Shown: piece by piece, positions 1 to 64,000 of the stretch
How positions within the stretch are numbered: position 1 is the stretch's first letter
How the letters are laid out: each line of letters starts with the position of its first letter
DNA from: a virus
Length of the DNA stretch: 64,000 bases
Reading direction: 5' to 3' (one strand)
Virus record (IMG/VR): IMGVR_UViG_3300024261_000007
Coordinates: 32,001 to 96,000 of that record
Notes under the pieces: model-generated
Told to the model about the DNA's origin: nothing
The model's input: only the letters and a program-made list of their open reading frames with translations
Databases searched by the model: none
Program-made: the position numbers and the translations under genes

Positions 1-1
1 T

Positions 2-2746
2 GATAATGTATCAAGCGATATTATTAAAAATAGTTTAAACAATAAATTTTATTCTTATGACAACTCATCTTTGAGTATTGACGACTATGATGACGGTAAT
101 AAAGAATCTTTAATTCAATATCAAAAAGATATTATTGACACTTCAGATAATCTTAAAATTATTAAAAACTCAGTTTTTTCTTTAGACAATATTAAAGATT
201 TAAGTAGTTCATCACAGTATAAATTTATTAGTAATATTCGGACTGTTGATTATGCAAATACAACAAGCAATGTAGAAAACAACATTAATAACTCAAATAG
301 ATCAGCAAGAGTTGAAAATATATTTAATAGTCTAACGCAGCCAGAAAATAATAATATAATAAACAAAAAGTTTGGGATAACAGCCAATATAGCTTGTAAT
401 TTTTATCCAGGACATATGCTTTTTTATGGATTTAGATCTTTCTCAAGATTTGATAAAGACGGGGAAGTAATTTATGAAAAAACGATACATAACAAAATAA
501 AAAGTGTACCAAACACAGATGACAAGAAATTTTTCATTGATAAAGAAAGAAACTTTAACATCGAGAAAGAAAGAAATATAAAATTAAAATTATCAGCTTA
601 TTTATGTAAAGGTGACAATCAAAGATTTAAAGACCACGTTAAAAACTTAAGAAGTGTATTAATTGAAGATATATTTGACTATGCTTCATGTAATGAAAAA
701 ACAATATTTAATAAAATAATACAAACAATTCAATTGTATTTACGTCAAGTTTTACCTAACTATTCCTCGAACGAGTTTAATTCTTTTGAAGAAATTAAAA
801 AATACGTTGAAAGTAATAAGTCAATTTACTCTGAAATTTTAATTATTGTTAAAACCTTTGCAAAAATTTTTCTTCCTGTGTTTTATAGACATCAAAGACA
901 TTCTTGTATACAAGTATTTAAATCTTTACCTGTCGAAAACCTTCAAGAAGATGATCTACCATATATTTGTGGTGGCAAAAACATGAATTCTTTTATATTC
1001 GGTAGAGTCGGTAAACATAACAATATTGACTCAAGTGTATTAAGATTTTATAATAAGAGAAAAAAAATTAATTTTACACTATCAGGTCAAAATTTATATA
1101 ATAAATTAATATCTGATATTATTAGAGTTAGAGATAATTTCTTACAAAACAATCTTGATATTTCTGATATTAAATTACACCAGGACAGCTATTTGTTAGA
1201 TACTGATCTTGTGCGCTCTATCAGTAGTGAGATTGACACGAAAGATATTTGGGTTACACCTTTTTCTAATCAGTTAAGAGTTGTCTATAATTCACTATAT
1301 AAATCAGATTTAATCCAGGTTTTAAATCTGGACGTAATTATTGGCTATTTAAGGACGCAAGAAAAAATAATAACTGGTGACACTTCAGAAACTTTTACAA
1401 GTTCTTTTTTTGAAAGTATTAAAAACAAAACAAACGAAAAATTTGCTAAATCAATAGAAAAAAACTTTTACAAAGACGTTTACATGCACTTATTTATTAA
1501 AAAAGCTAAAAACGCAGAAAACAGATCAAAAAGCACTTTAAATAGAATTAATTCAATATTGGAAAACACTGGAAATATTGATATTTATCAAAATTTAGAT
1601 ATATTTGATAATAATAGAGTATTTATCAACCAAAAACTTAATAATTTAAACAATGTAAACTCGCAAGAATATGGTTTAGACTATATTTTTAATAGTAATA
1701 GCAATTCTCATAATAAACTATTAAACAAAAACATATTAAGTTTAGGGTTACACAAAGATATAATAAAAAATAAAAGTTCAGACTTTATAGTAAAAGTAGA
1801 AGTAAATATTGTAGATATAGAAAACTTAAATCATGTTTATGTTCCTAAAATATATCTGTTTTCTTCTTCGATAAGCTCCGGTAATGACGTATTAAAAGAC
1901 GAAGAAAGCTATTCACCTAACAGCTTAATCTATTATGATAAAACTTTTAATACAAAGAATATAAAAAGTAGAATTATTGAATTTAACATTGAAGATAAAT
2001 ATTTGCCTATAGAAACTATAGGTGACACAAATGATATTTTAGATTTAAGCACTGATCGTGGTGACTTTTTATTTCAACAGATTAACAATATTTCGAAATA
2101 TTATAGCAATGTCTATGATACAATAACTAAGACAGATGAAAATATAATTAGCAGTTTACAGACATATTCTTACTTAAATAATCATATATTAAATTCTCAT
2201 TTAATGACAAAGTACTTAGAAAATTCATCTTTTTCATTGACAAACTATAATGTTCCAGACTTAAACAAGATTAATGTATACAATAGAAGTTATGTTGACA
2301 TTGTCAATCAAATTGACAAAAAAGACTTTTTAAAAGAATTTAATATTGAAAAAAGCAAATTTATAAATTCTCTTTCTTTCAATCAAGAAAGAGAATTTTT
2401 TGAAATAGTAGATGATAATAATAATACAAAAGCTGTCAATTTCTTAAACAATATACAAAGTCTAACAAACAAAAGTATTCTTCATGATACTGATGAATAT
2501 TTTTGCATATATCATATAAGCGTCGATCCTAACGATATGAACTATTTTATAATAGATGAATCTGCAATTGATCATGGTAACGATTTGTTGGTTGACATTA
2601 GTGATTTAGATAATATTTTTATTAATTCATTTATGAAAGATAAGTATGATCAACTAAGATCAATTAATGATTGTGGTCATTGTTACTATAGAAATAGAAA
2701 AAAAGTAAAAAACTATAAAATAATTATCAAAACTGAGGTTTTATAA
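2..2746 (+). CDS. Large Asn/Ile/Lys-rich hypothetical protein, 5'-partial (probable virion structural protein)
   Basis: The frame of the 71..2746 ORF is open back to position 2 (gat aat gta tca...), so the true start lies upstream of the window. No motif recognised; context is structural. Confidence 0.6.
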   Translation, partial: DNVSSDIIKNSLNNKFYSYDNSSLSIDDYDDGNKESLIQYQKDIIDTSDNLKIIKNSVFSLDNIKDLSSSSQYKFISNIRTVDYANTTSNVENNINNSNRSARVENIFNSLTQPENNNIINKKFGITANIACNFYPGHMLFYGFRSFSRFDKDGEVIYEKTIHNKIKSVPNTDDKKFFIDKERNFNIEKERNIKLKLSAYLCKGDNQRFKDHVKNLRSVLIEDIFDYASCNEKTIFNKIIQTIQLYLRQVLPNYSSNEFNSFEEIKKYVESNKSIYSEILIIVKTFAKIFLPVFYRHQRHSCIQVFKSLPVENLQEDDLPYICGGKNMNSFIFGRVGKHNNIDSSVLRFYNKRKKINFTLSGQNLYNKLISDIIRVRDNFLQNNLDISDIKLHQDSYLLDTDLVRSISSEIDTKDIWVTPFSNQLRVVYNSLYKSDLIQVLNLDVIIGYLRTQEKIITGDTSETFTSSFFESIKNKTNEKFAKSIEKNFYKDVYMHLFIKKAKNAENRSKSTLNRINSILENTGNIDIYQNLDIFDNNRVFINQKLNNLNNVNSQEYGLDYIFNSNSNSHNKLLNKNILSLGLHKDIIKNKSSDFIVKVEVNIVDIENLNHVYVPKIYLFSSSISSGNDVLKDEESYSPNSLIYYDKTFNTKNIKSRIIEFNIEDKYLPIETIGDTNDILDLSTDRGDFLFQQINNISKYYSNVYDTITKTDENIISSLQTYSYLNNHILNSHLMTKYLENSSFSLTNYNVPDLNKINVYNRSYVDIVNQIDKKDFLKEFNIEKSKFINSLSFNQEREFFEIVDDNNNTKAVNFLNNIQSLTNKSILHDTDEYFCIYHISVDPNDMNYFIIDESAIDHGNDLLVDISDLDNIFINSFMKDKYDQLRSINDCGHCYYRNRKKVKNYKIIIKTEVL

Positions 2747-4321
2747 ATGAATGACTTTGTAATAAATACACTCCCAGATATTAGCTGTAATATTTCAAAT
2801 AAATTTGTGTATAATTTTTTCAATCCAAATGAAGATATCATAGACGACAATATAATAAACATAAATACAGAAGAATTTTCTAATATAGAACGATATGTTG
2901 ATATTAATATTTTATACAAAAACAATATTAACTGTGTTACTTTACAAAGTTTTTTAGACACTGATGTGCTTGACAAACTAAGAGGTCTGGACAAATCAGA
3001 AATAAATAGAGACTTGCTGGAAAAAATAATTAACTTTAACAACAAAAAAGTTGTTTCGATTAATATGTCACCTAAAAAAGAAGAAATATTATTAGAAGAG
3101 ATAACTAATAAAAACTTAACTTTTTCTGAGTATTCTATTTTTTTTGAACAAATGAAAAATAATAAAAAAATACACATTAGTCCAGAAAATAAAAAATATT
3201 TTATAAGTGCTAATAACAAAACTCCTTTTTTAGAAAGCTTTAAAAAAATATTAAATCAAAACAACTTTGACTTTTTAAAAAATTATAATTCTAAAAACTT
3301 GCCTAAGCAAGAACACTCTTCTTTTACAAGATTTACAAACAATATAAAAAATCATTACTGTATGGTTGGTTTTTTATTAGAAAAATATAGTGTAAACGAG
3401 GATGACAAACTTAATTATAAAAGTTGTGTCTTTCTTTATAATAGAATACTGGACAACATATCTTCTAATTCAGAAAACTCTGAGTTTATTTCTACAGAAG
3501 TCATTAGTTTAAAGGATCAGGCTGTAAAATATGGTTCAACATACAAATATTATTTAACACCCATTTATTTGATAAATTTACCCCAACCAAAAGATTATTA
3601 TTACACTGACTTTTATTTCTGTAGAGATACTGCTATTAGTGAAGAAAAAGTAGTTTGTAAGGAATATGAAAGACCACATTCAACTTCTTTTATAAAATTC
3701 AAGTATTTACAAAACAAATTTTTAATGATTGATTGGGCAAAACCTGTCAATACACAAGGTGATATTTTTGGATATCAAATATTTAAAAGAGATACAATAG
3801 ATGAACCTTTTAAATTAGTTAAACAAATAGAATTTTTACCCAATGAGAGACAATTTAAAAGAAACGAAAATATTGATGTTACAACTGATGTTTCTTCTTT
3901 TGTCAATCATGTTACTACTTTTATTGATAAAGAATACGACAAAAACAAGATACAGATATATACAATATGCACCTTAGACGCTCGAGGCTACTCGTCAAAT
4001 TATTCACAACAATATGCAATATATTATAATTTTAATAAAAAAAATATAAGTATAGATCTAATAAGTCCTGAAGGTGCTCCTTTAAATTTGCCTAATTTAC
4101 TTATTCCAAGAAAAACAAAATTGTTAAATGAAAATAAGTCTATTGTAGAAGAAATATGTTTTGAATCAGGAGTTAGTAAAATTTCTGTTTACTTAACGCC
4201 TGATCTTATTAATATTTTAGATGACTCGAGTTCAAGAAATATATTAAGCGATATTTACAAATTTAATATATTTAGTTTAGATAAAAACATAAATCATATA
4301 AGCAATATAAGAATTACATAA
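2747..4321 (+). CDS. Hypothetical structural protein with FN3-like segment
   Basis: 524 aa, abuts the previous stop. ERPHSTSFIKF..LMIDWAKPVNTQGDIFGYQIFKR resembles a fibronectin type III beta-sandwich. Confidence 0.55.
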   Translation: MNDFVINTLPDISCNISNKFVYNFFNPNEDIIDDNIININTEEFSNIERYVDINILYKNNINCVTLQSFLDTDVLDKLRGLDKSEINRDLLEKIINFNNKKVVSINMSPKKEEILLEEITNKNLTFSEYSIFFEQMKNNKKIHISPENKKYFISANNKTPFLESFKKILNQNNFDFLKNYNSKNLPKQEHSSFTRFTNNIKNHYCMVGFLLEKYSVNEDDKLNYKSCVFLYNRILDNISSNSENSEFISTEVISLKDQAVKYGSTYKYYLTPIYLINLPQPKDYYYTDFYFCRDTAISEEKVVCKEYERPHSTSFIKFKYLQNKFLMIDWAKPVNTQGDIFGYQIFKRDTIDEPFKLVKQIEFLPNERQFKRNENIDVTTDVSSFVNHVTTFIDKEYDKNKIQIYTICTLDARGYSSNYSQQYAIYYNFNKKNISIDLISPEGAPLNLPNLLIPRKTKLLNENKSIVEEICFESGVSKISVYLTPDLINILDDSSSRNILSDIYKFNIFSLDKNINHISNIRIT

Positions 4322-4348
4322 TTATTAGTTCAAGAAAGGACGTTTTAG

Positions 4349-5104
4349 ATGGGCTTTTTAAATCATGCAACAAACAATATAATAATTGACGCCGTTTTAA
4401 CAGAAAGAGGTCGAGAGTTACTAGCAAAAAATGATGGTTCATTTAATATTACATCGTTTAGTTTTGGCGACGACGAAGTTGATTATTCAATTATATCAAG
4501 ATATGGTCTTCCAATTGGAAAAGAAAAAATTGAAAAAAACACACCAATCTTTGAAGCAAACCCAAATGAAAATATTGCGATAAAGCACCCACTTATTACT
4601 TTTACAAATTCACTTACAAGTTTAGAAAATATTCCGACTCTAAAAAGAGTAGACACTACAGGTAACGTAAATAGCAACATATCTTTATTCGATACAAGAA
4701 TAAACGACAATGATTCTACTTCAATTCAATACACTATCGAAATTAGAAATAATGTACCTAGCCTTGAAGGTGCTCAAATTTTAAATGAAAACATTACTGA
4801 TAATAGAATTTATGTTAAATTGCATAGTGACTTATTAAGCATCGTTAATAACACACCTTTAGATTCAGACTTAAATAATATTGCAACTTATTCTATTCCC
4901 ACGTCAACAGTTTCAAGTGGCGAATGGGCAAATCAAATAACAGCTTCATTTACCATTAATTCAAATGGAATAGTTAGTGCTTCAGATTTTACAAAATATT
5001 CATCTCTATCAAATAGCAGTGTAATAAACACTTCAGTTCAGGTAATAGGATCATCTTCAGGTGCATCTTTAATAATTCCTGTTTCAATAACAAGACAAGC
5101 TTAA
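4349..5104 (+). CDS. Putative baseplate/tail-fibre attachment structural protein
   Basis: AAGGA RBS. N-terminus IDAVLTERGRELLA..FNITSFSFGDDEVDY resembles tail-collar/fibre-type N-termini of large myoviruses. Confidence 0.6.
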   Translation: MGFLNHATNNIIIDAVLTERGRELLAKNDGSFNITSFSFGDDEVDYSIISRYGLPIGKEKIEKNTPIFEANPNENIAIKHPLITFTNSLTSLENIPTLKRVDTTGNVNSNISLFDTRINDNDSTSIQYTIEIRNNVPSLEGAQILNENITDNRIYVKLHSDLLSIVNNTPLDSDLNNIATYSIPTSTVSSGEWANQITASFTINSNGIVSASDFTKYSSLSNSSVINTSVQVIGSSSGASLIIPVSITRQA

Positions 5105-5119
5105 AAGAAAGATTATAAA

Positions 5120-6676
5120 ATGGCAGTAGACTTAACAGGATCATACGTTTCTATAAATCCAAGTAATATTAGCACAGAAAAAACATCAGTACAACAGCTT
5201 GTTGATATTGTTCAGACTGATATTGCGAGTGTAAATACAAATACTAGAAAATCTTATGAAGTTTTTACTAGCGGAAATATTGATAGTACACAAAGTATTA
5301 GTAGCTCTTTATTTCAAACAGTTTATGATCAAGACTTTTCTCTAGGCACAGCAAATTCTTTATTTGATATATCTGTTGGTTCTTTGGGCGAGTTTGATTT
5401 AGATAACAACTCTGTTGTGGTTAACACATTAAATTTACCGCTTAATGACGGAAAAATTAATACTACAAGTATTCCATCAGCAACGATGCTTAGAGAAAAA
5501 ATTCACATTTACAAGCAGTTTGCACAAAATTTATTAGGTGATTCTAGTAAATCTTTTTTTACACCTCATTCTGCGACTGTAGAAGAAGCTGATGCTACTG
5601 AGATTTCTGCTAATCCTGGAACTTATAGTAAAAAAATTAGAGGTGCCATTTTTATTTGTTTTAAAAGGCTTTTTACAAGGGACAATATCTATAAAGGGTC
5701 TTTTGGTCTAAGAATTAGAAAAAATGCATCAACTTTAATTTCTGGAGGAGGTTTAGCAATATCAAATATTAACGATGAGGTTCTTGCAAATGATGTTAAT
5801 CCAGCAGCTGCAAACACAGTAATCTATGATGATCGATTAGTTGCAACAGGTCTTGGGATTAGTCCTGTTGCAGGTGAAGTTTCAACATTATCAGATGCTT
5901 CGAACAACTATGTTGGATTAATATTTTATGACAGTGGAATTATAGTATTAGATGTTGAAAGAGCTTTCAACCCGCAACAAATAATTAGAGGGTTAATTAC
6001 AACTACTAGACAAGGTGATTCAACAAATGAATTAGACGGACCTTTTTGGTATTCAGGAATTGAAGATGCTCAAGGTGATAATTTTTATTACCCAGTATAT
6101 ACTACAGATAGAGAAGGTACTTATAATACACTTAACTTTACTGCTGATGGTGTAGTATTGTATCATGAACATGGAACTCTTGAAGTAACTGATATTCAGC
6201 CTTCTGAGAATGATTTAACTCATGGTCTTTTAACTGAGTATAGTGTCGCAAATCAAAATTTCTATACAGACGCAAGTATACTTGAAATAGACGGAACATC
6301 TATTCATGAGGGGAGTTTATATCCTAGCTTATGGACAAAAGGAACTATTGATGATGTAATTGATCATATATGTACAACAAGGTTTGATAGAGGCCAAAGA
6401 TCAGCAATTACATTTAGAAATGAAACTATAATTAATTCTTCATTAATATTTTGTAGAGCATCACACAATCAGTTTAACTATTCTACTAATCCAACTTATA
6501 CAGATTCAGACAGTAGAATAATTGCTAAAACCACAGACAATAGAACTTTTACGTACGTTACAACAATTGGATTATATGATGCAGAAGGTTTTTTGCTTGC
6601 TGTTGCTAAAACTTCAAGACCTATAGAAAAAAATCCATCAACTGATCTCTCTATCAGAATAAGACTTGATTATTAA
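5120..6676 (+). CDS. Putative baseplate/tail structural protein
   Basis: C-terminus YVTTIGLYDAEGFLLAVAKTSRPIEK..IRIRLDY is a tail-collar-fibre-like motif shared with the next gene. Confidence 0.6.
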   Translation: MAVDLTGSYVSINPSNISTEKTSVQQLVDIVQTDIASVNTNTRKSYEVFTSGNIDSTQSISSSLFQTVYDQDFSLGTANSLFDISVGSLGEFDLDNNSVVVNTLNLPLNDGKINTTSIPSATMLREKIHIYKQFAQNLLGDSSKSFFTPHSATVEEADATEISANPGTYSKKIRGAIFICFKRLFTRDNIYKGSFGLRIRKNASTLISGGGLAISNINDEVLANDVNPAAANTVIYDDRLVATGLGISPVAGEVSTLSDASNNYVGLIFYDSGIIVLDVERAFNPQQIIRGLITTTRQGDSTNELDGPFWYSGIEDAQGDNFYYPVYTTDREGTYNTLNFTADGVVLYHEHGTLEVTDIQPSENDLTHGLLTEYSVANQNFYTDASILEIDGTSIHEGSLYPSLWTKGTIDDVIDHICTTRFDRGQRSAITFRNETIINSSLIFCRASHNQFNYSTNPTYTDSDSRIIAKTTDNRTFTYVTTIGLYDAEGFLLAVAKTSRPIEKNPSTDLSIRIRLDY

Positions 6677-6684
6677 GAAAAAAC

Positions 6685-9624
6685 ATGTCTTTTATACCTC
6701 TCGATCATAAAAATTTTATTGTTAATAAAATAAAAAACAAGTCTAAAATAGAGTATATTAATTCTGATGTTTCTTCTTATGTTGTTGATCAAAAAATAGA
6801 TTCGAAATCATTAATTAATAATAACAATTTTAACAATTTTACTTTTGAAGAATTAAATATTAGTGATGAAGATACTCTGAAAGTAATAAAAAGAAATAGT
6901 ATTGTTGACTTTTTCAATAAAGTTTCAAATCAAAATAACTTTTCTTACATAGAAGATGATCAAGAAAAAAATTATTTTGATCATATAAAAGATCCTTTGC
7001 AAGACGAAGAAGTTTTAAATGACAGTATAAAGCAATATAATTTTAAAAATTATACTAAAATTGAAAAAAATAATCAAAAATTTTTAATAGACTGCAGAGA
7101 GAAAAATAAAATAGATGTTGTTAAAAAATCACTGTACGACAACTATAGTTATAATTACAGTTTAGATTATTATAAAGATTTAAATAAAGGTTACTGTAAT
7201 TATAACAGTATTAACTTTTTTTCTCTGTCTGATGACTTAAACTTAAAACATTCAAATGCAATTATTTGGCCCAATTTAGTAAATAACAATAGCAATCAAT
7301 ATGACTTTCTGCAAAAAGATTCAACTATTAGTTTTAGTTTTAATCTAAGAAACAAAAAAGATTTTTTAGGAATACATCCTCAGTGTGTTTTACACATTCC
7401 TGATTTTTTAAATGTATATGTAGTTAGAAATAATGATTTAATAAACAAGTATAAAATATGTATTGTAGCAGGTAGTAATACAAGAAAAAACTTTCATGAT
7501 ATAATAAATGATTTTTCAATTGATTTTGACAGCAATCAAGAAATCTATATAAGCCAAGAAAGTGTATACGTTACACAAGGTTTGACTATAAACGAAAATC
7601 ATTGGTATAACTTAAGTATTGTATTAAGTAAAAACAGAGAATTAAACAATAATCAAGATTTAAGATCTCTGGAGTGCTTTATAGATGAAGATGTAATTTT
7701 TTCAATAAAAGATTTGAATTTTAATAAACACCAAAATAATCTATTTAATTCTTATATTTGCTTAGGTAATAAGATTAACTATAAGGAAGATGACAATCTA
7801 TATACATTAGATTACAATGACGTTTTTTATTATTTGTTCGGAAGTAGAAAAGATGAAACAAGTCTAAGCGGCGGACCTTATATTAAAAAAGATATCGATT
7901 ATGGAAAAAATTTTTCATGGGAGGATGATGGATCAAAATTAATTGATAACATTGATTCTTTTTTAGATATTAACATATTAAATAAAATTCAAGAAAAATG
8001 TGAATCTTTTGAAGGAGAGATTCACAACATAAGAATATATTCTAAATCTTTAAAAAAAGATAAAATAAAAGAAAATTCTTACAATACAGTCAAGAGTTTA
8101 TCAAAAGAAAAGGAAATTTATAGTTTAGAGTTTTACGTTCCAGTATTTAATATAAATAGTTACGTAAGTAAAAAATCATTATTCAATCTTAATGTAAATA
8201 GCATTAGTAATATGCATTTTTCATGTATATATAACCCTTACTTTGCTAATAGCTGTGGTGGCTTAGAAATTTCTACTGAGAATTATTTGATTGATTTTGT
8301 AAATTATACAAAGCCTAACGTGGTAGTTGATGGTCATAATCAAATAAACTTTATAGAAAACAACTATTTACATATTAATAATTTATCTATTTCCAGCTTT
8401 ACAGATGTTTTTAACAAAATGAAAAAAGGCATTATGTTTAATAACATTTATCATGATTTAATTGATACTTCTACACAATCTAACGGAAATTTAATTTATA
8501 ATAATCTACTAATTTTACCTAATGATGATGGTAAACTTAAGGTAGATTTTAATATTATTAACGAATTTTTAACAACTATATATCCACAAGAAAAATACTT
8601 TTATGATAATTTTATTGTGCACAATATTTCCATAGAAAACTTATTTAAAGGAAACAAAGAAGAATTTTTCTACCCTCTATGTTTAAATAACACACAATAT
8701 GAACAGTATAGCTTAAATAGCAATCAATCTAATACATTAAGTTTAAATATAGCTGAAAATTTATCATATGATTTCTCTTTAACAAAAGATAAATTTTATA
8801 ATTTCTCAAATTGTCTTTTTCATGACACAAATTTTGAATACGATACAACTAATTATTCTTATGATTTAACCTCTTGTAATGAAGAAATAGTTGATTTACA
8901 TGACGAGCTAAATGAAAATAGTAATTTAAACTTAGACATAAGTCCTGTTATAAGAAATTATTTTAAAGACATAAATTCTTTAAGTTATGAGATAAAAACA
9001 GTTTTTACGGATAGATTTTATATAAATAATAGTTTAGTAGAAGTCAATTATATAAATTATCCTTTAGGATATACAGATTATCAAAAAACTTTTGATTGTA
9101 TGTTTACAACAATATTTAATGTATCAAACAAATATTATAATACAAAAATTGAAAAAGAATCTTTTTTCATAGAAGATAATTTATTTAAAAATTTAAGTTT
9201 ATCATTTAAAGATAACAGTAATGGCTCAATACATAGAAGTGACTGTGAAAGTAAAATAGCAAACTGGAATTATGTAGGAAATATATTTTACAAAGAAGGA
9301 ATATGTACTTTTTTTAGGCCAGAGTTTAGCTATTTTGGTAAAAATGATTTTAAATGTAGTTTTGATGCTGTTTATAATATGTTTGTTCATGAAATTAATA
9401 TACAAGCTAAAAACGGATTTTACAATAAAAGTTTTAATAGTTCTTATGATATCAAATTAAGACAAGACGAAAACTCTTTAAATTCTGAGTCTTCTTTTGT
9501 TTATGTATCTGATATTAATTTACATGATGAAAATTTTAATATTATAGCAAAAGCAAAGCTTTCAAGGCCTGCGCCTAAAAGATTAGAAGATAATATACTT
9601 TTTAGACTCAAAATGGATTATTAA
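6685..9624 (+). CDS. Structural protein with LamG/concanavalin-like domain and tail-collar-like C-terminus
   Basis: LamG-like motifs NHWYNLSIV and FEGEIHNIRIYSKSL. C-terminus YVSDINLHDENFNIIAKAKLSRP..FRLKMDY is paralogous to 5120..6676. Confidence 0.6.
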   Translation: MSFIPLDHKNFIVNKIKNKSKIEYINSDVSSYVVDQKIDSKSLINNNNFNNFTFEELNISDEDTLKVIKRNSIVDFFNKVSNQNNFSYIEDDQEKNYFDHIKDPLQDEEVLNDSIKQYNFKNYTKIEKNNQKFLIDCREKNKIDVVKKSLYDNYSYNYSLDYYKDLNKGYCNYNSINFFSLSDDLNLKHSNAIIWPNLVNNNSNQYDFLQKDSTISFSFNLRNKKDFLGIHPQCVLHIPDFLNVYVVRNNDLINKYKICIVAGSNTRKNFHDIINDFSIDFDSNQEIYISQESVYVTQGLTINENHWYNLSIVLSKNRELNNNQDLRSLECFIDEDVIFSIKDLNFNKHQNNLFNSYICLGNKINYKEDDNLYTLDYNDVFYYLFGSRKDETSLSGGPYIKKDIDYGKNFSWEDDGSKLIDNIDSFLDINILNKIQEKCESFEGEIHNIRIYSKSLKKDKIKENSYNTVKSLSKEKEIYSLEFYVPVFNINSYVSKKSLFNLNVNSISNMHFSCIYNPYFANSCGGLEISTENYLIDFVNYTKPNVVVDGHNQINFIENNYLHINNLSISSFTDVFNKMKKGIMFNNIYHDLIDTSTQSNGNLIYNNLLILPNDDGKLKVDFNIINEFLTTIYPQEKYFYDNFIVHNISIENLFKGNKEEFFYPLCLNNTQYEQYSLNSNQSNTLSLNIAENLSYDFSLTKDKFYNFSNCLFHDTNFEYDTTNYSYDLTSCNEEIVDLHDELNENSNLNLDISPVIRNYFKDINSLSYEIKTVFTDRFYINNSLVEVNYINYPLGYTDYQKTFDCMFTTIFNVSNKYYNTKIEKESFFIEDNLFKNLSLSFKDNSNGSIHRSDCESKIANWNYVGNIFYKEGICTFFRPEFSYFGKNDFKCSFDAVYNMFVHEINIQAKNGFYNKSFNSSYDIKLRQDENSLNSESSFVYVSDINLHDENFNIIAKAKLSRPAPKRLEDNILFRLKMDY

Positions 9625-10181
9625 TGTTATGTATAGGATTAGATATATCAACTTCAATAGTAGGAATATCAGTTTTTAAAGATAAAAAGCTTGATAAATT
9701 AAATTATGTTGATTTAAGTAAAGAAAAATGTATTTTTAAGAAAGCTAAAATGTTTGAAAACTTTTTTCTAAAAAATATTGTAAATATTGGATTTATAGAT
9801 TACATTTATATAGAAGATATACTACAGAGTTTCAAAAGAGGTTTATCATCAGCTAATACTCTTATGAAGTTAGCAAAGTTTAATGGTATAGTTTCTAATA
9901 TAGTATATAATAATACTGGTTTAATACCTGAATATATAAATGTAAATACTGCTCGTAAAACTTTAGAAATAAAAATTGACAAAAACTCTTCAGTTGATAA
10001 AAAAGAACAAGTTATGATGTGGGTAGATAAAGATTTAAATGAAAATTATTCTTGGCCTACTAAAGTTATAAGTAGAGGACCAAATAAAGGACTTGTAAAA
10101 TATGAAAAATTTTGTTATGATATGGCAGACGCATATGTAATTTGTAAAGCTGGTATTATAATAAATGAGCAAAATCCATAA
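9624..10181 (+). CDS. RuvC-like Holliday junction resolvase
   Basis: RNase H-fold acidic motifs IGLDISTS..G, YIEDI and DMADAYVI; TAATG coupling to the upstream gene. Confidence 0.85.
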   Translation: MLCIGLDISTSIVGISVFKDKKLDKLNYVDLSKEKCIFKKAKMFENFFLKNIVNIGFIDYIYIEDILQSFKRGLSSANTLMKLAKFNGIVSNIVYNNTGLIPEYINVNTARKTLEIKIDKNSSVDKKEQVMMWVDKDLNENYSWPTKVISRGPNKGLVKYEKFCYDMADAYVICKAGIIINEQNP

Positions 10182-11139
10182 AAGAATAGATTTTTTTGAC
10201 AAATATTTCCCAAACCATACCTTATCAAAAGATGGAGTTAATTTAAATATTTGGTGCCCTTTTTGTAAACACGAAAACAAACATAAAAAAAAGATGGTAG
10301 TACACTTAGAGAAGTGTCTTTATCATTGCTGGACGTGTGATAAAAAAGGTGCAAATATACCATACCTCATCAGTAAATTTAGTTCTAAACTGACTAAAAT
10401 AGCTGAACAGTTGTTTACTAAAAAATTAAATAATAATTCTGTGGATTTGTTTGGAAATAATCTTCTAATAGAAGAAGAGCACGATCCTGTTGTTTTGCCG
10501 ACTAATTTTGTTTTTTTTGTTGATCAAATCGAAAGTTTTAGCCCGGACACAAAAGCCGTGTTGAAATACGCAGTTAGCAGAGGATTTACTAAACATAAAC
10601 TTTTTATGCTAAGAGCAGGCTTTTCAACAAACTCTGAGTATAGAAGATATTTGATTTTACCTTCATATGATGCTAATGGAAACTTAAATTATTATGTTTC
10701 AAGAAAAATAGATGTAGGAACCGGAGATAGTTTTAAATACAAAAATGCAAATTATCCAAAGAAAAAAATAATATTTAACGAAATTAACATTAACTGGAAG
10801 TTACCCTTAACAATTGTAGAAGGGCCATTAGACTTAATAAAAACAAATGATAACGCAACATGTTTATTAGGCTCTTCTCTCACAGAAGATATGCTTTTAT
10901 TTCAAAAAATTGTTAGTCATAAGACAACAATTAACTTAGCTTTAGACTCTGATGTTTACAATAAAAGTTTAAATATTGCCAGCTTGTTACATCGATATGA
11001 TATACCAGTTAATATTATTGATACAAGAGGTGCAGATGATGTTGGTGATATGCATCCAGAAGATTTTAAAAGAAGATTGAATTTGTCCAAAGAATTTAAT
11101 AAAAATGACAAGCTTTTAGCTAAAATTCGGAGTTTATAA
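10165..11139 (+). CDS. DNA primase (Zn finger + TOPRIM, T4 gp61/DnaG-like)
   Basis: CPFC...HCWTC zinc finger, KYKN, IVEGPLD and LDSD TOPRIM motifs, DDVGD. Confidence 0.88.
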   Translation: MSKIHKRIDFFDKYFPNHTLSKDGVNLNIWCPFCKHENKHKKKMVVHLEKCLYHCWTCDKKGANIPYLISKFSSKLTKIAEQLFTKKLNNNSVDLFGNNLLIEEEHDPVVLPTNFVFFVDQIESFSPDTKAVLKYAVSRGFTKHKLFMLRAGFSTNSEYRRYLILPSYDANGNLNYYVSRKIDVGTGDSFKYKNANYPKKKIIFNEININWKLPLTIVEGPLDLIKTNDNATCLLGSSLTEDMLLFQKIVSHKTTINLALDSDVYNKSLNIASLLHRYDIPVNIIDTRGADDVGDMHPEDFKRRLNLSKEFNKNDKLLAKIRSL

Positions 11140-14100
11140 TGTTTAAATGCGCGCATATAAGTGATGTTCACTTTAGAAGCCTTAAGCGGCACAACGAATA
11201 CATTCAGGTTTTTAACGAAGTTTTTGATAACTTAAAAAAATTAAATTTAGACTGTATTTTTATTGGTGGCGACATTGTACATTCAAAAACACAAGGAATT
11301 ACTCCAGAACTTATTGATATTTTAAATTGGTGGTTTACTTCTTTAGCAGATATAGCCCCTACTCACGTTATCTTAGGTAATCATGACGGATTAATCTTAA
11401 ACGAAGATAGGCAAGATGCAATTACACCAATTGTTAACGCATTAAACAATCCAAACATTTTTCTTTATAAAAAAAGCGGAGTATACCCGTTTTTTAATCT
11501 ACCAAATGGCCAGCAAATAAATTGGTGTGTTTTTTCTTGTTTTGATGAAAAAGGTTGGGAAAACGTAAAGCCTTTAGAAGATGAAATTAACATTGCTTGT
11601 TTTCATGGCGCTGTAACTGGCTCTGTAACTGATATTAATTGGGAGCTTGAAGGAGAGGTCAATTTAAATTTCTTTAAAGGCTACGACTTCGGTTTTTTAG
11701 GCGATATACATAAGTTACAATATTTAGATGAGGAAAAAAGAGTTTTATATCCGGGCTCAACAGTCCAACAAAATTACGGTGAAGACGTATCTAAAGGATT
11801 TGTTTATTGGGAAATAAATAGTAAAAATGATTACGTAAGTAAATTTATTAAAATTAACAATCCACATCCTTTTTTAACTTTAAACTGGAGAGGATCTGTT
11901 GAAGAAACAATAGAATTTGCCAGCAAAGTAAAAAAAAGAGTAAGATTCAGAGTTAAATCAAGTGAAAGTATTTCGCAAGCTGAAATAAAATTATTACACT
12001 ACTATCTTAAAACTGAAAAGGATGCACATGAAATCGTATACCAAGTAGTGCCAAAAGATGACGAAACAAAGCATTGTAGCAGTGAAGAATATAAAAAGTT
12101 AAGTGGCTACAATATACGAAATTCTTTTGATAGGAAAACTTTAATTAACGAGTTTTATGAAAGTTTGGATCAAGAAGTAATAAACAATTTAGATAAGATA
12201 TTTGAAAAAACTCTTGACAAAATTCCTGAAGATCTTAAGGATGTATTTGGTCAAAAATGGTCTATTAATAATTTAAGTTTTGACAATACTTTTTCTTACG
12301 GAAAAGACAACTTTATTGATTTTGATAAAATGTCTGGCGTGGTGGGTATATTTGGAAATAATCGAGCAGGAAAATCTTCTATACCCGGTACTTTAATGTA
12401 TACATTGTTTAACACGACTGATAGGGGCTCTTTAAAAAACCAAGATATTGTAAACATAAGAAAAGGTTTTTGTAATACTAAAGCTAAAGTTACAATAGGT
12501 GCAGAACAATATTTGATTGAAAGAGAAACAATCAAAAAAACAAATAAAAAAGACATAACTACAGCAACTACAAATTTAAAGTTAACTTCTTTAAATAGTT
12601 TTGAAAATGAGTCTGAAGAGCAAAGAAGAGAAACAGAAAAAACCCTTAAAAAGTTAATTGGGACTTCAGAAGACTTTTTGTACACTACGTTTGCTTCGCA
12701 AGGAGAGATGAATACTTTTATTAATGAAAAAAGTAGTGCAAGAAGAACAGTGTTATCAAAATTTTTAAACATTAACATCTATGATGAACTATACAATAAT
12801 TCTCGAGAAGACTATTTATACTTAAAAAGTAGACTAAACAACACTGAAGAAAAAAACTGGTCTGTCTTAATTGAAGATTCATTTAAAGAAATTAAAGAAA
12901 ATGAATTAAAAATATCTTTAAATGAAGCAGAAATTTCTGAATTTAGAAATGATTTAATTAAATTAAATATAGAGCTTAACAATATTTTAAGCAAAACAAA
13001 AAAACACCCATCAGGTCATACACTCAAGACAGCTAACGAAGAGCTTAGCTATAATGAAAATAAAAAACAAGACAATATTAACAAAAAGTCTTTAATGTTA
13101 GAAAAAATATTAGAAATTGAAGAAAATTTAGAAAAAATAAACAATTTCAAAGAAAACTTTTCAATAAAAGATTTAGAAGAAGAAAACAAAAGAATACAAG
13201 AAATAGAAAAGAAAGTTATTAATTTAAAAAATACTCAAAAGAGTGAAAATTTAAAAAACAATTCTTATGAAAATGAAATTAAAATATTAGATCAAGTTCC
13301 TTGCGAAGATAAGTTTCCAAATTGTAAATTTATTAAAAAAGCACATCAAGCTAAAAAAGAAATTGGTGGAATAAAAGAAAATATAAATTTAATTGAAGGT
13401 GACATTTTAGAATTAACCACAGTGTTAAGAAGTCTTAGAGAAAAAGAAATTGATAGCAAAATAAATAAATACAACAGTATATTGAAAAAAGAGTATAAAT
13501 TAAAACTAGATAAAGAAAATACAATACTACAAATATCTCTAAAAGATAAAGAGTTTAGCATCGTTAAAAAAGAAAACGATAGCTTGATAAATATTATTAA
13601 TGAGTTGAAAAGTTTAAACGTAGATCAATTTGTAAACAAAGAATTGTCAATTCAAGAAAAGATTGGTAATGCGCAAGACAATATAAACAATTTAAACTAT
13701 AGAAACTTAGAAATAAACAAGCGAAAATTTGAATTAGAAAGAAACATTCAAGATTACAACAAAGAAAGAGAAGAATATAACAAGTTAATAATTGACTTTA
13801 GGCTTTATGATCTTTTCAACCACTCAGTTTCAAAAAAAGGTATTCCTACAATGATTATTAATTCTTTTCTTCCGAGAATAAACACAGAAATAAACAATAT
13901 TTTAAATGGTGTAGTTTCTTTTAATATCTCTATTGAAGAAGACGAGAAAGGAAACAATTTAAATGTATATATTGACTATGGAGACTCTAAGCGAGTAATT
14001 GAATGTGCAAGTGGAATGGAAAAAATGATGACTTCTATTGCAATTAGAGTTGCGCTAATTAACATATCATCTCTTGCACGATCAGATATATTTATTATTG

Positions 14101-14282
14101 ATGAAGGCTTTGGCACACTTGACGACTCAAACATTGAAGCCTGCGGTAGATTATTAAATAGTTTAAAAAAATATTTTAAGGCTATAATAGTAATATCACA
14201 TGTTGATGCAATTAAGGATATAGTTGACAAAAATATAATGATTTCAATAAAAGGTAAAGACTCACATGTTCGATTTGAATAA
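11139..14282 (+). CDS. Fused Mre11/SbcD nuclease - Rad50/SbcC ABC-ATPase (T4 gp47+gp46-like)
   Basis: Phosphoesterase motifs HISDVH, GGDIVH, GNHD, FHG, LGDIH, YPGS, followed by Walker A GNNRAGKSS, Q-loop SQGE, coiled coil, signature ASGMEK, Walker B IIDEGFG and H-loop VISH. Confidence 0.92.
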   Translation: MFKCAHISDVHFRSLKRHNEYIQVFNEVFDNLKKLNLDCIFIGGDIVHSKTQGITPELIDILNWWFTSLADIAPTHVILGNHDGLILNEDRQDAITPIVNALNNPNIFLYKKSGVYPFFNLPNGQQINWCVFSCFDEKGWENVKPLEDEINIACFHGAVTGSVTDINWELEGEVNLNFFKGYDFGFLGDIHKLQYLDEEKRVLYPGSTVQQNYGEDVSKGFVYWEINSKNDYVSKFIKINNPHPFLTLNWRGSVEETIEFASKVKKRVRFRVKSSESISQAEIKLLHYYLKTEKDAHEIVYQVVPKDDETKHCSSEEYKKLSGYNIRNSFDRKTLINEFYESLDQEVINNLDKIFEKTLDKIPEDLKDVFGQKWSINNLSFDNTFSYGKDNFIDFDKMSGVVGIFGNNRAGKSSIPGTLMYTLFNTTDRGSLKNQDIVNIRKGFCNTKAKVTIGAEQYLIERETIKKTNKKDITTATTNLKLTSLNSFENESEEQRRETEKTLKKLIGTSEDFLYTTFASQGEMNTFINEKSSARRTVLSKFLNINIYDELYNNSREDYLYLKSRLNNTEEKNWSVLIEDSFKEIKENELKISLNEAEISEFRNDLIKLNIELNNILSKTKKHPSGHTLKTANEELSYNENKKQDNINKKSLMLEKILEIEENLEKINNFKENFSIKDLEEENKRIQEIEKKVINLKNTQKSENLKNNSYENEIKILDQVPCEDKFPNCKFIKKAHQAKKEIGGIKENINLIEGDILELTTVLRSLREKEIDSKINKYNSILKKEYKLKLDKENTILQISLKDKEFSIVKKENDSLINIINELKSLNVDQFVNKELSIQEKIGNAQDNINNLNYRNLEINKRKFELERNIQDYNKEREEYNKLIIDFRLYDLFNHSVSKKGIPTMIINSFLPRINTEINNILNGVVSFNISIEEDEKGNNLNVYIDYGDSKRVIECASGMEKMMTSIAIRVALINISSLARSDIFIIDEGFGTLDDSNIEACGRLLNSLKKYFKAIIVISHVDAIKDIVDKNIMISIKGKDSHVRFE

Positions 14283-14526
14283 AGGTTGGCATAAAATTGA
14301 TAAAGATACAGAAGAAAAATTTATAGGTGCTACAAGATTTGTAAAGCCTATAAACGCTGATCATTGTTCAACTTTTTGTCCTGTATGTGATATAGCTATA
14401 GCGACTATAGAAGATGTTAAAGTTATGAAAAAAGAAAACTGTTGTGAAGATTGTTACAATACTTACTATTTTTTAAATAAAGAAAAATGGGAAAGTGGGT
14501 GGCGACCCAATATAAATAATACGTAA
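14266..14526 (+). CDS. Small Cys-rich (Zn-finger-like) hypothetical protein
   Basis: CPVC and CCEDC motifs; overlaps the upstream stop. Confidence 0.65.
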   Translation: MFDLNKGWHKIDKDTEEKFIGATRFVKPINADHCSTFCPVCDIAIATIEDVKVMKKENCCEDCYNTYYFLNKEKWESGWRPNINNT

Positions 14527-14564
14527 CATATAATTATATTTTATATAAAAGAAAGTTTTTTAGT

Positions 14565-14936
14565 ATGGATTATGACTTAATACAAAATTTAGGATGTGCA
14601 ATCGACAATGTTTACAATAATATTTCAGAAAAACCTGATCGACGAACAACTTCAAAGCTGGTTAGTGAAAAGCTTGTTATTGAATATCAAACTATTGTAA
14701 CAATTGCAAAAGATAGTGATTTTAAATACCAGATGGATATGATCAAGTCTGAATCTAAACAAATGATAGACTCAAGGCTTAAGTCTATTAAAGAGTGTTT
14801 TAAAGAATCTGCTAATAGAGCTTTAAAGACAAAAAAAGAAAGTGACTATGATAAAGTTGAAACTTTAACAGTCAGCCCTTACAGTCCTATTAGAACATAT
14901 AAATATTCGTTTTGTGTAAATTACGGTATTAGTTAA
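14565..14936 (+). CDS. Hypothetical protein upstream of terminase
   Basis: 123-aa ORF, TAATG-coupled to the terminase gene. Confidence 0.65.
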   Translation: MDYDLIQNLGCAIDNVYNNISEKPDRRTTSKLVSEKLVIEYQTIVTIAKDSDFKYQMDMIKSESKQMIDSRLKSIKECFKESANRALKTKKESDYDKVETLTVSPYSPIRTYKYSFCVNYGIS

Positions 14937-16564
14937 TGGCTAAAAAGTTAACAAGACAGTCACAAATAAATGAAATTATAAAATGTGGCAAAGACCCTGT
15001 ATACTTTATGAATACGTATTTAAAAATACAGCACCCAATTAGAGGTTTAATTAAATTTAATACGTTTTCTTTTCAAGATGACTGTGTTAAAGAGTTTAAT
15101 CAACATAGATTTAACATTATTTTAAAGTCCAGACAGCTAGGTTTGTCAACTCTAGCAGCAGCCTACTCAGTTTGGCAGTCTATTTTCTATAAAGAAAAAA
15201 ATATTTTAATAATTGCTACAAAGTTAGCAGTTGCACAAAACTTTATAAGAAAAGTAAAGACTTACATAAAATCTATGCCAGGGTGGTTACTTGTTCCGAC
15301 TATAACTGCAAACAATAAACAGCAAGTAGAATTTTCAAACGGGTCACAAATAAAAGCAGTACCTACTTCTGAAGACGCAGGTCGTTCTGAAGCCTTGACT
15401 TTGTTAATTGTAGACGAAGCTGCTTTTGTAAGAAACTTTGACGAATTATGGATGGGTCTATATCCTACACTTTCAACAGGTGGTCGCGCTATAATACTAT
15501 CCACGCCTAACGGTGTTGGTGGTCAATATCACGAAATATATACTAAGGCAGAAAGAAAAGAGAATAAGTTTAATCCTATTAAGTTAATGTGGGATGTGCA
15601 TCCTGAACGTGGTGATGAGTGGTTTGAAAAAGAAACTAAGAATATGTCGCAAAAACAGGTTGCGCAAGAGCTTCTTTGCGACTTTGCTTCTTCTGGCGAC
15701 ACATTTCTTTCAAACGACGTTTTAGAAAATATTCGAATTTTAACTTCCATGCCAATAGAAAAAAGTGGCCCTGAGTACAATGTTTGGTATTGGGAATATC
15801 CTATTGAAGGTGTCAATTATATTATATCAGCAGACGTTGCAAGAGGTGACAGCGGTGATTATTCAACTTTTCATGTTATTAACAACAAAGACAAAACAGT
15901 TGCAGTAGAGTTTAGAGGTAAAATACCTCCAGACCACTTAGGTTCTTTAATATATGACACAGCAAGACGTTTTAATAATGCACAAGTGTGTCCAGAAAAC
16001 AATGCCTATGGGTACTCAGTCTTATCAAAAATTGCTGATCTTGGTTATAAGAATATATTTTTTAACTCTGAAAAAGAAAAATATCGATATCTCTATGGAG
16101 AAGGTAATAATATTGGCAAAGCTGGGTTCAATACAAATAAAGACAGCAGAGAAATTATATTGGCAAACTTTGAAGAGTCCTTGAGGAACGGAAGAATTAA
16201 AACCAAATCAACAAGACTTCACTCAGAATTAAAAACATTTATATGGAATGGTAAAAAAGTTGAAGCTATGAAAGGTTACAATGACGACTTAGTAATGTCT
16301 TTAGCTATAGGCTGTTGGCTAATGGACAGTAATGCTGATACGTATAACGTTTCTCAAATACAACATGCAGATGCAATGTTAAAAGGAATGCAAGTTAACA
16401 ATACACAGGCAGATAAAACAGTTATGAAAACTTTTTATAAAAGCAAACATACAAATGTTGATCCTTTTGTTCCTGTTATGCTCCCTGATCATAAATTTAG
16501 TGGTAATGGTAAAATAACAAAAAAGAATCCTCTCGGGGATCTAAGCTGGCTCATAGGAAAGTAA
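14936..16564 (+). CDS. terL: Terminase large subunit (T4 gp17-like)
   Basis: KSRQLGLST P-loop variant, LLIVDEAAF Walker B, STPNG motif III, ADVARG..DYS and NDDLVM nuclease motifs. Confidence 0.95.
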   Translation: MAKKLTRQSQINEIIKCGKDPVYFMNTYLKIQHPIRGLIKFNTFSFQDDCVKEFNQHRFNIILKSRQLGLSTLAAAYSVWQSIFYKEKNILIIATKLAVAQNFIRKVKTYIKSMPGWLLVPTITANNKQQVEFSNGSQIKAVPTSEDAGRSEALTLLIVDEAAFVRNFDELWMGLYPTLSTGGRAIILSTPNGVGGQYHEIYTKAERKENKFNPIKLMWDVHPERGDEWFEKETKNMSQKQVAQELLCDFASSGDTFLSNDVLENIRILTSMPIEKSGPEYNVWYWEYPIEGVNYIISADVARGDSGDYSTFHVINNKDKTVAVEFRGKIPPDHLGSLIYDTARRFNNAQVCPENNAYGYSVLSKIADLGYKNIFFNSEKEKYRYLYGEGNNIGKAGFNTNKDSREIILANFEESLRNGRIKTKSTRLHSELKTFIWNGKKVEAMKGYNDDLVMSLAIGCWLMDSNADTYNVSQIQHADAMLKGMQVNNTQADKTVMKTFYKSKHTNVDPFVPVMLPDHKFSGNGKITKKNPLGDLSWLIGK

Positions 16565-16565
16565 A

Positions 16566-18584
16566 ATGGCAGAAGATAAAAATTTATTTAAACAACTGAC
16601 GTCTCTTTTTAGATCTGGCCCTGTAGTTAAAAGAAAAGTTAAAAAATTTACAGGGAAGACTTCTTCTAAATCTTCATTAGAGATGTTTAAGAAAGCACAT
16701 AGTGATGTATACAACTCAACACTAAGTGCTTATGGTTCTTACGACCGAATGGCAAGATACTCAGATTTTTCAGAGATGGAAGCAACGCCAGAAATAAATT
16801 CAGCGTTAGATATTTACTCTGAAGAGTGTGTTTCTCCTGACGCTGAAGGGAATCTTTTACACATTCATTCAGACAATAGAATGATTCAGCAATTATTAAA
16901 TGAGTTATTTTATGATACTTTAAACGTTGACTTTAATTTAGTCATGTGGGTAAGAAATCTATGCAAATATGGTGATTTTTTCTTATTTAATGACATTCAC
17001 CCAGAATACGGCGTAATCAACGCTTTTCCAATTCCAATTGCAGAAATTGAAAGAGAAGAAGGCTTCGATCCAGAAGATCCAGGTGCAGTAAGATTTAGGT
17101 GGGTCACACAAGGAAATAGAATTTTAGAAAATTGGCAAGTATCACACCTTAGACTTTTAGGCAACGACGCGTTTCTTCCTTACGGATCTTCTGTTTTAGA
17201 AGGAGCAAGAAGAATATGGCGACAGCTTATCCTTATTGAAGATGCTATGCTTGTTTATCGAGTAATTAGATCTCCAGAAAGACGTGTTTTTTATATTGAT
17301 GTTGGCAATATTCCTCCTGAAAATGTTGCTGATTATCTTGAGCAAGCACAGTCAGCTTTAAAAAGAAATGCTGTTGTTGATAAAACAACAGGACAAGTTG
17401 ACTTAAGATACAATCCACTTTCAGTAGACGAAGATTATTTTCTTCCTGTAAGAGGAGGTGACAGTGGTACAAGAATAGATTCTTTAGCAGGCGGCACAAA
17501 TACTTCTGCTATAGAAGATGTTGAGTATATACAGAAGAAACTCTTTGCTGCACTTAAGATACCTAAGGCTTATTTGGGATATGACGAAGACATTGGTGCA
17601 AAAGCAACTCTTGCTCAAGAAGATATAAGATTTAGCAGAACAATACAGCGAATACAAAAAACAATCATAGCTGAGTTGAATAAATTAGCAATGATTCATT
17701 TGTATACACACGGGTACACAGAAGAGAGTCTGTTAGACTTTGAATTAAAACTTAGTAATCCATCAAGTATTGCTCAACAACAAAAACTGGAGTTAATTAG
17801 ATTAAAGTTTGAAATTAGTAGTCAAGCCCCTGAAGGTCTTATAGACAGAGAGTGGATTAGAAAAAGAATACTTGACCTTACAGATGAAGAAATCGCGAGA
17901 ATAGAAGAAGGAAAAGAGAAAGATAAGCTCCGAGACATGGAACTTGAAACTGTAAAACTCCCAGATTCCGACCAGTTTGGTTTTGGTGATGAAGGAGAAA
18001 CTGAAGGAGAACCAGAACTTGGTGGTGATGCTGATTTAGGCGGTGGTTTAGGCGGTGGTTTAGGCGGTGGTTTAGGCGGAGGCGCTGAAGAACCCGCGGG
18101 TGGTGGATTAGAAGGCTTATTCGCAGGTGACATGAAAAATGGAAAGTTAATGTCAGAAGAAGAACTTAATAAATACGACGACTTATTAGGTGAAGTAGAC
18201 AACGACGAAGATGATGAAGTTTCAGATGAGATTAAAAGTAAAATAGGCAAAGGTGCAAAAGTGTCTAATAATTCAAGAGGAAAGTATAGAAAAAATAACA
18301 ATCCATTAGGTAACGATTGGAATCATAATTCTTCTACTTTTATGAGTGTCGAGCCATCTAAACCTTTAAGCGCTTCCGACTTAATGGATGGCATAATGCC
18401 TCAAAGTCCAGTTGTTAGTAAGTTTATTGACAGACAGTTAAGCTATAGAATGAACAAGTCTTTGGATAATATGTCTAAAAAGCTAAATATACAAAACAAA
18501 TCCAATGTTTTATTAAAAGAAGCAAATAGTATAGAAGAAGACATACTTATAGATGATGATTTAGACGAAAAAGAGGAAAACTAA
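16566..18584 (+). CDS. gp20: Portal protein (T4 gp20-like) with acidic/Gly-rich C-terminal extension
   Basis: LIEDAMLVYRVIRSPERRVFYIDVGN, EDYFLPVRG, EDVEYIQKKLFAALKIP. Confidence 0.95.
   Translation: MAEDKNLFKQLTSLFRSGPVVKRKVKKFTGKTSSKSSLEMFKKAHSDVYNSTLSAYGSYDRMARYSDFSEMEATPEINSALDIYSEECVSPDAEGNLLHIHSDNRMIQQLLNELFYDTLNVDFNLVMWVRNLCKYGDFFLFNDIHPEYGVINAFPIPIAEIEREEGFDPEDPGAVRFRWVTQGNRILENWQVSHLRLLGNDAFLPYGSSVLEGARRIWRQLILIEDAMLVYRVIRSPERRVFYIDVGNIPPENVADYLEQAQSALKRNAVVDKTTGQVDLRYNPLSVDEDYFLPVRGGDSGTRIDSLAGGTNTSAIEDVEYIQKKLFAALKIPKAYLGYDEDIGAKATLAQEDIRFSRTIQRIQKTIIAELNKLAMIHLYTHGYTEESLLDFELKLSNPSSIAQQQKLELIRLKFEISSQAPEGLIDREWIRKRILDLTDEEIARIEEGKEKDKLRDMELETVKLPDSDQFGFGDEGETEGEPELGGDADLGGGLGGGLGGGLGGGAEEPAGGGLEGLFAGDMKNGKLMSEEELNKYDDLLGEVDNDEDDEVSDEIKSKIGKGAKVSNNSRGKYRKNNNPLGNDWNHNSSTFMSVEPSKPLSASDLMDGIMPQSPVVSKFIDRQLSYRMNKSLDNMSKKLNIQNKSNVLLKEANSIEEDILIDDDLDEKEEN
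18035..18082 (+). repeat. 12-bp tandem repeat (tttaggcggtgg x4, last imperfect) encoding LGGG in the portal tail
   Basis: Directly visible. Confidence 0.9.
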
Positions 18585-18586
18585 TA

Positions 18587-19420
18587 ATGTCAAAGCACAA
18601 CAAAAAGAGAAATATTGGAATTATATATGAACAAATAATTCAATTTGTGTGTAAGTCTTTGATGGAAAGCAACAATGAAATTGCTGAACAAGGTTTATCT
18701 ATTATAAAAGAGCATTTTAGCGAAGGAACACAGTTAAACAAAGAATATAAACTGTTCAAAGCACTTTCAGACACGAAAGGTGTTTCAGAACACTTGGCCA
18801 ATTCTATTATTTTTGAAGCAAAAAAAGCTTGTAATCACATGTTTAACAATGAAAAGCTTGAAAGAGAAAAAAGTTCTTTAATTAAAAAACTTAACTATAC
18901 TTTTGGCAAAGGCGTTATTTTTGAAGAAAGTGTTAAAAAATATACTGAATATGCAACAATTCAAACTTTGTTAAATGAATGGAGAAATCCTGAGACTGCT
19001 AGCTTTGATTTGACAACAAAATATGAAATTAAATTACACGAGAGTTTATCAAGTTCTCTGCAAGAAGAAAAAACAATTAATGACATTCCTCAAGTTGATT
19101 CAATAACTTATAAATTAATGAACGAAATATTTAGCAAAAAATATTCTTCTTTATTTAATGAAACACAAAATAAAATTCTTAAGCTTTATTCAACTGAAAG
19201 AAACGAAGAATTATTAGAAAGTTTTTCAAATTTAAAAATAAAAACTGGAATGCTTTTAGAAAATTATATTTTAAAGTGCGATAATAAAATATTAAAAGAT
19301 AAATATCAAAAAGTTCTTAACAATATTTCAAAACTTTCAGACGCTGATTTGTCAAAAGAAAATTTGCAAAAATATTTAACTTTATCAAAACTTGAAGAAG
19401 AATTATTAGGAGAAGAATAA
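18587..19420 (+). CDS. Head-module hypothetical protein
   Basis: 277 aa between portal and protease; begins MSKHNKKRNIGIIYE. Confidence 0.75.
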   Translation: MSKHNKKRNIGIIYEQIIQFVCKSLMESNNEIAEQGLSIIKEHFSEGTQLNKEYKLFKALSDTKGVSEHLANSIIFEAKKACNHMFNNEKLEREKSSLIKKLNYTFGKGVIFEESVKKYTEYATIQTLLNEWRNPETASFDLTTKYEIKLHESLSSSLQEEKTINDIPQVDSITYKLMNEIFSKKYSSLFNETQNKILKLYSTERNEELLESFSNLKIKTGMLLENYILKCDNKILKDKYQKVLNNISKLSDADLSKENLQKYLTLSKLEEELLGEE

Positions 19421-20022
19421 TGTTAGCTCCAAAACTTATAACTGAATGGTCTACTTTTGATTACGATGTAAATCTTATAAAAGAGCAAAAAGAAGCAGGA
19501 AAGCCTTTAATTATGAAAGGCATTTTACAAAAAGCTGAAACTTTAAATCAGAATGGTCGTGTTTATCCAAGATCTATTCTTGAAAGAGAGATTAGAAATT
19601 ACCAAAAGTTTATCAAAGAAAATAGAGCTTTAGGTGAGTTAGATCACCCAGACTCTTCTGTTGTTGAGCTTAAGAATGCATCTCATAATATCAAAGAAGC
19701 TTATATGGAAGGTAACGTTGTTTACGGCACTGTTGAGATTCTTAGCACACCGAGTGGTAAGATCTTGCAGTCTCTCGTGGAAAGTGGTGTTACTTTAGGT
19801 ATTTCATCACGTGGTGTAGGCAGTACAAGAACTGAAGGCAATATGCAAATTGTACAAGACGATTTTCAATTAATTTGCTGGGACTTTGTTAGTGAGCCTT
19901 CAACCCCTGGTGCATTTATGATGAAAGAAGGCAGAGAAGTTTCTCCTCAATTCATAAACGAAGTATTTAACAAAACAGATAGAATAGATAGAATTTTTAA
20001 TGATATATTGGAGTGGAAATAA
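19420..20022 (+). CDS. gp21: Prohead core protease (T4 gp21-like)
   Basis: NQNGRVYP, ALGELDHP, SH, GISSRGVGS, WDFVSEPSTPGA. Confidence 0.95.
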   Translation: MLAPKLITEWSTFDYDVNLIKEQKEAGKPLIMKGILQKAETLNQNGRVYPRSILEREIRNYQKFIKENRALGELDHPDSSVVELKNASHNIKEAYMEGNVVYGTVEILSTPSGKILQSLVESGVTLGISSRGVGSTRTEGNMQIVQDDFQLICWDFVSEPSTPGAFMMKEGREVSPQFINEVFNKTDRIDRIFNDILEWK

Positions 20023-20585
20023 TGGCAATATCACATATACCAAGATCTGTCGGGCACAACTTTGCTCCAGAATACCAAATTAGCGCTGTACCTTTTAACG
20101 CAAAAAATTCTGACGGCAGTAGATTTGTAATTAAAAAAGCAACAGGAAAAATAGTAGGCACAGTAGCAGCAGCAAATGATGGTGATTTAACGGACGATGT
20201 CTGGACAAGAACAGATAATACGTTGTCTGATGATGATCTTAAAGATAATGATGCAGGCAATGCTGATATTGCTAATTTGCATGCTGACTATGGTGTTATA
20301 AGAAAATATGAATTTAAAAAAATAACACAATGGTTACAGTTTAAAACTGTTGGTCAAGCAACTAATGTTTATTTTAGTAGAAAAGAAGCAGTTTCTAGTA
20401 CAACAAATTGCTTAGAATTAGCTGCTAATGAAGAAACATTAATTTTGCCGATTAGATGTGTTAATATTTACATGCCTGATGCTGTTGCTGCTAATCAAAC
20501 AATGCATATTAGAGTAGGATTAACTTCAATAGATAGATCAGAATTTACAGAAATGATAGAAACATTTTTAGGTGATACAGAGTAA
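20022..20585 (+). CDS. Hypothetical head-module protein
   Basis: Start reassigned to the ATG overlapping the protease TAA (TAATG) instead of GTG 20013. Confidence 0.7.
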   Translation: MAISHIPRSVGHNFAPEYQISAVPFNAKNSDGSRFVIKKATGKIVGTVAAANDGDLTDDVWTRTDNTLSDDDLKDNDAGNADIANLHADYGVIRKYEFKKITQWLQFKTVGQATNVYFSRKEAVSSTTNCLELAANEETLILPIRCVNIYMPDAVAANQTMHIRVGLTSIDRSEFTEMIETFLGDTE

Positions 20586-21028
20586 TGGCAAAAGTAAGTA
20601 AAGAATTATTAAAAGAAATAGTAAAAGAATGTCTTGTAGAGATTCTTGCTGAAGGTTTAACAGGAGGCAATACTACACAGTTAAGTGAAAGTATTGAAAG
20701 AGTTTCTTCACGTAAGTCTCGAAAAAGTCCATCTTCAAGGATTATGAAAAACATGTTGCCTTCTAAAAAAGTTGTCAATGAAAAATTTGAAGAAAACACA
20801 AGACAAGTTATTTCTCGAGCAACAAAAGATCCTGTCATGGCAGAATTGTTAGCAGATACTGCAAAGACAACATTACAAGAACAAAATTCTTCAGACCAGC
20901 CAAATAAATTTACTGCTCAACCTCTTGATAGCATTAGCAGAACAGTCGCGGAAAGTGATCCTTCAGAATTGTTTGGAAAATCAGCTTCAAATTGGGCACA
21001 GTTAGCTTTTGCAGGTAGCCCTGAGTAA
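20585..21028 (+). CDS. Putative prohead core/internal protein
   Basis: N-terminus MAKVSKELLKEIVKECLVEILAE; TAATG coupling. Confidence 0.7.
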   Translation: MAKVSKELLKEIVKECLVEILAEGLTGGNTTQLSESIERVSSRKSRKSPSSRIMKNMLPSKKVVNEKFEENTRQVISRATKDPVMAELLADTAKTTLQEQNSSDQPNKFTAQPLDSISRTVAESDPSELFGKSASNWAQLAFAGSPE

Positions 21029-21111
21029 TTTTATTTGTTGTTGCAAAAAGTTTTGCATACATTCATATATTTATTATTAGACAAAACTAATATAGATGTA
21101 TGGAGTTTGAA

Positions 21112-21390
21112 ATGGCAAGAGCTAAGAAATTAACTAATCGTATGCTGCGTAGACTTATTGCTGAAGAGCGCGCAAGACTTAACGAGACTTTAGAGATGGG
21201 ACTTAAACACCCATCAGAAGCACCAAAAAGAACTCGCGAAGTTCAAGCTGACAAAATGGCAAACACTCTTGAAGATTGTGTAAATTATTATAAAGCTTGC
21301 AAGTTAAAAGAAGCAAAACTTGTTGAGCAATTAGCATTTGTACAAGAAGCAAAGCGTCGTTTAAAGAAAAGACTTTTAAGCAAACTTTAA
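21112..21390 (+). CDS. Small putative core/internal protein
   Basis: GGAG at 21102 favours ATG 21112; MLRRLIAEE..LNE motif. Confidence 0.7.
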   Translation: MARAKKLTNRMLRRLIAEERARLNETLEMGLKHPSEAPKRTREVQADKMANTLEDCVNYYKACKLKEAKLVEQLAFVQEAKRRLKKRLLSKL

Positions 21391-21435
21391 TTTGTAATAA
21401 TTAATATTGTAATAAACAACTAGGAGAATATTCAA

Positions 21436-22110
21436 ATGGTATTTAAAACTGAAGTCCAATCAAGAAACGGAACTCTTTCCATAAATCAGCAAACTACAAG
21501 TCAAAGAACTAAGTTTGGTCAAAGATTTAGAGATAATCTTGGAGTTGCATCTAATAACCTTTTAGGTGCAAGCGGAATATTTTCAGATAGTCCTATTGGC
21601 GTATTTGGAGCAGGTGACTCTGATGATGCTGCTGCTTTAACTAATAGATCTGATAATACTTTCGGTAGTAATGTTTACGAAGCTTTTTCAAACGTTGTAG
21701 ATGGACCGGTTGATTTATCTGGAGGTTTTGGTTTTTCTGCTACAGAGTTAAGTGATATATCTTTAGATTATAAACATGACAAAAATCCTCTTAAAGATGC
21801 TGCAGATGCGTTAACAACAGGTGAGGCTCATAGTGATGTAGGACATAAAAAGAGATTTCTTGGATTTCCAGATCTTGTTCCTCCAGACATTCATACTGTC
21901 AATACAGAAACAGCAGAAACTGCAACAGCTACTTTGAATAAAGATGCAACTGACAATTTTGGTTCAACAACTCCAGGTTACAGAGTACAAGCAGCAACAA
22001 CTGTCTCTGGTTTAGGCTATTTTGCTGTAGATGGTGAACTAAATCAGACTAATGCCTCTAATCCAGATACTCTTGGTCAATACTTTACGAAAATAGGCTC
22101 ACAAGCATAA
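21436..22110 (+). CDS. Hypothetical head-module protein (possible distant paralog of the next two)
   Basis: AGGAG RBS; FPDL..P and DNFGS motifs. Confidence 0.7.
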   Translation: MVFKTEVQSRNGTLSINQQTTSQRTKFGQRFRDNLGVASNNLLGASGIFSDSPIGVFGAGDSDDAAALTNRSDNTFGSNVYEAFSNVVDGPVDLSGGFGFSATELSDISLDYKHDKNPLKDAADALTTGEAHSDVGHKKRFLGFPDLVPPDIHTVNTETAETATATLNKDATDNFGSTTPGYRVQAATTVSGLGYFAVDGELNQTNASNPDTLGQYFTKIGSQA

Positions 22111-22120
22111 GGTTTTTATT

Positions 22121-22840
22121 ATGACAATAGATATTTCAATTAGAACAAGTAATAGTAACGATAAAGAAAAGCATGGTAACGTTTTTCCAAGTCCTCGAGA
22201 TTCTCCTAATCCAGGAGAAGAAATGGGACAAGCAGATGATGCAAGATTAAATGCTTTATTTGGAACTGAAGAAGATTCTTTTTTTAACTCTGATACAAAC
22301 AGTGCTTTTCTTGTCGCAGTTGCTGCTTTATCTGGGCAGGATCACTATAGAATGGGTAATGATAACGATACTTTTATTTACGATGGCAGTAGCTACTTCG
22401 TCAGAAAGCTTTTAGAGGAAAAAGCTAATGCTCAAACGCAAGAGGAAAAAGACTTAATAGGCTTAAAAATAGCAAAGCTTCAAGAGTCAGCTTACCAAGC
22501 AGATGAAACTGTAACAGAATTTAATCCAAGTAATGAAGCAGAAGACGCAAACTTTAATCCAGACTTTGGTGTTGGTAGTGTATCTTGGAGATATATTGAT
22601 CGATCATCAAATAGTCTAAACGATAAGAGTGACGGAAACGATAATGTTGGAAGTAATCAATATCCTAACTTGACATACCCAATGGCTGCAACAAGTTTTG
22701 ATACAGGAAACATTAATTTAGAAGAAAATGTTGCGTATACAAAAGATCAGCCAAGAAATAATAATTTCGGCTCAGATACTCAAACTGCACATGATAAAAC
22801 TTCTACTGATATGTATAGAATATTACATAAATATGTATAG
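22121..22840 (+). CDS. Hypothetical head-module protein, paralog family A
   Basis: EKHG, FNPDF..SV...YID, PNL.YP and FGSD are shared with 22877..23422. Confidence 0.7.
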   Translation: MTIDISIRTSNSNDKEKHGNVFPSPRDSPNPGEEMGQADDARLNALFGTEEDSFFNSDTNSAFLVAVAALSGQDHYRMGNDNDTFIYDGSSYFVRKLLEEKANAQTQEEKDLIGLKIAKLQESAYQADETVTEFNPSNEAEDANFNPDFGVGSVSWRYIDRSSNSLNDKSDGNDNVGSNQYPNLTYPMAATSFDTGNINLEENVAYTKDQPRNNNFGSDTQTAHDKTSTDMYRILHKYV

Positions 22841-22854
22841 AATATTACATAAAT
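22811..22854 (+). repeat. Perfect 22-bp tandem duplication (atgtatagaatattacataaat x2)
   Basis: Directly visible; spans the stop of 22121..22840. Confidence 0.9.
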
Positions 22855-22876
22855 ACGACTTTTAAAAGGAATTGTT

Positions 22877-23422
22877 ATGTCTATAAGAATTGATCAACCT
22901 GAAAAACATGGTAAAATAAAACTAGATACATCAAACTTGCCTCGTACTCGACGCCAGTCTGGTGAACCTTTAGGTTTAAGCACTCAAAGAACATATAGCA
23001 GATTTCAAGAAAATATGCAACTAAATAGCGTTGACTTAGAATCTAACGAGCAGTTAACTTATGCTTTTTTTAGAGAACGTAATCACTATTATTCGGAAAA
23101 TCCTTTTAATACATACGACAACTTACAAAATCAGTATATTGGTGGAGAAGCAAAACCAGGTGAAGAATTTAATCCAGATTTTTCTTCAAATTCTGTAGGT
23201 TTTAATTATATTGATATTGTTACTCCTTCTAATAGAGGAGCTGCTAATGACGGTGCTAAATCTGATTCAAAAACACCTAATTTAAAATATCCAAACACAG
23301 AAAATAATACAAATCCTTTGTTTGGTACTGAAACTAACAGTCAGTTTGGTAGTGATGAAAAATCTATTTCTACTCCTGTTGAAAACTATCGAATGATAAA
23401 CTCAAGATATGCAGGAAATTAA
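22877..23422 (+). CDS. Hypothetical head-module protein, paralog family A
   Basis: AAGGA RBS; shares motifs with the upstream gene. Confidence 0.7.
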   Translation: MSIRIDQPEKHGKIKLDTSNLPRTRRQSGEPLGLSTQRTYSRFQENMQLNSVDLESNEQLTYAFFRERNHYYSENPFNTYDNLQNQYIGGEAKPGEEFNPDFSSNSVGFNYIDIVTPSNRGAANDGAKSDSKTPNLKYPNTENNTNPLFGTETNSQFGSDEKSISTPVENYRMINSRYAGN

Positions 23423-24184
23423 ATGACTAATATAGGTACGTTGCATGGACCAGTAACTTCTACTTCAAGTGATGGAAACTTAGGCGGTGGTTATGGTAAA
23501 ACTACTAATGGTGGTCTTGGTTCAATGCGTGCCATGTCCGGCAAGGGTGGAATATATCCTGTAGTAACTGATCTTGCAAAAAAGATATTTCTTGGCGAGT
23601 ATGAAGGTGATGCTGAAGAAGATGTTGATCCTCGTTCTGTAAAAAACAGAATAAGAAGAAAAGCTTTTACTTCTGATAATGAAGACACATATGACTTTTA
23701 TAATAAGTATAGTAATGATGTAAGCTCAATGGCAGGACCATATACAAATCAAGTATCAGGTCAACTTGCTGCTTCATACAAGAGAAGTGAAGAAAGATTA
23801 TTAAAAGAGTTTATATCAACTGCTGTAAGAACTATAGTTATGGGCACGATAGGTGATCCTTATCATCCTTCTTCAAGTAGCACTTCCAACATGAATCAAA
23901 TGAATCCTGGTGATCCTTCTATTAAGCAAGGTGGTTATGGTCAAGGTGAAGAAACACCTGATATGTGGCCCTATTCTATTGAAGGTGAGCCTACGACAGA
24001 TGGTGGAGAAACAACAAATAAGCTTGATGATAATATAGTAAAAGAGTTTCCCTTTGAAGACAAGGAGTCTTCGACTTATACTTATTTGAAGCGTACATCT
24101 ACAAAAGAGTATAGCGATATGAAAAATGTTGAAAAACAACAACGAAGATTTCGTTATAATCAAAAAAAACAAAAAATTAAGTGA
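23423..24184 (+). CDS. Low-complexity hypothetical protein (putative core protein)
   Basis: Gly/Ser/Asp-rich; internal RLLKEFI motif. Confidence 0.65.
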   Translation: MTNIGTLHGPVTSTSSDGNLGGGYGKTTNGGLGSMRAMSGKGGIYPVVTDLAKKIFLGEYEGDAEEDVDPRSVKNRIRRKAFTSDNEDTYDFYNKYSNDVSSMAGPYTNQVSGQLAASYKRSEERLLKEFISTAVRTIVMGTIGDPYHPSSSSTSNMNQMNPGDPSIKQGGYGQGEETPDMWPYSIEGEPTTDGGETTNKLDDNIVKEFPFEDKESSTYTYLKRTSTKEYSDMKNVEKQQRRFRYNQKKQKIK

Positions 24185-24227
24185 TATATAAGGTATATAA
24201 AAGAAAAATATATTGTGAGTAAGTATA

Positions 24228-25919
24228 ATGGCAAATAATTTATATGAAGAGGCAATTAACGCTGCTGAGCAGTTAAAAGAAGCTGCTGAAAGTAAAGTTA
24301 AGCAACACTTAATTGAAGCGATGTCGCCTCAAATTAAGCAATTGGTGGAAAAAAGTTTATTAGGTGAAGAGGTAGATGAACTTTCTGTCGTACCTGTAAA
24401 CTCAGGGGAAGAGCCAGAAGACGACGACAAACCAGAAGATGGCAACGACAAACCAGAAGATGGCAAAGACGCTGATGAAAAAGAAGTACTTTCAGATTCA
24501 GAAAATCAAGAAGAATATGGAATGTATGAAGATGAGGATGCTGACTTTTTCTTTGCAGGTAAAAATGAGCAAGTTGAAATTTCAGAAGAATCAGCAAAAA
24601 TATTAAAAAGTATGTTAAGTCATAAAGCTAAAAAGGATGCAACTGCTGAAAGATTAAAAGAGATAAAGTCTGCAATAATATCTTTAAAGCGATCAATTAT
24701 TTTAGCAGAGAGTAGTAATAAAACACAAAAGCATCGTTCTAAATTTGTCTTGGCGTACAAAAATATATTGCGTGAACTAAAAAATATTAAAGAGAGTAAT
24801 ATAATTAAATCAGATAAAACGTTATTAAAAGAATATTTAAGAATATCTAAGGAGATAAATAGCATGTCAACAAGACGCAGATCAAGAAGAAATTATTTAA
24901 ATGAAAGCCTCGACGAACTGCTCGAGATGAATATCTTTGAAGAAGACGAAGACGAAGCTAGCGACGAAGTAGAAGCGGACGCAGAAGTAGAAGCGGATGC
25001 AGAAACTGAAGAAGAAGCTGGTGAAGTTACGGCTGGCATGCTAAAACAAGCTTCTGAAATGTCTTTAGGCGATTTAGTTTCAAAAGCTTTAGATCCCGAA
25101 GGTTCTGATATGCCTTCTGATGATTTTGATCTTGATCTTGGGGATGAAGAATCTGACGAAGAATCTGACGAAGAATCTGAAGAAGAATCTGACGAGAGCA
25201 ATGAGGGTTATCATAGAGAAATCGACGAGATGGATCACAAAGAAATCGACGAGATCGATGAAGGTCCAGATAGTTCTACGAACGAGACTCGTTACGCTAA
25301 GGGAGATCTTTTCTTGGAGATCGACGAAAATATGCTTAAAAATGAAATTACTAAAATGAGAAAACTTCGCGAAGGCGAAGCAACTGAAATGTCATCACAC
25401 TTTGGCGGTGGTGATTTAGATAAAGAAATGTTTGTTGATGTTGACGAAGGCGATCTTAATGTACATTCAGGCAATCTTGGCCGTGAGGATGTACCTATGC
25501 CTAAAGTTGAAGCAGCTCTACGTAAAACAATGCGTAAGAATCGCATGTTAGAGGGCAAGGTACAAGAATATCAGGATGCGGTTCGAGGAATGAAGACGCA
25601 ATTAACAGAGATGAACCTCTTTAACGCTAAGCTTCTCTATGCAAATAAACTTATGCAAAACAGAGGGCTTTCACTTAAACAACAACGCCATATTGTTGAG
25701 TCATTAGACGAAGCTTCTACTATGAACGAGGCAAAACTCTTATTTGAGAGCCTCTCGAAGTCTTTGATGAAACCTGCTCCAAAGGGAAGAAAACTTTCAG
25801 AAGGTGCAAACAGAAGAACTCTTGCTTCGGCATCACGTTCTACAAGAAGCGCGCAAGCTCCTCTTAATGAATCTGTTGCATTGGACCGTTGGGCAACTCT
25901 TGCAGGAATCAAAAAGTAA
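24228..25919 (+). CDS. Prohead scaffolding/core protein
   Basis: Immediately upstream of the capsid gene; acidic repeats, coiled-coil C-terminus LTEMNLFNAKLLYANKL, ends RWATLAGIKK; many LxE sites. Confidence 0.8.
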   Translation: MANNLYEEAINAAEQLKEAAESKVKQHLIEAMSPQIKQLVEKSLLGEEVDELSVVPVNSGEEPEDDDKPEDGNDKPEDGKDADEKEVLSDSENQEEYGMYEDEDADFFFAGKNEQVEISEESAKILKSMLSHKAKKDATAERLKEIKSAIISLKRSIILAESSNKTQKHRSKFVLAYKNILRELKNIKESNIIKSDKTLLKEYLRISKEINSMSTRRRSRRNYLNESLDELLEMNIFEEDEDEASDEVEADAEVEADAETEEEAGEVTAGMLKQASEMSLGDLVSKALDPEGSDMPSDDFDLDLGDEESDEESDEESEEESDESNEGYHREIDEMDHKEIDEIDEGPDSSTNETRYAKGDLFLEIDENMLKNEITKMRKLREGEATEMSSHFGGGDLDKEMFVDVDEGDLNVHSGNLGREDVPMPKVEAALRKTMRKNRMLEGKVQEYQDAVRGMKTQLTEMNLFNAKLLYANKLMQNRGLSLKQQRHIVESLDEASTMNEAKLLFESLSKSLMKPAPKGRKLSEGANRRTLASASRSTRSAQAPLNESVALDRWATLAGIKK

Positions 25920-25965
25920 TTGGTTTAAACACAGATTTAATTAGAATAAAAAGGAATATAAATAC

Positions 25966-27942
25966 ATGAGTTTTACACTTAAAACATTAACAGAAGGTAT
26001 TAGAGACCGCCACGTGGGCCAGCAGAACGCTCGCCTCGTTGAGAAATGGTCTCGCACAGGTCTCCTAAGAGGCATGGAAGACACACATCGTGAAAATATG
26101 GCTACTCTTCTTGAGAACCAGGCTGCTCAAGTTCTTCGCGAGAGCAACACAATGGGTGGCGATCAAGTTGGTGGTTTCACTAACATTGCATTCCCAATCG
26201 TTCGCCGCGTATTCGGTGGTTTGGTAGCAAACGAGCTTGTTTCGATTCAACCAATGAGTCTTCCAAGTGGTCTTCTATTCTACCTCGATTATACATATGG
26301 TAATGATGTAGGTGGTTATGGCAAGGGTCAAAGCATCTACGGACAACCAAGCGGCAAGGACATCCAAGCCGGTGCACTTGCAACTGGTGGTCAATACGAC
26401 CTTGCTGGCGCAGGCTTCTCACGTCGTCATGTTAGAGGAACTGAGACAACCGTCGCTCAAAAAGGTCCAGCAGCCGGCGTCGCCGCGAAAGGCGATATAG
26501 GAGCAAATGAGCTATTTATACTTGACGCTGACCGAGGTGCGCCTAACACAGATGTAGCAGCCGCACTCTCTTCACTCGCTGTAATTAGAACTGACAAGCA
26601 ACAAGATCTTAAACTTATACAGTTTGATCCACAATTAATTGATCGCATCGATCAACTAGATGAACCATACGCATTTTTGTTAGTTCACCCTTCAAAATGT
26701 GACCTCGACGGCGCACAGACATTTGACAAGGGCATTGATGCCTCAATGATTAAAGACGTTGCCCTTGTTGCATCTGTTGGTAATGTAGTAGACATGGATG
26801 CAAAGAGTATTTTAAGAATGCCTGCTAAAGAAGTACAGTCAACAAGTCACGAATTTGGTAAAGTAACAAAGCCGGGTGCTGTATTTAATATTCGACGTTT
26901 AAACCAGCTAGGTTATTGGGACGGAACAGTGTTTACACCAAATAGTCTAGCAAGTCTATCTGATGATACTACACGTGTTTTAATGGTTGTAAGAAAAAAT
27001 ATAAAAACTACAAATCTAAATGCAAATCTGGACGACCTTGAACTCTCTTACGTAATGTCTTCATCACAGACAGTTGGCGCTGACAGTGGTGAGGTTGATT
27101 TCGATCCAGCATTCGAGAGTGGAATGCAAGAGCAAGGTGAAGCCATCAGTCCAACAATCCCAGAGATTGATATTAAGATCGAGTCAATTCCTGTGACTGC
27201 ACAGACACGTAAGTTACGTGCACGTTGGAGTCCTGAGTTGGCACAAGACCTTAACGCGTACCACTCAATGGACGCAGAGGTTGAGCTTACCCAGATTCTT
27301 TCAGAGCAAATTGCTCTTGAGATTGACCGTGAGATTCTTGGTGATCTTCTAAGTGGTGCACAAGGTGCAAACTTCTTTTGGAGTCGTTCACCTGGTAAAT
27401 TTGTTAACAAGCGTACTGGTTCTGCTGTTGAGCGTACAAGCACTCTACAACCTGGACCAGCATTTACTGGTACAGTTCGTGAGTGGTATGAGACTCTAAC
27501 TGAGACTGTTATTGACGTAGCAAATGAGATTCACCGTAAGACTCTACGTGGTTCTGCGAACTTCATCGTAGTTTCTCCTGACGTTGCAACTATTCTTGAA
27601 GCATCTGTACTTTACCGCCCAAGCTATAGCATTGACGGTGACGGACAAGTTGGTGCTCCATTCACAATGGGTGCAGAGAAGATTGGTTCACTAAGCAACC
27701 GTTTCACAGTTTACAAAGACCCATACTTCCCACGCAACAAGATTCTTGTTGGATATAAGGGTGGTTCTTACCTCGAGACTGGATTCGTTTACGCTCCATA
27801 TGTTCCATTGATCGTTACTCCTACTATCTTCCAGCCAGAGGATTTCACCCCGCGTAAGGGCGTTATGACTCGTTACGGTAAGAAGATGGTTCGCGCTGAC
27901 TTCTACGGTACAGTTACATGCCTCGACATGAACATTATCTAA
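25966..27942 (+). CDS. gp23: Major capsid protein (T4 gp23-like)
   Basis: FPIVRRVFGGLVANELVSIQPMSLPSGLLFYLD, TRKLRARWSPELAQDLNAYH..DAEVEL, YAPYVPL, FTPRKGVMTRYG; strongly biased codons. Confidence 0.97.
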   Translation: MSFTLKTLTEGIRDRHVGQQNARLVEKWSRTGLLRGMEDTHRENMATLLENQAAQVLRESNTMGGDQVGGFTNIAFPIVRRVFGGLVANELVSIQPMSLPSGLLFYLDYTYGNDVGGYGKGQSIYGQPSGKDIQAGALATGGQYDLAGAGFSRRHVRGTETTVAQKGPAAGVAAKGDIGANELFILDADRGAPNTDVAAALSSLAVIRTDKQQDLKLIQFDPQLIDRIDQLDEPYAFLLVHPSKCDLDGAQTFDKGIDASMIKDVALVASVGNVVDMDAKSILRMPAKEVQSTSHEFGKVTKPGAVFNIRRLNQLGYWDGTVFTPNSLASLSDDTTRVLMVVRKNIKTTNLNANLDDLELSYVMSSSQTVGADSGEVDFDPAFESGMQEQGEAISPTIPEIDIKIESIPVTAQTRKLRARWSPELAQDLNAYHSMDAEVELTQILSEQIALEIDREILGDLLSGAQGANFFWSRSPGKFVNKRTGSAVERTSTLQPGPAFTGTVREWYETLTETVIDVANEIHRKTLRGSANFIVVSPDVATILEASVLYRPSYSIDGDGQVGAPFTMGAEKIGSLSNRFTVYKDPYFPRNKILVGYKGGSYLETGFVYAPYVPLIVTPTIFQPEDFTPRKGVMTRYGKKMVRADFYGTVTCLDMNII

Positions 27943-27978
27943 GGTAAGTTCTAGTGGTTGACACCTTAGGGTGATAAG

Positions 27979-28003
27979 AAGCCAGCTTTTTGCTGGTTTT
28001 TTT
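27979..28003 (+). terminator. Rho-independent terminator after the capsid gene
   Basis: aagccagc-ttttt-gctggttt stem followed by a T run. Confidence 0.85.
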
Positions 28004-28093
28004 GTATTTGTTTAGAGAAGTAACGTTAGTTTTGACTTTTTTAGAAGCTAATATGAATAAGTGTGTTAGGTTAAAAAGTCAAAACAGAGATCA

Positions 28094-31000
28094 TTAAGAT
28101 AACAGCATTTTGATGTATTGTCTAATAAGCGAGTCCATTTGTAACTCTGCTTCTTCTTCTGGCGTATTTGCTCTTAAGCTCGAAGCCTCTTCGGGAAAAG
28201 CCATGGCCATGTGCATTCCTGCATGCTTGCCCATTTTCTGGACCATTTCAAAAGCAATTTCTTTTGAATATCGAGTACCGAACATGCTTTTGTTTGTGTT
28301 GAATTTTCTATCTCTAAACAAATCTTTAAGAGTTTCTCTTACAATTGAAAGTTCTTTGCCGTATAAACTATCACTTCCATCTTCAGAAATACCGATAAAG
28401 TTTTTAAAGAATTTTTTAATCCCGGCAGCTGAATTATAGTTTTGTCCTGATGATAATGTAGCGATTTTTTGCATAACATCTTTAGGCAAAGCTTTATTGT
28501 TTTGAGTAAAGACATCAATTAAAATGTTTATAAACCGTGTATGCAATTCAGTCTTTCCGTAATGTCTTATGACATGATTTAAATGATTTCTTAAAGTATT
28601 TGTTACTTCTTCACTGCATATTATTTGCGTGTTAATTGTTTGAATTGCTGAAGTTGCTAAGCTTTCTTCGTAATTTGATGCGTAACCTGTGTTATCTTTA
28701 GAAAATAATTGTTTTACGAATTCACCAAAATAAGATTTTCTTTTTTCAATGGGTATGAAGTCTAAAAATGTTAGTATTAAAGGTACGACTTTTGCTTGAT
28801 TTTGGCTAATGTAAGAAATATTATTTTTATTGACGCTGTCAATAAAATTTGATGATTCTATGAATATTTTAGACTTATTTTGAATATTTTTTATTATGTT
28901 ATTAATTTGTTCGCCTCTCATAATACGCATGCTGATCTCGTAAAAAGATTCACCAATGACTTTAATCTTCAAAACATCATCTAATAATTTAAAAATCTCG
29001 TAAGTATATTTAAAATCAAAACCCTTTACAGTGTTATCTAAAATAGCTGTGTTGAAAAAATTTCTACATGCTTCTTGCTCTACCATCTCATTGTCATTGT
29101 CAAACATGTTTCCGACAAACTCTGAAATATTTTCTAGTGTCTTTGCGTTTAAGTCTGTAACATTTTTATTGTATACATTTAAGAATGTTATAAAGTTTCC
29201 AAAATAGTCTGCACCTTTAAAACCATCTTTGTATGTAGTCAAATCATTAAATATGCTAAATTGCTCTTGATCATATCGTATATTAAACGGGTTTCCTTCC
29301 ACTATATTGAAAGCAATTAGTTTATATAAAATATACGCGTCTCTATTTTTTAAATAGTCTTTTATTAGTCTGAACGTTTCATGTTCTGATAATATATTAT
29401 TTTTTATCTCTTGATAAGAACTTTTGTCAAGAGATAAAAATCTTCTTTCTTCGTCACTTTTGTCTAGGAATCTTTTTGGGAATCTTGCATCTTCAATTAT
29501 ATATCTTGTCGCAAGATTTAAATCGATGCGCTTTTTTATGTCTTCATTTGGATCTTTGCTTTCTTTTTGTAGTTGATTTATAAACAGATCTGAATATCTA
29601 AAAATTAGACAAGATATAAAAACTTCAGGTCTAAATGAATCTCTTGACAGACCTGAAGATAATCCTCCTGACACTTTGTTTATCGAATTTATACCAAATT
29701 CTGTAATATAAGATTTTATGCCTTGTGAATTCATTAACATATCGTATATTGCTATATTGTTTTTTGTAAGCCCTTCACTTTTGTTGTTAATATTGCAAGG
29801 ATTAACATATACTCTGTAATCATCGCTTTCTAGCGATAGCTTTATTATTCTTTTTAAGTTATTTGCGTTGTTTGTATTGCATGCAATTTCTAAGGCACTT
29901 TTAAACTCATCAAAGTTGAGTTGATAACGATAGTGTTTAAGAAAAGAATACGTCATTTTTTTTTGAATTTCTAAAAAAGCATTAAAATATCTTGGGTGAG
30001 ATCTTTGATTTAGTATTTTGTTTTTTAAATTATTATAAATTTCTTCTCTAGGATACATGCCCTGAGTACGGAAAAAGTCACCAAAATACAACGTCTCAGC
30101 ATCTAAATTATCAAATATATAATAAGCTACACTATCCACAATTACTTCAGCTGCATCTTCTTTAGAGAGCTGTGTCTCTGTGCACATTAACTCATATAAA
30201 CCCATAGTCTGTTCAACGCCTGAAAATGCGAGTGATTGTGAAAAACAATTTTTTAATTCGTTGACATCATTAAGTTTACTAAGTCCTATTACATTATCTT
30301 CAATCTCAGAAATGTTTGATTGTAAGTTAACTTGTTCTGGTAGCTTTGCAATTTCTGTTTTCATTTCATTTGTTATGTATTCATCCAGAAATTCGTCATC
30401 AACATGATTATTGTGAAAGTCACAAGTTTCTTCTACGTCAATAGTTCCGTCAAATCGAACTTTAAGACTAATTGCATAAGCATCTTCACCAAAGTCAGCT
30501 TTTTTTGAATGTGCAACTGCTACATACTGACTTGAATTATAGCTGCTCCAAGTTGATTCTCTTCTATATGTGCACCAAGTCGATTCGCTCGCTCCCAATA
30601 CACTTCCAAGCATATGCTTAAATGCTTTGTAGTTTGTTGGATAAACAATTAACATATTATCGTCTTCATACACTTTTAGCAATGATTCAGCTAACATTTT
30701 CTCAGAAACTACAGATGTCTTTTTATAACCTTTTGCAAATGCCATTCTTTTCATTATAATATTAAAGTCAAAGTTTCCCTTTTCGATCTCATCTTTTTCT
30801 TCTTTTCTTGCAATGTCATAATATACACGCATGTAAAGATCAGCAGCTTTAATACAAGTATCGATATCTACGTCAACAGACTTTTCAACATATTGTATTA
30901 TGCTGTCAAACATCAACAGAACCTTTTTAAATTCAATAAACTCCCCATCAGAATTTTTATGTTTTCTAAGTTGTCGAATTAAAATTTCTTCAGCTTCTTT

Positions 31001-31489
31001 GAGCTTCTTTTTATTTTCTTTTCCTTTAAGTTCTAATAGTTTTGTTACATATACTATTTTTATAATTTCTAAAGCAATGTTTTTCTCTTTTACAGAAGTT
31101 GCCTCGTAAAGTTCAAGTTGATATTCCTTTTCTTTTTCAGATAGTGTAATAGGCGTCAAGTCTTTTTCGTTTACTTTAATACCTTTGCTTTTTCTAATAT
31201 CAACACTTTTTTGTCTATCTTTTTCTTTTGACGCATACTCAGCTTTTAATTTATACAAAAACTCATTTTTTTGCATCGCTGTTAAATATTTTCTTTTTTT
31301 AAATAAATTGTCATCTATTTTGTCGAAAGCTTCTTCAACAGAGCTTATTGTAGGATCACCAATTAATTGAGGTTTTTCTTTGCAAAGCTTGATTAATTTT
31401 TCTAAAAAGTTTTTTGGAGTTAAAACAGCCATCTCGTTTAATAACATACTATTTTTATAGAAAATCTCTTTTAGCGAATATTTTTTCAT
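28094..31489 (-). CDS. Large hypothetical protein (1131 aa) with a TWCT-type domain; putative head-internal protein
   Basis: Long ORF; VYEDDNMLIVYP...STWCT..WSSY motif typical of large-phage proteins; N-terminal SLKEIF..LLNE and C-terminal SLIRQYIKMLL. Confidence 0.75.
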   Translation of the reverse strand: MKKYSLKEIFYKNSMLLNEMAVLTPKNFLEKLIKLCKEKPQLIGDPTISSVEEAFDKIDDNLFKKRKYLTAMQKNEFLYKLKAEYASKEKDRQKSVDIRKSKGIKVNEKDLTPITLSEKEKEYQLELYEATSVKEKNIALEIIKIVYVTKLLELKGKENKKKLKEAEEILIRQLRKHKNSDGEFIEFKKVLLMFDSIIQYVEKSVDVDIDTCIKAADLYMRVYYDIARKEEKDEIEKGNFDFNIIMKRMAFAKGYKKTSVVSEKMLAESLLKVYEDDNMLIVYPTNYKAFKHMLGSVLGASESTWCTYRRESTWSSYNSSQYVAVAHSKKADFGEDAYAISLKVRFDGTIDVEETCDFHNNHVDDEFLDEYITNEMKTEIAKLPEQVNLQSNISEIEDNVIGLSKLNDVNELKNCFSQSLAFSGVEQTMGLYELMCTETQLSKEDAAEVIVDSVAYYIFDNLDAETLYFGDFFRTQGMYPREEIYNNLKNKILNQRSHPRYFNAFLEIQKKMTYSFLKHYRYQLNFDEFKSALEIACNTNNANNLKRIIKLSLESDDYRVYVNPCNINNKSEGLTKNNIAIYDMLMNSQGIKSYITEFGINSINKVSGGLSSGLSRDSFRPEVFISCLIFRYSDLFINQLQKESKDPNEDIKKRIDLNLATRYIIEDARFPKRFLDKSDEERRFLSLDKSSYQEIKNNILSEHETFRLIKDYLKNRDAYILYKLIAFNIVEGNPFNIRYDQEQFSIFNDLTTYKDGFKGADYFGNFITFLNVYNKNVTDLNAKTLENISEFVGNMFDNDNEMVEQEACRNFFNTAILDNTVKGFDFKYTYEIFKLLDDVLKIKVIGESFYEISMRIMRGEQINNIIKNIQNKSKIFIESSNFIDSVNKNNISYISQNQAKVVPLILTFLDFIPIEKRKSYFGEFVKQLFSKDNTGYASNYEESLATSAIQTINTQIICSEEVTNTLRNHLNHVIRHYGKTELHTRFINILIDVFTQNNKALPKDVMQKIATLSSGQNYNSAAGIKKFFKNFIGISEDGSDSLYGKELSIVRETLKDLFRDRKFNTNKSMFGTRYSKEIAFEMVQKMGKHAGMHMAMAFPEEASSLRANTPEEEAELQMDSLIRQYIKMLLS

Positions 31490-31536
31490 TTTATAACCTT
31501 AAGATAATATTTATATTTGCATTATAATCATAATAT

Positions 31537-31562
31537 AAAACCCGCTTCGTGCTGGTTTTTTT
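31537..31562 (+). terminator. Probable terminator (imperfect stem; 3' half identical to the post-capsid terminator)
   Basis: aaaacccgc-ttcgt-gctggttttttt. Confidence 0.55.
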
Positions 31563-31619
31563 GTATTTATTGAAAGAAAAAGATATATATTTATATAGGT
31601 TAAAAAGGACTTATTTTTT

Positions 31620-31931
31620 ATGAAAAGATCAAATACAAGTAAATTATTAAACGAATGGAAAAGCTTTTTAAATGAAGAATATTATGTTGATGATCCAAAT
31701 GCAGGTCTTGTCGACTCAGATAGCTCAGCAGCTGACAAAAATGAATTAATAAATATTATTAGGCAAGATATTTTACAAGATTTAAATGTTGATATGGAAG
31801 AATTTCTTGATGAAGTATTTAATATTCTTAGCGAAGAACAGTTACAAATGATTTATAACAAGTACTTGCCTGATGGACCTCAGCAGAGTGATGACAGGGC
31901 ATTAGAAAACGATCCTGATATGAGTACTTAA
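31620..31931 (+). CDS. Small acidic hypothetical protein (putative internal protein)
   Basis: AAGGA RBS; N-terminus SKLLNEWKSFLNEE. Confidence 0.7.
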   Translation: MKRSNTSKLLNEWKSFLNEEYYVDDPNAGLVDSDSSAADKNELINIIRQDILQDLNVDMEEFLDEVFNILSEEQLQMIYNKYLPDGPQQSDDRALENDPDMST

Positions 31932-31934
31932 TTT

Positions 31935-32303
31935 ATGAAATATCCAAAGTTTTATGAAAATAGTAAATTGCCAGTAATATTAAGCAAGTTTGCGCCTATT
32001 GATATATGGGCAATAACATTAGGACCGTGGGTTTTTTGTAGAGGCGAGCTGTCTGAAGAGACAAAGCGTCACGAAGCCATACATTATTTACAATACAGAG
32101 AACTTTGGTTTATAGGCTTTTTGCTTGTGTATTTGTTTGACTATTTATGGGCTGCAGTTTTAAGTAAGAAGGGTTTTACTCGTGACGCTTACCTTTCTAT
32201 AAGATTTGAGCAAGAAGCATGGTCCTGTGATAAAACAGAAGATTACTTAGAAAAAAGAAAACCTTTTGCATGGAAAGATTATTCTTTAGGTGGAAAGAAA
32301 TAA
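31935..32303 (+). CDS. Small HExxH zincin-like putative metallopeptidase with a hydrophobic segment
   Basis: AITLGPWVF, RHEAIHYLQ, FEQEA. Confidence 0.75.
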   Translation: MKYPKFYENSKLPVILSKFAPIDIWAITLGPWVFCRGELSEETKRHEAIHYLQYRELWFIGFLLVYLFDYLWAAVLSKKGFTRDAYLSIRFEQEAWSCDKTEDYLEKRKPFAWKDYSLGGKK

Positions 32304-32306
32304 ATT

Positions 32307-32834
32307 ATGTCATTGTTTAATCAATATCAAAGTAAAGACAAAATAAAAAAGTCAATAAAAACTGCTCCCTCAAAGGCTGATGTAGCTGCAGCAAAAGAAC
32401 TAGGTATTGAATTAGCTGAAAAATGGAAAGCTTATTCACGTGAAGTTAGAGTGCATGTATACGTTAAAAGCATGGAAGAAATGGTAAGATTTTATAATAA
32501 AATACTTGAATTTCCTGTTGTTCGATACTGGAGATACGCAGATGGTGACGGTACACAAATAAATTTAGGCGGAAATCTTATAGAGCTTTTTTCAAAAGGT
32601 AGCAGAAATTATTCTAAAAAAGACTTTCATGGTAATATATCTCTATCACTTAGAGTCTATGATGTCTATAAATTCTACGAAAGAATGAATAAAAAAAATA
32701 TACAAATTGGTGATCTAAAAGAAAACCCGTGGGGAGATGCTTCTTTTTATATAATTGATCCTGAAGGAAATCGCTTGACTTTTTTTAGTCCGACGGTTAG
32801 TAAAGAAAAATACTATAAAGTTAAGAGAGACTAA
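32307..32834 (+). CDS. VOC / glyoxalase-bleomycin-resistance family protein
   Basis: VKSMEEMVRFYNKILEF, ISLRVYDV, NPWGDASFYIIDPEGNRL. Confidence 0.88.
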   Translation: MSLFNQYQSKDKIKKSIKTAPSKADVAAAKELGIELAEKWKAYSREVRVHVYVKSMEEMVRFYNKILEFPVVRYWRYADGDGTQINLGGNLIELFSKGSRNYSKKDFHGNISLSLRVYDVYKFYERMNKKNIQIGDLKENPWGDASFYIIDPEGNRLTFFSPTVSKEKYYKVKRD

Positions 32835-33104
32835 TTGTGGTATGTATACGTTTTATTGTGTGCTGACTTTTCTTTTTATTGCGGTATTACCACAAACATG
32901 GAAAGAAGATTAAAACAGCATAACGGTGAAATCAAAGGTGGCGCAAAATACACAAGAAGCAAAAGACCTTGTAACACTTTATACTGCGTTAGCGTAGAAA
33001 ACAGATCTGTTGCATTAAAAAAAGAAGCAGCTTTTAAAAAGTTAAGTAGGAAGAAAAAAGAAGAATTTTTAACTAATTATTTTCTGTCTTTAGGATCAAT
33101 ATAG
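32835..33104 (+). CDS. GIY-YIG nuclease (UPF0213/Slx1-like)
   Basis: WYVYVLLC..FYCGITTNMERRLKQHN..GGAKYT; TTG start adjacent to the upstream stop. Confidence 0.9.
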   Translation: MWYVYVLLCADFSFYCGITTNMERRLKQHNGEIKGGAKYTRSKRPCNTLYCVSVENRSVALKKEAAFKKLSRKKKEEFLTNYFLSLGSI

Positions 33105-34186
33105 TCTACACCAAGAACACTAAATATTTGTCTTTCATTCTTAGGAACAAGAAATTTGTTTTTGTTTTTATCAAAAACGTAGTCATAAGAAAATACAATG
33201 TTTTTCTTATATCCTTCGTATAACATTTTAACATTATGTGCTGCTGAACCTGTCCAATAACAAAGCCTTGTTGGAACTGATGTTGGTGTGCAGAAAAAAG
33301 CATCACATTGCATTCCTTCTTTTACAAACTGCGAAATGTTTTTGTAGCTTTTGATCACATTAGAGTCGATACCCTTTTTCAGTGTTTGACCAAACAGCCA
33401 TTGATATTGCTCTAAAAATCTTTTTTCATCAAGTGGATGTCGAGTTACTTGACCAAATTCATCATGCCCAGTAATATTAATAATTAAATCAACATCACCT
33501 ATTACATCTTTTTGTCTTCTTAAAGATCCCGCAGGATATATTTCTTCGACATGAAACCCACCTTCAGTTAATACGTCATACACTTCTTTACTTGCTATTT
33601 CAAAAACATTTTTTGCATATGCATAAGTTTGCTTGTCACATCCTAAGGCGCCACTTTCTGTAAGAAGCTTTTTGCTTTTTTGCTTTTTTATCTTTGCTTC
33701 TTTAATAACATGAGGACTTCCATCCCACCAGCCATTCATTGTTCGCCAATCTAAGTTTGCAATAACTTCGTGCATTAAACTTTCTTTAACAAATCTAATG
33801 TGTTCTGCTAAATCAAACTTTTTCCAGTCAATTGACAAATAGCCTTCGTTTATTACGATATGATTAGGTCTAAAAATATAATTGTTTTTTGCTCTGTCAA
33901 AAACATAAGAAGCAACTTCTTTAACAAGACTTATATGCTTTTTACTTGCTGTACTCATTAAGTCTTCTCTAATATTTTGTGTGAGCAAAGTATCGTAGTT
34001 GTAAATAATGTAATCACACTTGTAGTTTTCGTTAATTTGATTACTAACAAGATTTGTATGAAAGTCAATGATTGCAGGAGAATATTCAAATATATGTCTA
34101 TCTACTTCGACTTGATATTGCATAATCTCTAAAGCTAGCTTTTCAATTCCTTCTATAAGAATTTTTTTTTGATAATTATTAACCAT
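33077..34186 (-). CDS. polX: DNA polymerase X family protein (palm+thumb) with an unrelated N-terminal extension
   Basis: AGSLRR..GDVDLII, QCDAF (third Asp), YWTGSAAHN, ERQIFSVLGVDYIDPKDR. Confidence 0.9.
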   Translation of the reverse strand: MVNNYQKKILIEGIEKLALEIMQYQVEVDRHIFEYSPAIIDFHTNLVSNQINENYKCDYIIYNYDTLLTQNIREDLMSTASKKHISLVKEVASYVFDRAKNNYIFRPNHIVINEGYLSIDWKKFDLAEHIRFVKESLMHEVIANLDWRTMNGWWDGSPHVIKEAKIKKQKSKKLLTESGALGCDKQTYAYAKNVFEIASKEVYDVLTEGGFHVEEIYPAGSLRRQKDVIGDVDLIINITGHDEFGQVTRHPLDEKRFLEQYQWLFGQTLKKGIDSNVIKSYKNISQFVKEGMQCDAFFCTPTSVPTRLCYWTGSAAHNVKMLYEGYKKNIVFSYDYVFDKNKNKFLVPKNERQIFSVLGVDYIDPKDRK

Positions 34187-34202
34187 GCCTTAGATTCCTT
34201 CT

Positions 34203-34874
34203 TTAAAGTCTACGACCTCTTCTTTGACGAGTTTCGTTTCTTGCAATGTAACCGTTATTATATTCACTAAAGTATTCAACTATTTCCATTACATTACCAC
34301 TTGTTGTACGAACACCAATTTCATCCAAAAGTTCAACTGGAACTGGTGATTCTTCAATGAAGTCATGTTGCATAAGAATTTTAATTACACTACTTGCAAG
34401 ATCAGATGAAGATTTTTTATCCCAAGTATGAAACAGATTGGCAAAGTCTTGAGAAGACTTGTCTGAGCTACTATCTACAGAGTAAACATTACCGTTAAAG
34501 TAAGAAACTTGCCCGTTCTTTCCTTTTAGAACATTTGATTCAATTGTTAACAAAAACTTTGATGAACTATCTAAAGAATCAGAATAACCTGGATCATCGC
34601 TTGCTACACTTGATTGTGAACCTTGACCAGCAGCATATTGTTTTCCTGCGCCACCTGTTCCTTGCTGTATATATTGTTTTCCTGCACCGCCCACACCTTG
34701 AGGAGCCATATTGCTCGAGTCAATTCCAGGCTGCATAAATTGTGGTTCTCCACCACTCATCCCACCTGATTGTACACCACCACGAGCATTTCCGTATCTA
34801 TAGTCTCCCGGAGTAGCAATTTCTTCAATAGTCTCTCTAATAATTTTTCTTAGGTTATTAATTGATATTTTCAT
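34203..34874 (-). CDS. Gly/Gln-rich hypothetical protein (putative internal protein)
   Basis: AAGGA RBS before ATG 34874; MKISINNLRKIIRETIEE; duplicated GGAGKQY. Confidence 0.7.
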   Translation of the reverse strand: MKISINNLRKIIRETIEEIATPGDYRYGNARGGVQSGGMSGGEPQFMQPGIDSSNMAPQGVGGAGKQYIQQGTGGAGKQYAAGQGSQSSVASDDPGYSDSLDSSSKFLLTIESNVLKGKNGQVSYFNGNVYSVDSSSDKSSQDFANLFHTWDKKSSSDLASSVIKILMQHDFIEESPVPVELLDEIGVRTTSGNVMEIVEYFSEYNNGYIARNETRQRRGRRL

Positions 34875-35649
34875 GATTGTCCTTTTCACTTTCTTTATAC
34901 ATTATATATGATGTCGTTATTTCTTTTTTAGGCAAAAGTACTTCTTTGCTGGCTTTTTCTTTTAAATAAATTCTTTGGTTTTCAAGAGGATCTTGGCAAT
35001 CTACAAAGCTAGGATTTGCTGTGTAAAGTATTTGTGCAGGTCTAAAGATACACTTGTCTATTTGCGGATAGTTTTCTGTAAACCAAGGTTTTAAAGTTTC
35101 ACAATCCCAAGACTCTTTTAGCATAAACCATATATGTGACTTAAGTTTTTTGCTGCTAGGTGTCATGCCGTTTGAAAACTGGCATACGTAGCTTGAATTA
35201 TGAAATGATTCATGTAGGGTTTGAATAAACATTTCAACAGCTTTTTCACGTTGAAACTTTGAGCCCATGTTTAGACCTTCAGGTACAAGGTAGTTGTCGA
35301 TATCAAGCATAATCCATTTTTTAGGATAATCTTCTATAGTAGGCTTAATAACCTTGTTGCCTTCTACTTTTTCTCTTAAAGTTCTAGTTATTTTATAGCC
35401 TTTGAGCTTTTCTTCGTATGCATGTTCTGTAATATTTCCTCTTACAAGACAAGAGTTTTTGTTAAAAGATTTTTTTATTAAAAGATCATGCATGTCATAA
35501 ATATCTTTTATTGCAACTTCTTCAAACAAATACCATTTTGAAAAAGTTTTATCTATTATTTCGTATTCGTTATTTTCATTTAACTTCCACGTTTTGTGTT
35601 GTGCTTGTGTAGAAGTCAAGACAGTAACAATGTTTGAATAGTTTTTCAT
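34858..35649 (-). CDS. Putative archaeo-eukaryotic primase (prim-pol) domain protein
   Basis: WIMLDID (motif I), QFSNG..KLKSHIWF (motif II), IDKCIFRPAQILYTA (motif III-like). Confidence 0.65.
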   Translation of the reverse strand: MKNYSNIVTVLTSTQAQHKTWKLNENNEYEIIDKTFSKWYLFEEVAIKDIYDMHDLLIKKSFNKNSCLVRGNITEHAYEEKLKGYKITRTLREKVEGNKVIKPTIEDYPKKWIMLDIDNYLVPEGLNMGSKFQREKAVEMFIQTLHESFHNSSYVCQFSNGMTPSSKKLKSHIWFMLKESWDCETLKPWFTENYPQIDKCIFRPAQILYTANPSFVDCQDPLENQRIYLKEKASKEVLLPKKEITTSYIMYKESEKDNHENIN

Positions 35650-35710
35650 AAGTTATCACCAAGTAAGATTTATAGTTATTAATTATTCTTGACAATAACT
35701 ATTTTTTCAA

Positions 35711-36100
35711 TTAACCTTCTGAACTTTCTTCTCCAGCAGGAGACTCTTCTTCAGTACCAGCTTCAGTACCAGCTTCAGTACCAGCCTCAGTACCAGCCTC
35801 AGTACCAGCTTCAGTACCAGCTTCAGTACCAGCGTCAGTCTCTGGATCAGAATCATCGTCTTCTCCAGCAGGAGACTCTTCTTCAGTACCAGCTTCAGTA
35901 CCAGCCTCTTCAATAGGCTCTTCTACTTCCTCACCAGCCTCTTCTTCAACACCACTATCAACGTCATTACCCATGTCTTCACTTTCTACTTCTTCACCAG
36001 CTTGATGTTCTTCAACATCATTATCGTCGTCGTCGTCGCAAGCAACGAATGTAAATATAAGTGCTAAGGCAAGTGCTAAGATATTTTTAATACTAAACAT
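35711..36100 (-). CDS. Acidic lipoprotein with AGTE repeats
   Basis: AAGGAG RBS; signal peptide MFSIKNILALALALIFTFVA-C followed by DDDDD. Confidence 0.8.
   Translation of the reverse strand: MFSIKNILALALALIFTFVACDDDDDNDVEEHQAGEEVESEDMGNDVDSGVEEEAGEEVEEPIEEAGTEAGTEEESPAGEDDDSDPETDAGTEAGTEAGTEAGTEAGTEAGTEAGTEEESPAGEESSEG
35749..35832. repeat. 12-bp tandem repeat (c[t/c]tcagtaccag x7), with two more units at ~35881
   Basis: Directly visible; encodes AGTE on the - strand. Confidence 0.92.
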
Positions 36101-36175
36101 AATTTTACTCCTTGTTATTATAAGATATAGAGTAATATATTATAAAGACAAGAATAAATGTAAATTTTAACAAAA

Positions 36176-36209
36176 AAATATAATTAATATTGAAATATAA
36201 TTAATATTG
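36176..36209 (+). repeat. 17-bp tandem duplication (aaatataattaatattg x2) containing the ATAATTA motif
   Basis: Directly visible upstream of 36229. Confidence 0.85.
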
Positions 36210-36228
36210 AATAGAAAGGATTTATATT

Positions 36229-36591
36229 ATGTCTATTGAATCTGGTAAGTATGTAGAGTTAGCTTTAAAATATAAAAATCAAATAACAGTAGCCTCTGTT
36301 ATTTTTGTAATGATTGTTTCTTTTGCAGGAGGTAGAATTTCAGCTGTATGTCCGCCAAAATCAAAAGTTTGCAAAGGAGAACTAATTTTAATTGACAGTC
36401 TTAAAAAAGAAATTATTGCAAAAGACGAGAAATACAAAAAGCTCTTAAGAAAAGAACTTGACATTGCTGAAGGGCAATGTCTTGTAAGAATAAAAAACGC
36501 AAGAAAGGGCAATGAAAGTATGAATAAAATTGTAGATTGTGAAGAAGCCAAGGCGATTATGCCTCACTGCAAGAGAAGGGGAAGGTGGTAA
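36229..36591 (+). CDS. Membrane-anchored coiled-coil protein, putative i-spanin-like
   Basis: N-terminal TM (ITVASVIFVMIVSFAGG), Cys residues and a coiled coil. Confidence 0.55.
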   Translation: MSIESGKYVELALKYKNQITVASVIFVMIVSFAGGRISAVCPPKSKVCKGELILIDSLKKEIIAKDEKYKKLLRKELDIAEGQCLVRIKNARKGNESMNKIVDCEEAKAIMPHCKRRGRW

Positions 36592-36592
36592 A

Positions 36593-37099
36593 GTGAGACT
36601 ATTATCTTTAGGTCTAGTATTAAGTACACTTTTAAGTTCTTTAAGTTATGCAGAACCTTATGCGCTTGAAGAAAACAACTTTGATTTAGAAAATCAGCCA
36701 ATTCAGTGGGAACCTATTAAAAAACAAGTTTCTACTCCTTTGATAGATTTAGAGCTTTGGATTTTACATCAAACTGTTCCTGCACCAATACCGGGTTATT
36801 TGTTGAAAAAAAATGACTGGATTGAAATAAGAAGAGTTTTAAATGATTATGGAAGTGAAGTTAAAAGAATTAAAACTGAGGAAAGAAGAGTCTGTGATAG
36901 TCTTTTAAAAGAAAAAGATGAGTCATGCGCAAGGCAAAATAAAGACTTGATCGAAAAGATAGAAGATCAAGATAGAGTTATTGTGATAAAAGATAGCAAG
37001 ATCAAAGATTTGCATTCTGACCTTTTTTGGATAAAGACACTTTCAGGCACAAGTGTAGGCCTATTATTAAGCTTATTAGTGTATCAAGCTGTAAAATAG
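36593..37099 (+). CDS. Secreted, C-terminally membrane-anchored coiled-coil protein, putative spanin-like
   Basis: GTG 36593 after GAAGGTGG; signal peptide ..SLSYA|EP, APIPGYLL, coiled coil, C-terminal TM. Confidence 0.55.
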   Translation: MRLLSLGLVLSTLLSSLSYAEPYALEENNFDLENQPIQWEPIKKQVSTPLIDLELWILHQTVPAPIPGYLLKKNDWIEIRRVLNDYGSEVKRIKTEERRVCDSLLKEKDESCARQNKDLIEKIEDQDRVIVIKDSKIKDLHSDLFWIKTLSGTSVGLLLSLLVYQAVK

Positions 37100-37153
37100 A
37101 TAATGCAGATCATATTTATTTTATTAAACATTAATTATTAGGAGTTAATTAGT

Positions 37154-37426
37154 ATGGAACCAAACGTAGTGCTTTCAGTAGGTAGTTTAATTGGTTTGTT
37201 TGGGTTGTTTTACGCTTGGCATAAAGACGCAAAGTCAACTTCAAATCAAATTACAGCTTTAGAAAACAAAGTTAAACATTTAGATGAAAAGTTAAAGCAA
37301 CAAGACAGTGCAATTGAAAGAATAAATCAGACCCTTATTAAAATGGATCTTAAGTTAACACGTATTGACACACAGCTTTCTCTTTTATTAGAAGAAAAAA
37401 GAGACAGACAACAAAATGTTTCTTAA
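37154..37426 (+). CDS. Single-TM coiled-coil protein, putative holin/XhlA-like
   Basis: GGAG RBS; N-terminal TM followed by a heptad coil. Confidence 0.55.
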   Translation: MEPNVVLSVGSLIGLFGLFYAWHKDAKSTSNQITALENKVKHLDEKLKQQDSAIERINQTLIKMDLKLTRIDTQLSLLLEEKRDRQQNVS

Positions 37427-37471
37427 AAACAGATATATTTAGATAATAATATTAAAAACAGGAGAAATAAT

Positions 37472-37690
37472 ATGCGTATTACACAAAAAGAGCTTCGAAA
37501 TATGATTGCTGAAGAGATGAAAAATATCAAGGCAGAACGTCTTGTAGAAGGTTCACAATCAAACCCAGTTGTTGCAACACCAGAGCTTATTAATCAAATT
37601 ATTAAAGAAGAGTTTGAAGCATTCCAGACACGTCAAAAGCTTGCAGAAGCAAAAAAAAGAAGTAGAATTTTAAAAAATAGACGTCGTTAA
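37472..37690 (+). CDS. Small putative internal protein
   Basis: AGGAG RBS; ITQKELRNMIAEE and TPELINQIIKEE repeats. Confidence 0.75.
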   Translation: MRITQKELRNMIAEEMKNIKAERLVEGSQSNPVVATPELINQIIKEEFEAFQTRQKLAEAKKRSRILKNRRR

Positions 37691-37781
37691 TTTTTTAAAA
37701 AAAGATTGAACAAATTCAATATTATGATTATAATTTGTATGCATTATTTAATTAATCACAATATTGAAAGGAATATAAAAT

Positions 37782-38033
37782 ATGCAATTAACACCTGAGC
37801 AAGTTCAATCTATCAACATTCTTCTTTCTGCAGTACAAGTAGCACAACGACGTGGCGCATTTTCTTTGCAAGATGCATCTACTCTACAAGATGCAATTGA
37901 TAAGCTAGTACCAAGAGAAGAGCAAGAGAGACAAGCTGCAGAAGCACAAAAAGCTGGCGCAGAATCAGATGATGCTGAGGCAGCGGTAAGCATGCCTGAA
38001 GAAGATTCTGAACATTCATCTGATTCCGAGTAA
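37782..38033 (+). CDS. Hypothetical protein
   Basis: AAGGA RBS; AVQVAQRRGAFSLQDA motif; acidic tail. Confidence 0.75.
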   Translation: MQLTPEQVQSINILLSAVQVAQRRGAFSLQDASTLQDAIDKLVPREEQERQAAEAQKAGAESDDAEAAVSMPEEDSEHSSDSE

Positions 38034-38054
38034 CAATTTTAAAAAATATATTTT

Positions 38055-38077
38055 AAGTGCATTAATGCACTTTTTTT
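38055..38077 (+). terminator. Rho-independent terminator
   Basis: Palindrome aagtgcattaatgcactt plus a T run. Confidence 0.75.
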
Positions 38078-38101
38078 GTATTTACATAATATATAGTTTT
38101 A

Positions 38102-38182
38102 GGCCCGATGCAAACATAACAGCTGACCCCGCCAGTGCATCGGAATCATGCGGACAAGTTTATCACAGAAAGTGAGGAAGTT
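38102..38182 (+). ncRNA. Putative structured cis-regulatory RNA (unclassified, pseudoknot-like)
   Basis: GC-rich island; ccgatgca(38105-12)/tgcatcgg(38136-43), ctg/cag inner stem, loop ccgc(38129-32) complementary to gcgg(38150-53), tcac-agaaa-gtga hairpin over the RBS. Confidence 0.55.
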
Positions 38183-38620
38183 ATGGCAACAAGAAGAAAG
38201 TCTACTTCTAAAAAGAAAAAAGAAGAACCAGTAGTAGAATCTCCTGTAGAAGTTGTTGAACCAGCAGTAGAAGAAAAGGCACCTGAGCCTCCACCCGTTG
38301 TTGAACCCGAACAGCCTCAAGCCGAAGAAGAACCACCTCCTGTGCCTGAAGAGCCGAAAGCAAAAATGTCAGCCAAAGTAGAGCCTGTTTCAGAAGCAGT
38401 TGCTGATGTTCCTGTAGAAGTTCCTGCACCAGTTGTAGAACAAAAGGCTGAGGTTGTAGAACTGCCTCGTATGAGTATTGGTTCTATTGTTATGACACCA
38501 ACTGGCAAGCGTTGTCAAGTTGTAGGTCATGCAAAAGGTGGAAAGTTTAGAGTTCAAAATTTAAAAAATACGCGAAAGGTTTATGCATACGAACCTTCTC
38601 GTCTCTCATTGGTACAATAA
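38183..38620 (+). CDS. Pro/Glu-rich protein with basic N-terminus and C-terminal SH3/KOW-like domain
   Basis: GAGG RBS before ATG 38183; IGSIVMTPTGKRCQVVG. Confidence 0.7.
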   Translation: MATRRKSTSKKKKEEPVVESPVEVVEPAVEEKAPEPPPVVEPEQPQAEEEPPPVPEEPKAKMSAKVEPVSEAVADVPVEVPAPVVEQKAEVVELPRMSIGSIVMTPTGKRCQVVGHAKGGKFRVQNLKNTRKVYAYEPSRLSLVQ

Positions 38621-38651
38621 TTTTATAAAATAAAAAAAAAGGAGATATGAT

Positions 38652-39167
38652 ATGCCGTTAGTAGAAATTAGTACAGATAAAGGTTTAGTTCAAAAGTCTG
38701 GTGCCGCAACAGATGGTGGTGCAGGTCTTAAATTACTTGCATTAAATGGTGCAGCTGCAGAGCTTAAAGTAATTCAAGCAGATGTGACAATTGCAGATGG
38801 CGCTGCAGGCAGTAAAGGAAAATCATCAGCAGCGATTGTCCCAGCAGGCTTTGTAGCTTTAAGTTGTCATGTTCGATTTACAGTTGCCTCTACAGGTAAT
38901 GTCAACTTGGTTGATATTGGAACTGAAGCAGACCCTGATTGCTTTGTCGACGGTGCTGGTTTGTTAGATTTAAGAACAATTGGTGATAAAGGATTTGTAT
39001 CATGCAATGGTTTAGCTGCAGTCAATGGTGATGCAGCGACAACTGGTAGAGCATTAGAAGCTGCAGCAGACGAACTTAGCGTTACTTTAAGCGGTGATCC
39101 TGGCGCAGGTGATGCAACAGTAAGAGTTACACTTGTAGGTCTTGTACTTACTCAAGCAACAGCATAA
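38652..39167 (+). CDS. Putative head decoration/structural protein, paralog 1
   Basis: Ala/Gly-rich beta-type sequence; highly similar to the next gene. Confidence 0.7.
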   Translation: MPLVEISTDKGLVQKSGAATDGGAGLKLLALNGAAAELKVIQADVTIADGAAGSKGKSSAAIVPAGFVALSCHVRFTVASTGNVNLVDIGTEADPDCFVDGAGLLDLRTIGDKGFVSCNGLAAVNGDAATTGRALEAAADELSVTLSGDPGAGDATVRVTLVGLVLTQATA

Positions 39168-39178
39168 GGAGACTCAAA

Positions 39179-39691
39179 ATGCCATTAGTAGAAATTAGTA
39201 ATGAAAAAGGTCTCGTACAGAAAACCGGCACTTCTATTGGAGGCGGTGCTGCTATAAAGCTGTTAGCATCAAATAGCGCTGCGTCGGAATTAAAAATAAT
39301 TCAAGCCGACATTACAGTTGGCGCTGCAGTAACTACAGCAAAGTCAGCTTCAGCAGTTGTCCCTGCAGGTTTTGTTGCACTTGCTGCAATGTTCCGCGTA
39401 ACCGAAGCTGCAACTGAAGCTGTAGTAATTGAAGATATTGGAACTGATGCAGATCCTGATTGTTTTGTTGACGGTGCTGCTATTACTGCAGATGCGGCGG
39501 GCGACAAAGGATTTGTATCGTGTAACGGTTTAGCTGCAGTTAATGGTGCTATAGCAACAACAGGACGCGCATTAGAAGCTGCTGCAGATGAACTTGAAAT
39601 CGTATTGGATGGAGTTCCTGGAGGTGATGGGTGCACAGTAAGAGTTACTCTTGTAGGTCTTGTAATGACAGGCGCAATTGCTCCAGTTTAA
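39179..39691 (+). CDS. Putative head decoration/structural protein, paralog 2
   Basis: MPLVEIS.EKGLVQK, DIGT.ADPDCFVDGA and GDKGFVSCNGLAAVNG shared with paralog 1. Confidence 0.7.
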   Translation: MPLVEISNEKGLVQKTGTSIGGGAAIKLLASNSAASELKIIQADITVGAAVTTAKSASAVVPAGFVALAAMFRVTEAATEAVVIEDIGTDADPDCFVDGAAITADAAGDKGFVSCNGLAAVNGAIATTGRALEAAADELEIVLDGVPGGDGCTVRVTLVGLVMTGAIAPV

Positions 39692-39720
39692 TTGACTTTA
39701 AAGACTAAACTTTTTATTTT

Positions 39721-39759
39721 AAAACCTCATTGTAGTAGAGATACTCTTTGGGGTTTTTT
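39721..39759 (+). terminator. Probable terminator
   Basis: aaaacctca...tggggtttttt hairpin after the paralog pair. Confidence 0.55.
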
Positions 39760-39845
39760 AGTATAAGTAGAAAGAAATAGCAAGTTAATTAGAGTATAGT
39801 CCTATATTTATATAATAAAGAAGTATATAGATAGGAGAGACATAT

Positions 39846-41324
39846 ATGGCTTCATTTCTTGAGACAACGCAGCCAACAGCATTTGGTGTGTTTGATAAAG
39901 ACTTGCATTTTCAAGAAGACGCAGTGGGTATTGTATTATACGTAAAACGTCGTCTTGGTGATGACATTATGTCTGTAGAATTAACAAATAGACAAATATG
40001 GACAAACTTTGAAGAAGCATGCTTAGAGTTTTCTAAAAACATCAACGCACACCAAGCTGAATCATACATGTCAAACTTGTTAGGTTTGCAAATAGGACCA
40101 AGCGAAACATTTAAAAAAAATGACTTTGATCATTACTACTTCGGCGACGATGCTTTAAAAAACGAAAGTCCTTTACTCATACAAGACACGTTTGATCCTC
40201 GCTTTAAAATAAACAACAAACAAGGCCAATATAAAACAGACGAAAACGGTAATGTTATAACTCCAAGAGAAATTGTTGAATTATTGGATGGCGAAGTAAG
40301 AGTTGCTGCTTCTCCTATTGTTTTGGCCAGAATTGGTCCACATGGAAAAGAACAACAGTTTCCAAGAGAAACATTAGAATATTTAACACGTCGTGCAGAG
40401 CCATATGCATCAGAAGCAGGTGTAGGTGGTTCTACAGATTTTGTTAGGTCATTTATAAAACTTGAAGGCGGGAAGCAAGATTACGATATATATTCAGATC
40501 TTGTAGTTCCTGGGCCAAATGGTGAAGAGCTTAAGCTTGAAGAGTTTGATGGTAGTGATGGACACTTAAGTGCTTTTAATCCAAAGTTTGCAAGTAGCTT
40601 GCCTGCAAATATATTACCATCAAAAATTAAAATCCAAGAAGTATTTCACTTTTCCCCGCAGGCTGCTTACAGGTTTTTTGATACAACATCAGCAGTCAAC
40701 TACTTAAACAACCAGTTTTCATTTGAATCTTTTACACCCGAAACAGTTTTTTATGTTTTACCTGTTTTTGAAGACTTGCTTCGTGCAGGACAGTTAGATA
40801 TATCAAATAGAGTAAGAAGAAGTAATTATTCGTATAGATTGCAAGGAAAAAATCTAAGAATATTTCCATCTCCATCAAAAGGAAATCCAATGAATCTTTT
40901 TGTTAAGTTTTCTTTTCCTCCAGATCCTTATAAAACGACATTACCTTACGACGACAGCTCTATTACTGGCGTTTCAAACATATCTAATGTACCTTTTTCT
41001 AACATCAAGTACGAGAGCATTAATTCTATGTGTAGAACGTGGATTAAGCAATATACTTTGGCATTGTGCAGAGAAACATTAGGTTTAGTAAGATCAAAGT
41101 TTTCTTCTGTGCCTATTCCAGGTAGTGATTTAAGCATGAACGGGAGCGAACTTTTAAGTCAAGGTCGAGAAGACAAAGTGAACTTAATTACTTCTTTAGG
41201 CGAGACATTAGATAAGCTAACTTATCAAAAACTTTTAGAGAGTGATGCAGCCCAGTCTGAAACAATGACACAGATTCTTAAAAGAATACCTATTCCTAAC
41301 GGAAGAGCAATTATTATAGGATAA
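39846..41324 (+). CDS. Neck/head-tail adaptor protein (T4 gp13-like)
   Basis: YVKRRLG..MSVELT, WIKQYTLALCRETLGLVRSKF..PIPG..MNGSELL. Confidence 0.8.
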   Translation: MASFLETTQPTAFGVFDKDLHFQEDAVGIVLYVKRRLGDDIMSVELTNRQIWTNFEEACLEFSKNINAHQAESYMSNLLGLQIGPSETFKKNDFDHYYFGDDALKNESPLLIQDTFDPRFKINNKQGQYKTDENGNVITPREIVELLDGEVRVAASPIVLARIGPHGKEQQFPRETLEYLTRRAEPYASEAGVGGSTDFVRSFIKLEGGKQDYDIYSDLVVPGPNGEELKLEEFDGSDGHLSAFNPKFASSLPANILPSKIKIQEVFHFSPQAAYRFFDTTSAVNYLNNQFSFESFTPETVFYVLPVFEDLLRAGQLDISNRVRRSNYSYRLQGKNLRIFPSPSKGNPMNLFVKFSFPPDPYKTTLPYDDSSITGVSNISNVPFSNIKYESINSMCRTWIKQYTLALCRETLGLVRSKFSSVPIPGSDLSMNGSELLSQGREDKVNLITSLGETLDKLTYQKLLESDAAQSETMTQILKRIPIPNGRAIIIG

Positions 41325-41329
41325 AGATT

Positions 41330-41986
41330 ATGGCACGTTTATTTGTAGGGCAGCGAGAAGTAGACTTCTTTTCAGACTTGACAAAAGAGTTGATTAAAGA
41401 CGTAGCAGGTCAAAAAGTATACTACTATACAATAAGAGAAGACTTGTCTAATATACATGAAGTGTACGAAGAGTCACCTCATAAGATATTTAATCCACCA
41501 GTTGAAATTGAATGCATGATTGAATGGCAACCTTCAGAAGTTAAAACAACAAACTTTGGCTCTGAACATATTAAGACAATTACTTTGTATTTGCATTATA
41601 GAGACTTGCTTGATAGAGGTATTACGTTTAACGAAGGTGACTATTTTTCTTATGGCACATACTTTTTTGAAGCAACTTCTGTTAAATACGACAAGCTTGC
41701 TTACGGACAGATAGATAGAGTTGTTTCTTTACAGGTAAATGGTAAACAAACTCGAATGGAGCAGATTGCATTTAAACCTCATGGTCCTTTAGGAGAAGAA
41801 TATACAGACAAAGATGCAATACAAACAACATTTGAGCAGCAGCGAGGATTTAATGAAAGCGACAAGCGTCAATTAAGAAGTGACGGTGTCATTGATGATC
41901 CAATTACAGGTCCTAAAAAAGTTGCACCTGATGGTACAACAAAGAGCGTAAACGGAGTAGGTTCTTCGTTTTATGGAGATGATTAA
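41330..41986 (+). CDS. Neck/head-completion protein (T4 gp14-like)
   Basis: GQKVYYY, VYEE..K.F..PVEI, EGDYF; position after the gp13-like gene. Confidence 0.7.
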   Translation: MARLFVGQREVDFFSDLTKELIKDVAGQKVYYYTIREDLSNIHEVYEESPHKIFNPPVEIECMIEWQPSEVKTTNFGSEHIKTITLYLHYRDLLDRGITFNEGDYFSYGTYFFEATSVKYDKLAYGQIDRVVSLQVNGKQTRMEQIAFKPHGPLGEEYTDKDAIQTTFEQQRGFNESDKRQLRSDGVIDDPITGPKKVAPDGTTKSVNGVGSSFYGDD

Positions 41987-43212
41987 TGGCAACAAAGTAT
42001 GACATAGATAACGCTAAAAGATATGCACCTACTGGTTACGAAGGGACAAACGAGCCTGACTATGTCATTCCCTCTTGCGGCCTTGAAGACTTAGACAAGT
42101 CTGTTTTTAATCTTTTTGACAAACAAATTCCTCTTTTTCATGAAATGCATGGCTCTGTAGAGAAGGTACCTGTTGTCTTTGCAACTGGTGAAAGGTTTGC
42201 TATATTAAGACGCAAAAAGCCACTTATAGATAAAAACGGTACACTTATTTTACCACTTATATCTATATCAAGAGGCGCAGTTGATGCAGTGCCACAAAAA
42301 GGTATTGCAAATAATCAAATGTTTCCTCATGTTGTAACTAAAAGAATTTCCAAAAAAGATTTAGAATATAGACAGCAACAAAATGTTGAAGGCTTGCGTA
42401 ATGTTAAAGGTGAAGACCTTAATTTAGAGGATGGTGACTTTTCGCTTAAACCTAAAACAGTAAATAATATTATTGAAACAATAGAAATACCCCCTATTAA
42501 GTATTTTTCTGCAAGTTATGAGATTACAATCTGGTCGTCTTTTACACAGCAAATGAACAAATTCTTGGAAAGTATTTTAAATGCTTACACACTTAATCCT
42601 GGGCAACAATTTAGATTAGAAAGTGATAAAGGTTATACTTTTTCTGCTTTTATGGAAAGTTCTTTTTCTCAAGATACAAGCTATGCAGATTTTACAGATG
42701 CTGAAAGGTATATTAAATATAGTATGTCTTTAAATGCAACAGGTTATTTGATTGCACCAAACATATTAGGAGGAAAGACTGCTTTAAGATCTTTCTTGAG
42801 CGCACCTCAAATATCTTTCGATGTCTTAGATGAATATGAAAATATAGATCCACAACTTTCTGGTGCACCTGTTGATTCAAATCCTGACGCTCATATTTTT
42901 GATGATCTTGCAACTGAAGACTCTTTTGCACCTGCACAAGGTGTAGGCGTGAGAGGCGGACCAAATGCTGCTGCGCTTCGAGATGTTGATGCATCTGCAG
43001 GAGTTGCAGTAGGACTTAATTTAGAAAAGTACACAAGCGAATCAGTTGGTGCAAGAGGCTCTGATTGGAAAAAGACAAGAAAAACTTTTGTAAGAAATAC
43101 CGAAGGCAAACTTATTCCTGTCATGGCAAAAGCATCAAAAGGCAAAGGTGAGACAGTTTATGATGCTCGTCTGGCTGAAGTTTTGTTTAATATTTCAAAC
43201 GACAAAGAATAA
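41986..43212 (+). CDS. Tail terminator/sheath stabiliser (T4 gp15-like)
   Basis: KVPVVFATGERF, LPLISISR, YEITIW..QMNKFLE; position before the sheath. Confidence 0.72.
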   Translation: MATKYDIDNAKRYAPTGYEGTNEPDYVIPSCGLEDLDKSVFNLFDKQIPLFHEMHGSVEKVPVVFATGERFAILRRKKPLIDKNGTLILPLISISRGAVDAVPQKGIANNQMFPHVVTKRISKKDLEYRQQQNVEGLRNVKGEDLNLEDGDFSLKPKTVNNIIETIEIPPIKYFSASYEITIWSSFTQQMNKFLESILNAYTLNPGQQFRLESDKGYTFSAFMESSFSQDTSYADFTDAERYIKYSMSLNATGYLIAPNILGGKTALRSFLSAPQISFDVLDEYENIDPQLSGAPVDSNPDAHIFDDLATEDSFAPAQGVGVRGGPNAAALRDVDASAGVAVGLNLEKYTSESVGARGSDWKKTRKTFVRNTEGKLIPVMAKASKGKGETVYDARLAEVLFNISNDKE

Positions 43213-43271
43213 TTAAGAAGTATTATAATAATTAAACATAGAACAAGAAATATTAGTAGGAGAATATAATC

Positions 43272-46200
43272 ATGGCAGAACAGACATTTAAGTCTCCAGG
43301 ATTTTTCGAAAGAGAGATTGAGTTAGTTAGTCGTCCTCTTACACGAAATACAGCTACACCAGTGGGTGTAATTGGTCCTGCCCAAAAAGGACAAGCTTTC
43401 GTACCGAAAACAGTAACAAGCGTAGATGAATTTATCAGAGAATTCGGCATGCCCGACCAAGATACTTCAGCATCTCATGCTGTTGCTGAGTTTTTTGCAA
43501 ATCGAGGTAAAGCAGCAACTTTCTGCCGTATTTTAGGTACTGGTAAAGGTTACGGCTCAGATCTTAAATTTGCAGGATTCAAACTAGATGGTGCAGACTT
43601 AGGGCAAAATCAAGCAAAAGGAGCAGTACAGTTTATTGTTGCAGAACACAAAGTTGATGACGCAGAACATGTTACATATGGTATTTTTAACGATAATGAC
43701 TCAATCACAACAAACGCTGACGAAGACCCAAGTAATGGCTTAGTCGCTAACGACGACATAATACAGCTAGTTCGTGCAATGATTTTTATGCATAAGGATT
43801 ATACGTTAAGAATCGTTTCAGGCGGTGGAACAGATCAATCTCAAGTGTCAGATGATGCTGATAAAACTTTTACTCTTTATATTCACGATGCAGTCAATAA
43901 TTTGCTTGTAAAACAATATACAGTTTCTTTAGACCCAGCGTCTTCGCAATATATTTCAAAAGTTTTAAACACAGATTCTTTCAGTTTTACAAGCACAGGA
44001 CACTTTCTTTATGCAGACTTTCCTGTAGAAGATCTTCTTGCATCAACTCGAGCACAAAGTGTTGCTGTAGTTAGAGGTAAAGATGACGGTAATTATTTGG
44101 ATATGTATGGAGACTTTGTTTCTCGATTTGAAGCACCACGTACAACCTCGTTTATATCACAACCTTTTGGTGATAAAGAATATGACTTGTTTCACTTTGA
44201 ATCTTTAGACGATGGAACATATGCAAGTGATGATTACAAGATTTCTATTGCAGATCTTCGTGCATCAACAGAGAAAAATTATAGATTTGGAACATTTACT
44301 GTTCAACTTCGTAAAATTGATGATACAGATGATGCGCCTATTATTTTAGAATCTTATGCAAGATGTTCTTTAGATCCAGATTCTCCAAATTATATCGCAA
44401 GACGAATTGGAGATCAAAAAGTTTATTTAAATCTTGATACAAATGACGAAGATGAAAAGCGTCTGCTAAGAGAAGGTACTTTCCCGAGCCAGTCAACACG
44501 TATTCGAGTCGTAATGAATAAGTCAGTGACTCGCAACGAAATCCCAGAAGATTCTCTTCCTTTTGGTTATCGTGGTATTCCTACTTTAAGAACAACACCT
44601 AACGGTAAAGACGGAGGAGAAAATCAAGTTTCTTTGCTTTCTGGTCGTGATGTTGTTTCCGGTGGTGCATCTGATGATTTAGGTTGTGCTGTATTGCCTC
44701 CTTTGCCTTTTAGATCAAAAGTAACAAGAGGCAGTATGCAAAAAGACGGTACTTACTTTCAAACTTATTTTGGACAATCTTTAGAAGAGTCTAATGGCGT
44801 TGTACAAAAAGTAACTCAAGAAAATGTTAAGTCTTATTTCTACTGGGGATTACATACACAAAAAGTAACAAATATTAACGAGCCTAATAGAGGTGGTTTA
44901 ACTGATTTTAATCCGCTTATTATTAATTTAACAAAGTTCTTGACAAAGTCAGATGCACTTAAATTTAGTTCTGAAGAAGCAGACAGCTTTAACAATAACA
45001 AGTTTTCTTTATCGAAAGTTGCATTCCCTTATGCTTCGATTACTGATATACCTAACGTATTGTCAGATGCCTTTTTAGAGGCAGCGTACATTCGAAATGC
45101 TGATGTTGGTTCAAATGCATACGATTCTGTTGCACACACAATTAATATGGCAGCTGATAATATACAAGATGCATTTACAAATGAATTGCAAGGTCAAAGT
45201 CAGGCAATTCGTGCAACAATGGCTAAACTTTTAGCAGAAGATCCTGTTAAATTTAATAAGTACAGCTTGATGGCTAAGTTTACTGCTCCTTTTTATGGTG
45301 GTTTTGACGGTGTAAACATTTTAGATAGAGATGACTTCTTCTTTACAGACAAATCATCGTCTATTGATGTAGATGGTCATGCTGGCGCTAATGGATATTT
45401 AAGTGGTCTATCAGGAACAAGTGACATTAATGAGTCATTAGGTTTACCAATTCAAGGAACAAAGCTAAATAACAATGCAGTGTTATCTTATAGAGAAGCT
45501 ATTCGTGTTATGACTGATGAAATGATTGTAGATCATAATGTCTTGGTTGTTCCTGGTATTAGAGATTCATTAATTACAGACTTTGCTGCACGAAGAGTTA
45601 AAGATTTTGGCAAGGCAATATTCTTGATGGATATACCTCACTACGATGCAGCAGGAAATAGAATTTTTGTTTCTTCACGTGGCGTAGCAAGTGGTATTGC
45701 TGATGTTGATATGACTAGTCAGCAATTTGATATTCGTGAACTTGATTCATCATATGTCGCAACATATTTTCCAGACGTTATGTTAAGAGATTCAGGAGAT
45801 GTTGTAAGTGATGGCGCAACTCAAAATCAAAGAGTTGTAAGAACGCCTTCTTCAGTTGTAGCCCTTGGCGCACTTGCTCGAACAGACAATTTAGCAGGAT
45901 CAGCACCCTGGTTTGCACCTGCAGGATTTTCTCGAGGTGCCCTTGGTAGAGTATCAAGTATTGATGTAAGATTAAACGCAGGTGATCGTGATACTCTTTA
46001 CGAGGCAAGAATTAATCCGATTGCAAATTTCCCAAATAATCAGTTTGTTATCTTTGGTCAGAAGACAACACAAATTGCAAGAACAGCTTTGGACCGTGTA
46101 AACGTAAGAAGATTAATGATCAATATCAAGAGAAGAATTCAAAGAGTTGCACAAGGTCTTTTGTTTGAGCAAAATGATGCAGCAACAAGAAATAGATTTA

Positions 46201-46406
46201 TTTCCCAGGCTTCTTCAATTCTTGCAGATGTTCGAGTAAGACAAGGTATTGAAGACTTTAGAGTTGTTATGGATGATACAAATAACTCTCAAGAAGACGT
46301 TGACAATAACAGACTGAATGGCCGAATTATTGTTGTTCCGACCAGAGCTGTTGAGTTTATTGCAATGGACTTTATTATTACAAATAGCGGCGTAGAATTC
46401 CCATAA
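43272..46406 (+). CDS. gp18: Tail sheath protein 1 (gp18-like)
   Basis: SPGFFEREIEL, IGPAQKG.AFVP, PWFAPAGFSRG, INPI, FGQKT, LDRVNVRRL, PTRAVEFI..DF. Confidence 0.95.
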   Translation: MAEQTFKSPGFFEREIELVSRPLTRNTATPVGVIGPAQKGQAFVPKTVTSVDEFIREFGMPDQDTSASHAVAEFFANRGKAATFCRILGTGKGYGSDLKFAGFKLDGADLGQNQAKGAVQFIVAEHKVDDAEHVTYGIFNDNDSITTNADEDPSNGLVANDDIIQLVRAMIFMHKDYTLRIVSGGGTDQSQVSDDADKTFTLYIHDAVNNLLVKQYTVSLDPASSQYISKVLNTDSFSFTSTGHFLYADFPVEDLLASTRAQSVAVVRGKDDGNYLDMYGDFVSRFEAPRTTSFISQPFGDKEYDLFHFESLDDGTYASDDYKISIADLRASTEKNYRFGTFTVQLRKIDDTDDAPIILESYARCSLDPDSPNYIARRIGDQKVYLNLDTNDEDEKRLLREGTFPSQSTRIRVVMNKSVTRNEIPEDSLPFGYRGIPTLRTTPNGKDGGENQVSLLSGRDVVSGGASDDLGCAVLPPLPFRSKVTRGSMQKDGTYFQTYFGQSLEESNGVVQKVTQENVKSYFYWGLHTQKVTNINEPNRGGLTDFNPLIINLTKFLTKSDALKFSSEEADSFNNNKFSLSKVAFPYASITDIPNVLSDAFLEAAYIRNADVGSNAYDSVAHTINMAADNIQDAFTNELQGQSQAIRATMAKLLAEDPVKFNKYSLMAKFTAPFYGGFDGVNILDRDDFFFTDKSSSIDVDGHAGANGYLSGLSGTSDINESLGLPIQGTKLNNNAVLSYREAIRVMTDEMIVDHNVLVVPGIRDSLITDFAARRVKDFGKAIFLMDIPHYDAAGNRIFVSSRGVASGIADVDMTSQQFDIRELDSSYVATYFPDVMLRDSGDVVSDGATQNQRVVRTPSSVVALGALARTDNLAGSAPWFAPAGFSRGALGRVSSIDVRLNAGDRDTLYEARINPIANFPNNQFVIFGQKTTQIARTALDRVNVRRLMINIKRRIQRVAQGLLFEQNDAATRNRFISQASSILADVRVRQGIEDFRVVMDDTNNSQEDVDNNRLNGRIIVVPTRAVEFIAMDFIITNSGVEFP

Positions 46407-46417
46407 GAAGTATAGTT

Positions 46418-46424
46418 ATAATTA
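46418..46424 (+). promoter_or_regulatory. Representative ATA(A/T)TTA putative late-promoter motif
   Basis: The same heptamer lies ~30-50 nt before many starts (4318, 14530, 21067, 21397, 31587, 36197, 37112, 37435, 39804, 43228, 51821, 52457, 57252). Confidence 0.5.
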
Positions 46425-46450
46425 AATGAAATCAATAGGAGAAATATAAT

Positions 46451-49400
46451 ATGGCTGGACAAGGCTCAGCGAGAGTAACATTACGTGAAATCGACTTATC
46501 ACAAGTTAGAAATCCGCAGCAACAACCTCAAGGCGTTCCAGCTGCTGTTGTCGGCCCCGCGAGTAAAGGTCCAGCCTTTGTGCCTCGCACTTTTGCCAAC
46601 ATGCAGCAGTTCGAAGAAGTCTTTGGTTCTATGCGCGAAAGAGGATATCAAGGAAACGCCAACCTCTTCGGACCAATGGCTCTTAACGAATGGATGCGAT
46701 CAGCAAGTGCTGGTACATATCTCCGCGTTTTAGGCGTTGGTGACGGTCTTAAATCAAGTGGCGGTAAAACAACAGATGCAGGCTTCGTAGTTGGTGCAAA
46801 ACAAGTTCAAGAACAAAGTAATGACTTGGGCAAAGTAGGTGATAACCCACACGCTACAATAGAGGATTCAAATGATGCTCTTGCTTTAGGTAGAACACAA
46901 TTCCTTGGTTGCTTCATGAAAGATTCAACAGGAAGCAATTTCTTAAAAGATGCTGGCATGGAAGCAGAAGGCTCAGCAGCATCTCTTGTTATAGAATTTG
47001 GTGCCTTGCCTCAATCAGGAGATACAATCAAGCTTAACGCTGTTGATGAACAAGGTAATCTTAACGGTGACGTTACTTTTACTTTTGGTAACGGCGGAGT
47101 TGCAATCGGCGCTTCAGCTGTTGAAGCACTTGCAAATTTAAAAGCAGCAATAGAAGCAGATGGTCAATTAGGCGATAACGGTGACCATAGAATAGACGTT
47201 TCAGCTGTTGATGATGTTAATGGTTTAGCCGACGACAATCTTGCAAGAATAACTTTGACATCAGCATTCCCAGTAGCTTTAGATAGTACTAATGACTGTA
47301 TTGCAAAGTTTAATTTAAATCCTGCAGGCGAAGGTAGCGATCTACTTATAAAAGTAGGTGACAAGACAGCTTCTGTTAAAGACGACACGTTTTCTTTTGC
47401 ACAAGTAGGTGGAACTGCTGCTTTTGCTGATATTGTTTTAAGCGATCAACCTGCGGCTGGTGGAACTCTTTCAATAACAGCAATTACAAATGATGGTGAT
47501 GGCACGTTCTCAGATCAGGATGTAGTATACACTTTTAAAGCCAATTTGGCTAATCCTGATGATGCTGCTGAACTTGCATCCGGTCAACAAGTTTCTGGTG
47601 TTTATAGAATTGCTAGCAATACAAGCGTTGAAGTCAAGATTGGTAATACTTTTGCAGATACGTCTTCAAACTTAAGAGCAGCATTTAGACGTGTTGCTTC
47701 TCAAGTTGGTGATGGTATCAGCACTTCAACTAAACATGAAGGACTTTTTGTTGTTGGCGACTTAGACACTACTTCGTTTAGGCTTACACATGTCTTAAAA
47801 GGCGAAGCAAGTAGAAGTAAAAATGACGGTGAAACAGCTCCAATTAGTGTTGATGCAACAAATCTTACTGTTAAAGGTGCTTCTGATATTAATAATACTC
47901 TTGATGATACTATTATTAACGATGACACTGATGGTTTCTTTAAGAGTGGATCTGATGGTAGTGCAACAACATTGACAATGAAGCTATCAGACAACCCAAA
48001 TTCAGGTGACAACTTAGAATTGCAAATGGTAGCTGCTGACGGTAGTATTAAAAAAGATAGTTTTGAGTTTGCTACACCTAATGTTTACTTAAATGGTAAT
48101 GTAATCGTAGCTTCTTCAATTGCTGCTACTGCAGAATTAGTATATACTGGCAAGCCATTAGATACAGAAACACTTACATTAACAGACGCAAATGACGATT
48201 CTCTTGTCTTTGAGATAGATGAAGCAACAGACGACGTCGCTGGCGGAATAATGAGATCACGTCTACCAGCAGCACTTGGTGACGCTCTCGCAGATTCAGG
48301 CGCAGATATTGGACAAACAATAACTTTAGAAGATACTGCAGGAACTTCAGAGACATATATTTTAACAGATACAGGAGCCGGTGGCCTTGCTACTGGTGCA
48401 GTTGTTGCATTAAATAATGATCTAGGCGATGGTAATTTAGCTGTCCAAGGGCAAGTAGGACATATTGCTGTAGGTGTTGATTTGACTAATGGCATATCAA
48501 AGCTTGTGCTAATAAGAGCATTGGCAGACGCAATTGCTTCTGCTGAGGGTCATGGTAATACTATTACAATAGAAGAAACAGACGTTGATGGTCAAGGTGG
48601 TAATGATAGTATTACCATATTCCAAAGCGTTGGTGATGCTGCTGGTAATACTGCAGTTACAACAGATATTGCGCCTATTGTTGCAATAAACAATACGAGC
48701 CTTACTCGAGGTATTGATCGAATTGCTGTAGGCATAAAGAGTGCAGCAGACGCAAATGCTGCAGCTGGTAGTCTTGTAAGCGCTATAAACAACTCAGCTT
48801 TAAGAATAACTGCAACAAGAGTAGGAAATGCATCTCCTGTTACATTAACGCAAGATGACGTAGGAACATTAGGCAATGACAAAGATATTGCTGAAACTTT
48901 GACAAACTATACAGCAGATGAAACATTTGCGGGTGGTGTAGATGTTATTGCAATAGAGCTAGGAGTTGACAAGCAAGAGACTTTGTATAATATGCGTCGT
49001 GCTTTAAGCGCAAACACAACAGCTTTTTCTCAAACTTTGTTATCATCAGCAGTTTCAGATTCAGCTGACAGTATTACGATTTCTATGTTGCAAGAGAAAG
49101 GTTCACTTAAATCTGCTTTAACAAATGTAATTAATGTATCTGATGCAGCATTATTTTCAAATCCAGCTGGAGAAATTAAGCTTGGCAACTTTGGCGAAAA
49201 GCAAGAAAACTTTAGTGGCGGCGGTGGCGCTGCAACACCAGTAATTCGTGGCGTATTGATGACTCCTCAAGGTGTAAAGGCTGCAATGGACGTTGCTGCT
49301 GGACTTGATGATCTCGTAAATTCAGTTGAAGGTAGTGCTCACATAAGATCAGTTGCACATGGTAAAACTTTTGGTGTTACAGCAGGAACGAACTTAACAG

Positions 49401-51802
49401 GTTATACGATTGGTGAAGTTTCTGAAACGCAAGGTTTCAAGATTATTTTAAATGGTTATTCAAACACCCAGAACCCTGCGGTTTTAAATTGTTCGTTTAA
49501 TCCTGATTCACCATCATATTTTGCAAAAGTGTTAAACACAGATTCAACAAAGATTGAAGAGTTAGGTCATTATTTATACGCATGGTGGGATGTAAAACCT
49601 GCTGTTGCAAGTCCATCCAATGTAGGTTTAAGACATTCAGGTGGACAATTAAGTGCTGAATATGAAAGAATGATTGGTTTCTTAACTGAAGGTGCTTCTG
49701 GAAGAGACGGATCTCTTGATGGTAGCAAGCCAAATTATGAAAACTTTGAATCAAAATTCCGAACATCATGTACTCCTTGGATTGTTTCTCAGTTCTACGG
49801 TTCTGAAGGTGATCAAGCAGTAAGACCAGCTACAGCAAAAAGTGGTGATTCTTTAAGATTATTTAAACTTCATTCATTGGACGATGGATCTGCAAGTAAT
49901 AATAAGTTTAGATTGTTAATTTCTAATTTAAGATATGTATCAGACACTGAATATGGTTCGTTTGATATGGCACTTGAGAGTTGGGATTCTGACCCAATTA
50001 AGGGCACTCCGCTTGCTGCTTGGAAAAATGCTTCATTAGATCCAATGAGCAATAACTTTGTTGGTCGTTTAGTTGGTGACAAGCATATTTATTTTGACTT
50101 TGAAAAAGATGCAGATAAGCAACGGTTAAGAGAAGAAGGTCAATATGCACAAAAAAATCCTTACGTTAGAATTGAACTTTCAGATGGCTTAAAGAAAGGA
50201 AATATTCCGGTTGATGCTTTACCAACAGGTTTCCAAGGTCACTCTATTCTTTTCACAAATACATCAGGTAACTTTATTGAGCCTACCGACTTAGTAGAAA
50301 GCAAAAGAATATTTACAGATGCTGCCGATAACGTATCTTCAGTATTGTCTACAATGCAGGTTCTTCCAATGGACTATGTTATTTCTATTAATAGACAGCC
50401 TATTCAAGATATATTTGAAGCTGATGATGACTTAGCTTGGGGTGTTAAGTTTGGTTTAAGAGAATCTCAAGTTGATTTTATAAGTGATTCAAATAGAGGA
50501 CATAAAGAAAATCAAGAGCAAGTATTTAATAAATCAATGTTATCTTGGGCCAAGTTCTTCCCGGACTTTGGTTCAAATCCAGCAATGTTGACTGACGGTG
50601 ATGATACTGACTTGGCACAGAATTCTTTCTTCTCTCTTGAAAAGATTGAAATACCATCAAGTTCTTTGACTTCTGACAAAATTACTTCATGGGATGGATC
50701 AATGTATCGTAGAAATGCAGGTGCTGCACCATCAAATGGAAGTAGATTTGTTAATATTTCGAAAGATGCAAATGTAAAGAACTTAAGATATCTTAAATTC
50801 CGTTGTATGTTCCAAGGTGGATTTGATGGCGTTAATATCTTTGACGAGCAAAAAGCAGAATTTAGTGGAACAGCAACATTGCGTGAAGGTTTTGATGAGA
50901 CTGATAGCAAGAAGTTTACTGGACCGACAATTATGTCTTATCGTCGCGCAGTTGACGTTCTTTCTGACAAGTCTGCAGCAGAATTCCAACTTCTTGTTTT
51001 GCCTGGTCAAAGAGCTTCTGCAATAACTGATTACGCAATTTCTGCTTGTGAAGATCGATTTGATGCATTGTACTTAATGGACATTGTTGAAAAGAATGAT
51101 AGTGATATTGCAATTGAAGATGCACAAGAAAAAGCAAACGTAAGAAATACAATTCGTGAGTTTAGTCAAAGATTGCTTGATACATCATTTGCAGCTGCTT
51201 ACTTCCCAGACGTTTTGATGAGAAGACCTTCTGATAATGCACCAACATTGGTACCACCTTCAGTAGGTATGCTTGGTGCATTAAGTCGTAATGATTCAAT
51301 TGCTGATCCATGGTTTGCACCTGCTGGTTTAAATCGAGGTCGTCTAAATGCTATTGATTCAAAGGTCCAAATGACTCGCGATTTACTTGATGAATTATAC
51401 GATGCAGACATTAATCCAATTTACGTTCCAGCAGGACGTAGTGGTGAGGTTTATGCCTTTGGTCAGAAGACATTATTACAAGATCAATCAGCACTTGATA
51501 GAATCAATGTGAGACGTCTTCTTATCGATATACGTCGTAAGGTTCGCAAAGTTGGTGAGCAATTACTCTTTGAGCCAAATAGAGCATCTACTCTTTCAAG
51601 ATTTTCTGGACTTGTAGAGCCAATTATGGCAAACGTTCAAGCTCGTCGCGGCGTTGCTCGTTATAAGGTGCAAATTGATGCTTCAACAACAACTCAAGCA
51701 GATGTTGAAAACAATACAATAAGAGGAAAGATTTATTTACAACCTCTTAAGTCTGTAGAGTTTATTTCTCTTGATTTTGTTGTAGCAAACAATATTGAAT
51801 AG
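46451..51802 (+). CDS. gp18: Tail sheath protein 2 (1783 aa) with a large repeated-domain insertion
   Basis: VGPASKGPAFVP, WFAPAGLNRG, FGQKTL, LDRINVRRL, PLKSVEFISLDF. Confidence 0.95.
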   Translation: MAGQGSARVTLREIDLSQVRNPQQQPQGVPAAVVGPASKGPAFVPRTFANMQQFEEVFGSMRERGYQGNANLFGPMALNEWMRSASAGTYLRVLGVGDGLKSSGGKTTDAGFVVGAKQVQEQSNDLGKVGDNPHATIEDSNDALALGRTQFLGCFMKDSTGSNFLKDAGMEAEGSAASLVIEFGALPQSGDTIKLNAVDEQGNLNGDVTFTFGNGGVAIGASAVEALANLKAAIEADGQLGDNGDHRIDVSAVDDVNGLADDNLARITLTSAFPVALDSTNDCIAKFNLNPAGEGSDLLIKVGDKTASVKDDTFSFAQVGGTAAFADIVLSDQPAAGGTLSITAITNDGDGTFSDQDVVYTFKANLANPDDAAELASGQQVSGVYRIASNTSVEVKIGNTFADTSSNLRAAFRRVASQVGDGISTSTKHEGLFVVGDLDTTSFRLTHVLKGEASRSKNDGETAPISVDATNLTVKGASDINNTLDDTIINDDTDGFFKSGSDGSATTLTMKLSDNPNSGDNLELQMVAADGSIKKDSFEFATPNVYLNGNVIVASSIAATAELVYTGKPLDTETLTLTDANDDSLVFEIDEATDDVAGGIMRSRLPAALGDALADSGADIGQTITLEDTAGTSETYILTDTGAGGLATGAVVALNNDLGDGNLAVQGQVGHIAVGVDLTNGISKLVLIRALADAIASAEGHGNTITIEETDVDGQGGNDSITIFQSVGDAAGNTAVTTDIAPIVAINNTSLTRGIDRIAVGIKSAADANAAAGSLVSAINNSALRITATRVGNASPVTLTQDDVGTLGNDKDIAETLTNYTADETFAGGVDVIAIELGVDKQETLYNMRRALSANTTAFSQTLLSSAVSDSADSITISMLQEKGSLKSALTNVINVSDAALFSNPAGEIKLGNFGEKQENFSGGGGAATPVIRGVLMTPQGVKAAMDVAAGLDDLVNSVEGSAHIRSVAHGKTFGVTAGTNLTGYTIGEVSETQGFKIILNGYSNTQNPAVLNCSFNPDSPSYFAKVLNTDSTKIEELGHYLYAWWDVKPAVASPSNVGLRHSGGQLSAEYERMIGFLTEGASGRDGSLDGSKPNYENFESKFRTSCTPWIVSQFYGSEGDQAVRPATAKSGDSLRLFKLHSLDDGSASNNKFRLLISNLRYVSDTEYGSFDMALESWDSDPIKGTPLAAWKNASLDPMSNNFVGRLVGDKHIYFDFEKDADKQRLREEGQYAQKNPYVRIELSDGLKKGNIPVDALPTGFQGHSILFTNTSGNFIEPTDLVESKRIFTDAADNVSSVLSTMQVLPMDYVISINRQPIQDIFEADDDLAWGVKFGLRESQVDFISDSNRGHKENQEQVFNKSMLSWAKFFPDFGSNPAMLTDGDDTDLAQNSFFSLEKIEIPSSSLTSDKITSWDGSMYRRNAGAAPSNGSRFVNISKDANVKNLRYLKFRCMFQGGFDGVNIFDEQKAEFSGTATLREGFDETDSKKFTGPTIMSYRRAVDVLSDKSAAEFQLLVLPGQRASAITDYAISACEDRFDALYLMDIVEKNDSDIAIEDAQEKANVRNTIREFSQRLLDTSFAAAYFPDVLMRRPSDNAPTLVPPSVGMLGALSRNDSIADPWFAPAGLNRGRLNAIDSKVQMTRDLLDELYDADINPIYVPAGRSGEVYAFGQKTLLQDQSALDRINVRRLLIDIRRKVRKVGEQLLFEPNRASTLSRFSGLVEPIMANVQARRGVARYKVQIDASTTTQADVENNTIRGKIYLQPLKSVEFISLDFVVANNIE

Positions 51803-51853
51803 ATAAAGTGATAGATATATATAATTAAAGAAAGAATTTAGGAGTTATTAAAC

Positions 51854-52342
51854 ATGGCTGAGACACTATCCGTTACAGAAATGATACCCAATAAGTTTGA
51901 ACCAAAGAGAAAGAATCGATGGGTCTTTGCTATTGAAGGTATCGACGCGTTTCTTATGAAGACTGCGAACCGTCCTTCGTATTCAACAAACGAAACAACA
52001 ATCCCTTTTATAAATAGTACCCGCTACCTTGCTGGTAAGACAACTTTTGATACAATGTCTGTGACACTTCATGACCCAATTGCACCTTCAGGCGCACAAC
52101 AGGTTATGGAATGGATCAGAACTCACTTCGAGTCAGTATCAGGTCGCGCTGGTTACGCTGACTTTTATAAGAGAGACTGCCAACTCAAGATGCTTGATCC
52201 AGTTGGCACAGTTGTAGAACTTTGGGACATCAAAGGAGCTTTCTTGACAACAGCTTCCTTTGGTGACTTAAGTTATGACGGCGACGATCCACAAGAGATT
52301 TCTCTTACTCTTCGCTTTGACAACTGTGTACTACAATACTAA
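51854..52342 (+). CDS. gp19: Tail tube protein (T4 gp19-like)
   Basis: FEPKRKNRW, YLAGK, LHDPIAPSGAQQVMEW, LDPVGTVVELW...GAF, LTLRFD. Confidence 0.92.
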   Translation: MAETLSVTEMIPNKFEPKRKNRWVFAIEGIDAFLMKTANRPSYSTNETTIPFINSTRYLAGKTTFDTMSVTLHDPIAPSGAQQVMEWIRTHFESVSGRAGYADFYKRDCQLKMLDPVGTVVELWDIKGAFLTTASFGDLSYDGDDPQEISLTLRFDNCVLQY

Positions 52343-52383
52343 TTAAAAATATAGCAACACAGCTTGCCATCTTCTAAAGAACC

Positions 52384-52415
52384 AAAAAAAGAGTATCTCT
52401 TGGTGCTCTTTTTTT
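52384..52415 (+). terminator. Rho-independent terminator, possibly bidirectional
   Basis: aaaaaaagagtatc-tctt-ggtgctcttttttt. Confidence 0.75.
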
Positions 52416-52496
52416 GTATCTGTTAAACTATTTTTCTTTTAAAATATAATTTATCAATAATTAAATTAAAATAAAACAGAAACAACTAGGTAAACA

Positions 52497-55400
52497 ATGG
52501 CTGAAAATGACTTTGCTGAAATTGAATTAGGTAATATTCCTCGACCAAACTTGCAAGAGCAATATGCTGGATTATTAAGTACAACATTAGGTGTAGTAGG
52601 TCCTGCATTTAAAGGACAAGCATTTGTTCCTACTGTTATAACAAACGAAGACGGAGCAGACAATACTTTAATTAATAAGCTTGGAACAAACAGACAAAAC
52701 CTGAATCAACACCTGTATGATGAATTTCTAAACTATAAAAATAGTCAAGGCTACCTCGCAGCTAACGCATGGCTTTCAAATGGTGGTGAATATCTTTATT
52801 ACACAAGAGTTCTTGGGATTGGCAGTGGCATTAAAAATGATCTAACAGGGAAAATGAAAGGCTCAGGCTTTCGTGTTGATCAAAATGTCAGTCATGGTAC
52901 TCTTGACAATACAAGATCTGCATATAGATTTTCTAATAATGACGTAGCAAAAGGTTCAACTGGGTTTGTTCTTCGAAAAATATCTCAAGCAAACTATACA
53001 GAAGTTAATAGAAACGCGGAAGATGAATTTTCCAAACAAGGAGAATTGGAATACTATAAAGAGTTAGGTCTTGAAAATAATGATTATTATTTTATTACAA
53101 ATGTTTTTGTTTTTAATCAAGGCGTTTTACCAACTTTTGATAATTCATTTAATAATACATACACTTTAGGTGATATAGAAGGAAACGAATCAGGAGGCAT
53201 ATCAAAGAATAATATTGTTGTAAAAAAAGCAAAATTTGTTATAACAAACATAAAACTTAATGGGTACAATCCTCTTTTTGTAGAAAAAATGCATGAAAAC
53301 ACCTTTTCAAAGTTTCGAAATGGCTTTACACTTGGTAACAATACGTATGAAAATTACAAAGAAAACTCAGCATTTTCAGACTCAAGAAAATCTTCAAATA
53401 CTTTTGTGTCTAAGTTTTTTGAAAAAGGCTTTTTAAATTATGCTTCTTTTCCTCTTTTTAAGTTAAAAACCCAAGCGAGTTCTATATCAGATACAAAAAT
53501 ATTAATAAGTAAGTCGCTGTCCGACAATGAAAAACTAACTAAGACTGACTATAATTCTTGGGAAAGTGAATACACAACAGCAAAAACACCTTGGGTTACA
53601 TCACAACCTTTAGACAGATCAGGTTTTACAGAAAGCATAGCTGGCGTTGCATATGATAATAGAATCAATATTCATAAAAAAGTTTCAAATTTATTTAAAT
53701 TCTTTTCTTTGGATGATGGTGAAATAGGAAACAGATTTAGAATAAAAATAAACATTAAGAAAAAAGGCAATGAAAACATTTCTGATATTAGGTTTGTAAA
53801 TAAAATATACAACAATAAAATTTTAGAAAACTACAGTTTTTATAGCAATTCTGCAAATGCTCAAAGCTTAATTAATGAATTAGATAATTTTTACGCTACT
53901 TTCGATGTACATGTTTTTGAATATGATCCAAGGCTACATAAGTTTATAGACTTAGAAGATGAAACTACAAGTGCCATAACGTCAGTACAGTCGTTTAACG
54001 ATTTAAATCTAAACCCATTAAGTTCAAACTATATAGGAAAAGTAATTGGAACAAAACATAGATACTATGATTTTGAAGCAGACTGTGTAGTTGAAAAAGG
54101 AAAGTATGAAAATACAAACAAATACATAAGAGTAGAAATCTCAGATTTTATAGAAAAAATAGAATCAGCAAAACAACATATGCTTTTACCTTCTGGATTT
54201 AGATCTTATCCTCACATCGAATTAAACAAAGAATCTTTTGATCACTATCTCGATCAGCAAGGTAATGATGAATTTGAAAATTTTGATTTTAATGATATGT
54301 TTGACAATAACGAAATTAAACATTTACCTCCAATGTACAATCTTTGCTATTTAGAAGACTATACATTGCCTGAAACTTTTAGTATTAAAAATAGCTGGGG
54401 CCCTTTATTCTTTAATATTAAAATGAAAAATCAAAATAATAATCTATTAAATATACATGATATAGACAGATATAGTGGCAGTAGTAGTGTAGAAGACGCA
54501 AAATTATTATCACCTCACTTATATTATACAAAATATTTCCTTTCAGACTGCAAGTCAGAATATCAAAATGTGTGGAAAGAAGAAGATAACTATTTAAATT
54601 CATTTTTTCATTTGGAAAAAATATGTACGACTTTTCATATTAATACTAATACTCGTCAAACAACAAGCGCAAGCGCAATTAGTGAAAAAAGAAATATAAA
54701 TTATAAACATTCAGGTAAAAATCTTAAAACTTTCATCGAAAATTCCGCGGCTTTTTATATTAATTTAGATGACACAGAATCAGACACAAGTATTTGGAAA
54801 GATGATAGAACACTTAACGATTTATTTGTAGATAGATTAAGTTTTGACATGTTTACTTATGGAGGATTTGATGGTGTTGATATAAGAGACAACGATAAAA
54901 GAAGTTTTACAAATACAGCAATTGCAAGAGAGGTGTTAGGAGAAGACGAAAAATCACCTGCAGAAGGTGCCACTTACAATTCGTATAAGAAAGCTATAAA
55001 AATAGCATATGATGATGCGTATTCTGATATTGATTTTTTTGTTGTACCTGATGCTTTTAATACACAAATTACAGAGCAATGTACTAAATTAAGTGATGAT
55101 AGCAAAAAAACATTGTTTATAGGTGATGCAAAAGGTGCACTTGATAATATTAGAACACTTTTGTTTTATGACAATAACGAAGTTGGAGCAAATCGCGAAA
55201 TTGTTAATTTTTATGAACAGTTAGGTTTGAATGCAAATTATTACGACATATCAAGTAAGATATCAAGTAGCTATTCAAGAAATGATAGCAATTTAATAAT
55301 AAATGGAATTGATGCTACAGGAGATGCAAAAACTCCTGTTTTTAAGTCAAACGATGAAGATGTTATAAGTTATGAAAATATTGCAAAAAGTCTGAATAGA

Positions 55401-56177
55401 CAAATAGCAGATCAATGGTCGACACAAAGTATACAAAGTAAATATTCTTTTATCGTACATGGAAATTTAGATTGTACGACAAACACAGATTCTTTTTACA
55501 TGTCACCTGTAGTATATACTCTGGCACAATTTATAAAAAATTCAAATAGTATTACTGAATCAGGTAATATAAGTCTTTCAGGCTTAGACAGTATTAACTT
55601 AAACTTAATCGAAGGCATAGAGCTGACAAAGGGAACAACAGAAAATAAACAAGATTTTAAGTATTTAGAAAGACTTTCTTTAGATTACAAATTAAATCTT
55701 TTGGTCAAAAAAACTGCAAGTTCTTTATTTCCGACTTTAAACTCGCAGCTTCTTTCACATGAAGTTAATAAGTCTATATTTACAAGGCAGGATATTTTAA
55801 GAAGTATTTTGGTTATTAAAAAAAGAATTAAGTATGATTTATTTTTAAATCAGCGTTTAGTTGAAGGAGGATTTTTGTTTGCTCAGAATAGTAACTCTAA
55901 AAACTTAAATCAGTTATTAAAAATCCAGCTCGATACTCTGTTAAGCCAGTTTGTAAGTGAAGGTTTAATAGCTGATTTTAGAGTTGTTACTAAAAACTTA
56001 AGTGACCCTGAAGCTATTATTGATATGCAAAGCTATATTTTAAGAGGAACAGTATTATTAAAGTTTAACACAGGATTTAATAATTCTATAATAAATTTAG
56101 GCTTAGATAGTATATTAAGTGATCTAAGTCTATTAAATAATGAAAGTACAGATGCGGTTTTAATACCGACAGTATAA
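52497..56177 (+). CDS. Divergent tail sheath-like protein 3
   Basis: VVGPAFKGQAFVP, TRVLGIG, TPWVTSQP, FFSLDDG and GGFDGVDI are shared with sheaths 1/2; C-terminal motifs are degenerate. Confidence 0.85.
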   Translation: MAENDFAEIELGNIPRPNLQEQYAGLLSTTLGVVGPAFKGQAFVPTVITNEDGADNTLINKLGTNRQNLNQHLYDEFLNYKNSQGYLAANAWLSNGGEYLYYTRVLGIGSGIKNDLTGKMKGSGFRVDQNVSHGTLDNTRSAYRFSNNDVAKGSTGFVLRKISQANYTEVNRNAEDEFSKQGELEYYKELGLENNDYYFITNVFVFNQGVLPTFDNSFNNTYTLGDIEGNESGGISKNNIVVKKAKFVITNIKLNGYNPLFVEKMHENTFSKFRNGFTLGNNTYENYKENSAFSDSRKSSNTFVSKFFEKGFLNYASFPLFKLKTQASSISDTKILISKSLSDNEKLTKTDYNSWESEYTTAKTPWVTSQPLDRSGFTESIAGVAYDNRINIHKKVSNLFKFFSLDDGEIGNRFRIKINIKKKGNENISDIRFVNKIYNNKILENYSFYSNSANAQSLINELDNFYATFDVHVFEYDPRLHKFIDLEDETTSAITSVQSFNDLNLNPLSSNYIGKVIGTKHRYYDFEADCVVEKGKYENTNKYIRVEISDFIEKIESAKQHMLLPSGFRSYPHIELNKESFDHYLDQQGNDEFENFDFNDMFDNNEIKHLPPMYNLCYLEDYTLPETFSIKNSWGPLFFNIKMKNQNNNLLNIHDIDRYSGSSSVEDAKLLSPHLYYTKYFLSDCKSEYQNVWKEEDNYLNSFFHLEKICTTFHINTNTRQTTSASAISEKRNINYKHSGKNLKTFIENSAAFYINLDDTESDTSIWKDDRTLNDLFVDRLSFDMFTYGGFDGVDIRDNDKRSFTNTAIAREVLGEDEKSPAEGATYNSYKKAIKIAYDDAYSDIDFFVVPDAFNTQITEQCTKLSDDSKKTLFIGDAKGALDNIRTLLFYDNNEVGANREIVNFYEQLGLNANYYDISSKISSSYSRNDSNLIINGIDATGDAKTPVFKSNDEDVISYENIAKSLNRQIADQWSTQSIQSKYSFIVHGNLDCTTNTDSFYMSPVVYTLAQFIKNSNSITESGNISLSGLDSINLNLIEGIELTKGTTENKQDFKYLERLSLDYKLNLLVKKTASSLFPTLNSQLLSHEVNKSIFTRQDILRSILVIKKRIKYDLFLNQRLVEGGFLFAQNSNSKNLNQLLKIQLDTLLSQFVSEGLIADFRVVTKNLSDPEAIIDMQSYILRGTVLLKFNTGFNNSIINLGLDSILSDLSLLNNESTDAVLIPTV

Positions 56178-56188
56178 CAGGAGAATAA

Positions 56189-57034
56189 ATGAGCAATTCG
56201 CTAGATACACCAATTAATCCGCAGACTATCAAAAAAGATGGTCCTATTCAAGTTTCAAATGTTATGAAAGACGATTTTGGATTTGATATTCCACAAGAGA
56301 GTGTTCCTCTGCCATCACGAGGAATTATTTATAGCGTTGACGGACCTTTGCATAATCAAGAAACAATTGATATTAAGCCAATGACAGCAAGAGAAGAAGA
56401 TATTTTAACAAGTAGAGCTTATATTAAAAGCGGAACTGTTTTAACAAAACTTTTACAATCTTGTATCACAAACAAGTCAATAAATCCAGATCATCTAATC
56501 AGTGGAGATAGAAATGCGCTTTTAGTTTCTTTAAGGATTACAGGTTATGGCGCTGATTATGATGTTGAAGTAGACTGTCCTGAGTGTGGTTCAAGAAGCA
56601 AGCAAACATTTGATTTATCAAAACTTGAAATTAAAAGGCTTGAAATTGAACCAGTTACAATTGGAGAAAATTTATTTGAAGTCATGTTGCCTGTAACAAA
56701 AAAGTCAGTTAAAGTTAAGTTTTTAACTGGTTCTGATGAAAGAGACATGATGATAACTAGCGAAAGAAGAAAAAAGAGTGGTATGAAGGTAGAAACAACA
56801 ATTACTGATCGGTTGATGAGGTCAATTGTTGCAGTAGATAGTATTGCAGATAAAAACAAAATTGGATTTTTTGTTAAAAACATGCCTGCTCGAGACTCTT
56901 TAGCACTTCGAAGATTTTTAGACCAGAACGAGCCAGGAATTGTCATGAAGTCTTGGATGAATTGTTCAAGCTGTCACGAGCAAAGCGAGGTAGGTCTTCC
57001 TATGGGTGCCTCGTTTTTTTGGCCTGACACCTAA
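56189..57034 (+). CDS. T4 gp26-like baseplate hub / tail assembly chaperone
   Basis: VPLPSRG, MTAREEDILTS, GDRNALLVSLRITGYG, CPEC, CSSC; ends FFWPDT. Confidence 0.8.
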   Translation: MSNSLDTPINPQTIKKDGPIQVSNVMKDDFGFDIPQESVPLPSRGIIYSVDGPLHNQETIDIKPMTAREEDILTSRAYIKSGTVLTKLLQSCITNKSINPDHLISGDRNALLVSLRITGYGADYDVEVDCPECGSRSKQTFDLSKLEIKRLEIEPVTIGENLFEVMLPVTKKSVKVKFLTGSDERDMMITSERRKKSGMKVETTITDRLMRSIVAVDSIADKNKIGFFVKNMPARDSLALRRFLDQNEPGIVMKSWMNCSSCHEQSEVGLPMGASFFWPDT

Positions 57035-57251
57035 CAACAAAGACTTATACTTGGACCAGATATTTGCGCTTATATATCATCTTGGCTTTACCTATAGCGA
57101 TGCATATAATTGCCCAGTTTGGCAAAGATTCTGGTTTTTAAATAGATTAAAACACTATTTAAAAGAGTCAAAACAGAATAATTCTCCTACCCCAGAAGGG
57201 GCTAAAAGATCAAATAGCGGAATTAGAGGAATTAGTAAGTCTTTTACATAG
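57006..57251 (+). CDS. gp51-like ORF, probably expressed as a frameshift extension of the upstream chaperone
   Basis: Overlaps upstream in the +1 frame across a T7 run with no clear RBS; LIYHLGFTYSDAYNCPVWQRFWFL. Confidence 0.65.
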   Translation: MPRFFGLTPNNKDLYLDQIFALIYHLGFTYSDAYNCPVWQRFWFLNRLKHYLKESKQNNSPTPEGAKRSNSGIRGISKSFT

Positions 57252-57280
57252 ATAATTATTAAAAAGCTTTGAGGATCGCT

Positions 57281-57535
57281 ATGATAAACAAAAGAGAAAA
57301 ATTTATACATAACATTGCAGCAAAATACATTTCAGGTAAAAGTCTTGACATCGAATTGTCAGGAAACAAGCATGAAATAGAATGTTTTGCAAGTCTTTTA
57401 GAAGTTTCAAAAAAACTTTATGATATTTTAAATGATAATAAATCGTCACTAACTGAGGCGAACGATTTACTAAGGCAAAAAAAAGAAGCAACTAAGCATT
57501 TTGAGAGTCTAACAGGAATTACCTGGAGATTGTAA
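57281..57535 (+). CDS. Hypothetical protein
   Basis: GAGG at 57271 favours ATG 57281; TAATG-coupled to the next gene. Confidence 0.7.
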   Translation: MINKREKFIHNIAAKYISGKSLDIELSGNKHEIECFASLLEVSKKLYDILNDNKSSLTEANDLLRQKKEATKHFESLTGITWRL

Positions 57536-60500
57536 TGGACTCCTTAACACAGTCGCTAAATTTGCAGGTTGATATTACTGCAAGCCTATACGAAACTCTT
57601 AGCGATATGGCTGGAGGTTTGCGTGAATTTAATTCAAAAATGGCTAAAAAAACAGATGCTGCTACACAATTAGCAAATTCATTGCAAACACTTAAGCTTA
57701 ATTTTGATTCTAATTCTACTATTCTTAAGTCACAAAGTATTGCAGGACGAGACCAATCAAGAGCATTAGTTGATGTAAGCAAAAAAATAATACAAAATAA
57801 TAACCAGAATATAAAACTTATAAATGAAAGTATAAATTCAGTAAATATAAAGTCAGACGTTGCAAGCCTTAGACAAATTAGTAATAATTTAAAAATTGCT
57901 GTTGAAGACAACAGTATAAATTTTATAGACAGCAGCGAAATATTAGAAATAGTTGCTAATATCGATCAAAACGCTTTAAAATCAGCAGCTGAACATTTAT
58001 TAGAGGTTAGTAATACAAAAACAATCCCACAAAAACTAGCTGATCCTAATCAAGTTGACTCACTAAACAGCGCAACGCAAAACATTTCAGACAACGCAAA
58101 AGATTTAAACGATTCAACAATTGATTTAGACTTACTTTTAAATGACACAGAAGACAATATTTCCAGTTTAAAAGAAGCAACTGATAATATGCTTTTAATT
58201 GCTGAAGAAAGTGAAAGAAATTCTTTTATAACAAGTGCTCTTACAAAAGCAGTAACTCTCCTATCAGAAATAACAGACACAATTATGACTGGTGGTTTAT
58301 CACTTCTTAAGTCACTCCCTTCATTAGCTTTTTCAATTTTAAAATATTTAGCAACTCTTAGCTTGAATATGACTACAATGATGGGTAAAGCAGTCGCACT
58401 TACAATGTCTTTACCTTTTACACTCGCTCAGGTTGCTGCAAAGTGGGGAAATAAAATTAGATCTGATTTAGCTACAATTCGAGAAGGAGGAGAAGAAGCA
58501 AAAGAATCTTTTGATTTAAGTTCTCGAATCGGTCAAGGTGCAGAAATATTAACAAAAAAAGCGCAAGGAATGCTTAAACTATTTCAAAATCCAGAAAGCA
58601 AAATGGTTAAACTTTTTGGAATGGGTACAGCTGGTATAAATACATTTCAAAAAGAAATATTTACTGCAACTGATGCTATGGGTCACTTTGCTGAGTATTT
58701 TGGTCGACCTATTATGGAAAATATTAAATTAGGCGTTGCATTTATACAAGCCCAAAAGGCATTAGGTGTTAGTACACAAGACATAGGATATTATGCGCTC
58801 CAAGCATATCTTTCAGGCAAAGATCCTACAACTACATTACTTGAAGTTAAAGATGCAATTAAAAGTGCTTCTGACAGGTCCGGTTTTGATTTTAAAGCTT
58901 TGGCATTGCAATTTCATAAATTAAGAACCAACATTGTTGAATTTGGTCACTTAACAAATTATGAAATTGCAAATTTAACTGCAAAGCTCCGCGGCATGAA
59001 AGTCAAAACAGAAGATGCTGTTAACGTATTTAAAAAATTTAGCACTTTCGAAGAAGCAGCAAAGTCATCAGCTCAACTATATCAATCATTTAAAATGAAT
59101 ATTGATGCATTAGATTTGTTAACTGCAAAAGATCCAGGAGAAATGTTGCAACAATTTAGAGATGCAATGTTTGAAACAGGAAAAGCATTTAAAGACCTAA
59201 ACAGACATGAAAAATCTTTAATGTCATCTATAACAGGAATTTCAGCAGAGTCGCTCAAGTCTTTAATGAATTATATGGACTTAGGATATACGCAAGACGA
59301 AGCTATGCAAAAAATGGAGAAAGAAGATCCAGCAAAAGAGCAGCTAAAGTTAATAAAAGGTTTAACTTCAGCTGTTAAACAATACCAGAAAATATTACAG
59401 TTTGAAAGTCCTTTTCAAGCTTTCTATGAAGGTTTAATTAATAATGCTATGGGTCACAAAGAACTGGATCAAACTTTAATAGATTTTAGCAAAGTTTACC
59501 AGTCATTGTGGAAGTTAGGTTTTTCTTTAGATCTTGAGGTAATTTCCGGTCTTTTAGGGCCAGTAAATTCTATACTTGGTAGAATTAGAGACTTATTAAC
59601 AAACCGGAATTTTTTTAGTCTTCTAAGAAACGGATTAAACGCAGTTTCTGACTTTATGAAAGGCGTGTCATACGACTTAAAGGAAGAAGGTTTAAATAAA
59701 GATCTTGCTGCGTTTGAAGAAATGATAAAAGGATTTGATTATGCAGCAAAAAGAAGAACAGATTCGAATTCGTTACTCTTAGGAATGAGTACAGACTTAA
59801 TAACATCATTCAAAACATCAGTTGGAAATATAAACAATTTAGACTTAAACGTTCAAAAGCTTCTTTTAGATGCAAAGATAATTTATAAAGACAAAAAAAC
59901 TAAACTTTTTAAGTATACAAAAAACTTTACTCTTCAAGGTGTGATTGATGCTTTAAGCTTAGGCGCTGATGTATTTTCGTCAAATCCTAAACTTTTAGCT
60001 AAAATTCAAAATATTTTTGATAAATTAAATATTACTTATGACAAAAAAGTAAAAAATGTATTTAACAGTGATGAAATTAAAGATGCAAAAGTAAAAGGTG
60101 GATCATTTACAACATCAGAAGGTAGAACAGAAAATCTTTATACACATTTAGAAAACTTATTTACAAAAGGCTCTCCTCATTTTAATGCAACTTTAGATGT
60201 AGGTAGAGATCTTATGCATGCAATAGTTACAAGTTTATTTAAAGGTGCAACTATGTTTTTTAAGCTTGCAAGTGGACAAATTGATATGACAGTCAAGTCG
60301 CTTGGCCTTGTAGTTACAGATGAAATGAAGGCAGTTGCTGCTAAAAAAGGCATTCCAGTAAAACAACTAACTATTTTAGATGTAATTGGTTTAAATAAAA
60401 AAGAGCTTTCAACAGTAACTAATAATTTAAGTAAGGAAGTAATAGACTTTACAGCAAGTCTACCTTCTCTTGTAACTATGGTTGGTGGTTTACTTGCTGA

Positions 60501-62007
60501 TATGATGGGTGTATTTGGAAAAATTGCTGGTGGTATTGCAGATGGTATTGCAGAAATTATCCTGGATTATTATGATGGAATAGATCGAGATCCTAAACTT
60601 GACTTTTTTGATAAAATAATGATGAAAAATATAATAAGATCGTTTTTTAGTAATGAAAAAATGGTTAAAGCTAAAAAAAGCTCAGCCTCAAAAGTAATTC
60701 AAAGCCAAGGAATGCTGCAAGGCATAAATACATTTGAGTCTCAATACTTGAGTAAAGGAATGTTAGACCCGTCTAATGATAAAGCTTCAAGTAAAGAAAA
60801 AGTTAATCAATTTAATGAGTTTATATCAAGGTCAGCGTTAGGATTACAAAATGAATTTGACAATATTATAAATAGTAATTTAAAAAACAAAAAGAGCCCT
60901 TTAACTTCTTTTCTAAAAGCTGTTCAAACCAATCTTAGAAGTAGTAATGCATTAAATCCTGGTGACATTTTAAACTCAAAAAATATAATGGGTAGAGTTT
61001 CTCATATAAAAAAGATTTTAGAAGCAATAGGGCATTACAATTATCTCAAAACACAAGATATTGACGAGTCAAAATTTATTAGTTATTCAAATGATCCAAA
61101 TTATCAAAATTTTATAAAATTTTATAGAAAAACTTTAAATAAAAAAGTAAATAACTATGCAAAAAACTTATCTGTTTTGTTTGACAAGTATGACAATGAC
61201 GATGAGAAATTTCGTCGTGATCACGCAGTAGATAAGTTTGACTTTAAAAGTAGACCTATAGGTGGTTTAAAAGATGCAGAATTAGAAAAAAATTATATAA
61301 ATAATAATATAAAATTTTTAGAAACTCAAAATAAAAAGAAATTATCACCTGAGAATTTTATACAACAATACAATAAGAAAAATAGAAGTAAATCTATAAG
61401 CTTAACAAAAGACTTTGAGCTCTTAAATGGAAAAGATACATACGTTGTTGTAGGAAATAAAAAAGTATATAAATTACATCCAGACGATTCTTTATTTGCT
61501 ACAAAAGAAAAAGGTTATTGGAATAAAATGTTGATTAGATTTGCAAATGTTTACGAAGATGTAATTGCAAAAATTTCTTCTAAATCAAATAAATCTTTTA
61601 ATGACTTAAAAATAAAAAGTAGCATTTTAAAAGAAAATATAAATAGTTTGACTTTAAACATACAAAAATATTCTAAAGAAATATTAAATAGTGCAAGTGA
61701 TAAATTAAACAATCACGTGGATATTTTTAGTACAAATTTAAAAAGCATACTTAAAAGTTATAGTGAAATAAACAATAGTCTTGAAAAACAAAACAAAGAA
61801 ATTATAGTTGCTAATAATAATTTTAAAAATGTAAGTATTGTTAAAAGTAAAATTGAAAATGTTCTTAAAGAAGCAACAGACAATTTAAATATTGAAGAAA
61901 ATGCATCTGAAGATGATATAAATGATCTGTATGATTTATGTAAAGACATAATTATGATTGCTGTAAACAAAAAGATAAATATAAACACTCAGGTCGTTGT
62001 AGGCTAA
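57535..62007 (+). CDS. Tape-measure-like protein 1
   Basis: 1490 aa, helical composition; located after the tube and chaperone genes. Confidence 0.65.
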   Translation: MDSLTQSLNLQVDITASLYETLSDMAGGLREFNSKMAKKTDAATQLANSLQTLKLNFDSNSTILKSQSIAGRDQSRALVDVSKKIIQNNNQNIKLINESINSVNIKSDVASLRQISNNLKIAVEDNSINFIDSSEILEIVANIDQNALKSAAEHLLEVSNTKTIPQKLADPNQVDSLNSATQNISDNAKDLNDSTIDLDLLLNDTEDNISSLKEATDNMLLIAEESERNSFITSALTKAVTLLSEITDTIMTGGLSLLKSLPSLAFSILKYLATLSLNMTTMMGKAVALTMSLPFTLAQVAAKWGNKIRSDLATIREGGEEAKESFDLSSRIGQGAEILTKKAQGMLKLFQNPESKMVKLFGMGTAGINTFQKEIFTATDAMGHFAEYFGRPIMENIKLGVAFIQAQKALGVSTQDIGYYALQAYLSGKDPTTTLLEVKDAIKSASDRSGFDFKALALQFHKLRTNIVEFGHLTNYEIANLTAKLRGMKVKTEDAVNVFKKFSTFEEAAKSSAQLYQSFKMNIDALDLLTAKDPGEMLQQFRDAMFETGKAFKDLNRHEKSLMSSITGISAESLKSLMNYMDLGYTQDEAMQKMEKEDPAKEQLKLIKGLTSAVKQYQKILQFESPFQAFYEGLINNAMGHKELDQTLIDFSKVYQSLWKLGFSLDLEVISGLLGPVNSILGRIRDLLTNRNFFSLLRNGLNAVSDFMKGVSYDLKEEGLNKDLAAFEEMIKGFDYAAKRRTDSNSLLLGMSTDLITSFKTSVGNINNLDLNVQKLLLDAKIIYKDKKTKLFKYTKNFTLQGVIDALSLGADVFSSNPKLLAKIQNIFDKLNITYDKKVKNVFNSDEIKDAKVKGGSFTTSEGRTENLYTHLENLFTKGSPHFNATLDVGRDLMHAIVTSLFKGATMFFKLASGQIDMTVKSLGLVVTDEMKAVAAKKGIPVKQLTILDVIGLNKKELSTVTNNLSKEVIDFTASLPSLVTMVGGLLADMMGVFGKIAGGIADGIAEIILDYYDGIDRDPKLDFFDKIMMKNIIRSFFSNEKMVKAKKSSASKVIQSQGMLQGINTFESQYLSKGMLDPSNDKASSKEKVNQFNEFISRSALGLQNEFDNIINSNLKNKKSPLTSFLKAVQTNLRSSNALNPGDILNSKNIMGRVSHIKKILEAIGHYNYLKTQDIDESKFISYSNDPNYQNFIKFYRKTLNKKVNNYAKNLSVLFDKYDNDDEKFRRDHAVDKFDFKSRPIGGLKDAELEKNYINNNIKFLETQNKKKLSPENFIQQYNKKNRSKSISLTKDFELLNGKDTYVVVGNKKVYKLHPDDSLFATKEKGYWNKMLIRFANVYEDVIAKISSKSNKSFNDLKIKSSILKENINSLTLNIQKYSKEILNSASDKLNNHVDIFSTNLKSILKSYSEINNSLEKQNKEIIVANNNFKNVSIVKSKIENVLKEATDNLNIEENASEDDINDLYDLCKDIIMIAVNKKININTQVVVG

Positions 62008-62029
62008 AATTTTGAAAGTGATAATTTAA

Positions 62030-64000
62030 ATGGCAATTGATGATCAAAACAACCCAAGTGATACTGGACAAAGTAAAGAAAATAAACCAGTAGTTTCTCA
62101 AGAAGACATAAAAGCAGTTGCTCAAATTAAAAAAAATCTTAGAGAATCCAGTTCAGCATTGAACAGTATTAGTGAGGCAATTGCTGCACAGACAGACTGG
62201 GCCTTACAACTAAATAGATCTTTTGAAAATTATCAAAATGAAATGATTAAAAATTCTAACAACATCGTTTCAAATACTCAAGATATGTTAGAAGTACTTA
62301 GTGAAACTTCAGAAAATATTAGTCAAAGTTATAACCCTCATTTATTTGGAAGCTTTCAGAAAGCAAACACTTCAACTGTTAGAGGTATTAAAGCTCAAGC
62401 ACAAATATTTCAAGAAATGTCGGACGTATCAACAACAGTTATTTCTGAAATACAGACAGCGCATAAAAACATAAACAGTACTGCCATTAAGTCAGCAACA
62501 AACAGTGTTAATAGTATACAGGTTGCTAAAGAAATAGTTGAAAGTTTAGGACAAACATCTGAAGGTGTGCAAACAGTTAATGAAACAGTTGTCAGAGATC
62601 AACTTGATATCTTAGCGACACAAAAAGGCATAAACGAAGTAATTATACAGCAGACAAAAGATATAAACACAGTAAATACGCAATCTGAAAAAATTACTGG
62701 AGATCTTCTTGAAGGGTTGTCAAATACTACTGAGGGCTTAACAGCAGTTACTCATGGCGTAAGTGATATTGTTGATAACGTCCAATATCATGACGATATT
62801 ATGGATGACTTTCTTTTAAATATTTACGAAGCTAACGAAGGATTGCAGGATTTGTCTACGACGACTGAAGAGCTTAATGACGCTGTTTCTTCGTTTGGCG
62901 GCGGCGCAATGAATATTTTAAAAACAGCCGGGTCAGCTCTTACTAGCGTATTTAAACTTGTCAGTGGCGTTGTTTTAAATACGTTAACTTTGGTCTCAAC
63001 ATTTGTAAAACTTGTTGCAACACTTCCTTTTACAGTAATGAAAGTTGCTGCTAAAATTGGTAATAAACTCAGACAGGATATAGTTGAAGTTATAGGCATG
63101 GCTTCAGAAGAGCTTAAAGAAAAGTTTGACATGAACTCTACAATTGGTGAAGGCATTATGGCTATGACTAATAGAGGTAAAGGAATGTTAAAAGCTTTTC
63201 AAAATCCTTCCTCATATTTAGTAAAACTTTTTGGAATGGGTGCAGCAGGCATTGCAAACATGATTAAAGAGTTGGGAACTCAAGTCGAAAGTATGGGACA
63301 CTTCTCAGAATTGTTTGGAAAAAGCTTAGGAAAAAATGGTAAACTCTTTGAAGAATATATTACAATGGTAAGAGGTTTAGGCTTAACAGCTGAGGATGTA
63401 GGTTATCTTGCAATGGATGCAGGAAACCAATTAATGCATGTCAATGTAAGAATGAGAAATCTAACAGCAACAATAACAAATGTTTCAGAAGAATATGGCT
63501 TAGATAGAAAACGTCTTTCTAAAAACTTTATGATGATGCGAAAAAATATCATTCAATTTGGACATTTAACCGATGAGGAGTTGGCAAGAACTACAGCTAA
63601 TATGACTCAATTAAAAGTTAAAATGGAAGACGCTACTGCGGTTTTTGATAAGTTTAGCACTTTTGAAGATGCAGCAAACTCTGTTGCAATGCTTTCACAA
63701 ACTTTTGGTATGAATTTAAATGCGATGGATATGATTCAAGCAAAAAATCCAGAAGATATTATTGAAATGTTTAGAAACTCAATGTTTGAAACTGGCAGAG
63801 CATTTCAAGATTTAAATCGATTTGAAAAAGACTTGATGTCACAGCACACAGGAATGTCAGCAGAAAGCCTGTCGGCACTTATGAATTACAGGGACATGGG
63901 ACTGACTTACGAAGAAGCAAGAAAAAAAATGGAGTCACAAAGACCAGAAGCTAAGCAAATGGCTGCCATTAAAGATTTAAACTCTGCTATTAAACAATTT
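62030..64000 (+). CDS. Tape-measure-like protein 2, 3'-partial (paralog of 57535..62007; absent from the ORF track)
   Basis: ATG 62030 MAIDDQNNP..., in frame with the window end; LPFTVMKVAAKIGNKLR, GMLKAFQNP..LVKLFGMG and KFSTFEDAA match protein 1. Confidence 0.75.
   Translation, partial: MAIDDQNNPSDTGQSKENKPVVSQEDIKAVAQIKKNLRESSSALNSISEAIAAQTDWALQLNRSFENYQNEMIKNSNNIVSNTQDMLEVLSETSENISQSYNPHLFGSFQKANTSTVRGIKAQAQIFQEMSDVSTTVISEIQTAHKNINSTAIKSATNSVNSIQVAKEIVESLGQTSEGVQTVNETVVRDQLDILATQKGINEVIIQQTKDINTVNTQSEKITGDLLEGLSNTTEGLTAVTHGVSDIVDNVQYHDDIMDDFLLNIYEANEGLQDLSTTTEELNDAVSSFGGGAMNILKTAGSALTSVFKLVSGVVLNTLTLVSTFVKLVATLPFTVMKVAAKIGNKLRQDIVEVIGMASEELKEKFDMNSTIGEGIMAMTNRGKGMLKAFQNPSSYLVKLFGMGAAGIANMIKELGTQVESMGHFSELFGKSLGKNGKLFEEYITMVRGLGLTAEDVGYLAMDAGNQLMHVNVRMRNLTATITNVSEEYGLDRKRLSKNFMMMRKNIIQFGHLTDEELARTTANMTQLKVKMEDATAVFDKFSTFEDAANSVAMLSQTFGMNLNAMDMIQAKNPEDIIEMFRNSMFETGRAFQDLNRFEKDLMSQHTGMSAESLSALMNYRDMGLTYEEARKKMESQRPEAKQMAAIKDLNSAIKQF

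Follow-up and report, generated by a model that had tools for sequence, protein, structure and literature searches.

A conserved pseudoknotted RNA leader in uncultured marine myoviruses with a possible role in masking a translation start site

The leader in front of a cluster of small virion genes in an uncultured marine myovirus is an evolutionarily conserved folded RNA, as confirmed by the pattern of natural sequence changes among its relatives. It would start near 38101, reach to the ATG at 38183 with a length of 82–85 bases, and make up the entire 5′ leader of a late phage mRNA encoding three small virion proteins (38183–39691). We favour the reading that the leader acts in cis to control translation initiation by masking the start site, which the sequence comparisons make moderately probable. 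The leader probably controls the amount of a capsid-surface protein. A sequence-only reading of the same DNA had proposed that this phage 5′ leader holds a structured RNA of no known class, with a pseudoknot. This is upheld by its conservation in relatives, by the covariation of all helices and by the absence of a match in Rfam 15, and none of the three outcomes named in that reading as refuting it was observed. The stems, the 7-nt loop, the CCGC/GCGG pseudoknot and the hairpin at the ribosome-binding site that it listed are all present, and the pairing between a bulge and the start codon, which it missed, is described here.

All coordinates refer to the window, the whole stretch of 64,000 nucleotides that was analysed, which consists of bases 32001–96000 of a source record of 133,024 bases (IMGVR_UViG_3300024261_000007, estimated completeness 53%). 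The window has a G+C content of about 31% and carries the structural module of a T4-type myovirus. Its features around the leader are:

38055–38077, + strand: terminator-like hairpin and T-run, closing the upstream gene 37782–38033
38090–38095, + strand: promoter-like box TAnnTA, followed by 5 nt and then an invariant A at 38101
38100–38104, + strand: conserved unpaired 5′ tail UAGGC (A2, G4 and C5 invariant, G3 in 36 of 39 cores)
38105–38112, + strand: 5′ strand of P1, partner 38136–38143
38115–38120, + strand: 5′ strand of P2, bulge CAUAAC, partner GUUAUG 38180–38185
38122–38136, + strand: P3 hairpin, GCUG / loop ACCCCGC / CAGU, supported by covariation
38129–38132, + strand: 5′ strand of the pseudoknot, the final four loop bases inside the P3 hairpin loop
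38136–38143, + strand: 3′ strand of P1, supported by pairing and covariation
38144–38149, + strand: conserved unpaired joiner AAUCAU (family consensus AAKCWU)
38150–38153, + strand: 3′ strand of the pseudoknot, GCGG, followed by a conserved A at 38154; supported by covariation
38163–38177, + strand: optional linker hairpin UCAC-AGAAA-GUGA over the Shine-Dalgarno (SD) sequence GAGG 38174–38177, in 13 of 37 leaders
38180–38185, + strand: 3′ strand of P2, GUUAUG, including the start codon ATG 38183–38185; supported by pairing and covariation
38183–38620, + strand: operon gene 1, a lysine-rich, Pro/Glu-rich protein of 145 aa with no family
38652–39167, + strand: operon gene 2, 171 aa, phrog_36974, jelly-roll model, with a shared N-terminal peptide
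39179–39691, + strand: operon gene 3, a paralogue of 170 aa, 67% identical to gene 2
39846–41324: neck/head-completion-like gene of the structural module
41986–43212: gp15-like gene of the structural module
43272–46406: tail sheath gene of the structural module

The leader had been described as a GC-rich island between a terminator and a gene start. This is borne out by a local G+C content of 0.50 in 38110–38169 against 0.23–0.25 in 38020–38109, and by the terminator-like hairpin at 38055–38072, which has a stem of seven pairs and a T tail. A terminator also precedes the element in the relative L002. The element occurs once in the 133-kb record, including in a repeat search with filters off, and once or twice in each of five relatives' records of 143–267 kb. 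Its location is constant; it heads a cluster of small genes that has the neck genes on one side and the major capsid gene, or a lysis-like cluster, on the other. On the minus strand of the window, an ORF of 129 aa (35711–36100) begins like a signal peptide, up to a lipobox-like ...FVAC, and has a very acidic tail with tandem GTEA repeats. This ORF may encode a lysis-cassette lipoprotein because an Rz-like spanin match lies nearby (37154–37426, phrog_89, E 2.8e-7).

In the window, the 5′ arm CCGAUGCA (38105–38112) is complementary to UGCAUCGG (38136–38143), giving a stem of 8 bp. This encloses an inner stem between CUG (38123–38125) and CAG (38133–38135) with a 7-nt loop, ACCCCGC (38126–38132). 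The loop bases CCGC (38129–38132) are complementary to GCGG (38150–38153), forming the pseudoknot. Further downstream the hairpin UCAC/GUGA (38163–38166/38172–38175) shares bases with GAGG (38174–38177), ahead of the ATG at 38183. The fold of this single sequence is not significant (MFE −20.9 kcal/mol, z −0.47, with 63 of 200 shuffles folding as well), and that of the opposite strand is likewise not significant (z −0.86). The 5′ tail GGC and the joiner AAUCAU were also inspected by eye for further pairings with rRNA, with the beginning of the coding region or with the linker that holds the SD; none is kept across the families.

Relatives were collected in several ways. A search with the protein of 38652–39167 found one contig, L002 (60% amino-acid identity), in which the element precedes the homologous gene and both the outer stem and the pseudoknot carry compensatory changes. 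Two pattern scans of IMG/VR, built on the two conserved blocks of the element, gave at least 115 and at least 116 stretches, and most stretches among the matches listed were chance occurrences in GC-rich DNA. There were at least 157 pattern matches across 217 records, of which 51 have an AT-rich upstream flank of 14 nt; 50 of these 51, including the copy in the window, are the element and one (L201) is not. The roughly 50 copies are found in uncultured marine myovirus contigs. They represent 38 distinct leaders, 37 of which form alignment A1, and alignment A2 holds the 30 distinct cores within A1. The sequences omitted from A1 were L182, in which the 5′ end is cut, L190, in which the start-codon finder missed a variant SD, and L144, which was initially excluded by a GC filter and later restored.

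The patterns fixed both conserved blocks and we therefore also searched for members without a pattern. A covariance model found a second, altered copy in L169. In a collection of 63 loci anchored on the neck protein the model matched 17, and diverged members were recovered down to 34.9 bits (L358, L366, L379/L380, L353, L387/L388 and L356). The copy in L360 is too diverged for the covariance model and was recognised by eye. Alignment A5 contains 39 distinct cores, with L380 and L388 omitted as identical to L379 and L387; it adds nine cores to A2, all of them found without a pattern. Among the 37 neck-protein loci with at least 2.5 kb upstream, 16 have a model match and L360 has its diverged copy. 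The remaining loci are without the element, including seven that were searched again with filters off. The gene cluster is absent altogether in L362, L369 and L386. Similar genes stand behind plain leaders in L378, L403 and L376, so the element is dispensable.

Some contigs have duplicated leader-bearing genes, each of which can have its own copy of the RNA element (L049, L186 and L169). The copies in L049 (2583–2631 and 3126–3174) are identical; those in L169 (at 6860 and 7599) have diverged, with a joiner AAUCUU and a G-U within P1.

A DNA search of GenBank phages with 37700–39700 gave no match, and a search with the 103-nt element gave two chance matches only, of 27 and 19 nt. The closest cultured relatives by neck protein are Microcystis phage Mel-JY01 (34%) and the Flavobacterium immuto phages (30%), and the element is absent within 12 kb on either side of the neck gene in these phages. 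A pattern scan of genome contigs gave no true copy among the matches listed (at least 120), one of which is a tRNA.

The alignments support every helix of the core. In A2, 99.3% of 450 cells are standard pairs, compared with 78.4% in shuffles. Changes on both sides are seen in 10 of 15 pairs, and each of the four pseudoknot pairs covaries without a single unpaired cell. When the partners were slid by 1–3 columns as a control, 29–40% of cells pair. RNAalifold predicts P1 and P3 unaided. In A5, 98.8% of 585 cells are standard pairs (75.5% in shuffles), 13 of 15 pairs show change on both sides, and the covariation score was reached by none of 500 shuffles. P1 accounts for seven of these pairs, six of them changed on both sides, with 98.5% of cells paired; three of the four P3 pairs have changed on both sides; and the four pseudoknot pairs all covary with 100% of cells paired. 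There are seven unpaired cells in A5, three of which come from L360, whose 6-nt loop MAFFT set one column off. P1 pairs that were invariant before are compensated in A5, with G-C replaced by A-U in four cores and C-G by U-A in one. Covariation in relatives, put forward as a check on the proposed structure, is thus found throughout the core.

G-U pairs occupy 40 of the 585 cells in A5 and would be A-C mismatches if read on the other strand; the selected strand is therefore the sense strand of the genes. The unpaired bases are also strongly conserved. The first loop base is A in 38 of 39 cores. In the joiner, A46, A47, C49 and U51 are present in all 39 cores, A50 in 38 and U48 in 33. The base after the 3′ strand of the pseudoknot is A in 34 cores, U in three, G in one and C in one.

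These data bear on an explanation that does not involve RNA, namely that the conserved stretch codes for extra N-terminal residues of an ORF starting at GTG 38135, or is a promoter or operator site acting at the level of DNA. There is an open frame from 38135 into the gene and a conserved box lies directly upstream. A start at 38135, which had been named as a finding that would overturn the RNA interpretation, requires a frame that is kept in 12 of 37 leaders only; measured from a fixed position in the motif, the ATG is spread over all three frames (16, 9 and 12 of the 37 leaders), and the linker varies from 15 to 40 nt. The compensatory changes and the 40 G-U cells argue for selection on sense-strand pairing. 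We consider this explanation extremely improbable.

No known RNA family accounts for the element. A search of the whole window with Rfam 15 at gathering thresholds gave no matches. At E up to 10, nine weak matches were obtained in 38040–38240, none of them on the element strand over 38100–38185; the nearest is RT-9 on the minus strand, with 14.8 bits against a gathering score of 46.1. ARAGORN predicts no tRNA genes in the window and no Rfam tRNA model matches the element at E up to 10. In two contigs, L006 and L269, tRNA genes with an anticodon loop that reads Glu fit the two-block pattern by chance, and their pairings are unlike those of the element. We found no description of the element in the accessible part of the literature; it may be an unnamed entry in the supplements of a catalogue of 10,006 candidate viral structured RNAs from IMG/VR (PMC10690425). 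The element appears to be a new RNA family of a known kind, with a function that we infer from its structure and position.

A fourth helix, P2, connects the core to the start of the gene. The bulge between P1 and P3, CAUAAC (38115–38120), is the exact complement of GUUAUG (38180–38185), which ends in the start codon. In all 37 leaders duplexfold predicts 5–8 contiguous pairs that join the bulge to the 13 bases surrounding the ATG. Cognate pairs have a mean energy of −5.6 kcal/mol, compared with −3.4 when bulges are paired with the starts of other leaders and −1.3 when they are shuffled, and the cognate energy was reached by 136 of 7400 shuffled bulges. When the partner window was slid from the pseudoknot to 60 nt inside the gene, the best one contained the ATG in 35 of 37 leaders. 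Within the start codon, A is paired in 35 leaders, U in 30 and G in 28 of the 37.

The pairs of P2 differ between lineages: at −4 there are 10 C-G and five A-U, at −3 11 C-G, 12 U-A and three A-U, at −1 33 A-U and two G-C, and at +4 eight G-C and three C-G, in a count that uses pairings chosen by energy and hence leans towards pairing. In diverged members the helix is made of new sequences (GUGAUC/GAUCAC, GUGAAU/AUUCAC and GAAAC/GUUUC) and lies over the spacer between SD and AUG, not over the AUG. P2 is short and AU-rich, with energies of −4.2 to −6.6 kcal/mol.

The linker between the pseudoknot and the ATG is 15–40 nt long and an SD precedes the ATG in all 37 leaders. Of the 37 leaders, 13 were flagged as having a linker hairpin that pairs with the SD, and the short-linker lineages have none; in the window this hairpin contacts two SD bases only. 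The SD lies within a single-stranded linker in at least 19 of 37 leaders.

From these pairings we propose that the leader forms a compact double pseudoknot made of P1 (38105–38111/38137–38143), P3 (38122–38125/38133–38136) and the loop pseudoknot (38129–38132/38150–38153). This core would present the bulge 38115–38120, and P2 would close over the start site at 38180–38185. In the lineage of the window the small hairpin would also tie up part of the SD. The 30S subunit would be kept out of a fully folded leader, or would have to melt the fold. Because the start site would not be free for the 30S subunit when the leader is folded, the leader may set or switch the operon's translation. The dozen or so conserved unpaired bases (UAGGC, the first loop A, AAKCWU and the A after the pseudoknot) resemble a binding pocket, and we therefore suggest that an effector, a small ligand or a protein, could stabilise or open the fold. 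The earlier suggestion of a translational operator or riboswitch-like control fits best since a covarying helix covers the start site; the ribozyme that was suggested beside it is disfavoured, as discussed below.

Where a pseudoknotted leader is conserved and covaries to this extent, it is usually a riboswitch, a ribozyme or a protein operator. Within start-site masking, an operator bound by a protein is possible, if doubtful. A small-molecule riboswitch is the more tentative version: a small molecule or second messenger from the infected cell would be the ligand of the 55-nt pseudoknotted core, and once bound the fold would either close onto the start codon or set it free. The element has the parts that mark this kind of RNA, a covarying core with invariant unpaired bases joined to an expression platform (P2). 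The downstream virion genes give no hint of a ligand. A search for an alternative 'on' structure with covariation found none. It is rather unlikely that the element is a new riboswitch class, which would be the first known to gate the synthesis of a phage capsid-surface protein.

Several observations count against start-site masking. Two of the 37 leaders have their best P2 partner elsewhere than at the ATG, P2 is weak, and in diverged members it covers the spacer. A repressing leader would not be obviously useful for what are probably abundant capsid-surface proteins, and some relatives lack the element. An alternative is a constitutive fold at the 5′ end, acting with no effector, that would shield the late message from 5′-end-dependent decay and fix its translation rate, with P2 as a part of the stable end structure that the ribosome melts. 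Such a fold would start only a few bases from the putative 5′ end, a ribosome could open a helix as weak as P2, the SD is single-stranded in many leaders and the search for a switching structure was negative. However, a hairpin alone would suffice for protection or tuning, and about a dozen invariant unpaired bases and two covarying pseudoknots are left unexplained. We regard this explanation as unlikely.

The position of the 5′ end is suggested by a promoter-like box. TAnnTA lies 12 bases upstream of the GG of the element, and the base preceding GG is always A. In the box region T3, A4, T7, A8 and A14 are invariant in 37 leaders, and the box and the A before GG are kept in the diverged members. 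The geometry of the box and the A is like that of T4 late promoters, and on this likeness we infer a transcription start near 38101, which would make the element the 5′ end of the message. A lineage-specific form of the box is repeated before the neck gene, as TATATAG in the genome of the window and as ATACTTA in the lineage of L356 and L360. The word TATATAG occurs 11 times on the plus strand and 14 times on the minus strand, against 37 expected from composition, and it lies within about 100 nt upstream of an ORF with SD and ATG in four of the 11 and one of the 14 cases; this lends weak support to a general late promoter.

Other late genes have TAATTAAA about 25 nt before the ATG (43272, 46451, 51854 and 52497, by eye). 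A word like ATAATTAATATTG recurs upstream of ORFs at 25226, 53435 and 68228 of the record, the last two being 21435 and 36228 of the window, with two tandem copies before 36229. The ATAATTAATATTG-like and TAATTAAA words are candidate promoter classes. In the lineage with the ATACTTA box, some genes have the box 3–5 nt ahead of their ATG, as in ...atacttagagtcATG, at about 4950–4972 in L360 and at about 5950–5973 in L369 and L386. If this box is a promoter, these genes would have leaderless or near-leaderless late messages.

Of nine RNA-library runs, all in the form of Logan contigs, four were examined. A contig of 333 nt from a relative (X1) spans 38087–38245 and extends upstream into the terminator of that relative; in such contigs the ends, strand and expression level are unreadable and DNA carry-over is possible.

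The fold is similar in topology to the HDV-like ribozymes, as had been remarked from the sequence. If it were a self-cleaving ribozyme of this type, read-through transcripts would be cut immediately before P1, and the downstream message would keep the fold. The delta-like ribozymes, including P4-less forms and the phage 'theta' ribozymes, have the same nested double-pseudoknot strand order that is supported by covariation here, with the 5′ strands of P1 and P2, P3 and its 7-nt loop with the loop pairing, the 3′ strand of P1, the loop partner and the 3′ strand of P2 in succession (PMC10879173). Further points in common are a P3 of 3–4 bp whose 7-nt loop pairs with downstream bases, an optional hairpin like P4, small size and presence in phages, where minimal forms lacking P4 are found (PMC10879173). 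The X1 contig, which runs from the terminator into the element, may be a read-through RNA of the kind such a ribozyme would cut, or DNA carry-over.

The features that define these ribozymes fail in the element. The catalytic cytosine of HDV-like ribozymes is the first position of J4/2 and cleavage takes place 5′ of G1 (PMC10879173). In the element, by contrast, there is no catalytic C at the first junction position, and no C occurs in the six bases before the 3′ strand of P2 (−12 to −7 before the ATG) in any of the 37 leaders. In HDV-like ribozymes G1 is the base of P1 and no conserved upstream sequence is required, whereas in the element P1 opens with C-G (37 of 39 cores) rather than G-U, and conservation extends to the five bases that precede it (UAGGC). 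The 4-bp loop pairing is not adjacent to P1, from which it is separated by the invariant 6-nt joiner, and the base that follows it is A in 34 of 39 cores and C in one. No Rfam model of the HDV family matches at E up to 10, and, given a promoter-like box 12 nt upstream, there would be hardly any transcript to remove. In addition, the 3′ strand of P2 in the element is always at the translation start site. The likeness is therefore one of topology and not of membership, and self-cleavage is very unlikely.

The working principle of start-site masking is nearest, by analogy, to that of leaders in which a pseudoknot involves the initiation region. In the operators of Escherichia coli rpsO/S15 and of the alpha operon/S4, a hairpin region likewise pairs with the initiation region, competing with or trapping the 30S subunit, and one copy likewise heads one operon. 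The element has no sequence or model similarity to these operators, and its genes are phage virion genes. The alpha-operon model is included in Rfam, in which the element gave no match. In the SAM-II and preQ1-II riboswitches the ribosome-binding site is buried in the ligand-bound pseudoknot, and the platform is fused to the aptamer as in the element. Like riboswitches of this kind, the element has a core of some 55 nt in which the helices covary and unpaired bases are invariant; it differs in having no match to an Rfam riboswitch and in heading structural genes rather than genes of metabolism or transport.

Leader structures that contact the initiation region of late or structural genes are also found in T4-type phages. 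In T4 e, soc, 49 and I-TevI, helices that occlude the ribosome-binding site are relieved by late promoters inside or after the 5′ arm; soc is a capsid decoration gene. Here, unlike in these, the box precedes the whole fold by 12 nt, both in all 37 leaders and in the diverged members. With the putative promoter upstream of the fold, the late transcript would keep both strands, and relief of the T4 type is thus not expected. The fold of the element is also far more elaborate than the T4 leaders and more conserved in sequence. The T4 gene 32 pseudoknot operator is an example of a leader that acts post-transcriptionally (PMC10690425).

The region 38183–39691, which the sequence-only reading had treated as one gene, consists of three ORFs (38183–38620, 38652–39167 and 39179–39691). 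The two paralogues, 38652–39167 and 39179–39691, both match phrog_36974, a family of unknown function. They alone in the genome of the window have the shared N-terminal peptide, which comprises about 20 residues and reads roughly MPKV (MPxV), five residues, KGLVQ, one residue and G. The gene right behind the element encodes a small protein with the shared peptide and an otherwise diverse body in 30 of 41 copies, and a lysine-rich low-complexity protein in the other 11, which include the window. In the lysine-rich class the following gene has the shared peptide in all 10 loci examined.

Searches of the protein atlas with the 145-aa and 171-aa proteins gave unnamed viral clusters only. An AlphaFold model of the 171-aa protein, built with three sequences (pLDDT 60.4, pTM 0.63), is a beta-sandwich in which the first 31 residues are disordered. 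The best Foldseek matches of this model are small chains in phage capsid reconstructions, namely cyanophage Pam1 (7eel_H, E 2e-4, TM 0.50/0.60) and, further, Ralstonia phage GP4 (8h89_J) and Helicobacter phage KHP30 (7dn2). As a lead rather than a finding, the model suggests that the 171-aa protein is a capsid decoration protein. The shared N-terminal peptide may be a capsid-anchoring arm, because the first 31 residues are predicted to be disordered ahead of a decoration-like jelly-roll body.

To our knowledge almost no leaders of this kind have been described for phage structural genes. A conserved pseudoknotted leader of about 85 nt, with four helices backed by natural compensatory changes, would place post-transcriptional control over variable capsid-surface proteins in large marine myoviruses that are abundant and uncultured. 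If an effector exists, the leader would be a new sensor. If there is none, it would be a compact natural module that sets translation from the 5′ end of the message.
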